Notes under the pieces: generated by a model | Seen by the model: only the letters and a program-made list of their open reading frames with translations | Database searches by the model: none | What the model was told of the DNA's origin: nothing | In this document: positions 1 to 64,000 of the stretch, piece by piece | How positions within the stretch are numbered: the stretch's first letter is position 1 | Layout of the letters: every line of letters starts with the position of its first letter | Assembly: GCA_951406725.2 (NCBI GenBank) | Contig: OX597821.1 | Coordinates: 15,996,001-16,060,000 of the forward strand | Length of the DNA: 64,000 nucleotides | From: Octopus vulgaris | Taxonomy: Eukaryota | Reading direction: 5' to 3' | Position numbers and translations under genes: made by a program

Positions 1-159
1 ACAAAACCCAGTCCTTAGAAACGCTAAACACTAAAATAACGTCAAACAGCTGAATAAAAATTCTAAATATGTGCATAAATTTATTTATTTCTGAAAGTCT
101 CATCTTCCTTTCCCTCTTTGTAAATTCAAAGAGCTATAATGATGAAACATTGCAGACAG

Positions 160-600
160 TTCACCTGCATTTCTGCCCCTGTGGAAATCAGGGATTGATT
201 TTCTATCTCCATTCCTCTGCACCTAAGGGCCGCAATTCGTCACTTATTTTCATCTCAAACCTACCCTATACACTTTCACACACACACACCACCTTTCACT
301 TACCCTCATCATCCATACAACTGTGCAGTACCGAACGCATCGCCCACGAACAAACATATACGCTCACACACATCTTCACATACACATGCGCGTTTGTCTC
401 TCTCCCCGCTCGCTCTCCCTCTCCCTGTCTCTCTCCCACTCTCTATTCCTCCAGTTTCGTTTTCTTCTCATCCCTTTCTGTCGAAATACGTAGGCTCGAA
501 ACGTCAAAGACTTTTCGCTTGTTCTCGATAATTTACCTGTTTGTTTTTCCCTCACTCGTCTCTGACTTTCGTTTTCTGTACATTGCCATGCGGGCAACAT
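160..600 (+). mobile_element. Degenerate Penelope-like element 3' end (GIY-YIG C-terminal remnant + pseudo-LTR with hammerhead-like motif)
   Basis: ORF 69..689 contains NQGLIFYLHSSAPKGRNS, resembling the EQxLIFxLxTLxPxGLN C-terminus of PLE GIY-YIG domains. It is followed by a C/T-rich tract and a hammerhead-like motif at 474-509 that recurs at 8282-8319. Confidence 0.55.
474..509 (+). ncRNA. Minimal type I hammerhead-like motif, U6 core variant (degenerate stem II)
   Basis: CTTT-CTGTCGA-A-ATAC-gtag-GCTC-GAAA-CG-TC-AAAG: stem I CTTT/AAAG, palindromic ACGT stem III. Confidence 0.5.
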
Positions 601-689
601 ATATATTCCTCCCTGTGCCTGCCAAATCTCATGTCCCTGCCGTATGGCTTTATTTCCAGACACAGCAGCTTAATTTAATACGTTCTTAG

Positions 690-957
690 TGGAAATACAC
701 CCATTGATAATATACTGATATTTGTATTCGTGTACCATTTCTTCCTTTTTACCGTCCTTGTTTTCGTATACATTCGCTGCTTTCTTTCAAGGATTCTAGT
801 GATTTTAACATAGTTTTTACTTGGGATTGGCCAGATTGGAGCAATCTCGAGTATAACCAGTCGAAATTGCAAAGATAATGTGGAGCTCGACTGAGGAAAG
901 TAAGCTCATAATGACCCGACCTTGTTTTCTTTGTGTCGTCTGTCTGATTTAAATATT

Positions 958-960
<3 letters not shown>
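690..960. repeat. Unclassified interspersed repeat abutting (TA)n; second copy at 41840-42192
   Basis: Shared colinear blocks: tattcgtgta, gtccttgttt, ggccagatt, cgaaattgc, gactgaRga, taatgacccg. Confidence 0.6.
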
Positions 961-1013
<53 letters not shown>

Positions 1014-1019
<6 letters not shown>

Positions 1020-1736
1020 TTAGAGATAAAACCACTATTAGGCAAATCAAACAGTGAAAAACATAAGCCAATAAAATTAATTTAAAAATATAAAAGATAA
1101 AAATAAATAAATATTTAAATAATTTAAACTTAAAAATTTTATATATATATATATATACAAACATATATATATATATGTATGCATGTATATTTTTATATTT
1201 ATATATTATTTTATTAATTAATTAATTTATTTATTTAGTTATTTATTTATTTTTTTAAAATATATCAAAAGTATTAAAAGTTTAATAAAAGATAAAGAGT
1301 AAAACACTACGATTGTACCAATTCAAATAACAATAATTTAAATTCAATTAATAATTCGAGTTATGGTTAACGTTATAATCGATTTTGATATAATCATAAT
1401 TGTTAAGTTTTAAGTTTCTAGTTTGATAATAAAGTTTACTATAAGGAAAATTATTATATTATTTATATCTTTAAAATATTGTTTAAATATTTCTGATTAT
1501 TTAAAAAATATTTCAATTAACCTGAAGATTGACTGTAACCATAACTTGAATTATTAATTGAATTTAAGTTATTCTTATTCGAATTGATACAGCCATGAAA
1601 CAATCGTAGTGTTTTACTCTTTATCTTTTATTAAACTTTTAATAATTTTGATATATTTAAAAAAAATTAATTAATTAATTAATAAATAAAATAATATATA
1701 AATATAAATATATACATACATATGTATATATACTTG

Positions 1737-1767
<31 letters not shown>

Positions 1768-1883
1768 TATAAGTTTAAATTATTTAAATATTTTTTATTT
1801 TTATATTTTAAATAAATTTTATGTATTGGCTTATGTTTTTCACTGTTTAATTTGCCTAATAGTGGTTTTATCTCAAATTTAAT
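1014..1883. mobile_element. Inverted repeat (arms ~1014-1369 / ~1536-1883), probable Penelope-like inverted pLTR remnant
   Basis: gagataaaaccactattaggcaaat and aaaagataaagagtaaaacactacgattg recur as reverse complements in the right arm; flanked by (TA)n; hammerhead motif overlaps the right arm. Confidence 0.65.
1517..1612 (+). ncRNA. Type I hammerhead-like motif with long stem II (stem I weak)
   Basis: CTGAAGA (1522-1528), tgactgta...tacagcca stem II, GAAAC-aatc-GTA (1597-1608). Confidence 0.5.
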
Positions 1884-1956
1884 ATAATATAATATATTTA
1901 TACTATAAAATTGGATTTACTCCCTAATATTATTATTATATATATATATATATATA

Positions 1957-2056
1957 TACTAAGCAATAAAGGGTTTGGCAACGAATTGCCTTACCACATA
2001 CCGAATTTAGAAATAGCAGTCAAAGAGTTATAGCTATTTCTTCTACTAAAAAGGGA
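1957..2056 (+). repeat. Terminal fragment of the hammerhead-bearing element found at 45.7-46.6 kb
   Basis: tactaagcaataaagggtt...gttatagctatttcttctact is the reverse complement of 46519-46609; flanked by (TA)n on both sides. Confidence 0.8.
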
Positions 2057-2060
2057 ATTA

Positions 2061-2113
<53 letters not shown>

Positions 2114-2352
2114 TAATGGTAATTAAATAAGTCTCGATGTTATAGCGATCACCGTGCAATGACTTAGAAATCATATAATCCCTCACGGATAGGAAAGACT
2201 ACTTTTTTCTCTCGGGGTTTTATATGCCCCATCATTAGACTACATTTATTAGTCATTGCACGATGATCGGTATATGCTTTAGGCTAATATATATGACATT
2301 ATTATTTACAGGATTGTAAAACCCGGCACCGTATAAGAGAACCATTCGTACC

Positions 2353-2582
<230 letters not shown>

Positions 2583-2819
2583 GTAACTGTATACACATCT
2601 AGGTATATGCATATAAAGTGTAATATTGTCGCAGCAATTAAACGCTGTTAGTATTTGTCTGAATTTTAATTAAATACGCCATACATATTCGGCGAATTCG
2701 CCAATTACGTACATGCTACAAGGACATATTGTTCATTCAGCCGATCGGTGCATATGAACCTATAAACACACACACACATATATATGTATACATATACTTA
2801 TGTATATACATATACATCT

Positions 2820-2860
<41 letters not shown>

Positions 2861-2877
2861 CATATAATTATGTATAT

Positions 2878-3980
2878 ACGCAAATAACAAGCGGTGTCCC
2901 ACAGGGCACTGTCTTGGGGCCACTGATGTTCATAGTGGCCCTTTCAGACATGCCTTCAGTTGCTACGATGACCACCCTTGCTAGCTATGCAGATGACACA
3001 AAAGTCTCCCACGCAATACAAAACCCTGAAAATATTGCGCATCTGCAACATGAGCTGGACACAATATACAGGTGGGCTGAGGACAACAACATGCAGTTTA
3101 ATGCAGGTAAGTTCCAGGCCCTGCGCTACTGGCACACAAAGGTAAATGACGTGAAGACTGGATACACTGGCCCAGGAAGAATTGCAATCCCTGAGTCAAA
3201 ATCAGTGCGTGACCTGGGCATTTACATGAGCAATGATGCATCTTTCCAAATGCATATTGCTAATCTGGTGATAAAATGCAGACGGCTAGCTGGATGGATT
3301 CTCCGAACTTTCAGAACAAGAGAGAAGGAGACACTGATGGTCCTATGGAAAACATTCTTCCTCAGCCGCTTGGACTACTGCTCCCAACTGTGGTCACCAC
3401 ACAATATAAAACTAACAGCAGAACTCGAAGCAATTCAAAGAAGCTACACAAAGAAGATCGTCTCAATGCAAAATATCAGCTACTGGGAAAGACTGAAAGT
3501 ATTAAACCTCTTCTCCCTAGAGCGAAGGCGAGAGAGATATGCGGTGATATACATTTGGAAAATCTTGGAGGGTCTTGTCCCAAACTTTGGCATTCAAAGT
3601 TACCCAAACCGTAGAACAGGGCGCCACTGCATGGTACCAAAAATTCCAACATCACCATCCAAATACAGGTCCAGATACTGCAACAGCTTGGGTTTCAGAG
3701 GACCACAGCTCTTTAACATCCTCCCTAAATGCCTGAGAGACTTACATGGTGTGGATGTGGGTTTCTTTAAAACTAAACTGGATCTCTTCTTGTTGGGAGT
3801 CCCAGATGAACCTACCTCACGACAGGAGACACGGATGCGGGCAGCAGCATCGAACTCCCTTGTTGATCAAGTGCCACGTATCAGAGGTGGATTCACAGAC
3901 TAGTGTAGCTCATTCAGCGGTGGTGCCCCAGCATGGCCGCGGCCTTCGGGCTAAAACATTTTTAAGGATTTAAGGATTTA
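2878..3980 (+). mobile_element. LINE copy A (CR1-group non-LTR retrotransposon), 5'-truncated; open ORF2 C-terminal half + 3' UTR + (TTTAAGGA)n tail
   Basis: RT motifs [37 protein letters not shown]; stop at 3901-3903; 3' double hairpin and short tandem tail. Confidence 0.93.
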
Positions 3981-4018
3981 TACATATACATCTACATATA
4001 TATATATATATATATATA

Positions 4019-4358
4019 TAGTGTAGCTCATTCAGCAGTGGTGCCCCAACATGGCTGCGGCCTAAAACATTTTTAAGGATTTAAGGATTTATATATGTGT
4101 AGATGTATATACATAAGTATATTTATATATATATATACATATATATGTAGATGTATATGTATATACATAATTATATGTATATATATATATATATATATAC
4201 ATATAATTATGTATATACATATACATCTACATATATATGTATATATATATATAAATATACTTATGTATATACATCTACACATATATAAATCCTTAAATCC
4301 TTAAAAATGTTTTAGGCCGCAGCCATGTTGGGGCACCACCGCTGAATGAGCTACACTA
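4019..4358. repeat. 340-bp near-perfect palindrome (LINE 3' tail + TA-derived satellite, mirrored about 4188/4189)
   Basis: ORF-track entries 4073..4282(-) and 4095..4304(+) give identical peptides; I see one mismatch between arms (cagcAgtgg vs cagcGgtgg). Confidence 0.92.
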
Positions 4359-6876
4359 GTTTGTGAATCCACCTCTGATACGTGGCACTTGATCAACAAG
4401 GGAGTTCGATGCTGCTGCCCGCATCCGTGTCTCCTGTCGTGAGGTAGGTTCATCTGGGACTCCCAACAAGAAGAGATCCAGTTTAGTTTTAAAGAAACCC
4501 ACATCCACACCATGTAAGTCTCTCAGGCATTTAGGGAGGATGTTAAAGAGCTGTGGTCCTCTGAAACCCAAGCTGTTGCAGTATCTGGACCTGTATTTTG
4601 ATGGTGATGTTGGAATCCTTGGCACCACGCAGCGGCGCCTCGTTCTGCGGTTGGAGTAACTTTGAATGCCAAAGTTTGGGACAAGACCTTCCAGGATTTT
4701 CCAGATGTATATCACTGCATATCTCTCCCCTCCGCTCTAGGGAGAAGAGGTTTAATACCTTCAGTCTTTCCCAGTAGATGACATTTTGCATTGAGACGAT
4801 TTTCTTTGTGTAGCTTCTCTGAGTTGCTTCGAGTTCTGCTGTTTGTTTTATATTGTGTGGTGACCAAAGTTGGGAGCAGTAGTCCAAGCGGCTGAGGACA
4901 AATGTTTTCCATAGGACCATCAGTGCCTCCTTCTCTCTTGTTCTGAAAGTTCGGAGAATCCATCCAGCTAGCCGTCTGCATTTTATCACCAGATTAGCAA
5001 TATGCATTTGGAAAGATGCATCATTGCTCATGTAAATGCCCAGGTCACGCACTGATTTTGACTCAGGGATTGCAATTCTTCCTGGGCCAGTGTATCCAGT
5101 CTTCACGTCATTTACCTTTGTGTGCCAGTAGCGCAGGGCCTGGAACTTACCTGCATTAAACTGCATGTTGCTGTCCTCAGCCCACCTGTATATTGTGTCC
5201 AGCTCATGTTGCAGATGCGCAATATTTTCAGGGTTTTGTATTGCGTGGGAGACTTTTGTGTCATCTGCATAGCTAGCAAGGGTGGTCATCGTAGCAACTG
5301 AAGGCATGTCTGAAAGGGCCACTATGAACATCAGTGGCCCCAAGACAGTGCCCTGTGGGACACCGCTTGTTATTTGCGTTTCCCTGGAGGTGGCTCCATT
5401 GCTCACAACTGCCTGTTTTCTGTCTTTTAGGAAGTTGTGCAGCCACTCTCCAAGTTTCCCGCCTATGCCGAGACCACGCAGTTTGTGACAGATCATACCA
5501 TGGTCGACTTTATCAAAGGCTTTTGCAAAGTCAAGATATATTACATCCACATTTGAGCCATTTAGTAGCTGTTTCAACACCCAGTCATAGTGTTGCAGGA
5601 GCTGTGTTAGGCAGCCTCTACCTGGTCGAAATCCATGCTGGGTGTCAGACAGTAAGTCATTTTCTTCAAGGAACATGATTAGTTTCTTACGGACTATTCG
5701 TTCCATGACTTTGCTGATGTGTGAGGTGAGAGAGATAGGCCTATAATTTTTAGCATCTGCTCTGCTACCTCCCTTACGGATAGGGCATATTACCCCCTCT
5801 TTCAGTTTGACTGGGAGCTTACCACTTGCAAGAAAGCTCTGAAAAAGAAGCTGTAGCGGTTTTGCCAGGGCTCGTTTGCACGATTTGAGAAGGATCGCTG
5901 GGAATCCATCAGGTCCAGCAGCTGAGTTTGTGTCAATCTCATCAATGGCTAGTGTGATATCATCTTCTTCGATGTTGATGTACTCAATTTTTGTCTCTTT
6001 GGCCGCTGGTAAAGTGGCAAAGAATTCTTCTGGGTTGTTTACTTGCCTGTGTCCTAGAGGTGTAGTGAACACACTTTGGAACTGTTCGTTCAGTATTTCA
6101 CTTATCCTCGTGGGATTTCATGTGAGAGAGCCATCTTTTTGGAAGAGAGGTCCTATTCTCTGATGCACTGTGGCTGTCTCTTTGGCAAACTTAAAGAAAG
6201 CTTTAGGGTTTGATTTTATATTTTCTATTACCCAAGCTTCTTTATCTGCTCTCTCCTTTCCATGGGACTGATGTAGACTTTTCTCAGTTTCCATTAGCAT
6301 TCTTTCGAGCCGAGACTTCTCACCACTTTTGGTGTGCTTGCTCAGGCGGTTTGCAATTCTTGTCCGTCGTCTCATAAGAATCCTCCTTTCTCTAGGGATC
6401 CTGTTTTTGTTCTTGTGTGTGCTGGCCCTGCACATTGGGACATATTTGTCACATATGGCTTGTATTATGGACATGAAGTGTTTGTGTTTAATGCTTATGT
6501 CCGGTGTGGAGAGACATTCAGGCCAATCCTGTTTGAGGATCTCTTTCTCAATCGACTTCCAGTTGGCTTTATGAAAGTTTAAGTTGGAGAGATGGTGGGT
6601 GCTTCGTATAGGCTATGTGTCTGCGGGGGCTTTTGTTCCATACATAGACAGCTCTATTATGTTGTGATCCGAGATCATTGTCGGCATCACATTAACATTA
6701 TGGATAATATCCATATTGTTTGTGAAGCAGAGATCCAGTATATTATCTGCCCTTGTTGGTTGCAGAACTATTTGCTCCATGAAAGAGGCATTTGTAAGAT
6801 GAAGCAGGGAATCCACCTGTGCCTGATGATGGTGTGTCATCCCTGGGAGCATCTGCCCCCCAGGCCATTCCACATT
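4286..6876 (-). mobile_element. LINE copy B (same subfamily as A), 5'-truncated inside the APE endonuclease; ORF2 pseudogene
   Basis: [16 protein letters not shown] (APE C-terminus), NFHKANW linker, AAGPDG, NYRPISLTS, QHGFR, LDFAKAFDKVDH, PQGTVLGP, YADD. ORFs 6613..6912, 6118..6474 and 4543..6072 are one frame broken by stops at 6613-6615 and 6118-6120; 2-nt deletion frameshift near 4725. Confidence 0.95.
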
Positions 6877-6913
6877 ATATATACATATATACATATACTT
6901 ATGTATATACATC

Positions 6914-6960
<47 letters not shown>

Positions 6961-7626
6961 CATATACTTATATATATATATATATACATATACTTATGTA
7001 TATACATATACATCTACATATATATATATATATACATATACTTATGTATATACATATACATCTACATATATATATATATACATATACTTATGTATATACA
7101 TATACATCTACATATATATATATATACATATACTTATGTATATACATATACATCTACATATATATATATATACATATACTTATATATATATATACATATA
7201 CTTATGTATATACATATACATCTACATATATATATACATATACATCTACATATATATATATACATATACTTATGTATATACATATACATCTACATATATA
7301 TATATACATACACTTATGTATATACATATACAACTACATATATATATATACATATACATCTACATATATATATATACATATACATCTACATATATATATA
7401 TACATATACATCTACATATATATATATACATATACATCTACATATATATATATACATATACATCTACATATATATATATATATATATACATATACTTATG
7501 TATATACATATGCATCTACATATATATATATACATACACTTATGTATATACATATACAACTACATATATATATATACTTATAATTATGTATATACATATA
7601 CATCTACATATATATACATATACATA
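6877..7626. repeat. TA-derived higher-order minisatellite (unit ~CATATACTTATGTATATACATATACATCTACA(TA)n)
   Basis: Recurrent cttatg and catctaca landmarks; the same unit occurs at 2790-2878, 3980-4018 and 4090-4285. Confidence 0.9.
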
Positions 7627-7627
7627 C

Positions 7628-7995
7628 TCTCTCCCCCTCCTCATCTAACCCCCTCTCCCCTCCTCATCTAACCCCCATCTCCCCCCTCCTCATCTAACCC
7701 CCCCGACCCATACTTCTCTTCAGTCTTTCATCCTCTCACCCCTGCTCCTCTTCCCTTCTTCCCTCTTTCTCCCTCCCTCCTTCTTCCCTCTTCCCTTTCC
7801 CTCTGCTCCCTCACTCCCCTTCACTCTCTCTCTCCCTCCCCCCTCATCTCCCCCTCTCCCCTCCTCTCCTTCCTTCTCCCCTTCTCTCCCCTCCTCTTCT
7901 CCTCGTCTGCCTTCTCCCCCCTCTTCTACCCTCTTCTCCCCTTTCTTCCCCCCTCTCCACCCTTACCTCCCCCTCTTCCCTCATCTCCTCTCTCT
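7628..7995. repeat. Polypyrimidine low-complexity tract with 3x CCTCATCTAACCCC
   Basis: Direct inspection; G-run-rich on the minus strand. Confidence 0.85.
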
Positions 7996-8109
7996 ACACT
8001 ACACCATACGACTTTACACATCACATCATATATACATACACACGTCCAGACCTGTCATACACACTTTCTCATACACACACACACACACACTCTTCTCATA
8101 CACACACAC

Positions 8110-8452
8110 ACACACTCTTATGTTGGAGCGAGGTCATTTAACCCTATTATCTCCCCTAATTTCGCTCTTGCGTCTCACGTTTGATCTTTGACTTCTGGCC
8201 GAAATCAGATCGCCATGTTGATTCGCTAGCCTCTGCACGCATTTTTTTTCTCTCCTTCTTTCTGTGTTTCTTCTCTGTGTATCTTTCTGTTGAAGAGCGT
8301 AGGTTCGAAACGCTAAAGACTTGTTTTATTTATATTTCCTGAGCGCCATACTAATACAATTGCTTGTTTGTATTCCACCTGCCTTCGTCTTTTGTTTATT
8401 TCCGTAAACCTGCCTTCGTCTTTTGTCTATTTTCATAAAGCTTCCCGTTATA
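8110..8452 (+). mobile_element. Penelope-like pLTR fragment with hammerhead-like motif (8282-8319)
   Basis: TCTTT-CTGTTGA-A-GAGC-gtag-GTTC-GAAA-CG-CT-AAAGA; homologous to 474-540; internal duplication of cctgccttcgtcttttgt; ends at (TA)n. Confidence 0.55.
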
Positions 8453-8859
8453 TATACATATAATGGAACACTAGCATACACCACGACATATGACGGTAGA
8501 GGATCCCAATAACCTAGTTACAATATAAACAAAACTGAAAACATAATAAATAAAATACACAGATAAATAAACAAATAAAAATAAATAAATATATAAGTTT
8601 TTTTGTTTAATTTAAAAGTTTTTTTATTTATTCATTATTATTATTATTATTATTACTAGTATTGTTATACATACATACATACATACAAGCATACGTAATA
8701 ATAATAAAAAGTGGATGTAAACACCTGAACACAATAATAAGCAAAAGCAACAACAACAAAAACAAATTACATGAACGTATATAAACAGAAGATACAAATA
8801 TTACAGGCACCCCCACACACACTAAATAAACAAAGACGCACATAAAGATACAAGCATGC

Positions 8860-8875
8860 GCAAATGCTTATATAT

Positions 8876-8910
<35 letters not shown>

Positions 8911-8942
8911 AACATATATACACATAAATATGTATATATACC

Positions 8943-8987
<45 letters not shown>

Positions 8988-9203
8988 ATATATACACATA
9001 AACATGTATATATACATATGTATATATATATATATACACATATACTTATATATATATACTTATACACACACATATATACGTATATATCTATATATACACA
9101 TACGTGTATATAAATATATATTATAAATACATACATATCATATATATACATATATATGTATGTATATACATTTATACGTATACATGTGTATATATATATA
9201 TAT
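8860..9203. repeat. (TA)n-rich compound microsatellite
   Basis: Direct inspection. Confidence 0.9.
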
Positions 9204-9699
9204 GTTTGAGTTGCAATAAACGTTATTTCTCTAAAATATCTCTTGAAATTTTATTCATAATCAATGTCGGACGCATACAGACCACGCAAGCAAAATCTAC
9301 GCATTTTAAATTATGAATATATATGCATTAACTTATAATATAATCACATAGCCTGGGCCACCTGATTGGAATGATTTTTTACATCACTACAAAACATATA
9401 GGTTAATTGAAATTGACAATATGACAGTTTCGTTCTCTACAAGATTAATCATCAAAATAACCTACTTTTATATTCAGCGAACTTGTATCAGAGGAGAGAG
9501 AGAGTGGGGAGGGGTAGTGAGGAGGAGAGAGAGATGAGGAGAGAAGCATAGATACGTGCGTGCGTGTGTGTACGAATTGTGTGTGTGTCTTTGTTTCTCT
9601 GTTCTCATTACCACAACTTGACAACGGTGTTATTTTACTTTACACTTTTTAAGATATCGGCAAAAAGGACTAATAGAATATACACACTCTGGTTTTACG

Positions 9700-10565
9700 G
9701 GCGCAGGCGTGGCTGTGTGGTTAGAAACTTGCTCTTCAAGCTCATGGTTCCAGTCGTGTCTCATTGCATGGTACCTTGGGCAAGTATTTTCTATTATAGA
9801 TTCGGGTGGACCAACCTTGTCGGTAGATTTGCTTAACAGAAGCTAAAAGAACTAAAAGCGGCGAACTGGCAGAAACGTTAGCACGCCGGGCGAAATGCGT
9901 AGCCGTATTTCGTCTGCCGTTACGTTCTGAGTTCAAATTCTGCCGAGGTCAATTTGCTTTTCATCCTTTCGGAGCCGATAAATTAAGTACCAGTTATGCA
10001 CTGGGGTCGATGTAATTGATTTAAACCGTTTGTATATCCTTGTTTGTCCTCTCTGTGTATAGCCCCTTGAGGGTAGTAAAGAAATAGGTATTAGGTATTT
10101 TGTCTGCCGATATGTTCTGAACTGAAATTCCACTGAGGTCGACTTTGCCTTTCATCCTTCGGGGTCGATAAATTAAGAACCAGTTATGCACTGGAGTCGA
10201 TGTAATCGACTCAATCCCTTTGTCTGTCCTTGTTTGTCCACTCTGTATGTAGCCCCTTGTGGGCAATACAGAAATAGGAAACTAAAAGAAGCTCGTCGAA
10301 TATATATGTGTGTGTATGTGTGCATGTGTGTGCGCGCTTGCGTGAGTGTCTATCTACGTTTATGTGTCTTTATGTCTGTGCTTACGCACTACCACCACCG
10401 CTAGATGACAGTGTTGGTGTGGTTGCATCCCAGTAACATAGCGGTTCGGTCAAATAAATCCAATAACATATGTACTAGGTCGATTCATTCGACAGAAATC
10501 TCAAGGCGGTACCCCAGCATGGCCGCAAACTAATGACTGAAACAAGTAAAATGATAAATGATAAG
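9700..10565 (+). mobile_element. tRNA-derived SINE (family 1, CORE-like centre), interrupted by a nested SINE
   Basis: Head ggcgcaggcgtggctgtgtgg, ccttgggcaagt; resumes after 10278; tail ggcggtaccccagcatggccgc...gactgaaacaagtaaaa. Confidence 0.8.
9858..10278 (+). mobile_element. SINE family 2 (Nin/Deu-domain-like centre) with tandemly duplicated 3' part, nested in a family 1 SINE
   Basis: gcggcgaactggcagaaacgttagc head; gagttcaaattc B-box; gcctttcatccttcggggtcgataaattaag core present twice. Confidence 0.8.
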
Positions 10566-11354
10566 AGAACTATGATCGATTTGTTCCACTGAACCCTTCA
10601 ACCTTCTGGTACAGTATGGCTACATTCCAATAAGTTAAACGAGTAAAAGTTAAAAGAAAGAGCTTTTTTTCGCCGCTCACAGAATTGCTAATTTTTAAAA
10701 ATTTAAAGTTGAAACTGATAGAAGTAAACAAACGGACATGGTGCGAAAGTGATTTTGTGTATTATAACAAAAAGGCCCAGGGACCAAATAATGGGCTAGA
10801 GTTAAGTCATCGTTTCAAATGTTGTACAATAACGTATTAATGGTTCTAACGGGAATCTCACAAAAACTAACTTTTAGTTATAATTAAAAGTTAAGTACAG
10901 ACACTAAATATTGTTCATCATCTACGTCTTCCTGTAAATGTGACGCTGTTCAAATTCCCTTCAGTTTCTACTTAGACAACCGATCAGAGTCTGTTCACGA
11001 TAAATTGTATTTTTTCTTGAGTTCTTGCCATTCAACGACGCCTTGTTTAACTTGGTTTACATATTTTGGATGCCTTTAAGACAACTCAATGCAAAATATG
11101 GAACTTAACGTCTACATCTTTCCTACAACTTGCCCATCAAATTTTGTAGTCGTGTATCAGATTTATCAATCTTAGGTTTCTGACACGGTTTTCAAACACC
11201 ATGGCTCTGCATCTTTTCTCTGAGCTAACGTACGAAGAAATCGAAGTACGTTTTATTTACAGGTTTTGTTGCCAGTAACACAAAGAATATTTATGGGAGG
11301 CACAAAAATTAGATTTTTGTGATGCAAATTGCCCCTTCAAGAAGCTGGAGGTAA

Positions 11355-11755
11355 AATTGGTTTCAAATTTTGGCACAATGCTAGCAATTTAAAAAACGGA
11401 GATAGTCGAATACATGTAGCCCGATACTCAAATGGTAGACCTTTTACCGGCTACGAAAGGATGAAAGGCAAAGTCTACCTTGGCGGTATTTGAAATGAAA
11501 ACGTGAAGTCGGAAGAAATCCCGCTAAGCATTTTCTCCGGCGAAGCAACGGTTATGCAAGCTAGCTGTCGTTGAAAGTGGTATACACGATTTGACTTCAA
11601 ATTTTGGCAGAAAGTCAGCAGTTTCGCGAAGGGGTAAAGTCAGTTACATTGACTCCAGTGCTAAACAGTACTCAATATATCGACCCCGAAAAGATAAACT
11701 CAGGATGACCCCTGAATGTCGTTAAGTATTTTGCCAGGCGCGCAAGCTGGGATAA
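11355..11755 (-). mobile_element. Two degenerate family 2 SINE copies
   Basis: cgaaaggatgaaaggcaaagtc..cctYggcgg.atttgaa and atcgaccccgaaa motifs. Confidence 0.6.
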
Positions 11756-14700
11756 CAATAATATAAAAACAGGAAAGTTTTCCTCTAAGTTATGCTCATG
11801 CAAAATAAGGTCCCGACTAATATCATCTGTCAAGTAAGCTGAGGGAAAGGAATTCAGCAAAGAATTGCATCTTCAATATAACTATTATTCCAACTGTCAT
11901 CAGCACTGAATATACGGCAGTACATTTCGTGCCCTGCTTTATTATAAGAATCGGAAACATTTCATTCATAGGTTAAATCCTGCAAAACTTAATTTTATTT
12001 CATCCTTCTCTGTTCGATAAATTAAGTATCAGACAGTACTGTTTCCCTCTCTGAAATGTATAACGTTGTTATGATGAGAATAGTCGCTCTTTGCACACAC
12101 TGCAACAAAGCTAGCTGTGTAGACAGTGGAGATTTAATTCATATATCAGTCACTTTACATATAATGTACCTGCTAACAAATGACAATAAGCAATTTTGAT
12201 TCCGTGCGAATGGAACTTAAAATACTTTAGAATATATATGTAACTCTGGTGATAAACAAACTTCGACCTCTATAAAAAGTTAAATAACAACAACTCCAAC
12301 TAAAAATACAATATTTCTTATTGATACTATTATCATTGATAGTTCTAATAATAAAGGAGATAAGATCCAGGTTATATAACCATGTTACGTTGTTTTCAAT
12401 TGTGTTTCTTAGAGGAATTGATTTTTCATCTGCTATTTTGTAATCTGCTTTAAAAAGCACAATCTCTAGTGACGTTGTTTTAAATCAATTTTAACACTAC
12501 CAATATCGATTGAAAGTTAAAATGAAAGAAAACAAATTAAGCATAACTATTTTTCTAACTACTGAAAGCTTTCAGCAGTGAATCTATATTTGTATGGTAG
12601 ACGTTACTTAATGGATAAAACCAAGTTTTTTTTTCACACATTCAGTTCTATAAGCAAGAGAAAATGCTCATTTGTGTTGACTTTAGCACATTTGTAATGT
12701 TTGAAATAAAATAATTTTTAAACAAAACATAAGTTCATGTATGCTGTGTCTAGACGCCATAATATTTTGGAGTTGAACCTAATCTGCACTCTGAAATTTA
12801 AAATTTCTTTTGGATTCAGTTCTGGTGTTCTTATACTGTAATTCAGAAAAGATCGAAATCGCTAATCTACCTAATTTTATGATAAAGCAAAAGGTTTTAC
12901 TTGGGAAAGGAAAAGAGAACACAAGAAAGCGCAAGTATCTTATCGTAGTCCGCTGACTCTTGTGTGATAACATGTGCATTCTAAAGTTTAACCGGATACG
13001 GCTCAATATTGCCACAATTATGACGATTATAATGATGATGATGAAGATGACATTATGTCGATTATAGTGAAGATGAACAATGACAATGACGACGAATATT
13101 ATTCTGACCTTCATCGGACTTAAACATCACATTCTTTATACATATGTTTAAAGCTAAATATGTAAGAGCTCATGGATAAACGAAGAATCAGAACACTTAA
13201 CAGAAACTTGGCCGCGAAAAAAGATTATTTCATTGAGTGTATAAATATATAGAACTGAATTAAAAGAAACGAAGTTTTTAAGAAATATGATGTAATTGTT
13301 GTTTCATACTAAAGTAATATTTACAAAATCATTTTTGAAGAGATTGAAAATATACTTAATATGTATATTTAAGTGGCGAAAAAATAAACAAAACAAACAT
13401 CTCTGCAAATCGAAACTCTACATATCCCATATATATATTCCTTCCTACTCTCAAAGTCATATTATTTTGGGATATTTCCGATAGAGATAGGGATTTTTAC
13501 AGTTAGTGATTATAATTGATTTTATATATGTGTATTAAGGGGAAACGGTTCATGAGGTGCAGGCTTTCGTTACGTTCTTCCTTAGTTATGTCTGATCGTT
13601 CTGACGAGAAGGGCTCTCATTTTCAAAGATTTTGAACCAAATTTGTATGACATCCGATATATAAGCCTTAAAACGGCTTGTGTCCCTCTAATTCTGCCAA
13701 AGATATAACTTGTTTTTTTCTCTTAGAATCTGATATAATAATCTATTTGCACTACTTCACGTCGGCGTTCCACTCACACTAAGATAAAATACATCACAAG
13801 TACCACTACCTCATAAGCTTTTAGCGGTACAATAATGTCATTATTATATTTTCCAATGTTCATACTACCGTAGTTCACTTTAAATGACAGTAATACAGAT
13901 AAAATGCCCAACAACGTATTTTGTTGTTACAGTGAAAAATATATTACGTCAACAGAGTTGTGTACAGAGATGGTATCGAAAGCAATGACTGTCTAGAGAA
14001 TAAATACTCCAAGTTGAATATCAGCTGCAAGGCTGTCAATGTAACAATATAATAACATCAATAATTTATTGATCTAGGTTTTAAAAATTTATAATTTTAA
14101 TGTATTTCATATAAATTTTTTTACTTTATACAAATTATTATTCAGAAACAAAGCGTAAAGCTTGTAAATAAGAGGACTATATTAAATAATATAAAACAAA
14201 CAGTAATTATTTAATAGATAAATGTAAATATTATTGATGAAAATGAATAGCTTTGTTTCAGTTCATTTGAATTCCCATTCAGCCTCATAATATCCTGATC
14301 GATATCTATAAACACACATTTGATTTCCAGCCACCGCATTTTCAAAACCAATATTTCACAATTTTTCGTTACAACGTAATAGAGTCGCACTTCTCATTTA
14401 TAAACTATCGTCTAAATACATTTGCATATACACACCTAATTACATATATTTATATTCATACGCAGTCACACACATGTGTGTGTATAGTTATGTAAACTGA
14501 TCTTGTATAATATATATACACAAATGACCAGTTAGTTGATTTCCGTTTCATAATAATGTTCTACATTTGTACGGGTAATTGATGTTGAGGGAAATAGCCT
14601 TAGTGTTTTTATAAATATTGTACTCTGAGCAGTCTCATGCACATCAGGCGAAAATTACGAAAGCTAGGGATGATAATTAAAGAGAGATTGACAGAAATGT

Positions 14701-15063
14701 CGGTAGTACGACTGATTCGCGTTGTTTAACTCCACAACCTAATTCGTGCGTGCAGAGGAGTATAAATGGCAAATAACCCCGTCATTCTTTGATCGCAGAC
14801 TGTTGAAACATCTATCAATGAGAAGGGACTCTGTGCAACTCTCTAACGACTCTACATTCGCCTTTTAAGCAGAGTGTCTTCCATTATGTCAAATGCAGTT
14901 CAGATTGTAGTTTAGGGAAACCGAAACTATATCCGCAATTTCATTTGTCGAATACTTGAATATACAGAAGTATATTTTAAAGTGATAAATGAACATAATC
15001 TAGAGCTGTGGATATTCTACGTTTTATAAATGTTTCTAATAGTATTCTCATGCTCACATATAT

Positions 15064-15458
15064 ACTCTTTTACTCTTTTACTTGTTTCAGTCATTTTACT
15101 GCGACCATGCTGGAGCACCGCCTTTAGTCGAGCAATCGACCCCGGGACTTATTCTTTGTAAGCCCAGTACTTATTCTATCGGTCTCTTTTGCCGAACCGC
15201 TAAGTGACGGGAACGTAAACACACCAGCATCGGTTGTCAAGCAATGCTAGTGGGACAAACACATACACACAAACACACACACATACACATATACACGACA
15301 GGCTTCTTTCAGTTTCCGTCTACCAAATTCACTCACAAGGCATTGGTCGGCCCGGGGCTATAGCAGAAGACACTTGCCCAAGATGCCACGCAGTGTGACT
15401 GAACCCGGAACCATGTGGTTGGTTAGCAAGCTACTTACCACACAGCCACTCCTGCGCC
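15064..15458 (-). mobile_element. tRNA-derived SINE family 1, full length
   Basis: Reverse complement of 22693-23084; (AGTAAAAG)n tail; tata on both flanks. Confidence 0.92.
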
Positions 15459-17262
15459 TATATGTTCATAAAATTTATATATTAAGTTAAAGATTACGAC
15501 TACGTCTTCGATTAAGCTGCATACTTTGTGTTGCTGAATGCTTCACATCGGAACATTTTTCATTATGTTAGAAATTTCGATTATGTATTCAGCTTCATAA
15601 AAGAGTAACAGGAGAACTTATATCGTGCCAAGAGAATAATATTAAAATTAACATTAACAAAAGTGAAAGTAATACGTTTTCTTCATAACGTTGTCAATTA
15701 TTTCGTTCAAAGCAGCTATTTAATGTAAAATTCTTCTAAAGATTTGATGTCGATTGAAGCAGAAATATTTATTGGCAATGAAACTATGATACATTTATAT
15801 GAATAAAGACATAACACATCCGAACCTTGATAATAAAAGTTATCTATCACTACTAACCTAATAATATTTAAACTTCACTAATGTGAATTTTTTAACATAG
15901 AAATATAAACTGTTTAACATTTTACTAATAGGCTGTGCATTGCTTTATTTTTTATTTTTTATTATTTCATTCAAACATTATGTCTCGAGGCAACAAAGAT
16001 GTATATTTTAAGGAGATAAGTTACATTGTAAATAAGTTACATTTTAGCTAATGTATTTATCCTTTTAGCATATTTTGTGTGGTTGAAAGATTAATTCACA
16101 AGAGGTATGAATATTGCTAACGGCACTCGCTTGGTATTGCATTTTGACTAATTCACATATATCTTTGCAATAAATAGCTTTGGCGTATCGTAAATATCAA
16201 ACGAATATTGGGAATGAAACACCTCCTAATATGAAAATATAAATATTTATCTATATTCATACACTTTTATAAATATACATACATACAGCCAATGCAGCAA
16301 CACGTATTACATACACACACATATATATGAACTTTTGAAATCTTTATAAGTGAATGCTTTAAAATACAGAAATAAATATATGGAAATTCTTCATTTTATC
16401 ATTTTAAAATACTTGTTTATATTTTGCCAATACCTGTGATAGGCATGTGATGCAGAGATAACATTATAACTAATGGGCTCTACTGTTACCTTCCACCTAT
16501 TCAATAAAGTTGGTTCACCAAACAGCAAATTTACTCAAATTCATACTGTAATAATTTCTTCGGCAGTAATTCTAAATTTTAACAAAGTCAATATATAGCC
16601 ACGTCCAGTATTATAAAAAAAATCAGTAAAGGTCAGCAATAAAATAAAAGTGAATGTAAATTAGCCACTAGTACTTGAGACAGTGAATAAAATTATAAGA
16701 AATAGTACTTGGATTTTAATTATTGTCAACTATTGGCCAGTATCAGGCAAATAAGTGTGCCAGTCAAAAACACATTTGGTATTATTTTCCTGTCCCAGTT
16801 TTGCTTCTTGTCGCGACACACTTTCTAATTCCATTTCATCCTGAAATACTTGACAAAATATGTTGAAGCCAATGTACTGGTTTGAACTGGTTCTTCTAAA
16901 TTTTTGTCTCAACATAGTCTCAGCATCGTTGCAATCGAATGTCAGAAGTCACTAAAAGAATAATGTTATGCATGCTAGCGTGTAGACGTGGTGTAGCCAT
17001 TTAGTTCGTTTTAGTCATTACAGAACATTATTAATATATTTTTCTAAAAATAAATGTAAAGAAAAATTGTCTTTCAGATATAATGTATATTGCCACTCAA
17101 AGAAAAACATGGGCTTCGTTCTATCTTAGATATAAGGCAAATAAACGGCGATAAATCTTTAATTGTCGTTTGAAGATATTTAACTAAATTGCATTATGTG
17201 CATTTAATTTCTTTGCAAATCTGCATACTGCTGCTAATGATCTTACATCATAATCTTGTCAG

Positions 17263-17268
17263 TGGAAT
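17263..17268 (+). other. Candidate 6-nt microexon (TGGAAT)
   Basis: ctaatgatcttacatcataatcttgtCAG|TGGAAT|GTAAGT; upstream ~85 nt free of AG with several TGC motifs. Confidence 0.35.
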
Positions 17269-18218
17269 GTAAGTTGAATATATCGCAAAAAGTTAGTGGG
17301 TGAGACAAATCAGCACACGCCTTTTAAAATAGAAATACTGTATTGTTAAATTATGAATCATAATCTATAGGATTTTAACCCAACTTCTCTAACGGACTGT
17401 ATAATTTATTCAGCAATGTCGCATATATCTCTAAATCTGATTCGAATGTCCTTCAGTGGTTCTATTCATATTGCATTTTGAAAATATTATTCGATTAATA
17501 ATTATCGAAACAGAAAAAAAGAAACTATAGTTCATTCTTTTAGTATCGCACTAGAATAATACTTTAATACAATAAAATTATGTTTTAGACGAATGAGATA
17601 GAAAAAAATATATACAAGAGATTGTCATGGAATATTTTAGTAAATTAGACTCATCAAACATTTATCATCAGTTTTTAAAGATCTGTAAATATTTCTCCCA
17701 ATGCGCATTCTGATTATTGCTTCTTCCTGTATGGTAAAGGTCATTGTTTCAGGGTTTGTAGCCACGCTTCTATTCGCAATATTATGAATATAATTATTTT
17801 TATGATTATAATCACTGACTCATAGATTTCATTCCCAACTGCAAGTTTTGTAATATTTCCGTTTCGATCATATTCAGTGTCAACCGTTACTATTCTCTCG
17901 AGTGCCAGATACACTATATTATAGCAGTTTAATAGTATCAATTTATATATATGCCCTACCCTACCACAAAAAAAGAAAAAAGAAACAAATTTGGTTAGCT
18001 GTAATGAATCCCACGCCAATATTATTGCAATCTTCGAAATATTGCAGAATGAGAGAATCGTTAGAGATTCGAGAAAGGCGTTTAGATATTTAGTCTCAAC
18101 GTTTCCAGTATGATTTCATGTTCTGCCAAGGTCACATATAGCTCGCACACTTCAAGAAATTTATGGCGTTGTGCCTATATTAGAAACAAACATTTTATAT
18201 CTATTATTGGTATTTATG

Positions 18219-18517
18219 TGGAGGCACATGGCCTAGTTGTTAGACAGCGGACTCGCGGTCGAGGGACCACTGGTTCGAATCTCAGATCAGGCGATGTGTG
18301 TGTCTATGAGCAAAACACCTAAACTCCACGCGGCTCCAGCAGAAGGTAATGGCGAACTTCTGCTGACTCTTTCGCCACAACTTTCTCCCACTCTTTCCTC
18401 CTGCATCTTGCAGCTCACCTGCGACGGAACGGCGTTCCATCCAGGTGGGGAACCTATACGCCAAGGAAACCAGAAAACCAGCCCTTATGAGCCAGATGGC
18501 TTGAGAAGGAACAACCA
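18219..18517 (+). mobile_element. tRNA-derived SINE family 3 (V-domain-like centre)
   Basis: A-box tggcctagttg, B-box ggttcgaatc; cctgcgacgga..ccatccagg central motif; ggaaacc..gcccttatgagcc tail. Confidence 0.7.
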
Positions 18518-20772
18518 TTGGTATTTATACTAAGATTAAATATTCACATTTAAAATTTCATTATACTTTGTTAAGTTTTCTCTGTCTTTAAAAGTAAGTG
18601 AATAGGCATTACATTTTATATCGCCGTACATAAAATATATTTCCACTCGGTTGCACGATCCCATGGTAATAGTCAGTCACCCATCTAAAACTGCAACAAA
18701 GTTTGATCAAACTCAGAGCCACATAACTATGAGGCGAATGCCTGTACCTACCCACTGCCGTTGTTGAATTTGTTACTTAATGTATCTTCATTTTTTATTT
18801 ACTAACAAAATAATGGTATCAGTAATCGCAACTTTCACGACTTGTACGATTAGCAAATGTTAGCAATATGACGAATTGTTAAAAATCACCCTACATTATA
18901 TCAAATATCATGCACGGCAATTGCATTTTTAAAAGAAATTAATAGTACTATACACCATCCAGTAATATACGCTGCACTTTGTTACCCGGTATAGATGCCA
19001 ATAACAGAAATCCCCGACTTAAACAGTTTAAATAATATCGAGAAGAGAATGCATGTTCCAGCATAAAAACTTAAACATTTTAATGCGTATTTTATTGTGC
19101 ATACTCTAAAAGCATTTGTAGTTTCTATATAAATTCCGAATTCTGTACCTTTGATTTATTGCTCAGATTGTAATATTTTCTCTTCCGTTCACGATGGTAA
19201 AAATAGATACCTTTAAGATAATGCGAATCACCAACTCATTAACAATTATATCTCCAACTCTACAACATTTAACACTATGAGTGACTAGTCAAATACTATC
19301 CATTATAAATGCTCCAATGAAATGCAGATTTGGTAAAAAAGATAATGACCACTGAATAACTCACTAATATTATTATGTTTGTCTAATTATTTCTATTAGT
19401 TAAATGAAGTGGAAGTAGCTGTTTCCGAAACTCAACAGAATTACGATAAAGTCTTTAAAAACATCTCGTTCAACTTTATTTTTTCCTTCTTCTTCTGTCT
19501 TATTGTGTTTCTCTATTACTAAGAAACAAATACACCCACTCTCTCTCTCTCACTGTCTCTCTCTTTCTTTCTTTCTTTTTCTCTCCTTCCATGCAAGGGA
19601 GACTGAAAATACATGTGTGATATTTCTGGTAGGCCCGGAGGCTTTTGCACTATTATTTTCTTTTCACTACCTTGATTCAACAATTAACAAGAACCACAAT
19701 ATCTACATCGTTGATAACACCGAAAGATATATACCAATGTCAGAACACACTTAAAAACCTAAAGCAATTGGAGGGCAAAATAAATAATAATATATAATAA
19801 AAAGACGTAAAATCGATAACCAGTTGAGCATAGTTAAGCAAGTGAAATGTTATTGCATTATGCTATGATTAGGGCAACGGAATATTTGAGTATTGTCGAC
19901 ACCAATTTCAAGAACAACATATGCAGCAAATGAGAATCTGTGGAAACTTTCATTTACATAATTACATACGCATATTTAGATAAGGGATGAACGTTATTGT
20001 AACTTGCTGTAGAAATAAATTCATGCATGAGTAGACACGCTGTGGAGAACAGTAACATATCCACATGAAATAGCAATCAACACAGTTGCACGTTTTGCCT
20101 CTATCGTAGAAAGCTATTCGAAGAGACATAGAACAGATAGTAGTACCTTCCGTTATCTTGAATCCTGGTTTGATACTCCTACATGTCATAAATTTATAAG
20201 TGCTTTTGGCTGAAGACTTTGGTCAAAACATTTTGAAATTGAAAACATTTAAGATTTCTCAAATTCGCTGTGCTATAAATAACGTATCATCGTTCATGAT
20301 AATTGTCAAATTATTGTACTGAATGGCACATAATGACAATGCCGTGAGCTCTATCAGGGATACCACACAAGTAGGTTTGGATATTTCTCTCAATGAAGTT
20401 AAGAGCGCAAATGTGTGAATGTATTTGCCTCAAAGCAACACAAAAATACAAGCAGATGTATAGAAATTAGGAAAGAATAGAGAAATTCACGATAGTTCAG
20501 GGTTTATCGAAATAATACATAATACTATTGGACTTATAAAACAAGTCTTTTCACTTCATTTAACTCATAAAATTAATTAAGACAAACATTTTATTATTAT
20601 CAATCAGTTGTTCCGCTATATTTCTATAAAAAGTTTCTTTTCCACTGAAGCATTTATAATGTCTTTATTTTTACTCAGAGCGTTAATTGTTGTAGGGTAG
20701 ATGATATAATTGGTCATGACTAGATTTTTAGGTTGTAATTTAAAGCTATCTGATTATTTGTTTTAGCTTTAG

Positions 20773-20820
20773 GGTATCTATTTTATCTCTATCTGTGAAG
20801 TTAAAGAAAATGAATACACG
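20773..20820 (+). other. Candidate 48-nt exon (GIYFISICEVKENEYT)
   Basis: tttgttttagctttAG acceptor, ACG|GTGAGT donor, open in frame 0; alternative acceptors exist. Confidence 0.3.
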
Positions 20821-22049
20821 GTGAGTGTTTAAAACTGGATGAAGTATGCATAAAATTCATTGAAATAGTTTTGTTGCACATGCTCATGCTGGACCACAAT
20901 GGACATAATGTAAATGTAAATGAACCTGTTGAATAGCCAAATCAATGAGATGATTATTTCGTTGATCGGAAGATACCAATATTGCACTCGTCATCGATAC
21001 CAAAGGAGAAGTTCACATTGCAATTCAGACGATGGCTGCTAGTTGTTCAATTTGTGATATTTCTCATAAATACAACCATGACAGATTATGTATGTTATAT
21101 TCAAAGATACTACCGTCTGTAACTATGATAAAGCCTCACAAATGCTATATATATATTGGTATAGTATTTGTCATTTCAACTTTTCTAGATCTTCAGTCTC
21201 TTGTCTTAGTAGCAGTACACTGAGATGATAGACATTTGTAAATACCGCAAATATATATAAAAGATCAACGAGATAGGTATGCTATCCGTTAACGATTAGA
21301 TATTGCCTAAATATCTAAAACTGATATCTGCTCCTAAATTTCTTAGATGTTTGTCTAAAAAGATTCTTTAATCATGCCTTCATATTTTGCTTTTAGTCTT
21401 AAGTGAGGGTTGATCTCATAACTCTATGGTTAAAATATTCTAACTTCAACGTTAGTTTCTTTATTTTGGGCTCATTTTACATGTGTGTATAATGTTAACT
21501 AAAATAAAAACATGTTTAACAGAACAAAATAAGTACGCAAATATTATATACAATAATTGTATATTTCATAGCTATGGGTTTGTGTTGGTCTTTCATACTA
21601 GTGATAAAATTATACATTCTGAAGTCTTAACAGCATATATACAGCAAATAAAAGTAAAAAATATTATATGCATCTAAAGAATTCATCCTACGTAATAATT
21701 CGCATAATGCCACTAACCCTTTCGTAAAGTTATACATAAATCGAGTAAATTGAGATGCGCTATCAAACGCAAACATGGAACATTAAGAAAAATATCCACA
21801 CTTATGGTTTTGATTTCTTCATGACACATTAAAAATATCTATATCAATCATTGATACGGCTTACTCTTAGTCGCAGTGAATCAAACATAATTTCGTAACC
21901 CCTGGGGAGAGGCTGAAATTCACATAATTATTCACAAACCTAAACTTCTAAACAAAGACACAAATACAAGAAAATATATATGCGCGCGTGTGTGTATAAT
22001 CGGACATATATGAATATCTATATTTGTCCTATCTGTGTGTGTGTGTGCG

Positions 22050-22081
<32 letters not shown>

Positions 22082-22692
22082 AATCCATCCACGAACACAA
22101 AAGCACTTATACTACACAAACATATACACCACACAAGCATGTACGCACGCACACATCAAAAACCCGAAGAGAGAAGCGGTTGAAACAGGTTGATTGCTTT
22201 TAGTTTTACTGCTATAATATCCTTGGAAATGTTAATCAATCAGTTTTAAAAATTGCTGAACTTGTAAGGTAACATAATGATCATTTTCATTTATTGTATT
22301 ATTTACATTTATCACCATTATTATCTTTATGGGGGTTTATACACCCTATCAAAAGCAGTGGTGTGTGTTCTTCATATTCACATTGTCTAATAATTTCAGG
22401 ATTAAATATAGTTTTAACTCTGATCCAATATATTATAAGATACTGAATAAGAAGGATAACAAAGTACTGTAAATATATCAACTATTATACACAATACCCG
22501 TTGCTGCCGTAGAAGTGTAACTTTGTACACGATCTGTTACTTCAGTATAAGCATTTCAACTAAGAACACTGCCAAAGCATACACCATATAAATCGTATAT
22601 TTGTTGTACATTATACACCAATTCCAGAAATTTTATTGTCGATCAAAAAATCATAGAAACCCTCTTATTTCCGAATGATTAAAGTTCATATA

Positions 22693-23084
22693 GGCGCAGG
22701 AGTGGCTGTGTGGTAAGTAGCTTGCTAACCAACCACATGGTTCCGGGTTCAGTCCCACTGCGTGGCATCTTGGGCAAGTGTCTTCTGCTATAGCCCCGGG
22801 CCGACCAATGCCTTGTGAGTGGATTTGGTAGACGGAAACTGAAAGAAGCCTGTCGTATATATGTATATATATATGTGTGTGTATGTGTTTGTCCCCCTAG
22901 CATTGCTTGACAACCGATGATGGTGTGTTTACGTCCCCGTCACTTAGCGGTTCGGCAAAAGCGAACGATAGAATAAGTACTGGGCTTACAAATAATAAGT
23001 CCTGGGGTTGATTTGCTCGACTAAAAGGCGGTGCTCCAGAATGGCCGCAGTCAAATGACTGAAACAAGTAAAAAAGTAAAAGAG
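22693..23084 (+). mobile_element. tRNA-derived SINE family 1, full length
   Basis: A-box tggctgtgtgg, B-box-like gggttcagtccc, cttgggcaagt centre, internal TA/TG tract, LINE-like 3' double hairpin and tail. Confidence 0.93.
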
Positions 23085-24342
23085 AGAGAGTGTATAAATG
23101 CAATGACAAGGAGAATTACAAATTATAAACAGAATCCAAGATTAATAATATTGAATCACAGTTATCCTGTTAATTAAAATGTGTTTATGTAAGTCAACGT
23201 AATGTGAACGTTGCTCATCTAATTCTAAAACTACCTCAATTACTATTATGAAGAACTTTAACTATAATACATCAAAAGTAAATGATTTGTGTTACCTTTG
23301 ACATCTATTGTATAGGAATTCCGATGCTTGTGCATATTATCGTACACCCAAGCTCAAGAACAGTTGCGATATTTGTATTCGTGATAAGGAACATACATAC
23401 TTCTTAAACGTTAATGGAAGAGGTATTCGAGCAAAATACAGACTATTTGAATATTGTTACTCTGTGCAAGACCAGGTATATATATCACTTAATTCTAGGT
23501 TCGATAAATTGTCAGAATAAACATGATCATAACTTTCATTAGAAACTGCACTCCCTGCAGGCATTGATACACATATCACAGTTCATATGAGCAAATAATT
23601 ATATATCCCATAATGTATGGCGATTAATGCAGAGAAAAAAACGCGTTACATTGAAAATATTTGTCAGAAGTAGATGTAAGGGCATGTTTTGAATAAACCC
23701 ATCGCTCTAAATTTCCATTAGCTTTCTTATCGTTGCTTTATAAATGAGGTTATCTCTATAGCGAAGGCAGTCATATAGCGGGTAGAAATTCGACGAATAA
23801 GTGCAATATATTGATTCAATGCTGTAGATAAAACACATCTCTATATTATTCACCATCCAACTTCATACTCAGTAATGTTGTACCGTTTCTAATGCAGATG
23901 TAAGTACATCATAATTTGTGTCTGCAATCTTGTATTTTACTCTTTGTGAGCTAGTTCCGATGACATCTAAAATAGAATGAATCTGTTTGGGCTCGGTTTC
24001 AGACCTGTTATATTTATTCTGCCTGGCTTCTATTGGGATGTATCCAGAACATATTTTAGATCAACTAAGAATAATAGAGTTCATGAGTGTGTGTGATTTT
24101 TTTCTACTCTGAAGTGCACGAGAATAGGCGAACTTCAGAATATTGCTGAGTTGTTTGGAAGAATTGTACACACACTAGTACGTCACAAGGATCATGCGGG
24201 TTATATGTGGCGGTAGTAGCTAACCATTTGTCTCACAAATTACAGAATTAAGATTTCGATGTAGTGTGAAGTTCGTGTAATTTGAGATGGTTATGAGATG
24301 CTCCATTTTATGATGTAGTATATACATGTCTGAAAGTCATCT

Positions 24343-24551
24343 AGGAGTGGGTGCTGAAAACATCCTGGCTTTGGGTAAAAGAAAATATTGGCAGATTAGT
24401 TAATTATGATATTATTCAATATATTCACTTCCCACATTCACACACATATTGAAACGGTCCTTCAGTTTTTCTAAGCCTTGTAAAAGAACTGGGAAAGTTG
24501 GGCCTCTAGCCAGGCGTTTCGTGATACCACCAAAGTAGGCACCCCTTCGTT
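24343..24551. mobile_element. Degenerate mariner-like MITE
   Basis: Ends gggtgctgaaaa.. / ..gcaccccttcg are imperfect inverted termini; cctggct/agccagg internal complementarity. Confidence 0.4.
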
Positions 24552-24910
24552 CCTGCTGGAAAATTATGATGTACAACGATGGCTTCTTTGCGATTTTAAT
24601 CTAAATTGCGTGTAATACACAAAGAGAGAAACAAATACTGTCTTCTCAAATCCAAACAATCCCATGGTAATTTAATGATGATATCGCTCAGACATCTAAC
24701 ATTTTGTTTACAACTGAGGAGAAACTTCTCTTAAAATTCATATCCTATTGCTGAATCTAGATCTCCATATCAACTCCTCTCCTTTTTAACTTAACTTTGA
24801 TACCAGTATCATTAACAGTATAGTCAGGAATAAATTATTTAATATCATGTACTTGCTAGTCTTCTCCACAGTATAATATATCTATGATACGATTATTTTT
24901 TCTATTTCAG

Positions 24911-24916
24911 CTGTTG
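24911..24916 (+). other. Candidate 6-nt microexon (CTGTTG)
   Basis: ttattttttctatttCAG|CTGTTG|GTAAGT: near-consensus acceptor and donor 6 nt apart. Confidence 0.45.
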
Positions 24917-27900
24917 GTAAGTTTCAAAACTGCAAGTAGCATACGTATATCATTAGACACTATTCAATAGTCTAATAATTTTTCATTATTCTGTGTTCTT
25001 TAATATGTTCATTTTGCAAGAAGACATTTCGGCAAAATGTTTTGATACACGCACATTTTAATATAATATATGAAGCAAAATATAGAATTATATAAAAATC
25101 GTTTTAACAGCGGAACACGAGTTGGAGAAATTTGCAAATAATCTTTTGAGTACACATGTACAAGGCCGGAAATTTGGGGGCGGGTGTCTAGTTGATTACG
25201 ACGACGCTGTTCCTTGGCTGGAATTGTTAAATTAATACCTAAACGATAAAAGCTGACCTGGCCCAAATTAATCTCAGAACGTAAAGCCGGACGGAATGTT
25301 GAGAAATATATAATGTCATATAAAACTTGGATGAAAAAAGTCGAAGTTTGCCCGTGAAATCGCCCCCGAATATTCTACAATCTGACAGGCGTCATAGCAT
25401 TGTGCCAAGCAATCCTTTGTATGTAAAGTTGTTCTTTACCAGCATGTTGTGTAGGACATAACGGTTTAGAAACTTCGAGAAGCCAGAAATAATTTTCTTT
25501 TTCAACGTGGAATTTCAAGAACAGAAAGTTAAAGTTAATAACGTGTAAATATCAAATGCTCTTTTATGGGGAAAGTCGGAGGTTGGTGTGTAACTCGACC
25601 CACCCCATCTTGTGTAAACATGATAAGCGTTTTACCATCACACGAAGGCAATCCACCACATTTCTCCATCTTAAAAAGATTTATATTTTTTATACGAGGA
25701 ATTTTCAGAAACTGTGGCTCCGAGTCTAAGGGAAGTCTTCCATATTTTCCCTCCATAGATAGGTATTTTTAATTATTTTGAATATTTTTCTCTACCTTAC
25801 TGTCCACCGTTATAAGCAATTTATTTCTAGAAATATCTAAATTCTCATGATATTCTCTTCTATACATATGTGTGTGTGCGTGTGTGTCAATGTGTGTGCG
25901 TGTGTGTGTGTGCTAACGTACATGCGCTTGTGTTGCAACTTCGTATTAATTAGATGCAGAAAAAAGACTCGATTTCTTGTATTTGAACTAGATCTCTGGT
26001 ATTCGAAATCACTATATGTCCCGATCTGTGTGCAGAAGTTTTAATGATTGCAATTGTCTCCTGTCGAACAAGGTTTTGTGAGTGTGAATAAAAAGATGCG
26101 ATTCAGAAAATGGACTGTGCAGAAACTTTAAGTAATCAGTCCTAAACCACAATGTCACACTGAAACTTCCTGTGTAATATATTTCGTCAGAAATGCAAAC
26201 CGAAGAATCTGGTCTTTAGAATAAAATGAAAGGCGTGTTTAGGTCTATAGATAAAATAAGTGGAATATTCTTCGATGAAACTCGGATCTTCCATTTGAAA
26301 GCATTTAAAAACCCCAACCATAATTACTAGGAATCGACTGAGACATATACTTAAAATAAATCGGAATCCAGTTGGAATAAAATGGCAACTAAAGACATGA
26401 GAGTGGATATGTACATATATACATGTTATTTTTTTCATTCATATATCTTCAAAGTAATATGTGCATATTTCGATATAATGTTTTGTTGAAGATGCTTATG
26501 AAATCTATTTAATGTATGTCCATTTTTAGTGTCGGTTCATAACCACAGTGTTACATAAATGGACCCGCTGACCTAGAAGATAATTTAACATTGATTATCA
26601 TTATCTCGCTACAGCATTTTGGATTCCTACCAACACATGATGCTGGGAAAGACGGACTTTCAATATTCTACGTAAATATTCAACATACACACACAAAAGC
26701 ACATTATATGAATGTGTGTATGTATATATGTTTCGTATCCATATATGCGTTTGGTCTTGCTCGGCGGGAACTATTTTCGTTTCTGGCACGCACAGTATTC
26801 TTTGACAAAATGTCTAATTTTGATTTACTGCGATTAAATTAGCGGTGACCTTTTCACTATTGAGCTAGACTGAAGAAAAGTGAGAAAGAATGTGAGAAAG
26901 ACAGAATGATGAATAAATGTACAGGATATGTGGAAGTAAGGTGGCAGAGGAATAGCAAAACACGGGCAGTAACAGATAGGAAGAATAGTCGAGAGTGGTA
27001 AAAATAGAAGGGGCACATGAAAGTGCGAATAAGAGAGACAGAGAAAAATGTGTGCATGACAGAGCATTAAAGAGAAAGAGTGATGTTTGTATTAGAAAGA
27101 TATACGGCATGTCAGTTCTGAAGAGAAAGATAGATAGATAGAGAGAGAAGTAATTGGTTGTTAACGATTGATGTAGAGAAATGATAGAAGAAAAAGAACT
27201 TTGTGAGTTGTGACAATAGGAACACAACAAGGAAATTCACCAAATATTTTAATATTTTATAAATGTTAAAGTTGTCGTTAAACAATATACTGACATTCAA
27301 TTTTCAACTAAAATTTTATACGTTTTTTTTTTTACATTAATCTCCTGCAATGCCCCCTCCTGATGTGTTTAGTACGTTGTATAATGTAGAATATGGAAAA
27401 GCTGGTTGAGATTATTGTACACGAATTTTTATACATTTGTCCTTAAATCAACAAACGTGCTCTAACAGTCATATGTAAAGCACTATGTACACCTGTTTCA
27501 TAACTATTGCATTTAAACTTTTAACCCGATTCTGCAGCTTTAGCAAAACGATAGACTAGAGATGTTTCATAAATTTGTAATTAACATTTTTTCAAACTTA
27601 TTTTGCAAATTGCATTATATTCAGTAAGGAAAATTAAATGGCTGTCGAACTACTGTTGCAATTTAGCATTCTATAGATGTTTTAAACGCACGTTTAAAAT
27701 GATTATTTTACCTTGCCTTACAAGTAGCCAATTAGAATCTTACTTACGCCCAAGTTATCACAATAACTCAAGTTTGTAGAATATTGACTAGATATGAATA
27801 ATATTGAACTAAATTAAAACAATCTTTATTTGTTATTCAATAAAAAAATTTGGAACTGCACGAAGGTTTAGGGATGGTATTGAGCTTCATAGTAAGAGCA

Positions 27901-28774
27901 AAATATTTAAACGCATTCTCCTGTGTGTATGAACCAAAAGAAATTTAATTCTTATATAATGAGTACATGACAGTTGAAGATGTAAGCATTTAGACGCTGT
28001 AAAACTGTCTTTTTTTATAGGAAGTAGTATTTATTGTCAGTTTATAGTCAGCGTAAATGACAGTACCAGCATTGCAAGAAAAACCAGAGTCAAAACGACT
28101 CAAAATCCATATTTCTCACTAATACACACTAGTGAATTCGGGGAAACGAGTAAATAACCAGCTTACCAATGGCGAGAAAAAACCTCGAATTAATTTGCAG
28201 ACGTACTCATATCATATAATTTCGTACCTTGTGGTAAAAACTTAGTCCACTTCAATTATTAGTATCACAACCGAGGGCTAAAGATACTCGCGTCACATGT
28301 GTGTATTGACCATTTCAATGCCACGGCCAATTCAAGAGTGATTGAAGTGAATAAGATTATAAAAATACTTAAATATATTATTATTAATAAGTGGCCAGCA
28401 AACATAAAATAACCGTAAAGGTAAAATTATCAATTTATAATCAGGGTTGAAGATAGTACCAGATTTGATAGAAATACCAATCAGAACGACTCAGAAACCA
28501 CAGTTATCACTAATACACAATAGGGACTTAGAGGAAACGAGTAAATAGCCAACTCACCAAGATTGAGTAAAAATCGCAAATGTTAATACAATCTTTAACC
28601 GTGGTTATAAATTAGTAATTTTACCATTATGTTTTATTTTAAGTTTGCTAGCCACTTATAGTATTAATATTTATTAATAATATCCTTAAGTGCTTTTATA
28701 ATTTGATTCACTTCGATCATATTGAATGGTCAATTCACACAAGGTGAGACGAGAAACTTAGCGCTCGGTAGCGA

Positions 28775-28832
28775 TGCTCACTGAAGAGAACCAAGTGTTT
28801 CTCACAGGGTTCGAAATCACGTGATATGTGTA
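28775..28832 (+). ncRNA. Type I hammerhead ribozyme motif with canonical core
   Basis: tgctca-CTGAAGA-GAACC..GGTTC-GAAA-TCACGTGA-TA-tgtgta; 5-bp stem II base, palindromic stem III, stem I with one mismatch. Confidence 0.7.
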
Positions 28833-29250
28833 CATCTGAGAATTCATTTGGGATTTTTTTTTTACATACTATTGGTAAGTAGGTTATTATTATATATATA
28901 TATATATATATATACATAGTATCAATTGATAGTAGGGGATAGATTTGTTGTTAGTATTTTATTAGCTACAATAGTTGTACACACAAATCTAATTGTATGT
29001 ATTTGTCTAAATATGTCAGCTTGTTAAATTTTCAGTAGTATTGTGGCTTACTTGACAATTTTTCGACTCTTATTTCTAGCAACTTTAATTATAGTTATAT
29101 AAGTATACATCTTTTGTTTTTATACGCGCTACCTAATTATATTATATTTTTTTTATTAATAATAAAATCTTTATTTATGTATGGCTCTAGTCTTGCAACG
29201 ATTGTAACAAGCATGACGAAGCTGGTATCAATTAAACCCCAAACACTGAG

Positions 29251-29307
29251 ACCTACTGAAAAGAACTACGAGTAACATCTCAGATTTCGAAACCACGTTA
29301 TGTAGGT
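29251..29307 (+). ncRNA. Degenerate hammerhead motif, paralog of 28775-28832
   Basis: accta-CTGAAAA-GAA..TTC-GAAA-ccacgtta-tg-taggt; G8 and cleavage triplet mutated. Confidence 0.45.
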
Positions 29308-29525
29308 ATATCTGCAAATTCATTTGCATCTTTCCCCCACGGTGGCTATTTACTCGCTCTCCAATCTCATTAGCCTGTTAAATTTTCAGTGATATTGTGG
29401 CTTATTTGAGCATGTTCTACTCTTATTTCTATCAATGCTAGTACTATCCTCTACCCTTAATTATAAATTTATAAATGTTTCCATTTTGGTCTTTATGCCT
29501 CCTCGTTACTTATATTCTCCCTTTC

Positions 29526-29903
29526 TCTTTTTTACTTGTTTCAGTCATTTGACTGCGGCCATGCTGGAGCACCGCCTTTAATCGAGCAACTCGACCCCAG
29601 GACTTATTCTTTTGTAAGCCCAGTACTTATTCTATCGGTCTCTTTTGCCGAACCGCTAAGTAACGGGGACATAAACACACCAGCATCGGTTGTCAAGCAA
29701 TGCTAGGGGGACAAACACACAAACACACACACATACATATATACATATATACGACGGGCTTCTTTCAGTTTCCGTCTACCAAATCCACTCACAAGGCTTT
29801 GGTCGCCCCGAGGCTATAGTAGAAGACACTTGCCCAAGGTGCCACGCAGTGGGACTGAACCCGGAACCATGTGGTTGGTAGGCAAGCTACTTACCACACA
29901 GCC
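29526..29903 (-). mobile_element. tRNA-derived SINE family 1, slightly 5'-truncated
   Basis: Reverse-complement match to 22693-23084. Confidence 0.92.
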
Positions 29904-30099
29904 TGATTATTTATGAATAATTTCCTTGTGTGTATGTGTGTGTGTAAATATTTTTCCGCTTTGTATGGATATCTTATCCAGTCTCTGCTGTTCTATCAAC
30001 GTTTATGCGCTTGAAAATGAATTATCATCTTATTTGTGTCTCGCAAGGCACATTTCAACGCTTCTAAAATAAACATTAGTGCGTTTACATTTATCGTAA

Positions 30100-30474
30100 T
30101 CTCTCTATATATAAACGGCAGTTTGTCTGTGTGTGTGTCTGTTAGGTTGTACCCTCACCCTGACCACGGCTTTCAACCGATTCTGATGAACATGATACAC
30201 ACATAGCCCAATGTCATAATTCAACTAACGCAGCGAAAATTTTGAAAAGTTCCCCCAGTTCTGAAAAAAAATCGATAAATTCGACATGGGGTCGAGAATC
30301 AGAAACACAAACCACAGACTGTCTAGAGGATGCAACTCCACCTTTTTTAACTCTCAAAAAAATTTACCATAATTTTGTTTCAATTTTTTTTGCTATTATT
30401 GGGCTATAACTTTCTAAAAATGCTTTATAGTTATTTCCCTTACAAACCCGAGCAACGCCGGGTGATACTGCTAG
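30100..30474 (+). mobile_element. Non-autonomous Helitron
   Basis: A|TC..tatatataaa 5' end; subterminal hairpin CCCG-agcaacg-CCGGG (30447-30462); CTAG|T 3' end; no TSD. Confidence 0.8.
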
Positions 30475-30579
30475 TATACATATAAAACAGAAATATTAGT
30501 CAGGATTTATCAATACGGTCAAGATATTTTATATGCTACAACCATAGTTGTATTCCATTTCTACTTGTTTTTTGCATAG

Positions 30580-30599
30580 AGTGATATAGAAAACAAGGC
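30580..30599 (+). other. Candidate 20-nt microexon (18 nt if the next AG is used)
   Basis: ttccatttctacttgttttttgcaTAG|AGTGATATAGAAAACAAGGC|GTAAGT. Confidence 0.35.
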
Positions 30600-33149
30600 G
30601 TAAGTGATGGTCATAACATATCTTTCTTTTCTGAAATAAATTACTACTGTTTTCAATAGTCCTTAGAGATTCGGCGGGGTGGTCATATGAGAAAAGTTGA
30701 CCGATCAAAAAAACTAATACTGTAAGTTAAATTCATTACAAAGAAGAAAAATATCCAATGTCGATTACTTATCCCTCTTTTTGTATATAACTGTGTGTAT
30801 ATATACATTATATATGTGTGTGTGTGTGTGTATGTGTGAGTGTGTACGTAGTGTGTGTTTCACACACACACATATATTGCAATAAATTTCTGAAACTGAT
30901 TGCAATATTTTTTCGTATAGCAAAGAATTCCCTCAGATCAATGAATCGGGTATTTTCAAAATATTTGATGATGTCTGCAGAATACATCCTAGTTAAGCTC
31001 AAAAGAGAAATTACAACTGCAAAAGAAAAGAAAAATTGACAAAATTCGCAGGAAATCCTGCGCATACCAAGATGAATCTGTCTCTAACTTTGTGTTTGAT
31101 GTTCCATAGTTGTTTTGAAATTAGCATCAGGTTTTAGACTATAGATTTATTTCCTGTTTGCGTGTCACATTTATATAGTAACATGTCTTGAAGACGTAAT
31201 CATATGAAGAAGATGAAATGAAAATATTGCTACTTACGTCATGTGATGTTCAAAAGGAAAATGTTTCACTCTAAAACTTACCTGCAAAAACATAAAATAG
31301 TACAAACCGTTATTAAATTGCTAATGATATGGACGAAATATTTCAAGCTCCTACATGAATAACCAAAATATTTACTTAATTAATAAAGATTTCTTTAATG
31401 TTTAGAGTTTTAAGAACATATGCCATTTCATGCTTGCGCAGAATATGCGTCGTATATGCAAAATCGTAACCGAGTCTCGGAAAGAAATATAGTCATAAAA
31501 TTAAATCTCATTATAAAGGTGATTGATTATAAGTCTTTTCGATTAACAATTATATCAAATTCATTATTAGTTAACTCAAACATAAAGGTTTTTAAACCAC
31601 AGAGGAAAGTGTTAATTCAAAATTTTGTGAGACATTAAAGAAATTTAACTTTGTGCATTGGTATCTTATATTATCTGACTGCTTTGATTAGGTTTAAAAT
31701 TCAAATATGTATTCGCTATTCAAATCTAGGTTAGCAAGAATCAGTTGTTTAATTTCATAAAATATCGTTATGTAAAATATTAGATAATGAAATTAAATTC
31801 GTGATGGCAGCATACAAATTTAATGTGTTAGTTAGTTAGAGACAATTAAATTTGCATTTAGATTTAGCCTATAGGCTAAAATATAAAACTATTTTGTCCT
31901 TTTTATTCTTTAAGATTTAAGCAAACATTTTTATTTGTGGAATCTAAATATTTGAATGAAGAAATATTTTACATAATCGACGTGCTTTTAGGGGCTATGT
32001 GACACATAAACAAATGCTAAATCTGGTTGTCCTTTCCACCAGGCTAAATCAAATTCGATCGATACATGTATTGACAAAGTAATATTTAGGAACCTCATAA
32101 TATAATTCCTAAATTTCATATCCGATTTATGCATAAATGGAACGTAAATAGAAACATATTTCTGAAATCGATCTTGCTTAATTTATGTCTTTTCAAGTTT
32201 TCAAGAGGTTAGTACATTAAAGCGATCTTCAATTTGGCACTTTCTCCAAATTTAAAGCTATATAATGTACGCGCCTATATAGCAAAGAGCACACTTTTAT
32301 TTCAGTTCCGTCTATAATACATATATATTATATGTATACGCCAATACATATACGTGTGTGTGTGTGCATATGCATATAAACACGCGCGTCCACACACACA
32401 CAACACACACTTATATTGTCTAGCTTCCATATTGCCTGAATTACTCCAAACTTAGACCAGGTTGTGACGTTTGCCCAAAATTTAGCTATGTATGATCAAC
32501 TGAAAGTACCAAGCATATATTAGGTGCAATTATGAAGTAACATTGTTATATAGGTAATCACTATTTTTTATTCAATATCATTTAATTCAGTAAATTTCTT
32601 TCTTACCGATAATTTCCAAACATATTTAGATACCAACTCTTTCACGTCCCATGAAATACTTTAGATATATTACAAAAGAAAACAAAAAACTACGAACGTT
32701 TTTACGTATGAACATGTAGAGAAATTATCCAATAGCATATCGATATTCATACCAGTTATGTTGGTTTCAAATGCAAAAATGTTCTAACCAGAAGACAGGT
32801 TGCAAGGAGATGACATTAAGCTTAAGCTGTAAGTATTTTTGGAAAAGCTTGGCTTACTCTAGGTATATTAATCATAAAAATCATACTGTTTCCTAAGGTA
32901 AGATGCAGATTCTGCGACGGGATCAGACAGCTAAATACACTTTGGTAGTTGATCTTTACTTACATTATCGACTATGTAATGTCTCTGCATATTGTCAGGC
33001 TCATGAAAACAGAACCGAATCGAAGCGAATAGAACTGAATAACGCAATGTGTTTTATTTCTAACTCAACGTATCATAAAACATATAGGATAACGAAAATG
33101 TCTCTTTTGAAACTGCTATTATCAGTTAAAATAATATGAAACCCTAGGG

Positions 33150-34400
33150 AATAATTGGCCAACGAAGTCTTTGCACAAATACCACCAATCCAACATTACC
33201 AAGCACCAGGAGAGACACGTAGGTATTATGGAGGAGTAAATTTTAGTATGTATAAATAGAAATAACAAATAAAGTTAACCCCTCATAAATAAAATGAACC
33301 ACCGCAAACGATGAAAGTAGAATGAACTAAATCATGGCACAAGAAGAAAATTCATATAAAAATTTCGGAATGAAAAATGAAGAAAAATATTCATTGCTGA
33401 TGAGCGTGCATTTTGCAAGCAAAAATCCACCAGCTTAAGATAAAACAAAAAGTCTTTTAAAATAGACTACAATCAATATCATGGGCAAAATCTAAATAGG
33501 ATACTATGGAAATAGAAAATCAAAACTTCTCCATTAAAACGGAAATAGACTCAGTAAACGCAAACAATTTAATAAACTTTACAAAAAATATGTAGCTAAC
33601 AACGAGTAACAATTAATCGAAACATTAAAGTAGGAAGAAGAAATGATTACAACAAACTCAATTTGCATGAGGTGAAACACTTTTAATGCTACAACGAATT
33701 AGGTAATAACAGCCAAATGAAAGCGTGCACACCTCTATATTGTTTCCAGAGAAGTACACTTTAATATCAGTAGAATAGATAACATAATCATGTGTAACTG
33801 CTTTGAATTCTATTGTAATAATTCTCCCTTTAGTAAAGTTCTCTAAATAGTTTTCAAAAAGAGTATACAATACAAAATCGACGATAAAGTTAAAAGAAAC
33901 CCTATCTCTACTCAGCTAAATGATAAGGTTGTGTGTCTAATATACAATAGAAAACAAATAAAGTAACTTTTAGGGAAATAGAGCATCATCAACAGACAGA
34001 GGATTTGAATGAAAAAAGGAAATTGACTTGTATGGTAAAATCACGAAAACGTGAGCGTTTCATCTTTCATATTCATTTATTTGAAACAAATACGAAATCT
34101 TCTACTATGAAAGTAATAATAAATGAGCACCTCATTTAAGAGATTACACAAACAAACTATATTCCAGTGACATTCAGAGAAAATATTGGGATAAAGTACA
34201 ACAAATATTGTGCGACAAGAAGTGAAATGAAATATACATAAACGCTACAGATACGGTTCAGTACTTAAGGTACAAATTTACTGGTGCATTCAAGATTGAT
34301 ACCAAGTGAAATACTATGTAAATTAAGACCTGTTATAAATTAAATAGATTAGTATCAACATTTACTGGAGCATAAAACAATATTTCTTTTTTAAGATAAA
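33150..34400 (+). pseudogene. Possible highly decayed retroelement RT (Penelope-like)
   Basis: A-rich strand with faint colinear motif remnants (NPISTQL at ~33897, DLYGK at ~34025); many stops and frameshifts. Confidence 0.25.
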
Positions 34401-34950
34401 AAATAAATCGCATTAGACCCCCCCCCCCATGTTGATGGCTTTTATGGAAAATAGAAATAGTTCTTTCAACAGAGAATATAAGGAAGCTAGAGAGATGTAT
34501 ACAACAGATTCAACTTTCGAGAGACATATTGCGACACTACAGCAATACTTCTATTGCAGATAATTCTCAGACGAGTGTTTTATTTATATCTTTGAACCCA
34601 GCACTAGAATGATGCTTTAATTTGTCGGATTCGGATAGATGAACAACGTAGTTGACCTTAGCGTGACTTGAACTCAGAAATTAAAGATTTGGAATGAATA
34701 CTCAAAAGCGTTCTTTCGACGTTCTCCAGTGATGAACGGTACTTTATTTTATCGTCCACGACCGAATCAACTCTAATGTTGAACTCGAGTAAATTTTATC
34801 TCGAAACGTAAAGATCTAGGGCAAACACAACAACGCATTTCTTCCGATGATCTGTGTATCGATTCTGCCAGTTCCACGCGATAACAGGATGATACCACCA
34901 CCGCTACTACTACTATTACCACCACCACCACCACCACTACTAATATTTAA

Positions 34951-34958
34951 TATTATTA

Positions 34959-35005
<47 letters not shown>
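34951..35005. repeat. (ATT)n microsatellite
   Basis: Direct inspection. Confidence 0.95.
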
Positions 35006-35007
<2 letters not shown>

Positions 35008-35108
35008 TACTAATATAATTTTGCAGTCCTAATTAGAAATCTTGTGGGGCCGAGAAAACTCAGAACGATAAAGATAATTTTGTTTATAATATGACGAACA
35101 TTATAATG

Positions 35109-35298
35109 TGGCGAGCTGGTATAAGCGTTATCGGTATCGCGTGTATTTACGTTCTGAGTTCAAATTCCACCGAGGTCGACATCGCCTTCCACACTTTCGT
35201 GGTTTATAAATTTGGTACCCGTTGCGTACTGAGGCCGATTTAATCGACTAGCCCCCTACCCCAAAAGTTCAGGCGTTATATGGTCAACGTAGAAAGTA
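35109..35298 (+). mobile_element. SINE family 2, diverged
   Basis: ggcgagctgg head; cgttctgagttcaaattccaccgaggtcgac. Confidence 0.7.
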
Positions 35299-35579
35299 CA
35301 TGTCTCAATAAAATGAGCGGTGGTGATAAGAGAATGCCTTAATCTACTCAGGATTGCTACCTTCTTCTCTAGAAACAATATTGGTAATGACGTCAGGCTA
35401 TGAGTCGGCAATGGTGTATAGTAAAGCTGAATCAGCTACAGATAAAATAATATATAAATAATCATTGGAACCGTTTTACATCACAATTTAAAGGAAAGAG
35501 CTAACTGCAACGCGCCACCGAATGTTTTAAACACCTCAATCCCCGCACCGTATACACACAAATGGCATTCTTGCTTCAC

Positions 35580-35751
35580 TTATTTGATTACGACTGGAGC
35601 ACTTGAAGTGTTTTATAGTTTTAAAAAATCGCCCCCAGGACTTATTTAATCCTAGTAATTATTCTTTCAGCTTATTTTTCCCGTACCTCGAAGTTACGAG
35701 GACGTAAACGCACCATCAATTATCAAGCGGTGACAAACAGGTTCACAAAAG

Positions 35752-35794
<43 letters not shown>

Positions 35795-35955
35795 GGCGGA
35801 CTTCTTTTTATTCCAGTCCACCCAATCCACTCATAAGACATTAGTCAGCCCGACGTTATAATAGAAGACACCAGATGAAGATGTCATGCAGTGGGATCGA
35901 ATCTTAAACCATATGGTCGGCATGCAAACTTCTTACGACAGAGACACGCTTGCGA
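35580..35955 (-). mobile_element. SINE family 1, strongly diverged
   Basis: ctggagcac, ccccaggacttatt, caaatccactca, agaagacac, gcagtggga blocks in family 1 order. Confidence 0.65.
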
Positions 35956-35989
35956 TTAAATATATGTATATCAGTCGTTAAGTTTAGTG

Positions 35990-36500
35990 CTTCTGTGGCT
36001 TTTGAGTTATTTAAATCTTATTTTTAGCAAAGGTCTTATTTTAAATTTTATTTTCAATCTTGTTTTTAGCAAAGTGGTGCTAGTCAATAGCCTCTGTCAA
36101 TTATGTGACAGCTATTGATTTTGCATTTAGATTCAAATTGCTAATAATCATCCTTTTTATTTTGTCGTTCACACTTTTACCGTTTTGAAAATCAGGACAT
36201 TTTTTCATCGTTTTTTCTTATAAGACTGACAGAGGTAATTGAGTTTAACCCTAGTCGTGAAAAGTTGGTGATGAGGATTAAGATGGGCTACATCAAAATA
36301 CGAAATAACGATCCGGCTATGTAAGTTGGGGACTTACCTCCCTTCGTCCGTCATTAAATTCAATACTTTTGTGGCTTTTGAGTTATTTTAACTCTTATCT
36401 TTAGCAAAAGAGGTACTAGTTATTACCCTGTCACTCTAGTGACCTCTATTCGGAATTTAGGTTCTAACTGCTTATAAGCCCCACTTTTAAATTTGTTATA
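35990..36500. repeat. Diverged direct repeat (~35992-36160 / ~36369-36500)
   Basis: tgtggcttttgagttattt..tcttat.tttagcaaa starts both units. Confidence 0.6.
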
Positions 36501-36571
36501 CACACACACATCTATATATATACATATATATTATGTATATATATTATATTATACACACACACACACATATA

Positions 36572-36920
36572 CAAGGGTAATTCAAAGTCGCCATACATAG
36601 GATCAGTTTATAAGACCATTTTCTTTTTATTTAACAGGCTGTAAATGGTGACCATTGTATCGAATACACATTGCAATACGTTTACCCCATTCATTGTGAA
36701 CTCGTAATCGCACATCTGGTGATACGTGTGCAAATGAGTTTGTGATCTGTTCCTTCATATGTTTTATATTTCTCATCATTCCGCGATACACCATGCCTTT
36801 CAAATGCCCCTAAAGATAGAAATCAAGATGGGTCAGATCAGGGAATCTAGGGGATCTTATAAAATGTTTCTTATAAGAAAATTAATTTTACCTATCTATG
36901 GAGACATTTGAATCACCTTG
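36572..36920 (-). mobile_element. Internally deleted IS630-Tc1-mariner element
   Basis: TA-flanked imperfect TIRs caagggtaattcaaagtcgccata / tatggagacatttgaatcaccttg; minus strand encodes PRFPDLTHLDFYL*GHLKGMVY (SPDLxPLDF.LWG.LK motif). Confidence 0.8.
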
Positions 36921-37869
36921 TATAGACAGACAGACAGACAGATAGACTTATATAGATATATATTGTAGACCGTATTTTACGATATTCAACTCGACAACTA
37001 GCACACAATATATCTTTGGTAGAGAGCTGAAAGTAGATATGTGTATAGATAAACATATCGTCAGACATGAAACAATGTTACTCCCAAGTCTAAATTCCTG
37101 CATTTATTCCTAAGAATAATTTTAGTCAATGCTTATTAATTCATATAAAGAGTAATTAAGAAATTACATAAATGGCAGAAACATAAAAATCTCAATACCA
37201 AAATGAGAATATTATGTTGAATTCTTCTCCTTTATAACAATTTCTCTTTTAATGAACAGGAACATGCTAGATGATCTGAAAATTTAACAAACAGAGAACA
37301 GATAACTCTTGTTAAAAATCAAAATCGATGATTTACACATCTCTCAATCGATATTTGACGTGGTGCACTGTGGAATTCAATAAAAGGAATTGAAAAAATG
37401 AGATGAAATATCTTACTGATTCGGAATGCGTTTTTAGGGACTATTATTGAGCAGCTATTTGACAATTCGCCTGTCATCGGCTCTGTTCTGCTATTTAATC
37501 TTCTATCAATAAGGTTAATAAGAGATGATTCTGTTATTGTCATTATACAACGTCGAATAGAATTTATAAAGCTTTTTATAGATAACTGATAAGCGCATGA
37601 AAATGACTCAACCTAAAAATGGTACGAAATTATTTATTATTAAATTCATTATTTGTATATTTAATACACGTATACTATTAGCAATTTATTTCCTTGTGAA
37701 TGAAAGTATAACACTTATAATGCAATTAGTAAATTCATACCTATCCATATATACACTCAGATGTGCACGTGCACACACATATGTATATATATATATATAT
37801 AAATCTATGGATGAATGTATGTGTGTCTCAGTGTGCGTATGTGTATTCATATGCAGAAAAAATATCAAG

Positions 37870-37900
<31 letters not shown>

Positions 37901-38993
37901 GTATTTATAAAGAGAATGAGGTTGATACGTAAGTACTGGTATACATATTAATATTAAGACTAAATATAACACTACGTTTGTTCTTCCAAGTGACTAATAA
38001 TATTAGGTGTATCATTCAAAGGGATATTCTCGTTGTGCAACATATTGTCAACACGGCAATATTTTGCTTTTGCCAAGTCCTAAACCAAATGAAAGCAATG
38101 AAGCAAAATAGCTGAGATGGATCAAAATATGCTTATCACCAAGAAACAAATTACTGAGAGACAACTTCACACCTCTTATTAACACCTCTTATGAAATTCA
38201 ATGTTTATTTCGATCCAATGACCTTCGACTTTAGCTAACTTTACGTATGTACTGGAATAAATGTAGGTTGCTGCATGGTAACCACGTGCGCACAAGCATG
38301 TATGACATTGCTCATATGCAGGAAATAATGAAATACGCAATTCTGTCTCTTCTCTTCTACTCTTCGCTTTTCTGATATATACATGCATAAAAAGCGAAAA
38401 GACAGGATATGTAGGGCGAGTAATAGCAATGACAGACTAGAAAAATCGATAGAAAAATAGAGCAAACGATACTCATGACGATGTTGTTTACATATTCTTC
38501 GTTAGAATAAATCTGTTTTCTTTTGATTATATATATTCACGCAATGTAATGAAAAAATATTTCTTTGAGATAATCTTCTGTTTCTACAAATCAACCTCCC
38601 ACCCTATCTTAAAGAATTAAAATGAATGCAGACTAGATTTATTTCAAAGCTTTTCTTACCGAGATTAAGCATTATTTCCGTGACCACCTGTTGGCAGATT
38701 TAAGAAGAATATCAACAAAAGTTTTAAGATTTCGTCAGGACAGATTATGCGGAAGACATAAAATGGGATTGACATACAATCTAACGGACAAACATTCCGG
38801 GCATTGCGTTCATTTAAATAAAGTTCCACTAAAAACAGTATTTGATAAATGGAAAGTAGTGTTCAGTGGAGTAAAATTTGTGCCTGGAGAAAGGAATTTG
38901 ATTGCCAAATTAACTTAATGACGAAAATACTCATATAAATGCTCTCGAAGCTCGAATAATATAGTAGATATGTTTCTTGAGTAGTTAACATGA

Positions 38994-39049
<56 letters not shown>

Positions 39050-39063
39050 TGTATGAATACACA

Positions 39064-41167
39064 TGTTATAGCCTCAGTCTCCAAATGTCGTAGTACAGCC
39101 ACGATATTTTGACGGATAGTGTAGTAACAGTAAACAAGATAACGATGCAGCCGTAATAACAACAACCTCTTCGTGAATCAATGTTTCAAACGAATTAACC
39201 AACCCACATCTTCCGACTTCACTGCGAACTCAACTCGAACACACAAACTTCACTCCGATATTCGCTCGGTCTAGTCTATTTTTCGTCTTCTGTAAGAAAT
39301 GAACTTTGTTTTTTCTTTTTACTTTTTCAGCACTTCTTTCTCTCTTTTTTTTTATTTTCAAAATTTAATATCTGTTTCGCTTTTTGGCATTATTTCTAAG
39401 TGTAGTCCCTTTCCTTTTTCTAATCCTGCTTCTACGATGTTCAATCACTTTCTGCACTGGCACCTCAGACATGTCTCATAGCTGACTTTCAATGGCATTT
39501 CCTTTCGTCTTTCAGTATGTCTTGTCTTTGATTGCTTTAAGTGTCTATTATGTTTCCAACGTTGTCCTTTAATTACTTACATCATGTTTCATATTTTAGT
39601 TACAAAACCATCCTCCCAGCACCCATTACTATTTTTATAAATTTTAATGTAGGCTTTATCTCCTACTTCAAAATGTTTTGTGGCCTTTTCTGTATTTCCT
39701 TTAAATATATTATTCCTAGAAATAATTTATCGAATATCGATTTTATTTTTGGCGTGAATATTAACTCTGTCGGAGATTTTTTTGAACTAGTATTCGAAAT
39801 GGGTGTTACTCTATATACTCACAAGAATTTCGTTACCGATTCGTCATTAGCAGCGTCATTCCTCGCTTTTTTTAACGCTCGCTTGAAAGTATCAACAAAT
39901 CTTTCTACGTGCCCGTTTAACCTCGGATGGAAGGGTAGGGCATAAACATAGTTTGTCGCTTGTATTTTGCAGAGATTTTAAAATTCATGACCCATTATCT
40001 GATACCAACGTGTCTGGAACACCATATCGGGTAAATAATTCATACAGGAACTATAATGTTCTCTTTGCGGTTGGTTTATTGCATCTGCATACCTCTGGCA
40101 ACTTTGTACCGCTATCAACAATAATTAAATAGTGTGCACCGTTCACCTTAGTCAGTAAATACTCTGCGCCACGGATTATCCATTCAGGCTACATTGGGAT
40201 TTCAACCGTCACACCATGTTTATCACCCATCACACCACGTGCACCTTTCACTGTTTTTCTTAACATAGGTTTCCCTATTTTCTTCCACGTGTCGGTGTTC
40301 TTGATTGAAATATCACTACCAGTATCCAATTGTAATTTGATATTTACACCATTACAAATTTCCTTATTTATCATCGGATTTAATTTCTGCTGAGAGCAAT
40401 GTAGACTTTTTTACATTTCCCTTCGTACATTTTTTTTATTCAGCATTGTGAACTCTTGTGTTCAGATTTTTGACAATTGTAAGATTTTTGGTTTTTAAAA
40501 GGATAATATTTTCCTAAATCTGTTACATGGATTAGGACCTATCAATCTTCGTTGGTTACAATTTTTCGGTCGACATGTCTATTTTTGCGAAATTCTTTTC
40601 TTGAATTTTTCATACGTCGTGTTTCAGGTTCATCATCCTTTCAGACTCTTCTGCAATAGTCTCCAGGGTTAAATCATGGTTCGCTTGTTCATGTTTTGAA
40701 AGAATTCTTGCCTGTAATTTCGTATCTTCATTTGCTGTAAAGCCTTGTACGAAAATGAGGCACTTAGCCATCTCAGGAGTAAGTTCTTTAGTTTTAAAAC
40801 TTTCACACATTGTGTTGCCTGTTCCTGCATCCGTAATAAAGTCACCATGCGTTGTTTTTTTAGTTGCAACTTTATTATAGAAGCCAATATTTATTCAAAT
40901 CATTTAACAATTTGTCCCACGAAGAAATTGTTGAATGACCTACGTGAGCTTCGAAACCCTCGTCGCCAAATGTTTTATCCTCCGTAAACAGAAATAACGA
41001 TGCAGCCATAATAACGACGTAACTATCCAACATACTATTCACGAACCAGCAATCAATATTCAAAACTAACTAACCAAGCGACACCTTCCGACTTCACTCC
41101 GAACGCTACTAATTATAATCGCGCGGTCCACTCTATTTCTCGCAAGGGCTCGTCTTAATTCTCATCG

Positions 41168-41170
<3 letters not shown>
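39064..41170 (-). mobile_element. Decayed Ty3/Gypsy LTR retrotransposon (Mag/K02A2.6-like), RT-RNaseH deleted
   Basis: Diverged LTRs ~39064-39295 and ~40971-41170 (shared ataacgatgcagcc, cttccgacttcact); PBS TGGCGACGAGG at 40968-40958; gag CLIFVQG..RIL; protease LQLDTGSDIS; integrase HPRLNGHVERFVDTFKRALKK. Confidence 0.85.
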
Positions 41171-41202
<32 letters not shown>

Positions 41203-41208
<6 letters not shown>

Positions 41209-41734
41209 GACACCCTGCGGGATGAAAAACAAAACCCGTCAAAGGGCAGAGGAACTCTTGAGAGTCAACGGCCATCCAATAAATGTATTAAGGCTGTATC
41301 ATGCGCGGGGACATAGAAATAATCGGACTGAACACCTGATCGCGCGGTTAAACCATTGGGAGTGAAGGAGTCCTAGCCTTTGTTAGGGCGTCCTTCTAGG
41401 AAAAGGTAACTCAGGCAACTGGGATAACTCCGACATAAAACCTGCGGCTCAGTGGTTACCGATGATGTTGACTTGTTCTTCTTTTCGGATTATGGCTGCT
41501 GTTGCTTAGTGATGGGATTGACTCAGTGCACAGCCTTTCCTCACTTAAAAAAATCTTCTTGCACAGGCATTGCACGACAACAACATTGTTCATGAGTGTT
41601 GATGGTGCTGTGATTCTGAAATGAATGGCTGGCTGTAACCTTAGAAAGCAAATAAAAGTCACATTCAATCACAGCACCAATAACAGTTAAGCTTCGTGCA
41701 ATAACCATACTCGATAAAGAGGGGGCAGCCATCA
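41203..41734. other. Unclassified structured ~530-bp element between two (TA)n tracts (possibly RTE-derived non-autonomous element)
   Basis: Sharp GC rise; nested complementary pairs; gggcgtccttctaggaaaaggtaactc..taaaacc resembles RTE 5' UTR motifs as I recall them. Confidence 0.45.
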
Positions 41735-41786
41735 TATGTATATATGCATATGTGTATGTATGTAAACATATGTCTATATATATATA

Positions 41787-41839
<53 letters not shown>

Positions 41840-41841
<2 letters not shown>

Positions 41842-42188
41842 GCCAGCTGAATTCAATTCGTTTCCAGTCGAAGGACGCCTGTCCTGGTATTATTATTATT
41901 ATTATTTTTTTTTTATATTCGTATTATTTTTTTGTATTTATATTCGTGTAACATCGTCCGTTTTTCTGTCCTTGTTTCGTACACATTCGATCCTTTCTCC
42001 AAGGAATCTAATGCTCTTAGCTTAGCTTTTCCTTGGGGCTGGCCAGATTAGAGCAGTCTCTAGATTGATCAGCCGAAATTGCGAGGATGATCCGGTTCTT
42101 GACTGAAGATTAAAGGCTTCTAATGACCCGTCCGTGTTTTTTTTATATCGTCTATTTGGATGTTTTGAGTTCTTGTCCCACTTAGTAT

Positions 42189-42192
<4 letters not shown>
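41840..42192. repeat. Second copy of the 690-960 repeat family, between (TA)n tracts
   Basis: Colinear similarity to 690-960. Confidence 0.6.
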
Positions 42193-42233
<41 letters not shown>

Positions 42234-43544
42234 GCCAAGATGGCACGTGTTTCTCTTCGTGCTTGAAATCTGGAAGACACTTGCGTAGTAAGTTGTTAAT
42301 CTTTCGTAGTAACCAATCTCTATTCCATTCTCAGATAGTACTAAAACACTAAATCGCTACACAGAAGGACATTTTCCGGGGAAAGTGTGAAAATTACGAA
42401 GTTTTCTCTTTGTTTACATAAGAAGTGGTATATTACCACATGTGGAATTTTACCAGTAGTTAGACCTCCTTAGAAAATCAAACCAAAGGTCGAAATTTCC
42501 CACTTAGTAAAAAAAATTAGATTCCGTTAGAATAGAAGTCAAACAAATAAATACATATGTATACAATTGTTGCACTTTTGGTTTAATCGAAAATCAACAA
42601 TTTTGAAGTAAGAATGCATTTGTTTACAAGTTGTGGGTTTGTTTATTACTATCCCTATTTTCTTTATATATAAACAGAAAGGGGCCTGTAGATTTCCAGG
42701 AAAACAGTAGTTTGGTGCTTGATTAATTCTTTAATTAATTAATTATTTAACTACACGTACCTTTATATATAAATAATTTTAGACTGCGCGTTGAATTAAT
42801 TTTTCAATCTACTTAAATTTTACGAAGAGAAGTAGTTTCTTTTCACTCACAATCCCAAAACATAAGTGTTCACTTTTATACTCTTCGATTGATCAGTTGA
42901 TTATACCCTTCGATCGATTGATTAATTTTTCCATTCCTCTCCATTTATTGCTCCACTATATCGCTCTCTCTCTGTCTAGCTCGAACACATACATACACGT
43001 ACAAAATCTCTCTCGCTCTCTCTCTAACATGGGTGCAAACACCCATGTTATGTCTCTCTTTCTCCCTCTATATCTATCGAGCATGTGCGTATGCGGAAGT
43101 ATGGCTATAAAAGTATTATAGCTATATACTCAAAAACACATAAAACTTTCCTATCCCAACAAATACCTCTTCCATCTGCACACGCATAGATCTCTCTCTC
43201 TCTCTCTCTCCCTGTATATCTATCTATCTATTGAATATGTGCGTATATGGGAATATGCCTATTGAACGATTATAGTTATATACTCAAACACACTGATTTT
43301 TCTTCCCTATCCCGAAAAATACCTCTCCTATCTTTCCACGCTTAGATCAATACAACTTACACCTCTCTTCCTTCTTCTCTCCCCATCTCTCCTTGTTTCA
43401 ATCTCTTTCTAAATATATACTACTGTCTCTTCCATCTGTGCACGTATAGATCAATACAACTTACTCCTCTCGTTCTTCTAGTCTCCCAATCACTCCTTAT
43501 CTGTCCTTCTCTAAACCTATACAGGAAGAAACAGTAGACTAAAA

Positions 43545-44290
43545 ATGTCTCGAAATTGTATCAGTGAAGAATTGAAACACTTATTGAGAAGGTGGCAAAT
43601 AGCGGAAGGAGACTATCCAAATAATATTATAACGGCTGCGCTAAAGTGCAATGTCTACATAAGGACCATTGCTCAGATAGACCAGAGAAAAACAAGAGTT
43701 CATCCGATCATATGATCTCATCAAACCTCACATTAACAGACTTGTCACCATCTTTGCACAGGTTCCCAAAAAGGACGATGTAGTGCGCATTACCTCCAAA
43801 ACAAAAATTATCCCTAGAATCTGTCAAAAGGGATGCAAATGGGCAAAAATCTGTTCTATGCATGGCTCATAAGATTGTGCAACAACTAACCCTAACCCTA
43901 ATCCTCAACTGGTAGCCATCCCTCCCAACACGCAAGACGCCACAGCCGATGGGTCCAGGTTGGTCGCCATTTGCATTAGCACAGAGTTTACGCCAGTATA
44001 CTTTATAAAATTAAGAGGACAGTTACAACTCAGTAACAGAAATAAAATTAATTTCGTGAGAGACCTAGTGATTTGCAATGAAGCCATATGCTTAGCACTC
44101 ACTGAAACGCACCTAAATCCCGACATTTCAGATACTGATATACACATACTAAAGTATGTCGCATTAAGAAGCGACAGAAAACAGAGGTGTCTTGCCAGAG
44201 TTGCATGTACTTCAGTGAAGATCTCATGCTTCAGGTCCTTTCGTCACACTCAAATTCAGTATGTGACTCACTAATTATACATACAATATT
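43545..44290 (+). mobile_element. Decayed 5' portion of a LINE (Cys/His-rich ORF1 remnant + APE endonuclease N-terminus)
   Basis: KLRG..ICLALTETHLNPDISDTDIHILKYVALRSDRKQR matches the APE N-terminal ETHL and RxDR motifs; upstream PRICQKGCKWAKICSMH. Confidence 0.7.
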
Positions 44291-44454
44291 ATTACCCTGA
44301 GCATTAACATAGAGCTTATAAAGTATCTTCCAAGAGTTATAATATATTACTAATAACTCTTAGCTATGTTACTATTCTTGACACCATGAATTTTAAAATT
44401 TGTCCAGAGATATTAACAATAATGACAAATCTTAGTGTTTAAATGTTTTGTTCA

Positions 44455-45598
<1,144 letters not shown>

Positions 45599-45693
45599 CA
45601 ATTGAGGATAAAATCTTTAAAAGAAATTATCAGTAGTCAGCGTGAAAAACCTCGTAAGAGAAAAAATCCGTAAATTCAAAGAGAATGAATAAA

Positions 45694-45737
<44 letters not shown>

Positions 45738-45874
45738 TAATACTAAGCAATACAGTTATAGCTATTTCTTCTACTAAAAAGGGAGATCTCAGTAAAAACA
45801 CAGCAATTGGAAGGCAGACACAAACAGGTAAGAGAGAATGAATTGACGGCAATCTATCATACAATTTTAAGTTA

Positions 45875-45974
45875 TCTACGGACGCACGTTTCGAAATCAA
45901 GTTTTTAGGAAAGCATAAGAATTAAATATTAAATAATTCTACCTTACCCAAACTTCTTTTCTCTTCAGCGTAGA
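45875..45974 (-). ncRNA. Type I hammerhead ribozyme (inverted copy)
   Basis: Reverse complement of 46310-46409. Confidence 0.8.
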
Positions 45975-46309
45975 ATACTATAATCATAAATGAATATATA
46001 TTGAATTTTGAGATACTAGAAGGCACCAACTCAACTCAATATCAGAGCGAGCTAGAATCCGCAACTAGTATCACCAAATTCAAAGTGTGAATGAAAAGAT
46101 TGTGTCACCAGCCCCTTCCCACCCGCGTGTAGCCAAAGCAAGATGCGGTGGTCATCTACTGAGATAAAATATGGTCATCCGTAATAATGAAGGGTGAAAT
46201 TTGAATTTGGTGATACTAGTTGCGGATTCTAGCTCGCTCTGATACTGAGTTGAGTTGGTGCCTTCTAGTATCTCAAAATTCAATATATAATCATTTATGA
46301 TTATAGTAT

Positions 46310-46409
46310 TCTACGCTGAAGAGAAAAGAAGTTTGGGTAAGGTAGAATTATTTAATATTTAATTCTTATGCTTTCCTAAAAACTTGATTTCGAAACGTGC
46401 GTCCGTAGA
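46310..46409 (+). ncRNA. Type I hammerhead ribozyme with canonical core and extended stem II
   Basis: TCTACG-CTGAAGA-GAAA..(~60 nt)..TTTC-GAAAC-gtgc-GTC-CGTAGA; 6-bp stem I; predicted cleavage after C46403. Confidence 0.8.
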
Positions 46410-46629
46410 TAACTTAAAATTGTATGATAGATTGCCGTCAATTCATTCTCTCTTACCTGTTTGTGTCTGCCTTCCAATTGCTGTGTTTTTACTGAGATCT
46501 CCCGAAGACTTTTAATTGAGTAGAAGAAATAGCTATAACTCTTTGACTGCTATTTCTAAATTCGGTCTGTGGTAAGGCAATTCGTTGCTAAACCCTTTAT
46601 TGCTTAGTATATAACTCTTTGACTAAATA

Positions 46630-48100
<1,471 letters not shown>

Positions 48101-49182
48101 ATTGATTGATTGATTGATTGATTCTAGTTTCAGCTTATGAGCTGTGGCCATGCTGGGGCACCGCCATTTGGTGTTGCTACTTGGTTTCACTTCATGGAGG
48201 CTTTCTAGCAACTGCTATTTGGTGCATGAGAGAGTTCGATGCAGCTGCCCTCATCTGCCCCTCCTGCCGTGAAGTTGGTTCATCTGGGACACCTGACAGG
48301 AAGAGATCCAGCTCCATTTTAAAGACATCTGTATCCACCCCATGCAGGTCTCTCAGGTTCTTCGGGAGGATATTGAAGAGCTGTGGGCCTCGGAAGCCCA
48401 GGCTATCACAGAATCTTGTCCTACATCTTGATGGCAAGTTTGGAGTCCTAGGCACCACCCAGTGGCGCCCAGTTCTGGCATTTGCGTAACTCTCGATGCC
48501 AAAGTTCAGGACACTTCCCTCCAGGATCTTCCAGATGTATATTATGGCATATCTTTCCCGCCTACGCTCCAGGGAATATAATTTTAATCTCTTGAGTCTT
48601 TCCCAGTAGCTTACATTCTGCATAGAGGCTATCATCTTCGTGTAGATTCGTTGGATCGCCTCCAGTTCTGTGATCAACTTGACACTGGATGGTGACCATA
48701 GCTGAGAGCAATAGTCAAAGTGACTTAGGACAAGTGTCTTCCAGAGGACCATCATGGTTTCTTGTTCTCTTGTTCTAAAGGTTCTAAGAATCCATCCAGC
48801 CAGCCGTCTGCATTTCAATGTCAGTTTAGCAACATGTACATGAAAGGTCGCGTCATCACTCATGTGAATACCCAGGTCACGCACTGATTGTGCCTCTGGG
48901 ATTGCAATCCCTCCGAGTCCAGTGTATTCCTTGGGTATTGCATTCAGTTTTGCATGCTGATAGTATAAAGCTTGAAACTTTTCAGCATTGAACTGCATGC
49001 TATTCTTTTCAGCCCACTTGTATATTTCGTCCAGCTCATATTGCAGGTGCTGAGTGTCTTCAGGGTTCTGTATTGCCTGTGAAACTTTTGTATCATCTGC
49101 ATAACTTGTGATCGTGGCTCTCCGCGTGGCTGAGGGCATGTCTGAGAGGGCCATTATGAACAGTAGTGGTCCCAAAACAGTG
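48101..49182 (-). mobile_element. LINE copy C (second CR1-group subfamily), 5'-truncated, (AATC)n tail
   Basis: ORF 48192..49175: [25 protein letters not shown]; clearly homologous to but diverged from A/B. Confidence 0.93.
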
Positions 49183-49212
49183 TATGTATGTATGTATGTA
49201 TATATATATATG

Positions 49213-49251
<39 letters not shown>

Positions 49252-49933
49252 GTATATATATATGTGTATATATATATGTATATATATATGTATATATATA
49301 TGTGTATATATATATATATGTATATATATATGTGTATATATATATATGTTTATATATGTGTATATATATATGTATATATATGTGTATATATATATGTGTA
49401 TATATATATGTATATATATATGTGTATATATATATATGTATATATATATGTGTATATATATATATATGTATATATATATGTGTATATATATATATGTATA
49501 TATATATGTGTATATATATATGTATATATATATGTGTATATATATATGTGTATATATATGTGTGTATAGATATGTGTATATATATATGTGTATATATATG
49601 TGTATATATATGTGTATATATATATGTGTATATATATATGTGTATATATATATGTATATATATATGAGTATATATATATGTATATATATGTGTATATATA
49701 TATGTATATATATATGTGTATATATATATGTTTATATATATATGTATATATATATATGTATGTATATATATATGTATATATATATATGTATATATATATA
49801 TATGTGTATATATATATATATGTGTGTATATATATATGTATATATATGTGTGTATATATATATGTATATATATATGTGTATATATATATGTATATATATA
49901 TGTGTATATATATATGTGTATATATATATATGT
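49183..49933. repeat. (TA)n/TATGTG satellite between LINE copies C and D
   Basis: Direct inspection. Confidence 0.95.
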
Positions 49934-50382
49934 ATATGCCATAATATACATCTGGAAGATCCTGGAGGGAAGTGTCCTGAACTTTGGCATCGAGAGTTAC
50001 GCAAATGCCAGAACTGGGCGCCACTGCGTGGTGCCTAGGACTCCAAACTTGCCATCAAGATGTAGGACAAGATTCTGTGATAGCCTGGGCTTCCGATGCC
50101 CACAGCTCTTCAATATCCTCCCGAAGAACCTGAGAGACCTGCATGGGGTGGATACAGATGTCTTTAAAATGGAGCTGGATCTCTTCCTGTCAGGTGTCCC
50201 AGATGAACCAACTTCACGGCAGGAGGGGCAGATGAGGGCAGCTGCATCGAACTCTCTCATGCACCAAATAGCAGTTGCTAGAAAGCCTCCATGAAGTGAA
50301 ACCAAGTAGCAACACCAAATGGCGGTGCCCCAGCATGGCCACAGCTCATAAGCTGAAACTAGAATCAATCAATCAATCAATC
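49934..50382 (+). mobile_element. LINE copy D, 3' ~450 bp, near-identical inverted duplicate of the end of copy C
   Basis: [12 protein letters not shown]...VARKPP plus 3' hairpins and (AATC)n; only two substitutions seen versus C. Confidence 0.93.
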
Positions 50383-50910
<528 letters not shown>

Positions 50911-52430
50911 GGATGAATGGCTGGATGGTCTATAAGACTATAACTATAGATGCTTGTTATCTGTCTCTAAACACCATCGCCCTTTGTGTCAATATTGTTC
51001 GTATTACAGAAGTCACCGTAATGTTTCATGCATTCTGGCATCACAGTTAAAATTGCAGTATTGTTGTTTATTACACTTCCAAACTCACAACTACATTTAC
51101 AAACATATTTCGTGTTCTGTTTTCTCTTAATGATTTTGAGTAGCATTCCCTTCTGAATCGTTTTGTGTACTATAATACTGTGTATATTTATCAATATTGC
51201 TAGGTTAGCTCCATCAAAAATTTTAAAACAAATCAGTAAATGAAGCCAAACCTGTTAATATACTGAAGATGAGCATGTTTATTGTGATGTTGATCCCCAT
51301 TCTGCCATATTTCCGGCGTCATAATCATCGCCTTACAATAATATCCAAAGCTACGAGGGGAACATCAATATCTTGGGGAAAGCAATTAAACAAGACAGAA
51401 TACGTTAATGGGAGAAGGATAGGAGAGAGGAAGAGTGGAGAGACAGGGGAAAACAGAGGGGTGACATAGAGAGAGAGAAGAAAGAGTGAGTGAAAGGGAT
51501 AAAGCTATGAGATAACAGAAAAAGATAATAGAGAGTATAATGGAGAATCGTACATTCGGTTTACGTAACTAGCTTTATTATCTCCTTCGTATCTTTAGTG
51601 AACATGATTAACAAGATTTAGTTTGATGATGTCGAACATGTCATTAACTGTTCCCTTCAGGCTTTGATATTAATGACACATTTTATTTCTCTCGCTTTGT
51701 TATTCTCTAAATGCGTCTACTCACAGACATGCACAAAGAGAAATTTGCTGAGAGAAATAAGTTTTATTCTTATATTATGTAATAAGAGACTTCTGTATAA
51801 CGACATTTTCAGTCAGGAAAATAGATGTATTAAGATTCTTCCACATTATCAAACAATTGGATTCTTTTTAGCTAATGGATGCGCAAGTAGACATACAATC
51901 ATTCATTCATACATACATACATATGTGTGTGTACGAATGTGTGTGTGAGTGTTATTTTATAACGAACATAACTTCTATATATCTGCATCATATTTCTGAG
52001 ACACTCAGATGTACGCCCACACATATTTTCAGCCATGATTTATTGAACAAAGGCACAAAATTGCCCAATATACTCTCATATATAAGACGGAGTACGTAAT
52101 TTATGTTTGCACTTTCATTGACGTGTGTAGTACTATCAGTTTATGAGCTGTGGCTGTGTTGCAACGCCATTATCAATGTCGCTACAATCCGCTTTCTGTA
52201 CAGTTGTCCTGGAGAAATTTGATCGGCCGCGCTGAATTGTGTGTTATTATTATTGGTTCCATAAGGCAATATATCTGTTATATACAGACATTATATAGAG
52301 ACATAACTATTAAATATACCGAGTAAAACGAACCATTCTAAGCAATGTCTATTTATAGTTGATTGTTTCGTGCAGCGACATATATACACGTGTGTGTGTA
52401 TATATATATGTATATATATATATATATATA

Positions 52431-52817
52431 TCTTTATATATAAAAGAAAGGTTGTATGTCTGTCTACTCCGATTTAGATTCCTAACTACTCCCACATTTT
52501 GCGGTGCGGTTTAACCAAAACCGGGTATCTTATAGTCGTGATTCATATCAAGCCCTTCTGGGTATTAGCGTGCGTCTACGATGAGTCTACGATTTTAAAA
52601 ATAATTTACCATCATTTTTTCCATTTTAATGCATATTCTTTTAAATAAAGGGAAGTAACTCTCTAAAAATATCTACGATGAGTCAACGATTTTTAAAAAA
52701 TTACCATAATTTTTTCCATTTTTAATGCATTTTTTGCTATTTTTTTGGTATAACTCTCTAAAAATGCTTTGTAGTTATTTCCCTTACAAACCCGAGCAAC
52801 GCCGGGCGATACTGCTA

Positions 52818-52818
<1 letters not shown>
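52431..52818 (+). mobile_element. Non-autonomous Helitron inserted in (TA)n
   Basis: A|TCtttatatataaa start; cccgagcaacgccgggcgatactgCTAG|T end shared with 30100-30474; internal tandem duplication tctacgatgagtc. Confidence 0.82.
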
Positions 52819-52865
<47 letters not shown>

Positions 52866-52868
<3 letters not shown>

Positions 52869-54592
52869 CTGACTCCCCACCAATTTCATGCCTTGTACCC
52901 GTAGTAGTAAAGATTATTATTAGTTCGATAAAGGCGACGAGATGGCATCATCCCCGGTATCAGGCAAGTACTTTATTTTATCGACCTGGAAATTATGAAA
53001 GGTAAAATCGATCTCGGTTGCATTTGAGTGCAGTAACAAAGACGAAACAAATGTCGCTAAGCATTTTTTCGGTGTGCTAACGATTCCGAAACCTTTATTC
53101 TTATGAACAATAATAAGTATAATTCTTTCTTATATGCACGTGACGCGAAATATGAGTGAGTTGCTAGTGGATTACATGGATCCAGCTGTCAATCTGGTAC
53201 TTATTTCATCGAATCCAAAATGAATAAAGGCAAAGTAACTTCAGTGGAATTTCAATCCAGCATATAAAGCATGAAGAAACGCCGCTGAAAGTTTTGTCCT
53301 GTGCCTTGATGATACTGCCAGTTCATTGACTTAATCCTTTCTACCATAGGCACAAGAACTGAAATTTTGAAGGTAAGCTCTAGTGGATCACATTAATCCT
53401 AGTACTCAGACGTTACTTATTTTATCGACCCGAAAATGATGAAAAGCAAAGTCAACTTCGGGAAAATTAGAACTCAGAACTAAGGATTTTGCCCGGCGTG
53501 CTAACGATTCTGCCAGGTCAACGCCTTAGTGGTAATAATAATATTGACAATTTGTTCTTCTCTAAGCACAATGTCGTACATTTTGGGGGAGAAGGCCAAT
53601 CGATTAGATCGATCCCGGTACGCAACTGGTACTTAATGTATCGAACCCAAAACGATGAAAAGCAAAGTCGACCACGGCGGATTTGAACTCAAAACGTAGC
53701 GGCAGATGAAGTACCCCTCAGCATTTCGCCCAGGGTGATATATATTCTACCAGCTCGCCACCTTAGTAATAGCAATTATAATAATGGTTTCAAATTTTGC
53801 CACAATGGAAGCAATTTTGGAATAGAGCATAGTACTTGACTGACACTTAATTTATCAACCTCGAATGGATGAAAGGCAAAGTCGAGAGCGGCGGAATTTG
53901 AACTTAGAACGTAGCAGCATGCGAAATACTGCTCAGTATTTCGCCCAGCGTGCTAACGATTCTGCCAGTTCGCCGCCTTAGTAATACTAATAATAATCCT
54001 TTCTACTATAGGCACCAGATTTTTTAAAATTTTGGAGGAGGGGACTTAATTTTAGTACTTAATTTATCAACCCCGAAAGCATTAAAAGCAAGGGCAACCC
54101 CGGCGGAATTTGAACCCAGAACGTAGTGACAGATGAAATACCTATTTCTTTACTGCACACAAGGGACTAAACACAGAGAGGACAAACAAGGACAGAAAAA
54201 CGGATTAAGTCGATTATATCGACCCCAGGGCGTAACTGGTACTTATTTAATCGACCCTGAAAGGATGAAAGGCAAAGTCGACCTCGGCGGAATTTGAACT
54301 CAGAATGAAATAACGCTAAGCATTTCGCCCGGTGTGCTAACGTTTCTGCCAGCTCGCCGCTTTAATAATCCTTTCCACTCTAGGCACAAGGCCTGAAATT
54401 TTGGGACAGTATGGGGACTAAGACAATTACATCGACCCCAGTGATACACTGGTACTTAATCTACCAACTCCGAAACGATGAAAGGCAAAGTCGACCTCGG
54501 CGGAATTTGAACTCAGCATGTAGCGACTGGCGAAATATTGCTAAACATTTCGTCCAGCGGGCGAACGATTCTGCCATCCCACCGTCTTAGTA
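52866..54592 (-). mobile_element. Head-to-tail cluster of about 7-8 family 2 SINE copies
   Basis: Repeated gatgaaaggcaaagtcgacctcggcggaatttgaactcag and gccgccttagtaata units separated by short TAA runs. Confidence 0.85.
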
Positions 54593-54628
<36 letters not shown>

Positions 54629-54629
54629 T

Positions 54630-54663
<34 letters not shown>
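54593..54663. repeat. (TAA)n microsatellite
   Basis: Direct inspection. Confidence 0.95.
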
Positions 54664-55146
54664 CAGTAGTGCAGTAATAGTAATAGCATACACCCAAAAT
54701 GTTTGTGCATTCTCTCAAGTTTCATCAATCGAATTTAGTAGATTTAATGAGGTTAATAGGTTTTTAGTTTTCCCAATGCTGCACATACAGTAAACATTTG
54801 CAGAAGTGATGGATACATTGCTTTCTCTGTCTCCCCTTGGGTAAATTAAATTCAGAGATAAATCATTTATCTGTTCAAATAGAGGACCTAATTATAAATA
54901 TAGATCAAACATTACAGATCGAATTGCTCGCCATGAAGTACTTTTAGTTATACGTTTAGCTTGATGACCTAACGTCCGTAATTGTAATGTTCAGGCTGTA
55001 TCAACATAATCCTAAAATTGATACATTCATACACGTTAGGTTAACTATCCTATTTTCATGTCTACTATTAATACTTATCGTAAAACCTTTACAAATTTTC
55101 CGGAGAATGTATTACACAATAACTTGCATGATATTTTCTTTTCTAA

Positions 55147-55344
55147 TTTGTTTCAGTCATTAGACTGCATTCATACCGGAGAATTGGTGAATTTTAGTCG
55201 AATAAATCTACCCTAGTACTTCTCTATTTTAAACGTGATACTTATTCTATTGATCACTTTTGCCGAACCGCTATGGTACGGGAGCCAAGCACACTAACTC
55301 TGGCTGTGAAGCGGTGAATGGTAGGACAATATAGACACCCCGTA

Positions 55345-55417
<73 letters not shown>

Positions 55418-55541
55418 TCGACGGTCTTCCGTCTACCAAATCCACTCACAAGGCTTTGGTTAGCTCGAGGCTATAGTAGAAGACACTTGCGTAAAGTGCC
55501 GTGCAGTGAGACTGAACCGGAACCACAGACATTCCTGCGCC
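55147..55541 (-). mobile_element. SINE family 1, diverged, with expanded internal (TA)n
   Basis: ttgtttcagtcatt..ttttgccgaaccgcta..ccgtctaccaaatccactcacaagg..cctgcgcc. Confidence 0.8.
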
Positions 55542-58500
55542 TATAACAATATATGGTTATTCTATTGTTGGCTAAGATTCCTTACGTATATTCTATCAGG
55601 TGTATAATTCAGCCTTTAGTTTAGTTGTATGATCGTACTCTAATAATTCATTTTACCTTATCCCCAAGTCTTGAAATTTCTCGAGACAAATCGATTAATA
55701 TCGAAATGGAGAATTTTGAACCCAGAAGGTAAAGTCCAATGAAATACCGATAAGTTATTTTTTCTTTCAGCACGGTAACGATTCTGCGAGGTCGCCTCCT
55801 TCGAGCTTACACTAACCAGAGAAAACAAATTCGTATGTTAAACTGTCTTTAATGTCGTCTAAATATATAAGGCCTATTTAAGCCGTTAAATTTCAAAAGT
55901 AGTTTGACAGTTATACTGCGGATTTTATATTGGTACTCAATTTTAAAATATCTTTCTGAAATTATCTGTGATATAAGCCAAGTTTACTGCTTGTTGAGCG
56001 ATTACTACCGCTATATTATATTCGCAATTAATATCAATAAAATCACGTCTGTAATCACCGGAAAAGATAAATATATGATTTATAACATTGTGGGCTGTTA
56101 TTATGTATTTGTTGCTATGTAATTTTGGTTATGACGATGATTATATACCAATAGATTACCCTACAGCATTCTAGCAATAGAAATTAAAATTTATATCTCA
56201 ATGTTGAAAACAGGTCAATTACGACCAGGTAGAGGTGTTACATACAGTTATGTATATTTATTACAGGTTTATTGAGCGAATTAAAAAAAGGAAGGAATTA
56301 ACGAAGTTTAGGTAGGTACAGAAATAAGTACATAGTTAACTGGGTGGAGAGATGGGTGTATATGAGCGCGTATGTACATGAGTGTGTGTAGTTAGGCACT
56401 TAGATGAATAAACGTGTGGTAGTAATATTATTCAATGCGTATATAGATGGAACGTAAAAGGTTTAGAAGACACACACAAACACACACACGTACATAAAAG
56501 GAGAAAGAGAGAGAGAGGGATATAGACAGAGACAAGGGACAGAATAGTAAGCAGATACATGAAAACCACAGATCGATCAAAGTTTATTGAAATGATGTTA
56601 CACCTTTATCGAGATATAATCACAATACACATCGGTAGTTCTATGTTTCAAAATTGTGCACATAAAGCTAAACAAATGCTCGGACTGAAAGGATATATAT
56701 TTTCCTAAGACGGGTACACTTCCATCTGTTTCCTGTGGAAATACAATCGATTAAATCAATTCTCACTATTCATCTGTTGATTATTTTATAGACACTGGGT
56801 GGACGAAAGTCCCATTTTACACACTCGAATTCGAGCTCAGAATATAATGGAACGTAGTTTAACTTGATGCATTTCTCAGTCACTCTCACAATTCTCCTCT
56901 AGCACTCTTCTCTAACATGAATGTTAAAACAATGGACCATGAAAGAATTTGTACCGATATGATAATATCTCATGCCAGCTGTTCCTTTCCTTGGAATCCT
57001 ATATGCAATATGCAGTCAGCTAGTTAGGTTAAATCGGTATAGTCTCTTTCCCTACGTAGAAACAATAGGAAATTTATCAATTCAATGTATCAAAACTGAT
57101 CTTTGGTTCTTCAGCTATTTTGATTGTTAGGTTTACTCAAGAAATCTGCCGATATATTTGAAATACTAGAAGATTTCTCTGCATTAAGTATAATGTGTTA
57201 TAATGTTATCTGCAATCAAATTAATGGTTGTATTTGCAGACGTATTTTATGGGTCCATCTATGCAGAGAAAATGATACATAATATATAAAATGTATTTCT
57301 TGTAGAATCCCGAGAAATACATTTTCTAAGAGATTTATGGCTGTATTTATTGCTTTGAAAATCTATTAACAAAGTTAGACATAATATTGTAACCAACATA
57401 CCTAATGACAGATATAAACGCATTATGCTAATATAGTTTTCTTATGACTAGGAACCATTGAAGTGCAGATAAGACACAAGATGTTATGTTACTCATATCT
57501 ACAGTTTGTATTTCATTTCAGTTTGGGAAATTTTAACTTAATGAATGAGGCATTAATAGATACAGTAATATAGATTTATATCGAATGGTGAGCGATACGA
57601 CGTATTGTATTGTACTTGCCAAACCACAGTGAAGTTACTGAAAATTATTGATTCCTGAAACGGCATGACACTTGAGTTATATACATGACTGGAAAAGCAG
57701 TATGTTCTTTCTTAATTCAACGCAAACTTTCAAGGTAACAAAAAGGAAGTAGCCGAGTCCCCGAAAAGATTACTATAACAATATACTTCCACTAATTCGA
57801 ATAACACAAGTTGAAGGAATTTTCGGTATTTTATATACGAATGCTGTTGTCTGATATTACCTTTATCATTCAATTCTGCGTTATCCTACGAACCGGATAA
57901 AGTAATTTCTTTAGAATATCTTAAATGTATTTTTGATCTTTTAATTAATATCATCAAAATTTATATCAAACTTAATTTAGTATCAATTGATCACTTTAAA
58001 TGTTTATTAAACTTTAGAATTTTTTAATACCTTGTAATATTCAAAATTAAAGTTCATCTGAATTCATATACACGTATTAGCAATTATCTTTCAAATAAAT
58101 TCGTCGTTATCTATTCTAATCGATAAAATGTTTGTCAGAATAAACTCATGAAGTTTATAGCAACCTATGATTAGAATGTCAATACAGAAACATGCATGAA
58201 GTACTATAAATGGTAAATAAAATGTCCATAATTATCATATTTTAATGGGTTCTGTTGTGATTCACTCCATAATTATACACCAGTTGGATTTGCAACGAAT
58301 GTGTTTAAAGAATATAAGTATAATACTCAGGCATTCATAATACTTTAATAAATCATTTTTGCAGCATTCTAGTATAAAATTAGACATTGTATACAAGAAT
58401 AATGTATATAATCTTAGATGTTTTATAAACTTAATATCCTGTAATATTTCTTCGCCCAGCGTAAGAATGTGACTTTAGCAGGACAGGAAGTTAGTGCACG

Positions 58501-59039
58501 AAATTTCCAAGTACATTTTAAGCGTTCACCTCTACGACGAATTACCTATATGCCACAATATTAACGGTGATACAGTTCAGTATTAGGTACAATGGAGATC
58601 CGAATTTTTGACAAATAGTTGTGAACATTACTCACCATTTTCACATGTCTATAAGGACACTCGCCTTTTAAATTTTGTTTGCAGTATGCAAAATAGAAAA
58701 GCACTTAAACAGCATGAGTAAGAAATTTCAATTGAATTACATTTGCTCTATAGGACATGGTATAATAGATGCCTGTATTTCGCTAAAACATGCTGTTTGT
58801 CTACTTCCAGCTAAATGGATGAAGAATGAGTTGTTTCACAGCTAACCCAAATAGCTTTCATTCTAAAAGCTCTTTTCAGTTTTAACATTCAATGAACTTT
58901 GGGCTTGATTTCTGATGGTTTATAAATAATAATGTATTTATATAAACTTGGCATTTTCTGGTATTGACTTAAAAATATATATATATATATATTTGTCCTT
59001 GATAACTTATTTTAACATTGTGTAATTGTCTTTATTCAG

Positions 59040-59042
59040 TCT
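59040..59042 (+). other. Candidate 3-nt microexon (TCT)
   Basis: ttgtctttattCAG|TCT|GTAAGT; no AG for ~155 nt upstream. Confidence 0.35.
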
Positions 59043-59993
59043 GTAAGTAAAATAAAAATGTATAATATGAAATTTTGCAGAAAATGAAGTTCTTATAAGC
59101 AATTATAGTAAACTGGGCCTGTCTATATTAAATATAAGTAGACTGCATCTTTTCTGAAATGAAGTTACATTTATGCTTACAATTTTAATATAGGATGTAG
59201 TTAGATTGTCTTCAGCTAACAAATATTTTAAAAGAATATTCATAACAGTTGAAATTACCAAAGTAAAGACAGTTCAAATTACTAATGTCTTTTCAAGCAA
59301 TTTGACGTTTCGAATTCACAAAATTAAATAATACGATAACAATCACTGAACTGCACATTATTATGGAGTTTGTATACTGGACATTTTAAATTTACCTGAA
59401 ATAACAAGCCTAATCATGAAATGCATGGCATACTGACATTGATTCCAATTATCGTTTAATATATAGCCAGTGAATATGCCCGTTGTTTTCATTTTTGCTT
59501 ATGCGTTTCGAATATACAACAGGTTCATTAAGCAGTAATACATCTCACATTCCTAAGTAAAGAATCAATAAATAATTTCCATTTATCTCTTCAATCAGTC
59601 ACTGAAGATATTAGTTTCTGTTAAACCTTGCTCATATATATCCGCTATCTGCACATATGCAAAAATATTCATTTTCTATGTGGAATGTTGGAAATGTTTC
59701 TTTTATAGAATATTACTGAGTTCCTACCTCAGAATATTGAAATAGATATTAATGAGAAAGATATTGCAGAAGAACCAGTAGGTACTTAACATTGATTAAA
59801 GCCATATAGTTCTATATCAGACTGTTAAACATCATTCCTTAGACAATTAAGCAACAGAAAAGCAAAGTTAACAGAACGATTCAGTGCAAGTTTAAAAGCG
59901 CACTCATTATCTTTTGTTTCATTTCAATACAAGGAATACAACATAGCTTTTTATCCTTACGTTATATTATATTTATTGTTAAAGATTCTTGAT

Positions 59994-60402
59994 ACTCTTT
60001 ACTCTTTTACTTGTTTCAGTCATTTGGACAGTGGCCATGCGAGAGCACCGCCTTTAGTCGAGCAAATCGACCCCGGGAATTATTCTTTGTAAGCCCAGTA
60101 TTTATTCTATCGGTCTCTTTTGCCGAACCGCAAAGTGACGGGGACATAAACACACCAGCATCGGTTGTCAAGCAATGCTAGGGGACAAACATACGCACAA
60201 ACATATATACACACATATATATATATATATACATATATACGACATGCTTCTTTCAGCTTCCGTCTACCAAATCCACCCAGAAGGCATTGGTCGGCCCGAG
60301 GCTATAGCAGAAGACACTTGCCCAAAATGCCACGCAGTGGAACAGAACCCGGAACCATGCGGTTGGTTAGCAAGCTACTTACCATACAGCCACTCCTGCG
60401 CC
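59994..60402 (-). mobile_element. tRNA-derived SINE family 1, full length
   Basis: Reverse-complement match to 22693-23084. Confidence 0.92.
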
Positions 60403-60974
60403 TATCTGCAAATATTTGCTTATAAATATTTACTTAAGAACTTTCTAATGGTATTTAAATTGTGATTATTCAAGTGTGCAATAGTTTTGAAGGAAAAATA
60501 TCTCACAAAACAGAATTTTTCTCTCACAAAGAAGGAAAATCACGTTTAGGGTTCCACTAAGTACGCATTTTAAAATTCAAATATAGATGTTGCGTAAGAA
60601 AGTGTTTTTGTTTGAAAGATTTCAATCTTCAACTATTTGTTTCCAAGTGTACCGAGTTGTAGGCTGAAATTATAAATTGAAGACTAAGATAATAGCGAGA
60701 TATATATAATGAGTACACACAACAGCAGATATGTTTAACTTTTAGTCTTTTACTTTTGGTCGTCATAACACGTAATGAAAAGTGTATTACTAAGCGGCCG
60801 TATAATTAGGACCAACGGGAGCTAAATTTCAGGAGATCTCATAAAGAGAAGGAAACTAGCAGCATTCCGTATTCAATACGAACTATGAAAAATCAGAGTG
60901 AATAAGTTCATTAAAAAAAAGAGACCAACAATAAGCATTCTGTTTCGTCCGAGAACAAATCAAGAACACATCGT

Positions 60975-61052
60975 GTGTGAGTGGATTTGGTAGACGGAAA
61001 CTGAAAGAAGCCCATCGTATATATGTATATATATATGCGTGTGTGTGTTTGT
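60975..61052 (+). mobile_element. SINE family 1 internal fragment
   Basis: tgtgagtggatttggtagacggaaactgaaagaagcc. Confidence 0.75.
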
Positions 61053-62664
61053 TAATCCGACACAATTGTATAAAATATTAAGCATAGATGCTGTGCAATG
61101 GAGTTGTAACGTGGTCATCTAATTCAAACGATGACATTTTTCCCGCGCGCAGTGATGATGTAAAATTATATGTATAGATACATGACATAATTTCACTGAG
61201 AAAGCATTAATCATCATAGAACTATAGTAGAAGGCATTTATCCAAGGTGCTGAACAGGAATGCTGAACGTATAAATACATATCTGCGAAGCGCAATGTCT
61301 AACCATATGACCATGCCAGTGCCAGACGTACAAGAATGAAGTTAGTTTCAAAAATAAAATGAAAATCCTAAAGCGGTGAGTAACAATTGCAAAGATTTGA
61401 ACAAAAGGCTGGCACGTTTGATATTTGCGCAACCAACATTCTGTGAATATTTGTTGTTCAAAGGAAGTTAAAATCAATGACGAGACGACGAAATATTTGC
61501 TCTGATCTACTCAACTGCACTATGTTCTAATCTAACGCAGCTTACCGTTGTTTATATTACAAGTCACCGGCTGTATACGATATATTTAGCACGACATATC
61601 GACAATATCTTTCTTCTTAGAATGGCCTTCCACAAACAGCGTAAGCACTAGCATTAAAAGAAAATGTCTATTTCATAGGTTATTGAATGTTTTGTTAAAC
61701 TCTTTGTGATACTGCTAATGTTATGACATCATAGTTGATAGATTTCTTGCTGATATTGCATTGCTTTTGTTAAGCTTAAAGATTTCGCTGAAATAAAGTT
61801 TTTGACTGACACCATATAACCCGAGTTGACTATTTTCATTGATATTCCTAATGTTCTGCTGATATGAAGATCACGAGTTCCTATTATAAAAATATTAAGA
61901 GATATATTGATGTGATATGAAATATAAATTTTATTGCCGAGTAAGAAATGTGATTGTTAATTTACAAAATAGCCATATCAGTGATCGGGATACTATTATT
62001 GGACTCAAAATGTTTTCATTCGAGAAAGTCTGTTCCGTTGCTGTCCAGGACTGACCAATACCTTGCAGGTGAGTTTGACAGAAGGACACAATGTGAAAAC
62101 GTGTGATATACGTAAATGAGTGTCTGTGTATGTATTTCTTTACCACTGCATAGTTTGACCGCCGGTGTTGGTTTGTTTACCAAGCCATTCAGCAAAACAG
62201 AAACAGAATAATTGCTATACGTCCAAACGAGTACTGGTGAGCGATTAACTCTGCTGTGGTGCCCAGCATGTACTTAATCCAATGATTGAAAGCACTGATA
62301 TGTAAAAGAAAATACATCGCGTATCATTATAGATGTACTCTGCTCTTTTTTCATGTGCTATACTTAAAAATATTAACTTCTATTCCTATAGTTCGGGCGG
62401 TATACAAGAGACCAGCTTCTCAAATGTTTTTTGAAACACTTCCCGTGTGTTAGGACACAGAAATCTGTTAAAATGAAGTCAATTTTTGTATTTATTCCTA
62501 CATCAAAATTTGGTTTTCACTTTAGCGTACGTCACGGTTTCCACGCACAGGATTTTCACCAAAAAACATCGGGGAATTATTTGCTTCCTAGTTATCTTTC
62601 CTAGGGTTTTAGTGACACTGCTTAATGCAACTTTTCTGCCAACAGGTAAGACTAAGATTTTAAG

Positions 62665-62892
62665 ATTACCCTGTATCTATATCTGACCAGTGAGGGGAAG
62701 CGGCTGAGCTCCCCTGTTGGAAGGTTATAATGGACACAGGTTCGGGTGACATATAGCTAGCTAGAGGCGATGACCTCTTGGAGCTAATCAGCGGCAGCTT
62801 TAGTCTTATATTTATGGACTGCCATATTAGCTTGGCGATAACTGTTAATTTCCAGTACCGCTGGCGTAGTCTCCTTTAGAGAGACTTAGAAA
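62665..62892. other. GC-richer multi-hairpin island of unknown origin
   Basis: Six or more perfect short stems in 230 nt, followed by (TA)n. Confidence 0.45.
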
Positions 62893-62896
62893 TATT

Positions 62897-62982
<86 letters not shown>

Positions 62983-62985
<3 letters not shown>

Positions 62986-63220
62986 TTACTTGTTTCAGTC
63001 ATTTGACTGCGGTCATACCGGAGCACTGCCTTTAGTCGAACAGACCGACCCCAGGACTTATTCTTTTTAAGTGTAATGCTTATTCTATCGGAATCTTTTC
63101 TCGAACCACCAAGTTACGGAGGTGTAAACACACCAACATCGGTTGTCCAACGATGGTTGGGGTGACAAACACAAACACACACTCACATACACGCATACAC
63201 ACACACACACACACACACAC
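62983..63220 (-). mobile_element. SINE family 1, 3' half
   Basis: ttttacttgtttcagtcatttgactgcgg..cgaccccaggacttattc..acaccaacatcggttgtc. Confidence 0.85.
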
Positions 63221-63757
63221 TATATATATATATATAACATGTAGTTTTCTTGTGTGTTTAAATATACACTATTTTATATCGAAAATATGTTGTCTATTGA
63301 CTATTTATACTTGCTAGGTTACTGGTAGTAATATTTCTAAAAATATTCGCTATCCTATGTATGTATCTTACGAATATGATCTTAGCATTTTCAAAGAATC
63401 AGCTCGGCATTATCCATTAACTTCCGACTGAAACTGCGCTTGAGTGTTGAAATTTGAAAAATTATAACATATAATGATGACACGTGTTATTTGTCTCTGA
63501 ATTATAAGTTAGTTGTTAAGGCACGTTTACTGATGAGAATTCGCCTGGCAAATTATTTTATTTGCTAAAGAAATTTGAAACTTAGGTATAACCGCAAAAA
63601 ATAACAATTTTTAATTCCCTTTGAACATTGCTACTAATTGTGGTTTTGGTCGATTTGACTGATTCTTCTAGCGTGTAAACATTACCTGTTAAAGGTAGTT
63701 TTCTTTTGTGTTTAGTTGTACACTATTTTATATTGAGTATATATATATATATATATA

Positions 63758-64000
63758 CTTTATTTAAAGCAGCAAAAAATTCAACAAAATCTGTTACCTT
63801 TTTTTTTTAAAGGTGTAGCGTTTGTAAGAGTCTAGATTGAATTGATATATCGGTTCCATTCTAGCAAAAACTGTCTGATCAACGGCAACGAGAAACTCAG
63901 ATTAACAGATTTTGTTGAATTTTCTGCTGCTTTAAATAAAGCATATTACTCTACCACTGGTATTTGAGTACTCTTCTTTCCAACTTGTTTCACATTTATG
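63758..64000 (+). mobile_element. Penelope-like end: 39-bp inverted repeat (63758-63796 / 63903-63941) with degenerate hammerhead (63871-63908)
   Basis: ctttatttaaagcagca..ctgtta / taacag..tgctgctttaaataaag; CTGT-CTGATCA-ACGgcaaCGA-GAAA-CTCaGAT-TA-ACAG. Confidence 0.55.

What the first reader, a model, noticed from the sequence alone, without database searches (positions are those of the whole stretch)
2780..7626. LINE cluster 1: tail-to-tail LINE pair plus an extra tail, every junction filled with the same TA-derived satellite
Seen: three pieces of one LINE subfamily lie within 4 kb: A(+) 2878-3980, a 72-bp tail(+) 4019-4090 and B(-) 4286-6876. Every junction contains the same locus-specific unit (..CTTATGTATATACATATACATCTACA..), amplified into a 750-bp array at the 5' end of B. 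Junctions show 2-3 nt microhomology to the TA tract (tat-ACG-caaat; tata-TA-gtgtag). Established: twin priming gives an inversion with only one 3' tail, so it does not explain three tails. Inference: insertion into self-complementary (TA)n lets a polymerase (ORF2p or repair) switch strand and slip repeatedly, co-generating inverted LINE duplicates and new satellites. This could help explain TA-satellite expansion in such genomes.
Basis: partly seen in the sequence, partly recalled or inferred. Interest (0 to 1): 0.75.

Follow-up and report, generated by a model that had tools for sequence, protein, structure and literature searches.

The report
Fold-back copying at TA-embedded LINEs
Two copies of a jumping gene that favours TA repeats face each other inside a TA-rich repeat array that likely predates them; the third "tail" is a mirror copy of one of them, likely made when DNA copying folded back on the TA run and likely also overwrote parts of the older copy, a known kind of copying error rather than a new satellite-making machine.

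Summary
The anatomy is real, but the pieces have different origins. The extra tail and its flank are one arm of a 340-bp palindrome centred on (TA)11: a mirror copy of B's tail plus B's 3' flank, carrying B's own variants. A is not a duplicate of B. It is a young-old-young mosaic with a 4-bp target duplication, and it shares one rare allele with B. The satellite is locus-specific, runs the same way on both sides of A and B, and rejoins perfectly across A, so it likely predates them. The family prefers (TA)n about tenfold (448 of 710 tails versus 6.1% background). Inverted close pairs are not in excess (7 loci versus 11 direct), and long TA arrays rarely touch the family (1 of 11). Best reading: two ordinary insertions, then template switches copying B leftwards. 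Similar TA-centred fold-backs occur at two other family loci. Reads could not test the junctions. Earlier scan notes report TA-targeting Penelope elements and homogenised palindromes elsewhere in this genome; a look-up by this sequence found nothing.

The parts
2770..2879 (+). Left part of the locus-specific TA-derived minisatellite (forward orientation); ends in the left copy of A's 4-bp target duplication (2876-2879)
   Evidence: exact 26-nt unit at 2797; orientation words 29 forward, 3 reverse
2878..3980 (+). LINE copy A: 5'-truncated, 3' half of RT plus C-terminal domain, 3' UTR and (AAGGATTT)n tail; young-old-young mosaic
2878..3356 (+). 5' young-type tract of A (right edge between 3259 and 3356), carrying the rare T at 3223 shared with B 5034; likely copied from B
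   Evidence: 10 of 10 diagnostic sites young; allele counts
3357..3660 (+). Old-subfamily core of A; likely the unconverted remnant of the original insertion
   Evidence: 11 old alleles in a row; 12 differences from the old majority in 302 nt, 5 shared with L062; best genomic match 97%
3661..3930 (+). 3' young-type tract of A (left edge 3661-3794, right edge 3900-3930); likely copied from B
   Evidence: 3 young alleles and 1 private among 4 diagnostic sites
3980..4020 (+). Right copy of A's target duplication (3980-3983), half unit of the satellite and (TA)12 at 3997-4020 (likely switch-back site, 2-nt TA overlap)
4019..4188 (+). Left arm of the palindrome: extra tail 4019-4091 with B's tail variants, mirrored B 3' flank 4092-4177, half of the TA centre
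   Evidence: 170-nt arm, one mismatch 4037/4340 at a CpG; orientation words 7 forward, 34 reverse
4178..4199 (.). (TA)11 tract at the palindrome centre (4188/4189); likely fold-back site
   Evidence: predicted DNA hairpin
4189..4358 (+). Right (template) arm: forward satellite 4200-4285 and B's tail
4286..6876 (-). LINE copy B: young subfamily, 5'-truncated at about 2.6 of 5.6 kb; end of APE endonuclease, RT, 3' UTR with a 7-bp deletion, tail; ORF2 broken by a stop and a frameshift
6877..7626 (+). 750-bp main body of the same minisatellite, forward orientation
   Evidence: TRF; six exact units; 460 forward, 0 reverse words (the words were drawn from this array)

Best explanation
Two copies of a TA-preferring LINE sit tail to tail in a locus-specific TA minisatellite that likely predates them, and the extra tail is a mirror copy of B's tail and flank, likely made by a DNA polymerase folding back on the (TA)11 tract; the same kind of switch likely overwrote both ends of the older copy A with B's sequence. 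Steps: (1) a (TA)n tract aged into a minisatellite of about 0.9-1 kb (inferred). (2) An older-subfamily copy, A, inserted by target-primed reverse transcription with a 4-bp duplication (duplication shown, mechanism inferred). (3) A young copy, B, inserted in the opposite orientation about 150 bp away (inferred). (4) The strand made right to left through B, its flank and the TA tract folded back, recopied 86 nt of flank and 73 nt of B's tail, and rejoined the TA tract by a 2-nt overlap (product shown, mechanism inferred). (5) With A and B an imperfect inverted repeat, switches onto B's sequence replaced A's 5' and 3' parts and left an old core (mosaic shown, donor inferred). Steps 4 and 5 all copy B leftwards and look about equally old, so they may be one multi-switch episode (speculative).
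For: Palindrome of 170-nt arms, one mismatch, centred on (TA)11. The extra tail has B's three tail variants; among 80 other unique copies these occur in 2, 13 and 1, never together. Satellite orientation is forward on both sides of A and of B and reversed only in the mirrored arm; joining A's flanks with a 4-bp duplication gives a 37-mer found intact at 4199, and no other length from 0 to 8 does. A reads 10 young, 1 private, 11 old, then 3 young and 1 private at 26 diagnostic sites (runs test p=5e-6); no such block in 80 other copies. The T at 3223/5034 is in 0 of 61 other aligned copies. Genome-wide, exact 25-mers with T number 8 (A, B and six copies only 71-90% identical to B) against 917 with G. 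No donor for the old core closer than 97% among the 40 best of 2624 candidates. Each copied tract differs from B by one change (4037; 3898; B 5171), consistent with one age. TA-centred mirror copies including LINE tails and flanks at two other loci. Conversion of imperfect inverted repeats and creation of new ones by template switching is documented (PMC5453318, PMC8755829; passages).
Against: The A-from-B link rests on one shared rare allele plus the mosaic. B has the old allele at one site inside A's old core (window 4738), which also occurs in 5 of 51 young rows. A's old core shares 5 alleles with a copy 228 kb away (L062), so an ectopic donor lineage is not excluded. The 5' tract reaches to within 2 nt of A's end, so A's present 5' junction may itself be a switch-back site. 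Copies were fetched by similarity to A or B, not at random. The junctions could not be checked on reads. No empty orthologous site was seen.
Confidence: 0.6

Rival explanations
1. A is a young sibling of B from the same rare source element, and its old core came later by ectopic gene conversion from a distant old copy; the extra tail is still a fold-back.
For: A lacks B's other private changes. The old core shares 5 alleles with L062, 228 kb away.
Against: No other young copy carries the shared T. L062 still differs at 8 of 302 sites, while A's young parts have one private change. It needs two rare coincidences instead of one local process.
Confidence: 0.15
2. The palindrome, the mosaic or both are assembly or polishing artefacts: fold-back reads at the TA hairpin, or reads from B mis-correcting A.
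For: Both structures lie in simple repeats. Laid contigs gave no coverage across the junctions because repeats were skipped. The read technology behind G000 is not given.
Against: The arms differ by a CpG-type transition. A lacks B's change at 5171 inside the shared tract and has its own at 3898. The structure needs a switch and a switch back after 170 nt. Mirror copies elsewhere show arm differences.
Confidence: 0.12
3. One reading: insertion into (TA)n lets ORF2p or repair switch strand and slip, creating the inverted LINE copies and the satellite in the same event.
For: The family prefers (TA)n. The unit is locus-specific. One head-to-head pair with shared variants and unmirrored flanks (L256) could be double priming by ORF2p.
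Against: The satellite is collinear across A and B and rejoins perfectly. A has an old core. No excess of inverted pairs. 10 of 11 long arrays do not touch the family; no 5'/3' asymmetry. Double tail priming gives tails pointing outward, not tail to tail.
Confidence: 0.07
4. The extra tail was reverse-transcribed by ORF2p from a read-through RNA of B (tail plus flank), primed by a nick in the same TA tract.
For: Tail-only inserts of 45-70 nt are common in this family (19 of 82 unique junction pairs). An RNA template gives the same strand as a fold-back.
Against: It needs a promoterless, truncated B to be transcribed and copied back into its own flank. The centre is a clean TA palindrome with no added tail. 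Fold-backs elsewhere mirror non-LINE sequence as well.
Confidence: 0.06

Closest known systems
Short-range template switching and quasi-palindrome correction (four-point model; Loytynoja and Goldman 2017, PMC5453318, passages read; PMC8755829, passages read)
   Same: Two switches create a new inverted repeat, or turn an imperfect inverted repeat into a near-perfect one, with the nascent or opposite strand as template.
   Different: Tracts here are 170 to about 480 nt, longer than the short events in the passages seen. The fold-back point is a (TA)n microsatellite, whereas that study kept to complex, unique regions. The repaired repeat is a pair of LINE copies from two subfamilies.
CR1/L2-type APE LINE insertions (PMC4245944, passages read)
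   Same: Two ORFs, APE plus RT, 5' truncation, 5' microhomology, short target duplication (3-5 bp peak reported for L2 and similar for CR1; 4 bp here), short-repeat tail.
   Different: About tenfold preference for (TA)n tracts; clade not fixed by a phylogeny here.
Microsatellite-targeting non-LTR elements: Waldo (ACAY), Mino (AC), Kibi (TC), Koshi (TTC), Dong (TAA) (PMC3812793, passages read)
   Same: Insertion concentrated in one kind of microsatellite.
   Different: The target is (TA)n, which that 2013 list gives only for Micron MITEs. It is a preference (63%), not strict specificity. Another paper names only Tx1 and R1 as site-specific APE clades (PMC13295347, passage).
Penelope-like elements (Naiad, Neptune) biased to (TA)n with inverted insertions (PMC8557442, passages read)
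   Same: Retroelements in TA tracts with local inverted copies; Naiads are reported in Octopus.
   Different: This element is an APE-type LINE, not a GIY-YIG Penelope, and its mirror copy includes host flank, so it is not part of the insertion unit.
L1 twin priming (recalled, not from a call)
   Same: Gives inverted LINE pieces at one site.
   Different: Gives one 3' tail and one outer target duplication; here there are three tails, separate target sites and mirrored flank.

Membership tests
APE-type non-LTR retrotransposon (LINE) | ORF2 with N-terminal APE endonuclease and RT | tested here: met
   Full-length copy L140: 982-aa frame with PF14529/PF03372 and PF00078; B keeps RT and a weak endonuclease remnant
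APE-type non-LTR retrotransposon (LINE) | Fixed 3' end with variable 5' truncation | tested here: met
   Copies from 45 nt to 5.63 kb end at the same tail
CR1 clade | RT groups with reference CR1 elements in a phylogeny | not tested
   No labelled CR1 references were available from calls; homolog names are uninformative. The CR1 label rests on a recalled C-terminal motif resemblance
CR1 clade | No RNase H domain and no C-terminal CCHC knuckle in ORF2 (criterion recalled) | tested here: met
   No RNase H family; no CCHC-type pattern in A's C-terminal 340 aa
CR1 clade | 3' end in a short tandem repeat, not poly(A) (criterion recalled) | tested here: met
   (AAGGATTT)n tails
CR1 clade | Short target duplication of 3-5 bp (PMC4245944) | tested here: inconclusive
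   4 bp for A; not measurable for most copies inside TA
Sequence-specific microsatellite-targeting LINEs (Waldo/Mino/Kibi/Koshi/Dong type) | Near-exclusive insertion into one microsatellite | tested here: not met
   448 of 710 tails have TATATA within 12 nt; 21 of 82 copies have neither flank alternating: strong preference, not specificity
Sequence-specific microsatellite-targeting LINEs (Waldo/Mino/Kibi/Koshi/Dong type) | Endonuclease cleaves the target sequence specifically | not testable with these tools
   Needs an in vitro nicking assay
Template-switch inverted duplication (four-point model) | Inserted fragment is the reverse complement of nearby sequence | tested here: met
   4019-4188 vs 4189-4358: 169 of 170
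Template-switch inverted duplication (four-point model) | Switch points at short complementary sequence | tested here: met
   (TA)11 centre and 2-nt TA overlap at 4019-4020; a 2-nt overlap arises by chance at 13% of junctions
Template-switch inverted duplication (four-point model) | Ancestral allele without the fragment | not testable with these tools
   No relatives of G000 are held; reads did not cover the junction
L1-type twin priming | One 3' tail, inverted 5' piece, no host flank in the inversion | tested here: not met
   Three tails; 86 nt of mirrored flank

The most novel reading that the evidence does not exclude
In this octopus-like genome long (TA)n arrays are both the landing pads of an active CR1-like LINE and hot spots of hairpin-primed template switching. 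One multi-switch episode can mirror-copy a LINE tail and rewrite a neighbouring older copy into a young-old chimera over hundreds of bases, and the symmetric TA target may also let ORF2p prime one RNA tail from both nicks, giving two-tailed head-to-head inserts (L256). TA arrays would then be a routine source of local inverted duplications and of recombinant LINE copies.
Probability: 0.25. Interest if true: 0.6.

Novelty: new variant of a known kind. Interest (0 to 1): 0.36.

Why it matters
As one locus it is a well-resolved case of known processes, not a new system, and it argues against LINE insertion as the maker of TA satellites here. Two points carry beyond the locus. First, an abundant and recently active APE LINE (at least 1425 exact tails) with a tenfold (TA)n preference; I found no such LINE in the 2013 list of microsatellite-targeting elements or in my ten paper searches, but Repbase and Dfam could not be searched. 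Second, TA-centred fold-backs recur at low frequency (3 clear loci in this family, plus a related family in the same window) and can turn old copies into partly young ones. That biases age estimates from divergence, and template switching inside simple repeats, which an earlier survey left aside, becomes countable in this genome.

Tried and rejected
Reads: 21 runs hold part of the stretch, none half of its words. Four runs laid on the left part covered only the shared family tail; repeats were skipped and the raw-read run laid 0 reads, so this is no evidence either way, and the palindrome itself was not tested on reads. A as a plain inverted duplicate of B: rejected (29 differences in 3331-3660, separate flanks and target duplication). 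Satellite made at the 5' end of insertions: rejected. L062 as direct donor of A's core: 8 of 302 mismatches and unrelated flanks. ADAR-type A-to-G clusters as the cause of the A/B differences: the differences are subfamily sites, and no cluster showed among the 17 of 50 young copies with 6 or more changes. RNA fold of the 3' UTR: z = -1.2 for A, +1.4 for B, -2.6 for the related family, so no claim. Atlas and homolog searches gave no clade label. The orientation 10-mers also occur in other TA arrays, so they mark strand only, not locus. Paper searches with no paper holding all terms.
Full report
Observation. A(+) 2878-3980 matches B at 96.3% over 1103 nt and the extra tail(+) 4019-4091 at 98.6% over 73 nt. 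The array is at 6876-7626. B keeps an RT domain (PF00078, E 2.6e-30) and a weak endonuclease remnant. The window lies in a 2.8-Gb genome that I read as octopus-like: the best named homolog is from Argonauta hians at 59% identity.

The family. Three fetched copies share a 5' end about 5.63 kb from the tail; one has a 982-aa ORF2 frame with APE endonuclease and RT, and there is a short upstream ORF with only weak Pfam hits. The tail is (AAGGATTT)n. An exact 28-nt tail word occurs 1425 times. Fifty unique young copies differ from their majority by a median 0.23%, so the family was active recently; an older subfamily differs at 26 diagnostic sites in the last 1.1 kb. I call it CR1-like from a recalled C-terminal motif, the repeat tail and the lack of RNase H or a CCHC knuckle; no phylogeny was run.

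TA preference. Of 710 forward-strand tails, 448 (63%) have TATATA within 12 nt (the reverse count is inflated by overlapping matches and was not used). The background is 6.1% of 199,600 positions in 20 arbitrary 10-kb stretches. The tail's last letters help the match slightly. Among the first 30 tails on contig 1, 17 have an alternating purine-pyrimidine flank against 4.9% background. Of 82 unique copies with both ends, 40 have such flanks on both sides and 21 on neither (6 more rows with LINE sequence as 5' flank and 2 window rows were left out). This is a strong preference, not specificity. Microhomology of 2 nt or more occurs at 12 of 31 pure-TA 5' junctions against 13% by chance, as reported for truncated LINE inserts (PMC4245944, passages).

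The extra tail. Positions 4019-4358 form a palindrome with 170-nt arms, centred in (TA)11, with one mismatch, a CpG-type transition at 4037/4340. The left arm holds B's tail and 86 nt of B's 3' flank in mirror image. It carries B's two tail substitutions and 7-bp deletion, which among 80 other unique copies occur in 2, 13 and 1 copies and never together. It is therefore a local copy of B made after those changes. The simplest route is that the strand running through B into the TA tract folded back, copied itself and rejoined the TA tract by a 2-nt overlap. This is inferred; it fits the four-point template-switch model (PMC5453318, passages). An RNA template read by ORF2p would give the same strand and is not excluded, but has no hallmark here.

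The satellite. Strand-marking words run forward left of A, between A and the tail, left of B and right of B, and reverse only in the mirrored arm. Joining A's flanks with a 4-bp duplication gives a 37-mer that stands intact at 4199; no other length from 0 to 8 does. So A landed in an existing unit, and B interrupts a collinear array. In 25 other copies inside variant arrays, the flanks share more words in the same orientation in 18, inverted in 5, tied in 2. In 800 kb of unselected sequence (200 kb of it beside the window) there are 11 TA arrays of 500 bp or more, and one touches the family. Flanking arrays, measured up to 400 nt a side, are longer at the 5' end in 24 and at the 3' end in 30 of 84 copies (p=0.90). 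The satellite needs no LINE to explain it.

A is a chimera. Differences between A and B cluster in 3331-3660. At 26 diagnostic sites A reads 10 young, 1 private, 11 old, then 3 young with 1 private (p=5e-6); none of 80 other unique copies has such a block, though these were fetched by similarity to A or B. The old core has 12 differences from the old majority in 302 nt, 5 shared with a copy 228 kb away and 7 private; its best match elsewhere is 97% (40 of 2624 candidates scored). The young parts have one private change and one allele shared with B (T at 3223/5034). That allele is in 0 of 61 other aligned copies; genome-wide the exact word with T occurs 8 times, in A, B and six copies only 71-90% like B, against 917 with G. 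One process explains both facts: A was an old insertion whose ends were overwritten from B once the two formed an imperfect inverted repeat, as template switching is known to do (PMC8755829, passage). The three copied tracts each differ from B by one change. With the octopus rate of 0.0036 per million years quoted in PMC13282606 (parts 1-2 of 3 read), rough ages are 6-11 My for A's core, about 2 My for B (12 changes in 1773 nt) and under 1 My for the copying; these are my estimates and assembly errors inflate them.

How general. Exact tail words within 500 nt of each other: tail to tail at 4 loci including this one, head to head at 3, same orientation at 11 loci (17 matches). Inverted pairs are not in excess. 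Of the other three tail-to-tail loci, two look independent and one is ambiguous. Of the head-to-head loci, L254 is a TA-centred mirror copy of a tail, unique sequence and outer flank; L256 has two tails with shared variants but unmirrored flanks and no TA centre; L255 is too short to call. L189 is a TA-centred palindrome with tandemly multiplied tails. Among 100 unique tails with at least 1 kb of 3' flank none had a mirrored tail. In the 800 kb, 8 loci have near-perfect inverted repeats, one centred on a short TA run; several may be MITEs or Penelope ends. The window's second cluster (48102-50380) is a mirror copy of a related family's 3' end, two substitutions in about 450 nt, joined at an ATATG overlap. 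TA-linked fold-backs are thus recurrent but rare.

What is known. A 2013 review lists microsatellite-targeting non-LTR elements for ACAY, AC, TC, TTC and TAA, and TA only for Micron MITEs (PMC3812793, passages). Another paper says only Tx1 and R1 hold site-specific APE LINEs (PMC13295347, passages). (TA)n bias is published for Naiad Penelope elements, which occur in Octopus (PMC8557442, passages). A 2026 octopus annotation lists 13 recently active CR1 families and, in the parts read, says nothing of targets; its supplement and library were not seen. PMC4758252 (passages) added nothing. Ten searches showed no paper on a TA-preferring CR1-like LINE or on TA-centred fold-backs of LINE tails; subscription journals, Repbase and Dfam are not covered.

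Verdict. Observation confirmed; interpretation partly supported. The locus is best read as two insertions into an older TA minisatellite followed by template switches that copied B leftwards (confidence 0.6; the fold-back alone about 0.8, the older satellite about 0.85). An artefact is not excluded because reads did not cover the junctions. Known mechanisms in a new setting; interest 0.36.

Noticed in passing
window 48102-49182 (-) and 49934-50380 (+): Related LINE family (75% to B, (AATC)n tail): the second piece is a mirror copy of the first one's last 450 nt (two substitutions) and its TA flank, joined to the satellite at an ATATG overlap.
   Followed up: partly
L189 (G000:C15:17,295,350-17,296,420): TA-centred palindrome of unique sequence and a Penelope-like end (label recalled), with the LINE tail plus TA multiplied in tandem three times on one side and about five on the other.
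   Followed up: partly
L254 (G000:C7:99,815,000-99,815,550): TA-centred mirror duplication of a 67-nt LINE tail, about 130 nt of other sequence and the outer satellite flank.
   Followed up: partly
L256 (G000:C17:7,519,470-7,519,880) and L255 (G000:C15:32,410,750-32,410,830): Head-to-head inserts with two outward tails; in L256 they share private variants but the flanks are not mirrored. Candidate for priming of one RNA tail from both nicks of a symmetric TA target.
   Followed up: partly
fetched loci such as L108, L109, L111, L114-L116, L119, L123: Tail-only inserts of 45-70 nt are common (19 of 82), many starting near the base of the predicted 3' UTR stem-loop.
   Followed up: no
window 10505-10555, window 50320-50360, flank of L122: The 3' UTR motif of the LINE recurs in a related LINE family and in other short repeats with different tails, as expected for partner SINEs.
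   Followed up: no
window 45740-46600: Element with long inverted arms between TA tracts; the same sequence appears in L040. Likely a MITE or fold-back transposon.
   Followed up: no
L140, L131, L145: Near full-length copies of about 5.63 kb with a long CT-rich 5' region and a short ORF with a weak Myb/SANT-like hit (E 0.024); L140 has a 982-aa frame that runs out of frame near the end.
   Followed up: partly
L149 2097-4768: Nested near-perfect inverted repeats (648-nt arms, several copies) between TA tracts in an arbitrary stretch.
   Followed up: no
L033, L036, L037, L049, L050: An intermediate lineage of young copies keeping three old alleles.
   Followed up: no

What the first reader, a model, noticed from the sequence alone, without database searches (positions are those of the whole stretch)
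45740..46609. Intact pair of hammerhead ribozymes on opposite strands in a 304-bp inverted repeat
Seen: 46310-46409(+) and 45875-45974(-) have a perfect 6-bp stem I, CUGAAGA and GAAA cores, a GUC cleavage triplet, minimal stem III and an unusually long (~69 nt) stem II domain. Transcription in either direction meets one sense ribozyme preceded by its antisense copy, which could sequester it in a long hairpin. No RT or GIY-YIG ORF is attached. Established: Penelope-like elements and retrozymes carry type I hammerheads in terminal repeats and often form inverted ends. Inference: a young non-autonomous ribozyme-bearing element targeting (TA)n. Its end also occurs at 1957-2056, and scrambled short copies at 46609-46630 suggest template switching.
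Basis: partly seen in the sequence, partly recalled or inferred. Interest (0 to 1): 0.72.

Follow-up and report, generated by a model that had tools for sequence, protein, structure and literature searches.

The report
Retrozyme copy with two head-to-head arms
The mirror-image pair of ribozyme motifs is one scrambled copy of a young 595-base jumping repeat with hundreds of copies in this animal genome, likely written into TA repeats by a Penelope-type enzyme that starts copying at two fixed RNA sites, one for each end of the insertion.

Summary
In detail: a 304-bp inverted repeat (2 mismatches) with an identical type I hammerhead in each arm. The pair is not a unit of its own. It is one head-to-head insertion of a 595-nt, ORF-less, circularly permuted repeat (436 exact ribozyme 21-mers in G000) that also forms tandem arrays: an animal non-LTR retrozyme. 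In 59 loci picked only by the 21-mer, all 27 inverted blocks are head-to-head; 78 of 90 3' ends fall in two windows (8% of the unit); 20 of 20 blocks with both ends in a window use one of each; the two arms share a haplotype (17 of 18). Autonomous Hydra- and Neptune-type Penelope elements in this genome show the same footprint. The window copy is an exception (both ends at site 1). Stems I and III covary across sister families, and stem III is palindromic (dimer type), so this copy, predicted to be locked by its antisense arm, is likely inactive. The long stem II is shared with Hydra-type ribozymes. No parent sharing sequence was found; cleavage, expression and a circular template are untested. 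The scan noted this footprint before for other families of this genome.

The parts
45697..45733 (.). Left (TA)n target run
45734..45752 (-). 3' end piece of the left arm (unit about 187-206, site 1), joined to unit 127 across a deletion of about unit 128-186
45754..46200 (-). Left arm: retrozyme unit about 277 to 595 to 127, 3' end pointing outward
45781..46084 (-). Left half of the 304-bp inverted repeat (2 mismatches)
45875..45974 (-). Type I hammerhead motif; predicted cut between 45881 and 45880
46085..46199 (-). Spacer of the palindrome = 5' part of the left arm that the right arm lacks (unit about 277-391)
46196..46210 (.). Head-to-head junction where the two 5'-truncated arms meet, with short imperfect sequence likeness
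46200..46610 (+). Right arm: unit 392 to 595 to 197, ends at site 1
46310..46409 (+). Type I hammerhead motif; 69-nt stem II, self-complementary stem III; predicted cut 46403/46404
46504..46519 (+). Short replacement that resembles unit 232-253 (likely template jump)
46611..46640 (+). Scrambled short copies of unit 121-135 and 197-206
46641..48100 (.). Right (TA)n-rich run, about 1.5 kb (right limit approximate)
1957..2056 (-). Independent 5'-truncated insertion of the same family (unit 97-197) in (TA)n, no ribozyme

Best explanation
The locus is one head-to-head, two-armed copy of a young 595-nt non-coding hammerhead repeat (a non-LTR retrozyme), likely inserted into (TA)n by the reverse transcriptase and endonuclease of a Penelope-like element acting in trans. 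Shown: 595-nt period, dispersed tandem and inverted copies, two fixed 3' end sites, one site at each end of inverted copies, one haplotype in both arms, the same footprint in autonomous Penelope-like elements of this genome. Inferred: tandem copies are transcribed and cut by dimeric hammerheads (palindromic stem III) to monomers or circles; the enzyme, probably a Hydra-clade dimer, nicks both strands of (TA)n and primes each strand on the same RNA, at site 1 (unit about 197) and site 2 (about 300), just 3' of conserved helices; the two truncated cDNAs are joined at their far ends. The mirror pair of ribozymes is a by-product. This copy is aberrant (two site-1 ends, template jumps) and likely a dead end, because each strand has one ribozyme and that one is predicted to be paired to its antisense copy.
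For: Period 595 and permuted copies. 436 exact 21-mers. In 59 loci / 63 blocks: 27 of 27 inverted blocks head-to-head; 78 of 90 3' ends against 5 of 36 outer 5' ends in two windows covering 8% of the unit; TA-rich flank at 81 of 90 3' ends. 20 of 20 blocks with both ends in a window are site 1 + site 2 (binomial p about 1e-6). Arms identical at polymorphic sites in 17 of 18 comparisons (1 of 193 sites differ; 3 of the 18 are one triplicated event) against 20% for different loci. In 5 of 20 neither arm is nested in the other, which simple fold-back cannot give. Same short-end/long-end rule in Hydra-2 (11 of 11 mapped inverted pairs among 21 loci, ends near +66/+225), Hydra-1 (4 of 5, +37/+161) and Neptune (1 of 1, +73/+113). 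11 of 11 related hammerheads keep 5-6 of 6 stem I pairs with different sequences and a self-complementary stem III; family B has the U3-A8 core swap. 39 of 100 family copies turn the stem III G-U into A-U. 5 of 90 arm 5' ends lie at unit 1-10, just after the cut site (p 0.018). An Anolis Penelope protein cuts and extends both strands, starts at two internal RNA sites and is predicted dimeric (PMC11167929).
Against: The window copy breaks the rule (206 + 197), as do L025 and L030: 3 of 9 such blocks in the query-biased first set. 7 of 27 inverted blocks have an end outside both windows. No autonomous element shares sequence with the unit: no hit tied to a pLTR by blastn or by a profile of the 3' module, so the mobiliser is inferred from footprint. 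Family B's core resembles Neptune, not Hydra. Locus-private alleles are shared by all units in 3 cases and sit in one unit in 63, so a single circular template is not shown. Shared haplotypes could also come from two RNAs of one source locus or from later conversion between arms. Common stem II variants weaken the stem. Cleavage and expression are untested; in PMC11167929 ribozyme cleavage was not needed for insertion in vitro.
Confidence: 0.78

Rival explanations
1. The copies are only cut-off terminal repeats (pLTRs) of an autonomous Penelope-like element not yet found; no retrozyme RNA cycle exists.
For: Footprint identical to autonomous elements. Genome searches score only the best candidates, so a parent may have been missed.
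Against: Arrays of up to 4.3 pure 595-nt units with no ORF (L234); longest ATG ORF in the unit 23 aa; no contiguous Penelope ORF at the family loci screened, and three nearby Hydra pieces that were read are separated by TA runs; sister family B also forms pure tandems, of about 555 nt.
Confidence: 0.1
2. Inverted copies arise by fold-back or self-priming of one cDNA or antisense template (the reading of PMC3846280), not by two primings on the RNA.
For: Arms share haplotypes; 15 of 20 pairs are nested and so compatible with fold-back; junction overlaps of 0-6 nt in 19 of 24.
Against: 5 of 20 pairs are not nested; both outer ends sit at the same RNA sites that single-arm copies use.
Confidence: 0.12
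3. The opposite-strand pair is a selected, antisense-regulated ribozyme switch with a function at this locus.
For: Both ribozymes are intact; full sequestration is predicted on both strands.
Against: Intactness follows from youth (private alleles about 0.2% of bases); arm lengths and junctions vary between loci; this copy is scrambled; no gene was seen beside it, only TA runs and LINE remnants.
Confidence: 0.03
4. The palindrome is a long-read or assembly fold-back artefact.
For: No laid contig spans the junction near 46200 (short contigs of a repeat, uninformative).
Against: Two mismatches, a deletion in one arm and an insertion in the other, 115 nt found in one arm only, and rule-bound ends in 27 other blocks.
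Confidence: 0.02

Closest known systems
Metazoan non-LTR retrozymes (PMC7229834: passages and Discussion read; bioRxiv 10.64898/2026.07.22.740005: parts 1-3 of 5 read)
   Same: No ORF, tandem units with one type I hammerhead each, GC 35%, dispersed monomers to multimers, unit length inside the 51-972 bp range of the preprint, co-occurs with Penelope-like elements.
   Different: 69-nt stem II; 43% of blocks inverted; two fixed 3' end sites about 105 nt apart; (TA)n target. 'inverted' and 'microsatellite' have 0 hits in PMC7229834. Circular RNA not shown here. No pLTR homologue found, unlike 21 of 57 Xenopus families.
Hydra-clade Penelope-like elements (PMC8557442: section 11 and passages read)
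   Same: (TA)n target, canonical hammerhead, head-to-head arms. Two young families in G000: L150 (1091 aa stop to stop; RWR, DKT, CxCx5C, CxxC, CxH) and L276 (899 aa), both with long stem II and an 8-nt palindromic stem III; L276 shares CUGAAGA-GAAA...UUUC-GAAAC with this family.
   Different: No RT or endonuclease; no significant sequence match to their pLTRs; end spacing about 105 nt against 124 and about 157.
Penelope/Poseidon and Neptune tail and inverted pLTR (PMC11167929: parts 1-2 of 4; PMC3846280: passages)
   Same: Two internal start sites, tail at one end only, AT-rich target, head-to-head inversion.
   Different: Published tails are 30-40 nt (40 nt for Neptune here); this one is about 105 nt and lies in a non-coding repeat.
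Opposite-strand hammerhead pairs in Schistosoma Penelope-like elements (PMC4209133: part 1 of 4 and passages)
   Same: Two hammerheads 100-700 bp apart on opposite strands; palindromic stem III; dimer mode; U3-A8 variant.
   Different: Those are minimal hammerheads of truncated elements; these have a full stem I and a long stem II.

Membership tests
Type I hammerhead ribozyme | CUGANGA, GAAA and NUH cores in order with stems I-III | tested here: met
Type I hammerhead ribozyme | Rfam RF00163 gathering score (34 bits) | tested here: not met
   21.2 bits; full-length alignment with 65 nt in place of the 10-nt stem II interior
Type I hammerhead ribozyme | Covariation of stems and core | tested here: met
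   Between families, 11 of 11 motifs keep 5-6 of 6 stem I pairs, U3-A8 swap in family B; none within the family
Type I hammerhead ribozyme | Self-cleavage | not testable with these tools
   Indirect only: 5 of 90 5' ends at the cut site, p 0.018
Non-LTR retrozyme | Tandem units, one type I hammerhead per unit | tested here: met
   Family: 18 of 59 loci, period 595. The window copy has no same-strand pair.
Non-LTR retrozyme | No protein coding, no LTR | tested here: met
   Longest ATG ORF 23 aa; permuted ends
Non-LTR retrozyme | Expressed as monomeric linear and circular RNA | not testable with these tools
   No holder on record as RNA; contigs only
Non-LTR retrozyme | Sequence kinship to a pLTR of an autonomous Penelope-like element | tested here: inconclusive
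   No match in the families sampled; the search was not exhaustive
Penelope-type insertion footprint | 5' truncation, partial tandems, head-to-head inverted copy | tested here: met
Penelope-type insertion footprint | Two internal start sites, tail at one end | tested here: met
   Family 20 of 20; not met by the window copy (206 + 197)
Penelope-type insertion footprint | (TA)n target | tested here: met
   81 of 90 3' flanks
Autonomous Penelope-like element | RT plus GIY-YIG ORF | tested here: not met

The most novel reading that the evidence does not exclude
A Hydra-clade RT dimer loads on one circular retrozyme RNA at two structured sites about 105 nt apart and copies it from both nicked strands of (TA)n at once. 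This would explain the one-ended tail and the head-to-head inversions of all endonuclease-bearing Penelope elements and give genomic evidence for the proposed but unshown step from retrozyme circle to genome.
Probability: 0.4. Interest if true: 0.65.

Novelty: new member of a known kind. Interest (0 to 1): 0.38.

Why it matters
The locus itself is ordinary debris. The family offers a 595-nt, protein-free template with mapped start sites and intact candidate enzymes in the same genome. That makes two open questions directly testable: which enzyme moves animal retrozymes, and how Penelope elements make inverted, one-tailed insertions.

Tried and rejected
Parent search: GIY-YIG Pfam search gave a young two-ORF Neptune-type family with no match to the unit; an old Hydra-type family beside the same stem III 12-mer (L088) is decayed and lacks the 3' module; Hydra-1 and Hydra-2 pLTRs gave no significant profile hit, and module hits in L284, L285, L289 are adjacent retrozyme copies. 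The Hydra ORF next to a family C copy (L272) is a separate insertion. Pfam found no domain in 3 of 3 Hydra ORFs; the clade is assigned by motifs from PMC8557442. RNA: no RNA holder listed; contigs of 4 runs cover the unit, none spans the junction; no evidence either way. Circle test by private alleles was inconclusive (3 against 63). Structure of the 3' module: 95% of cells paired but only 3 of 35 pairs with two-sided change in 8 related sequences, on a structure derived from that alignment: suggestive only. Errors corrected: L102 on the wrong strand; L272 orientation; two family C motifs mis-parsed, redone. Counting notes: site 2 window 288-310 and 288-312, both chosen; BLAST ends include chance TA matches; duplicated events (L212/213, L240/241) were kept. 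Ribozyme conservation in the 100 copies is biased because loci were picked by an exact 21-mer. Paper searches; in the parts read, none counted a one-site-per-end rule; supplements were not read and those of the bioRxiv preprint are closed.

Full report
Observation. The inverted repeat is 45781-46084 against 46200-46503, 304 bp with 2 mismatches. Each arm holds the same type I hammerhead: 6-bp stem I, CUGAAGA, 69-nt stem II domain, GAAA, GUC. Rfam RF00163 aligns to both at 21.2 bits, below its cut-off of 34. The piece at 1957-2056 and the scrambled pieces at 46611-46640 come from the same repeat.

What it is. The window is G000:C8, in a 2.8-Gb genome. The right arm found 1757 candidates, 40 scored, with many full-length matches at 96-97%. 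Two ribozymes in L011 lie 595 nt apart and define the monomer, numbered here from the cut site. An exact ribozyme 21-mer occurs 436 times, the control 0 times. The unit has 35% GC, no ATG ORF over 23 aa, and folds as a circle at z -5.0 against 40 shuffles. The window copy is a minus-strand arm (unit about 277 to 127, deletion, then 187-206) joined head-to-head to a plus-strand arm (392 to 197). The 304-bp repeat is their overlap and the spacer is the rest of the left arm.

Footprint. I took every cluster among the first 100 listed 21-mer hits (59 loci, 63 blocks). All 27 inverted blocks have 3' ends outward. 78 of 90 3' ends lie at unit 184-208 (site 1) or 288-310 (site 2), against 5 of 36 outer 5' ends. 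81 of 90 3' flanks are TA-rich. Of the 27 inverted blocks, 20 have both ends in a site, and all 20 use one of each; single arms end at site 1 in 25, site 2 in 8, elsewhere in 3. Exceptions exist: in the first, query-biased set 3 of 9 blocks are site 1 + site 1, the window copy among them. The two arms carry the same haplotype in 17 of 18 comparisons, against 20% between loci; 5 of 20 pairs are not nested. 18 of 59 loci have same-strand tandem ribozymes, 5 only an opposite-strand pair, 36 one ribozyme.

Ribozyme. Sister families B (about 555-nt tandem), C and D share the 3' module at about 72-85%. Across 9 retrozyme and 2 Hydra-type motifs, stem I keeps 5-6 of 6 pairs through different sequences, family B has the U3-A8 core, and all 11 stem III segments are self-complementary. 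In 39 of 100 family copies a G-U of the dimer helix is A-U. A short palindromic stem III is the known mark of dimer cleavage (PMC4209133, passage). Within the family, stem II variants are not compensatory. In a transcript of the whole window element, all 100 ribozyme bases are predicted paired in the long hairpin on either strand, so this copy is likely silent as a ribozyme. 5 of 90 arm 5' ends fall just after the cut site (p 0.018), a weak sign that family RNA is cut or nicked there.

Mobiliser. G000 holds three young autonomous Penelope-like families in (TA)n: a Neptune type (781-aa RT + GIY-YIG frame; clade by the CX2-5CxxC linker of PMC8557442) and two Hydra types (1091 and 899 aa; clade by motifs in section 11 of that paper). 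All end at two sites, and inverted copies use one of each: Hydra-2 11 of 11, Hydra-1 4 of 5, Neptune 1 of 1. Long stem II, 8-nt palindromic stem III and an end spacing above 100 nt point to Hydra, at about 60%. No pLTR matches the unit in sequence. Both start sites lie just 3' of helices conserved in four families, with little two-sided change.

Mechanism. Shown: the pattern above. Inferred: tandem copies give dimer-cleaved monomers or circles; a Penelope-type dimer cuts both strands of (TA)n and primes each on the same RNA at a different site; the cDNAs join at their truncated ends. This fits the Anolis protein, which extends both strands, starts at two internal sites and is predicted dimeric (PMC11167929). 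A circular template is not shown.

Known and new. Non-LTR retrozymes, their Penelope link, head-to-head inverted ends, a tail at one end, (TA)n targeting and opposite-strand hammerhead pairs are in print (PMC7229834, bioRxiv 10.64898/2026.07.22.740005, PMC8557442, PMC3846280, PMC4209133; parts read are listed under Closest known systems). In the parts read after searches I saw no count of a one-site-per-end rule, and no tail near 100 nt. Earlier AI notes of this scan report the same rule for other families of this genome; my counts were made before I saw them, and they are not independent support.

Verdict. A real feature and a new family of a known kind. The given locus is an aberrant and probably inactive copy. 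Interest 0.38, carried by the testable insertion mechanism.

Noticed in passing
L150:3900-7172 (+); L276:2004-4700 (+): Two young Hydra-clade Penelope families with intact frames (1091 and 899 aa), long-stem-II hammerheads and tails of 124 and about 157 nt, well above the published 30-40 nt. L150 has long Asn-rich inserts. Hydra-2 has over 90 near-identical RT copies.
   Followed up: partly
L065:881-4581 (+): Young Neptune-type element with an upstream 479-aa frame and a minimal hammerhead with a UUGAUAA core; 40-nt tail.
   Followed up: partly
L284:5445-6080: A Hydra-2 arm ending at its short site is joined, with no TA run, head-to-tail to a family D retrozyme copy; nested insertion or a chimeric event, one case.
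   Followed up: no
L084-L086, L247, L271, L285: Sister retrozyme families B (about 555 nt, U3-A8 core), C (long stem II; 2989 candidates) and D share the 3' module and similar end sites.
   Followed up: partly
L075, L096, L100, L103, L104: A further older hammerhead family with a short stem II and the ACGCGCGU stem III, unrelated to the 3' module.
   Followed up: no
unit 175-190 (window 46588-46603) and family C: Site 1 follows AAACCCUUUA (AACCCUAA in family C), which resembles a telomere-template word (recalled); may be chance.
   Followed up: no
window 2758-6612 and 48192-50294: LINE-type RT remnants interleaved with long (TA)n runs.
   Followed up: no
L240, L241 (C1:216.17-216.19 Mb); L212, L213: Identical insertions repeated three and two times within about 10 kb: local segmental duplication after insertion.
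   Followed up: no
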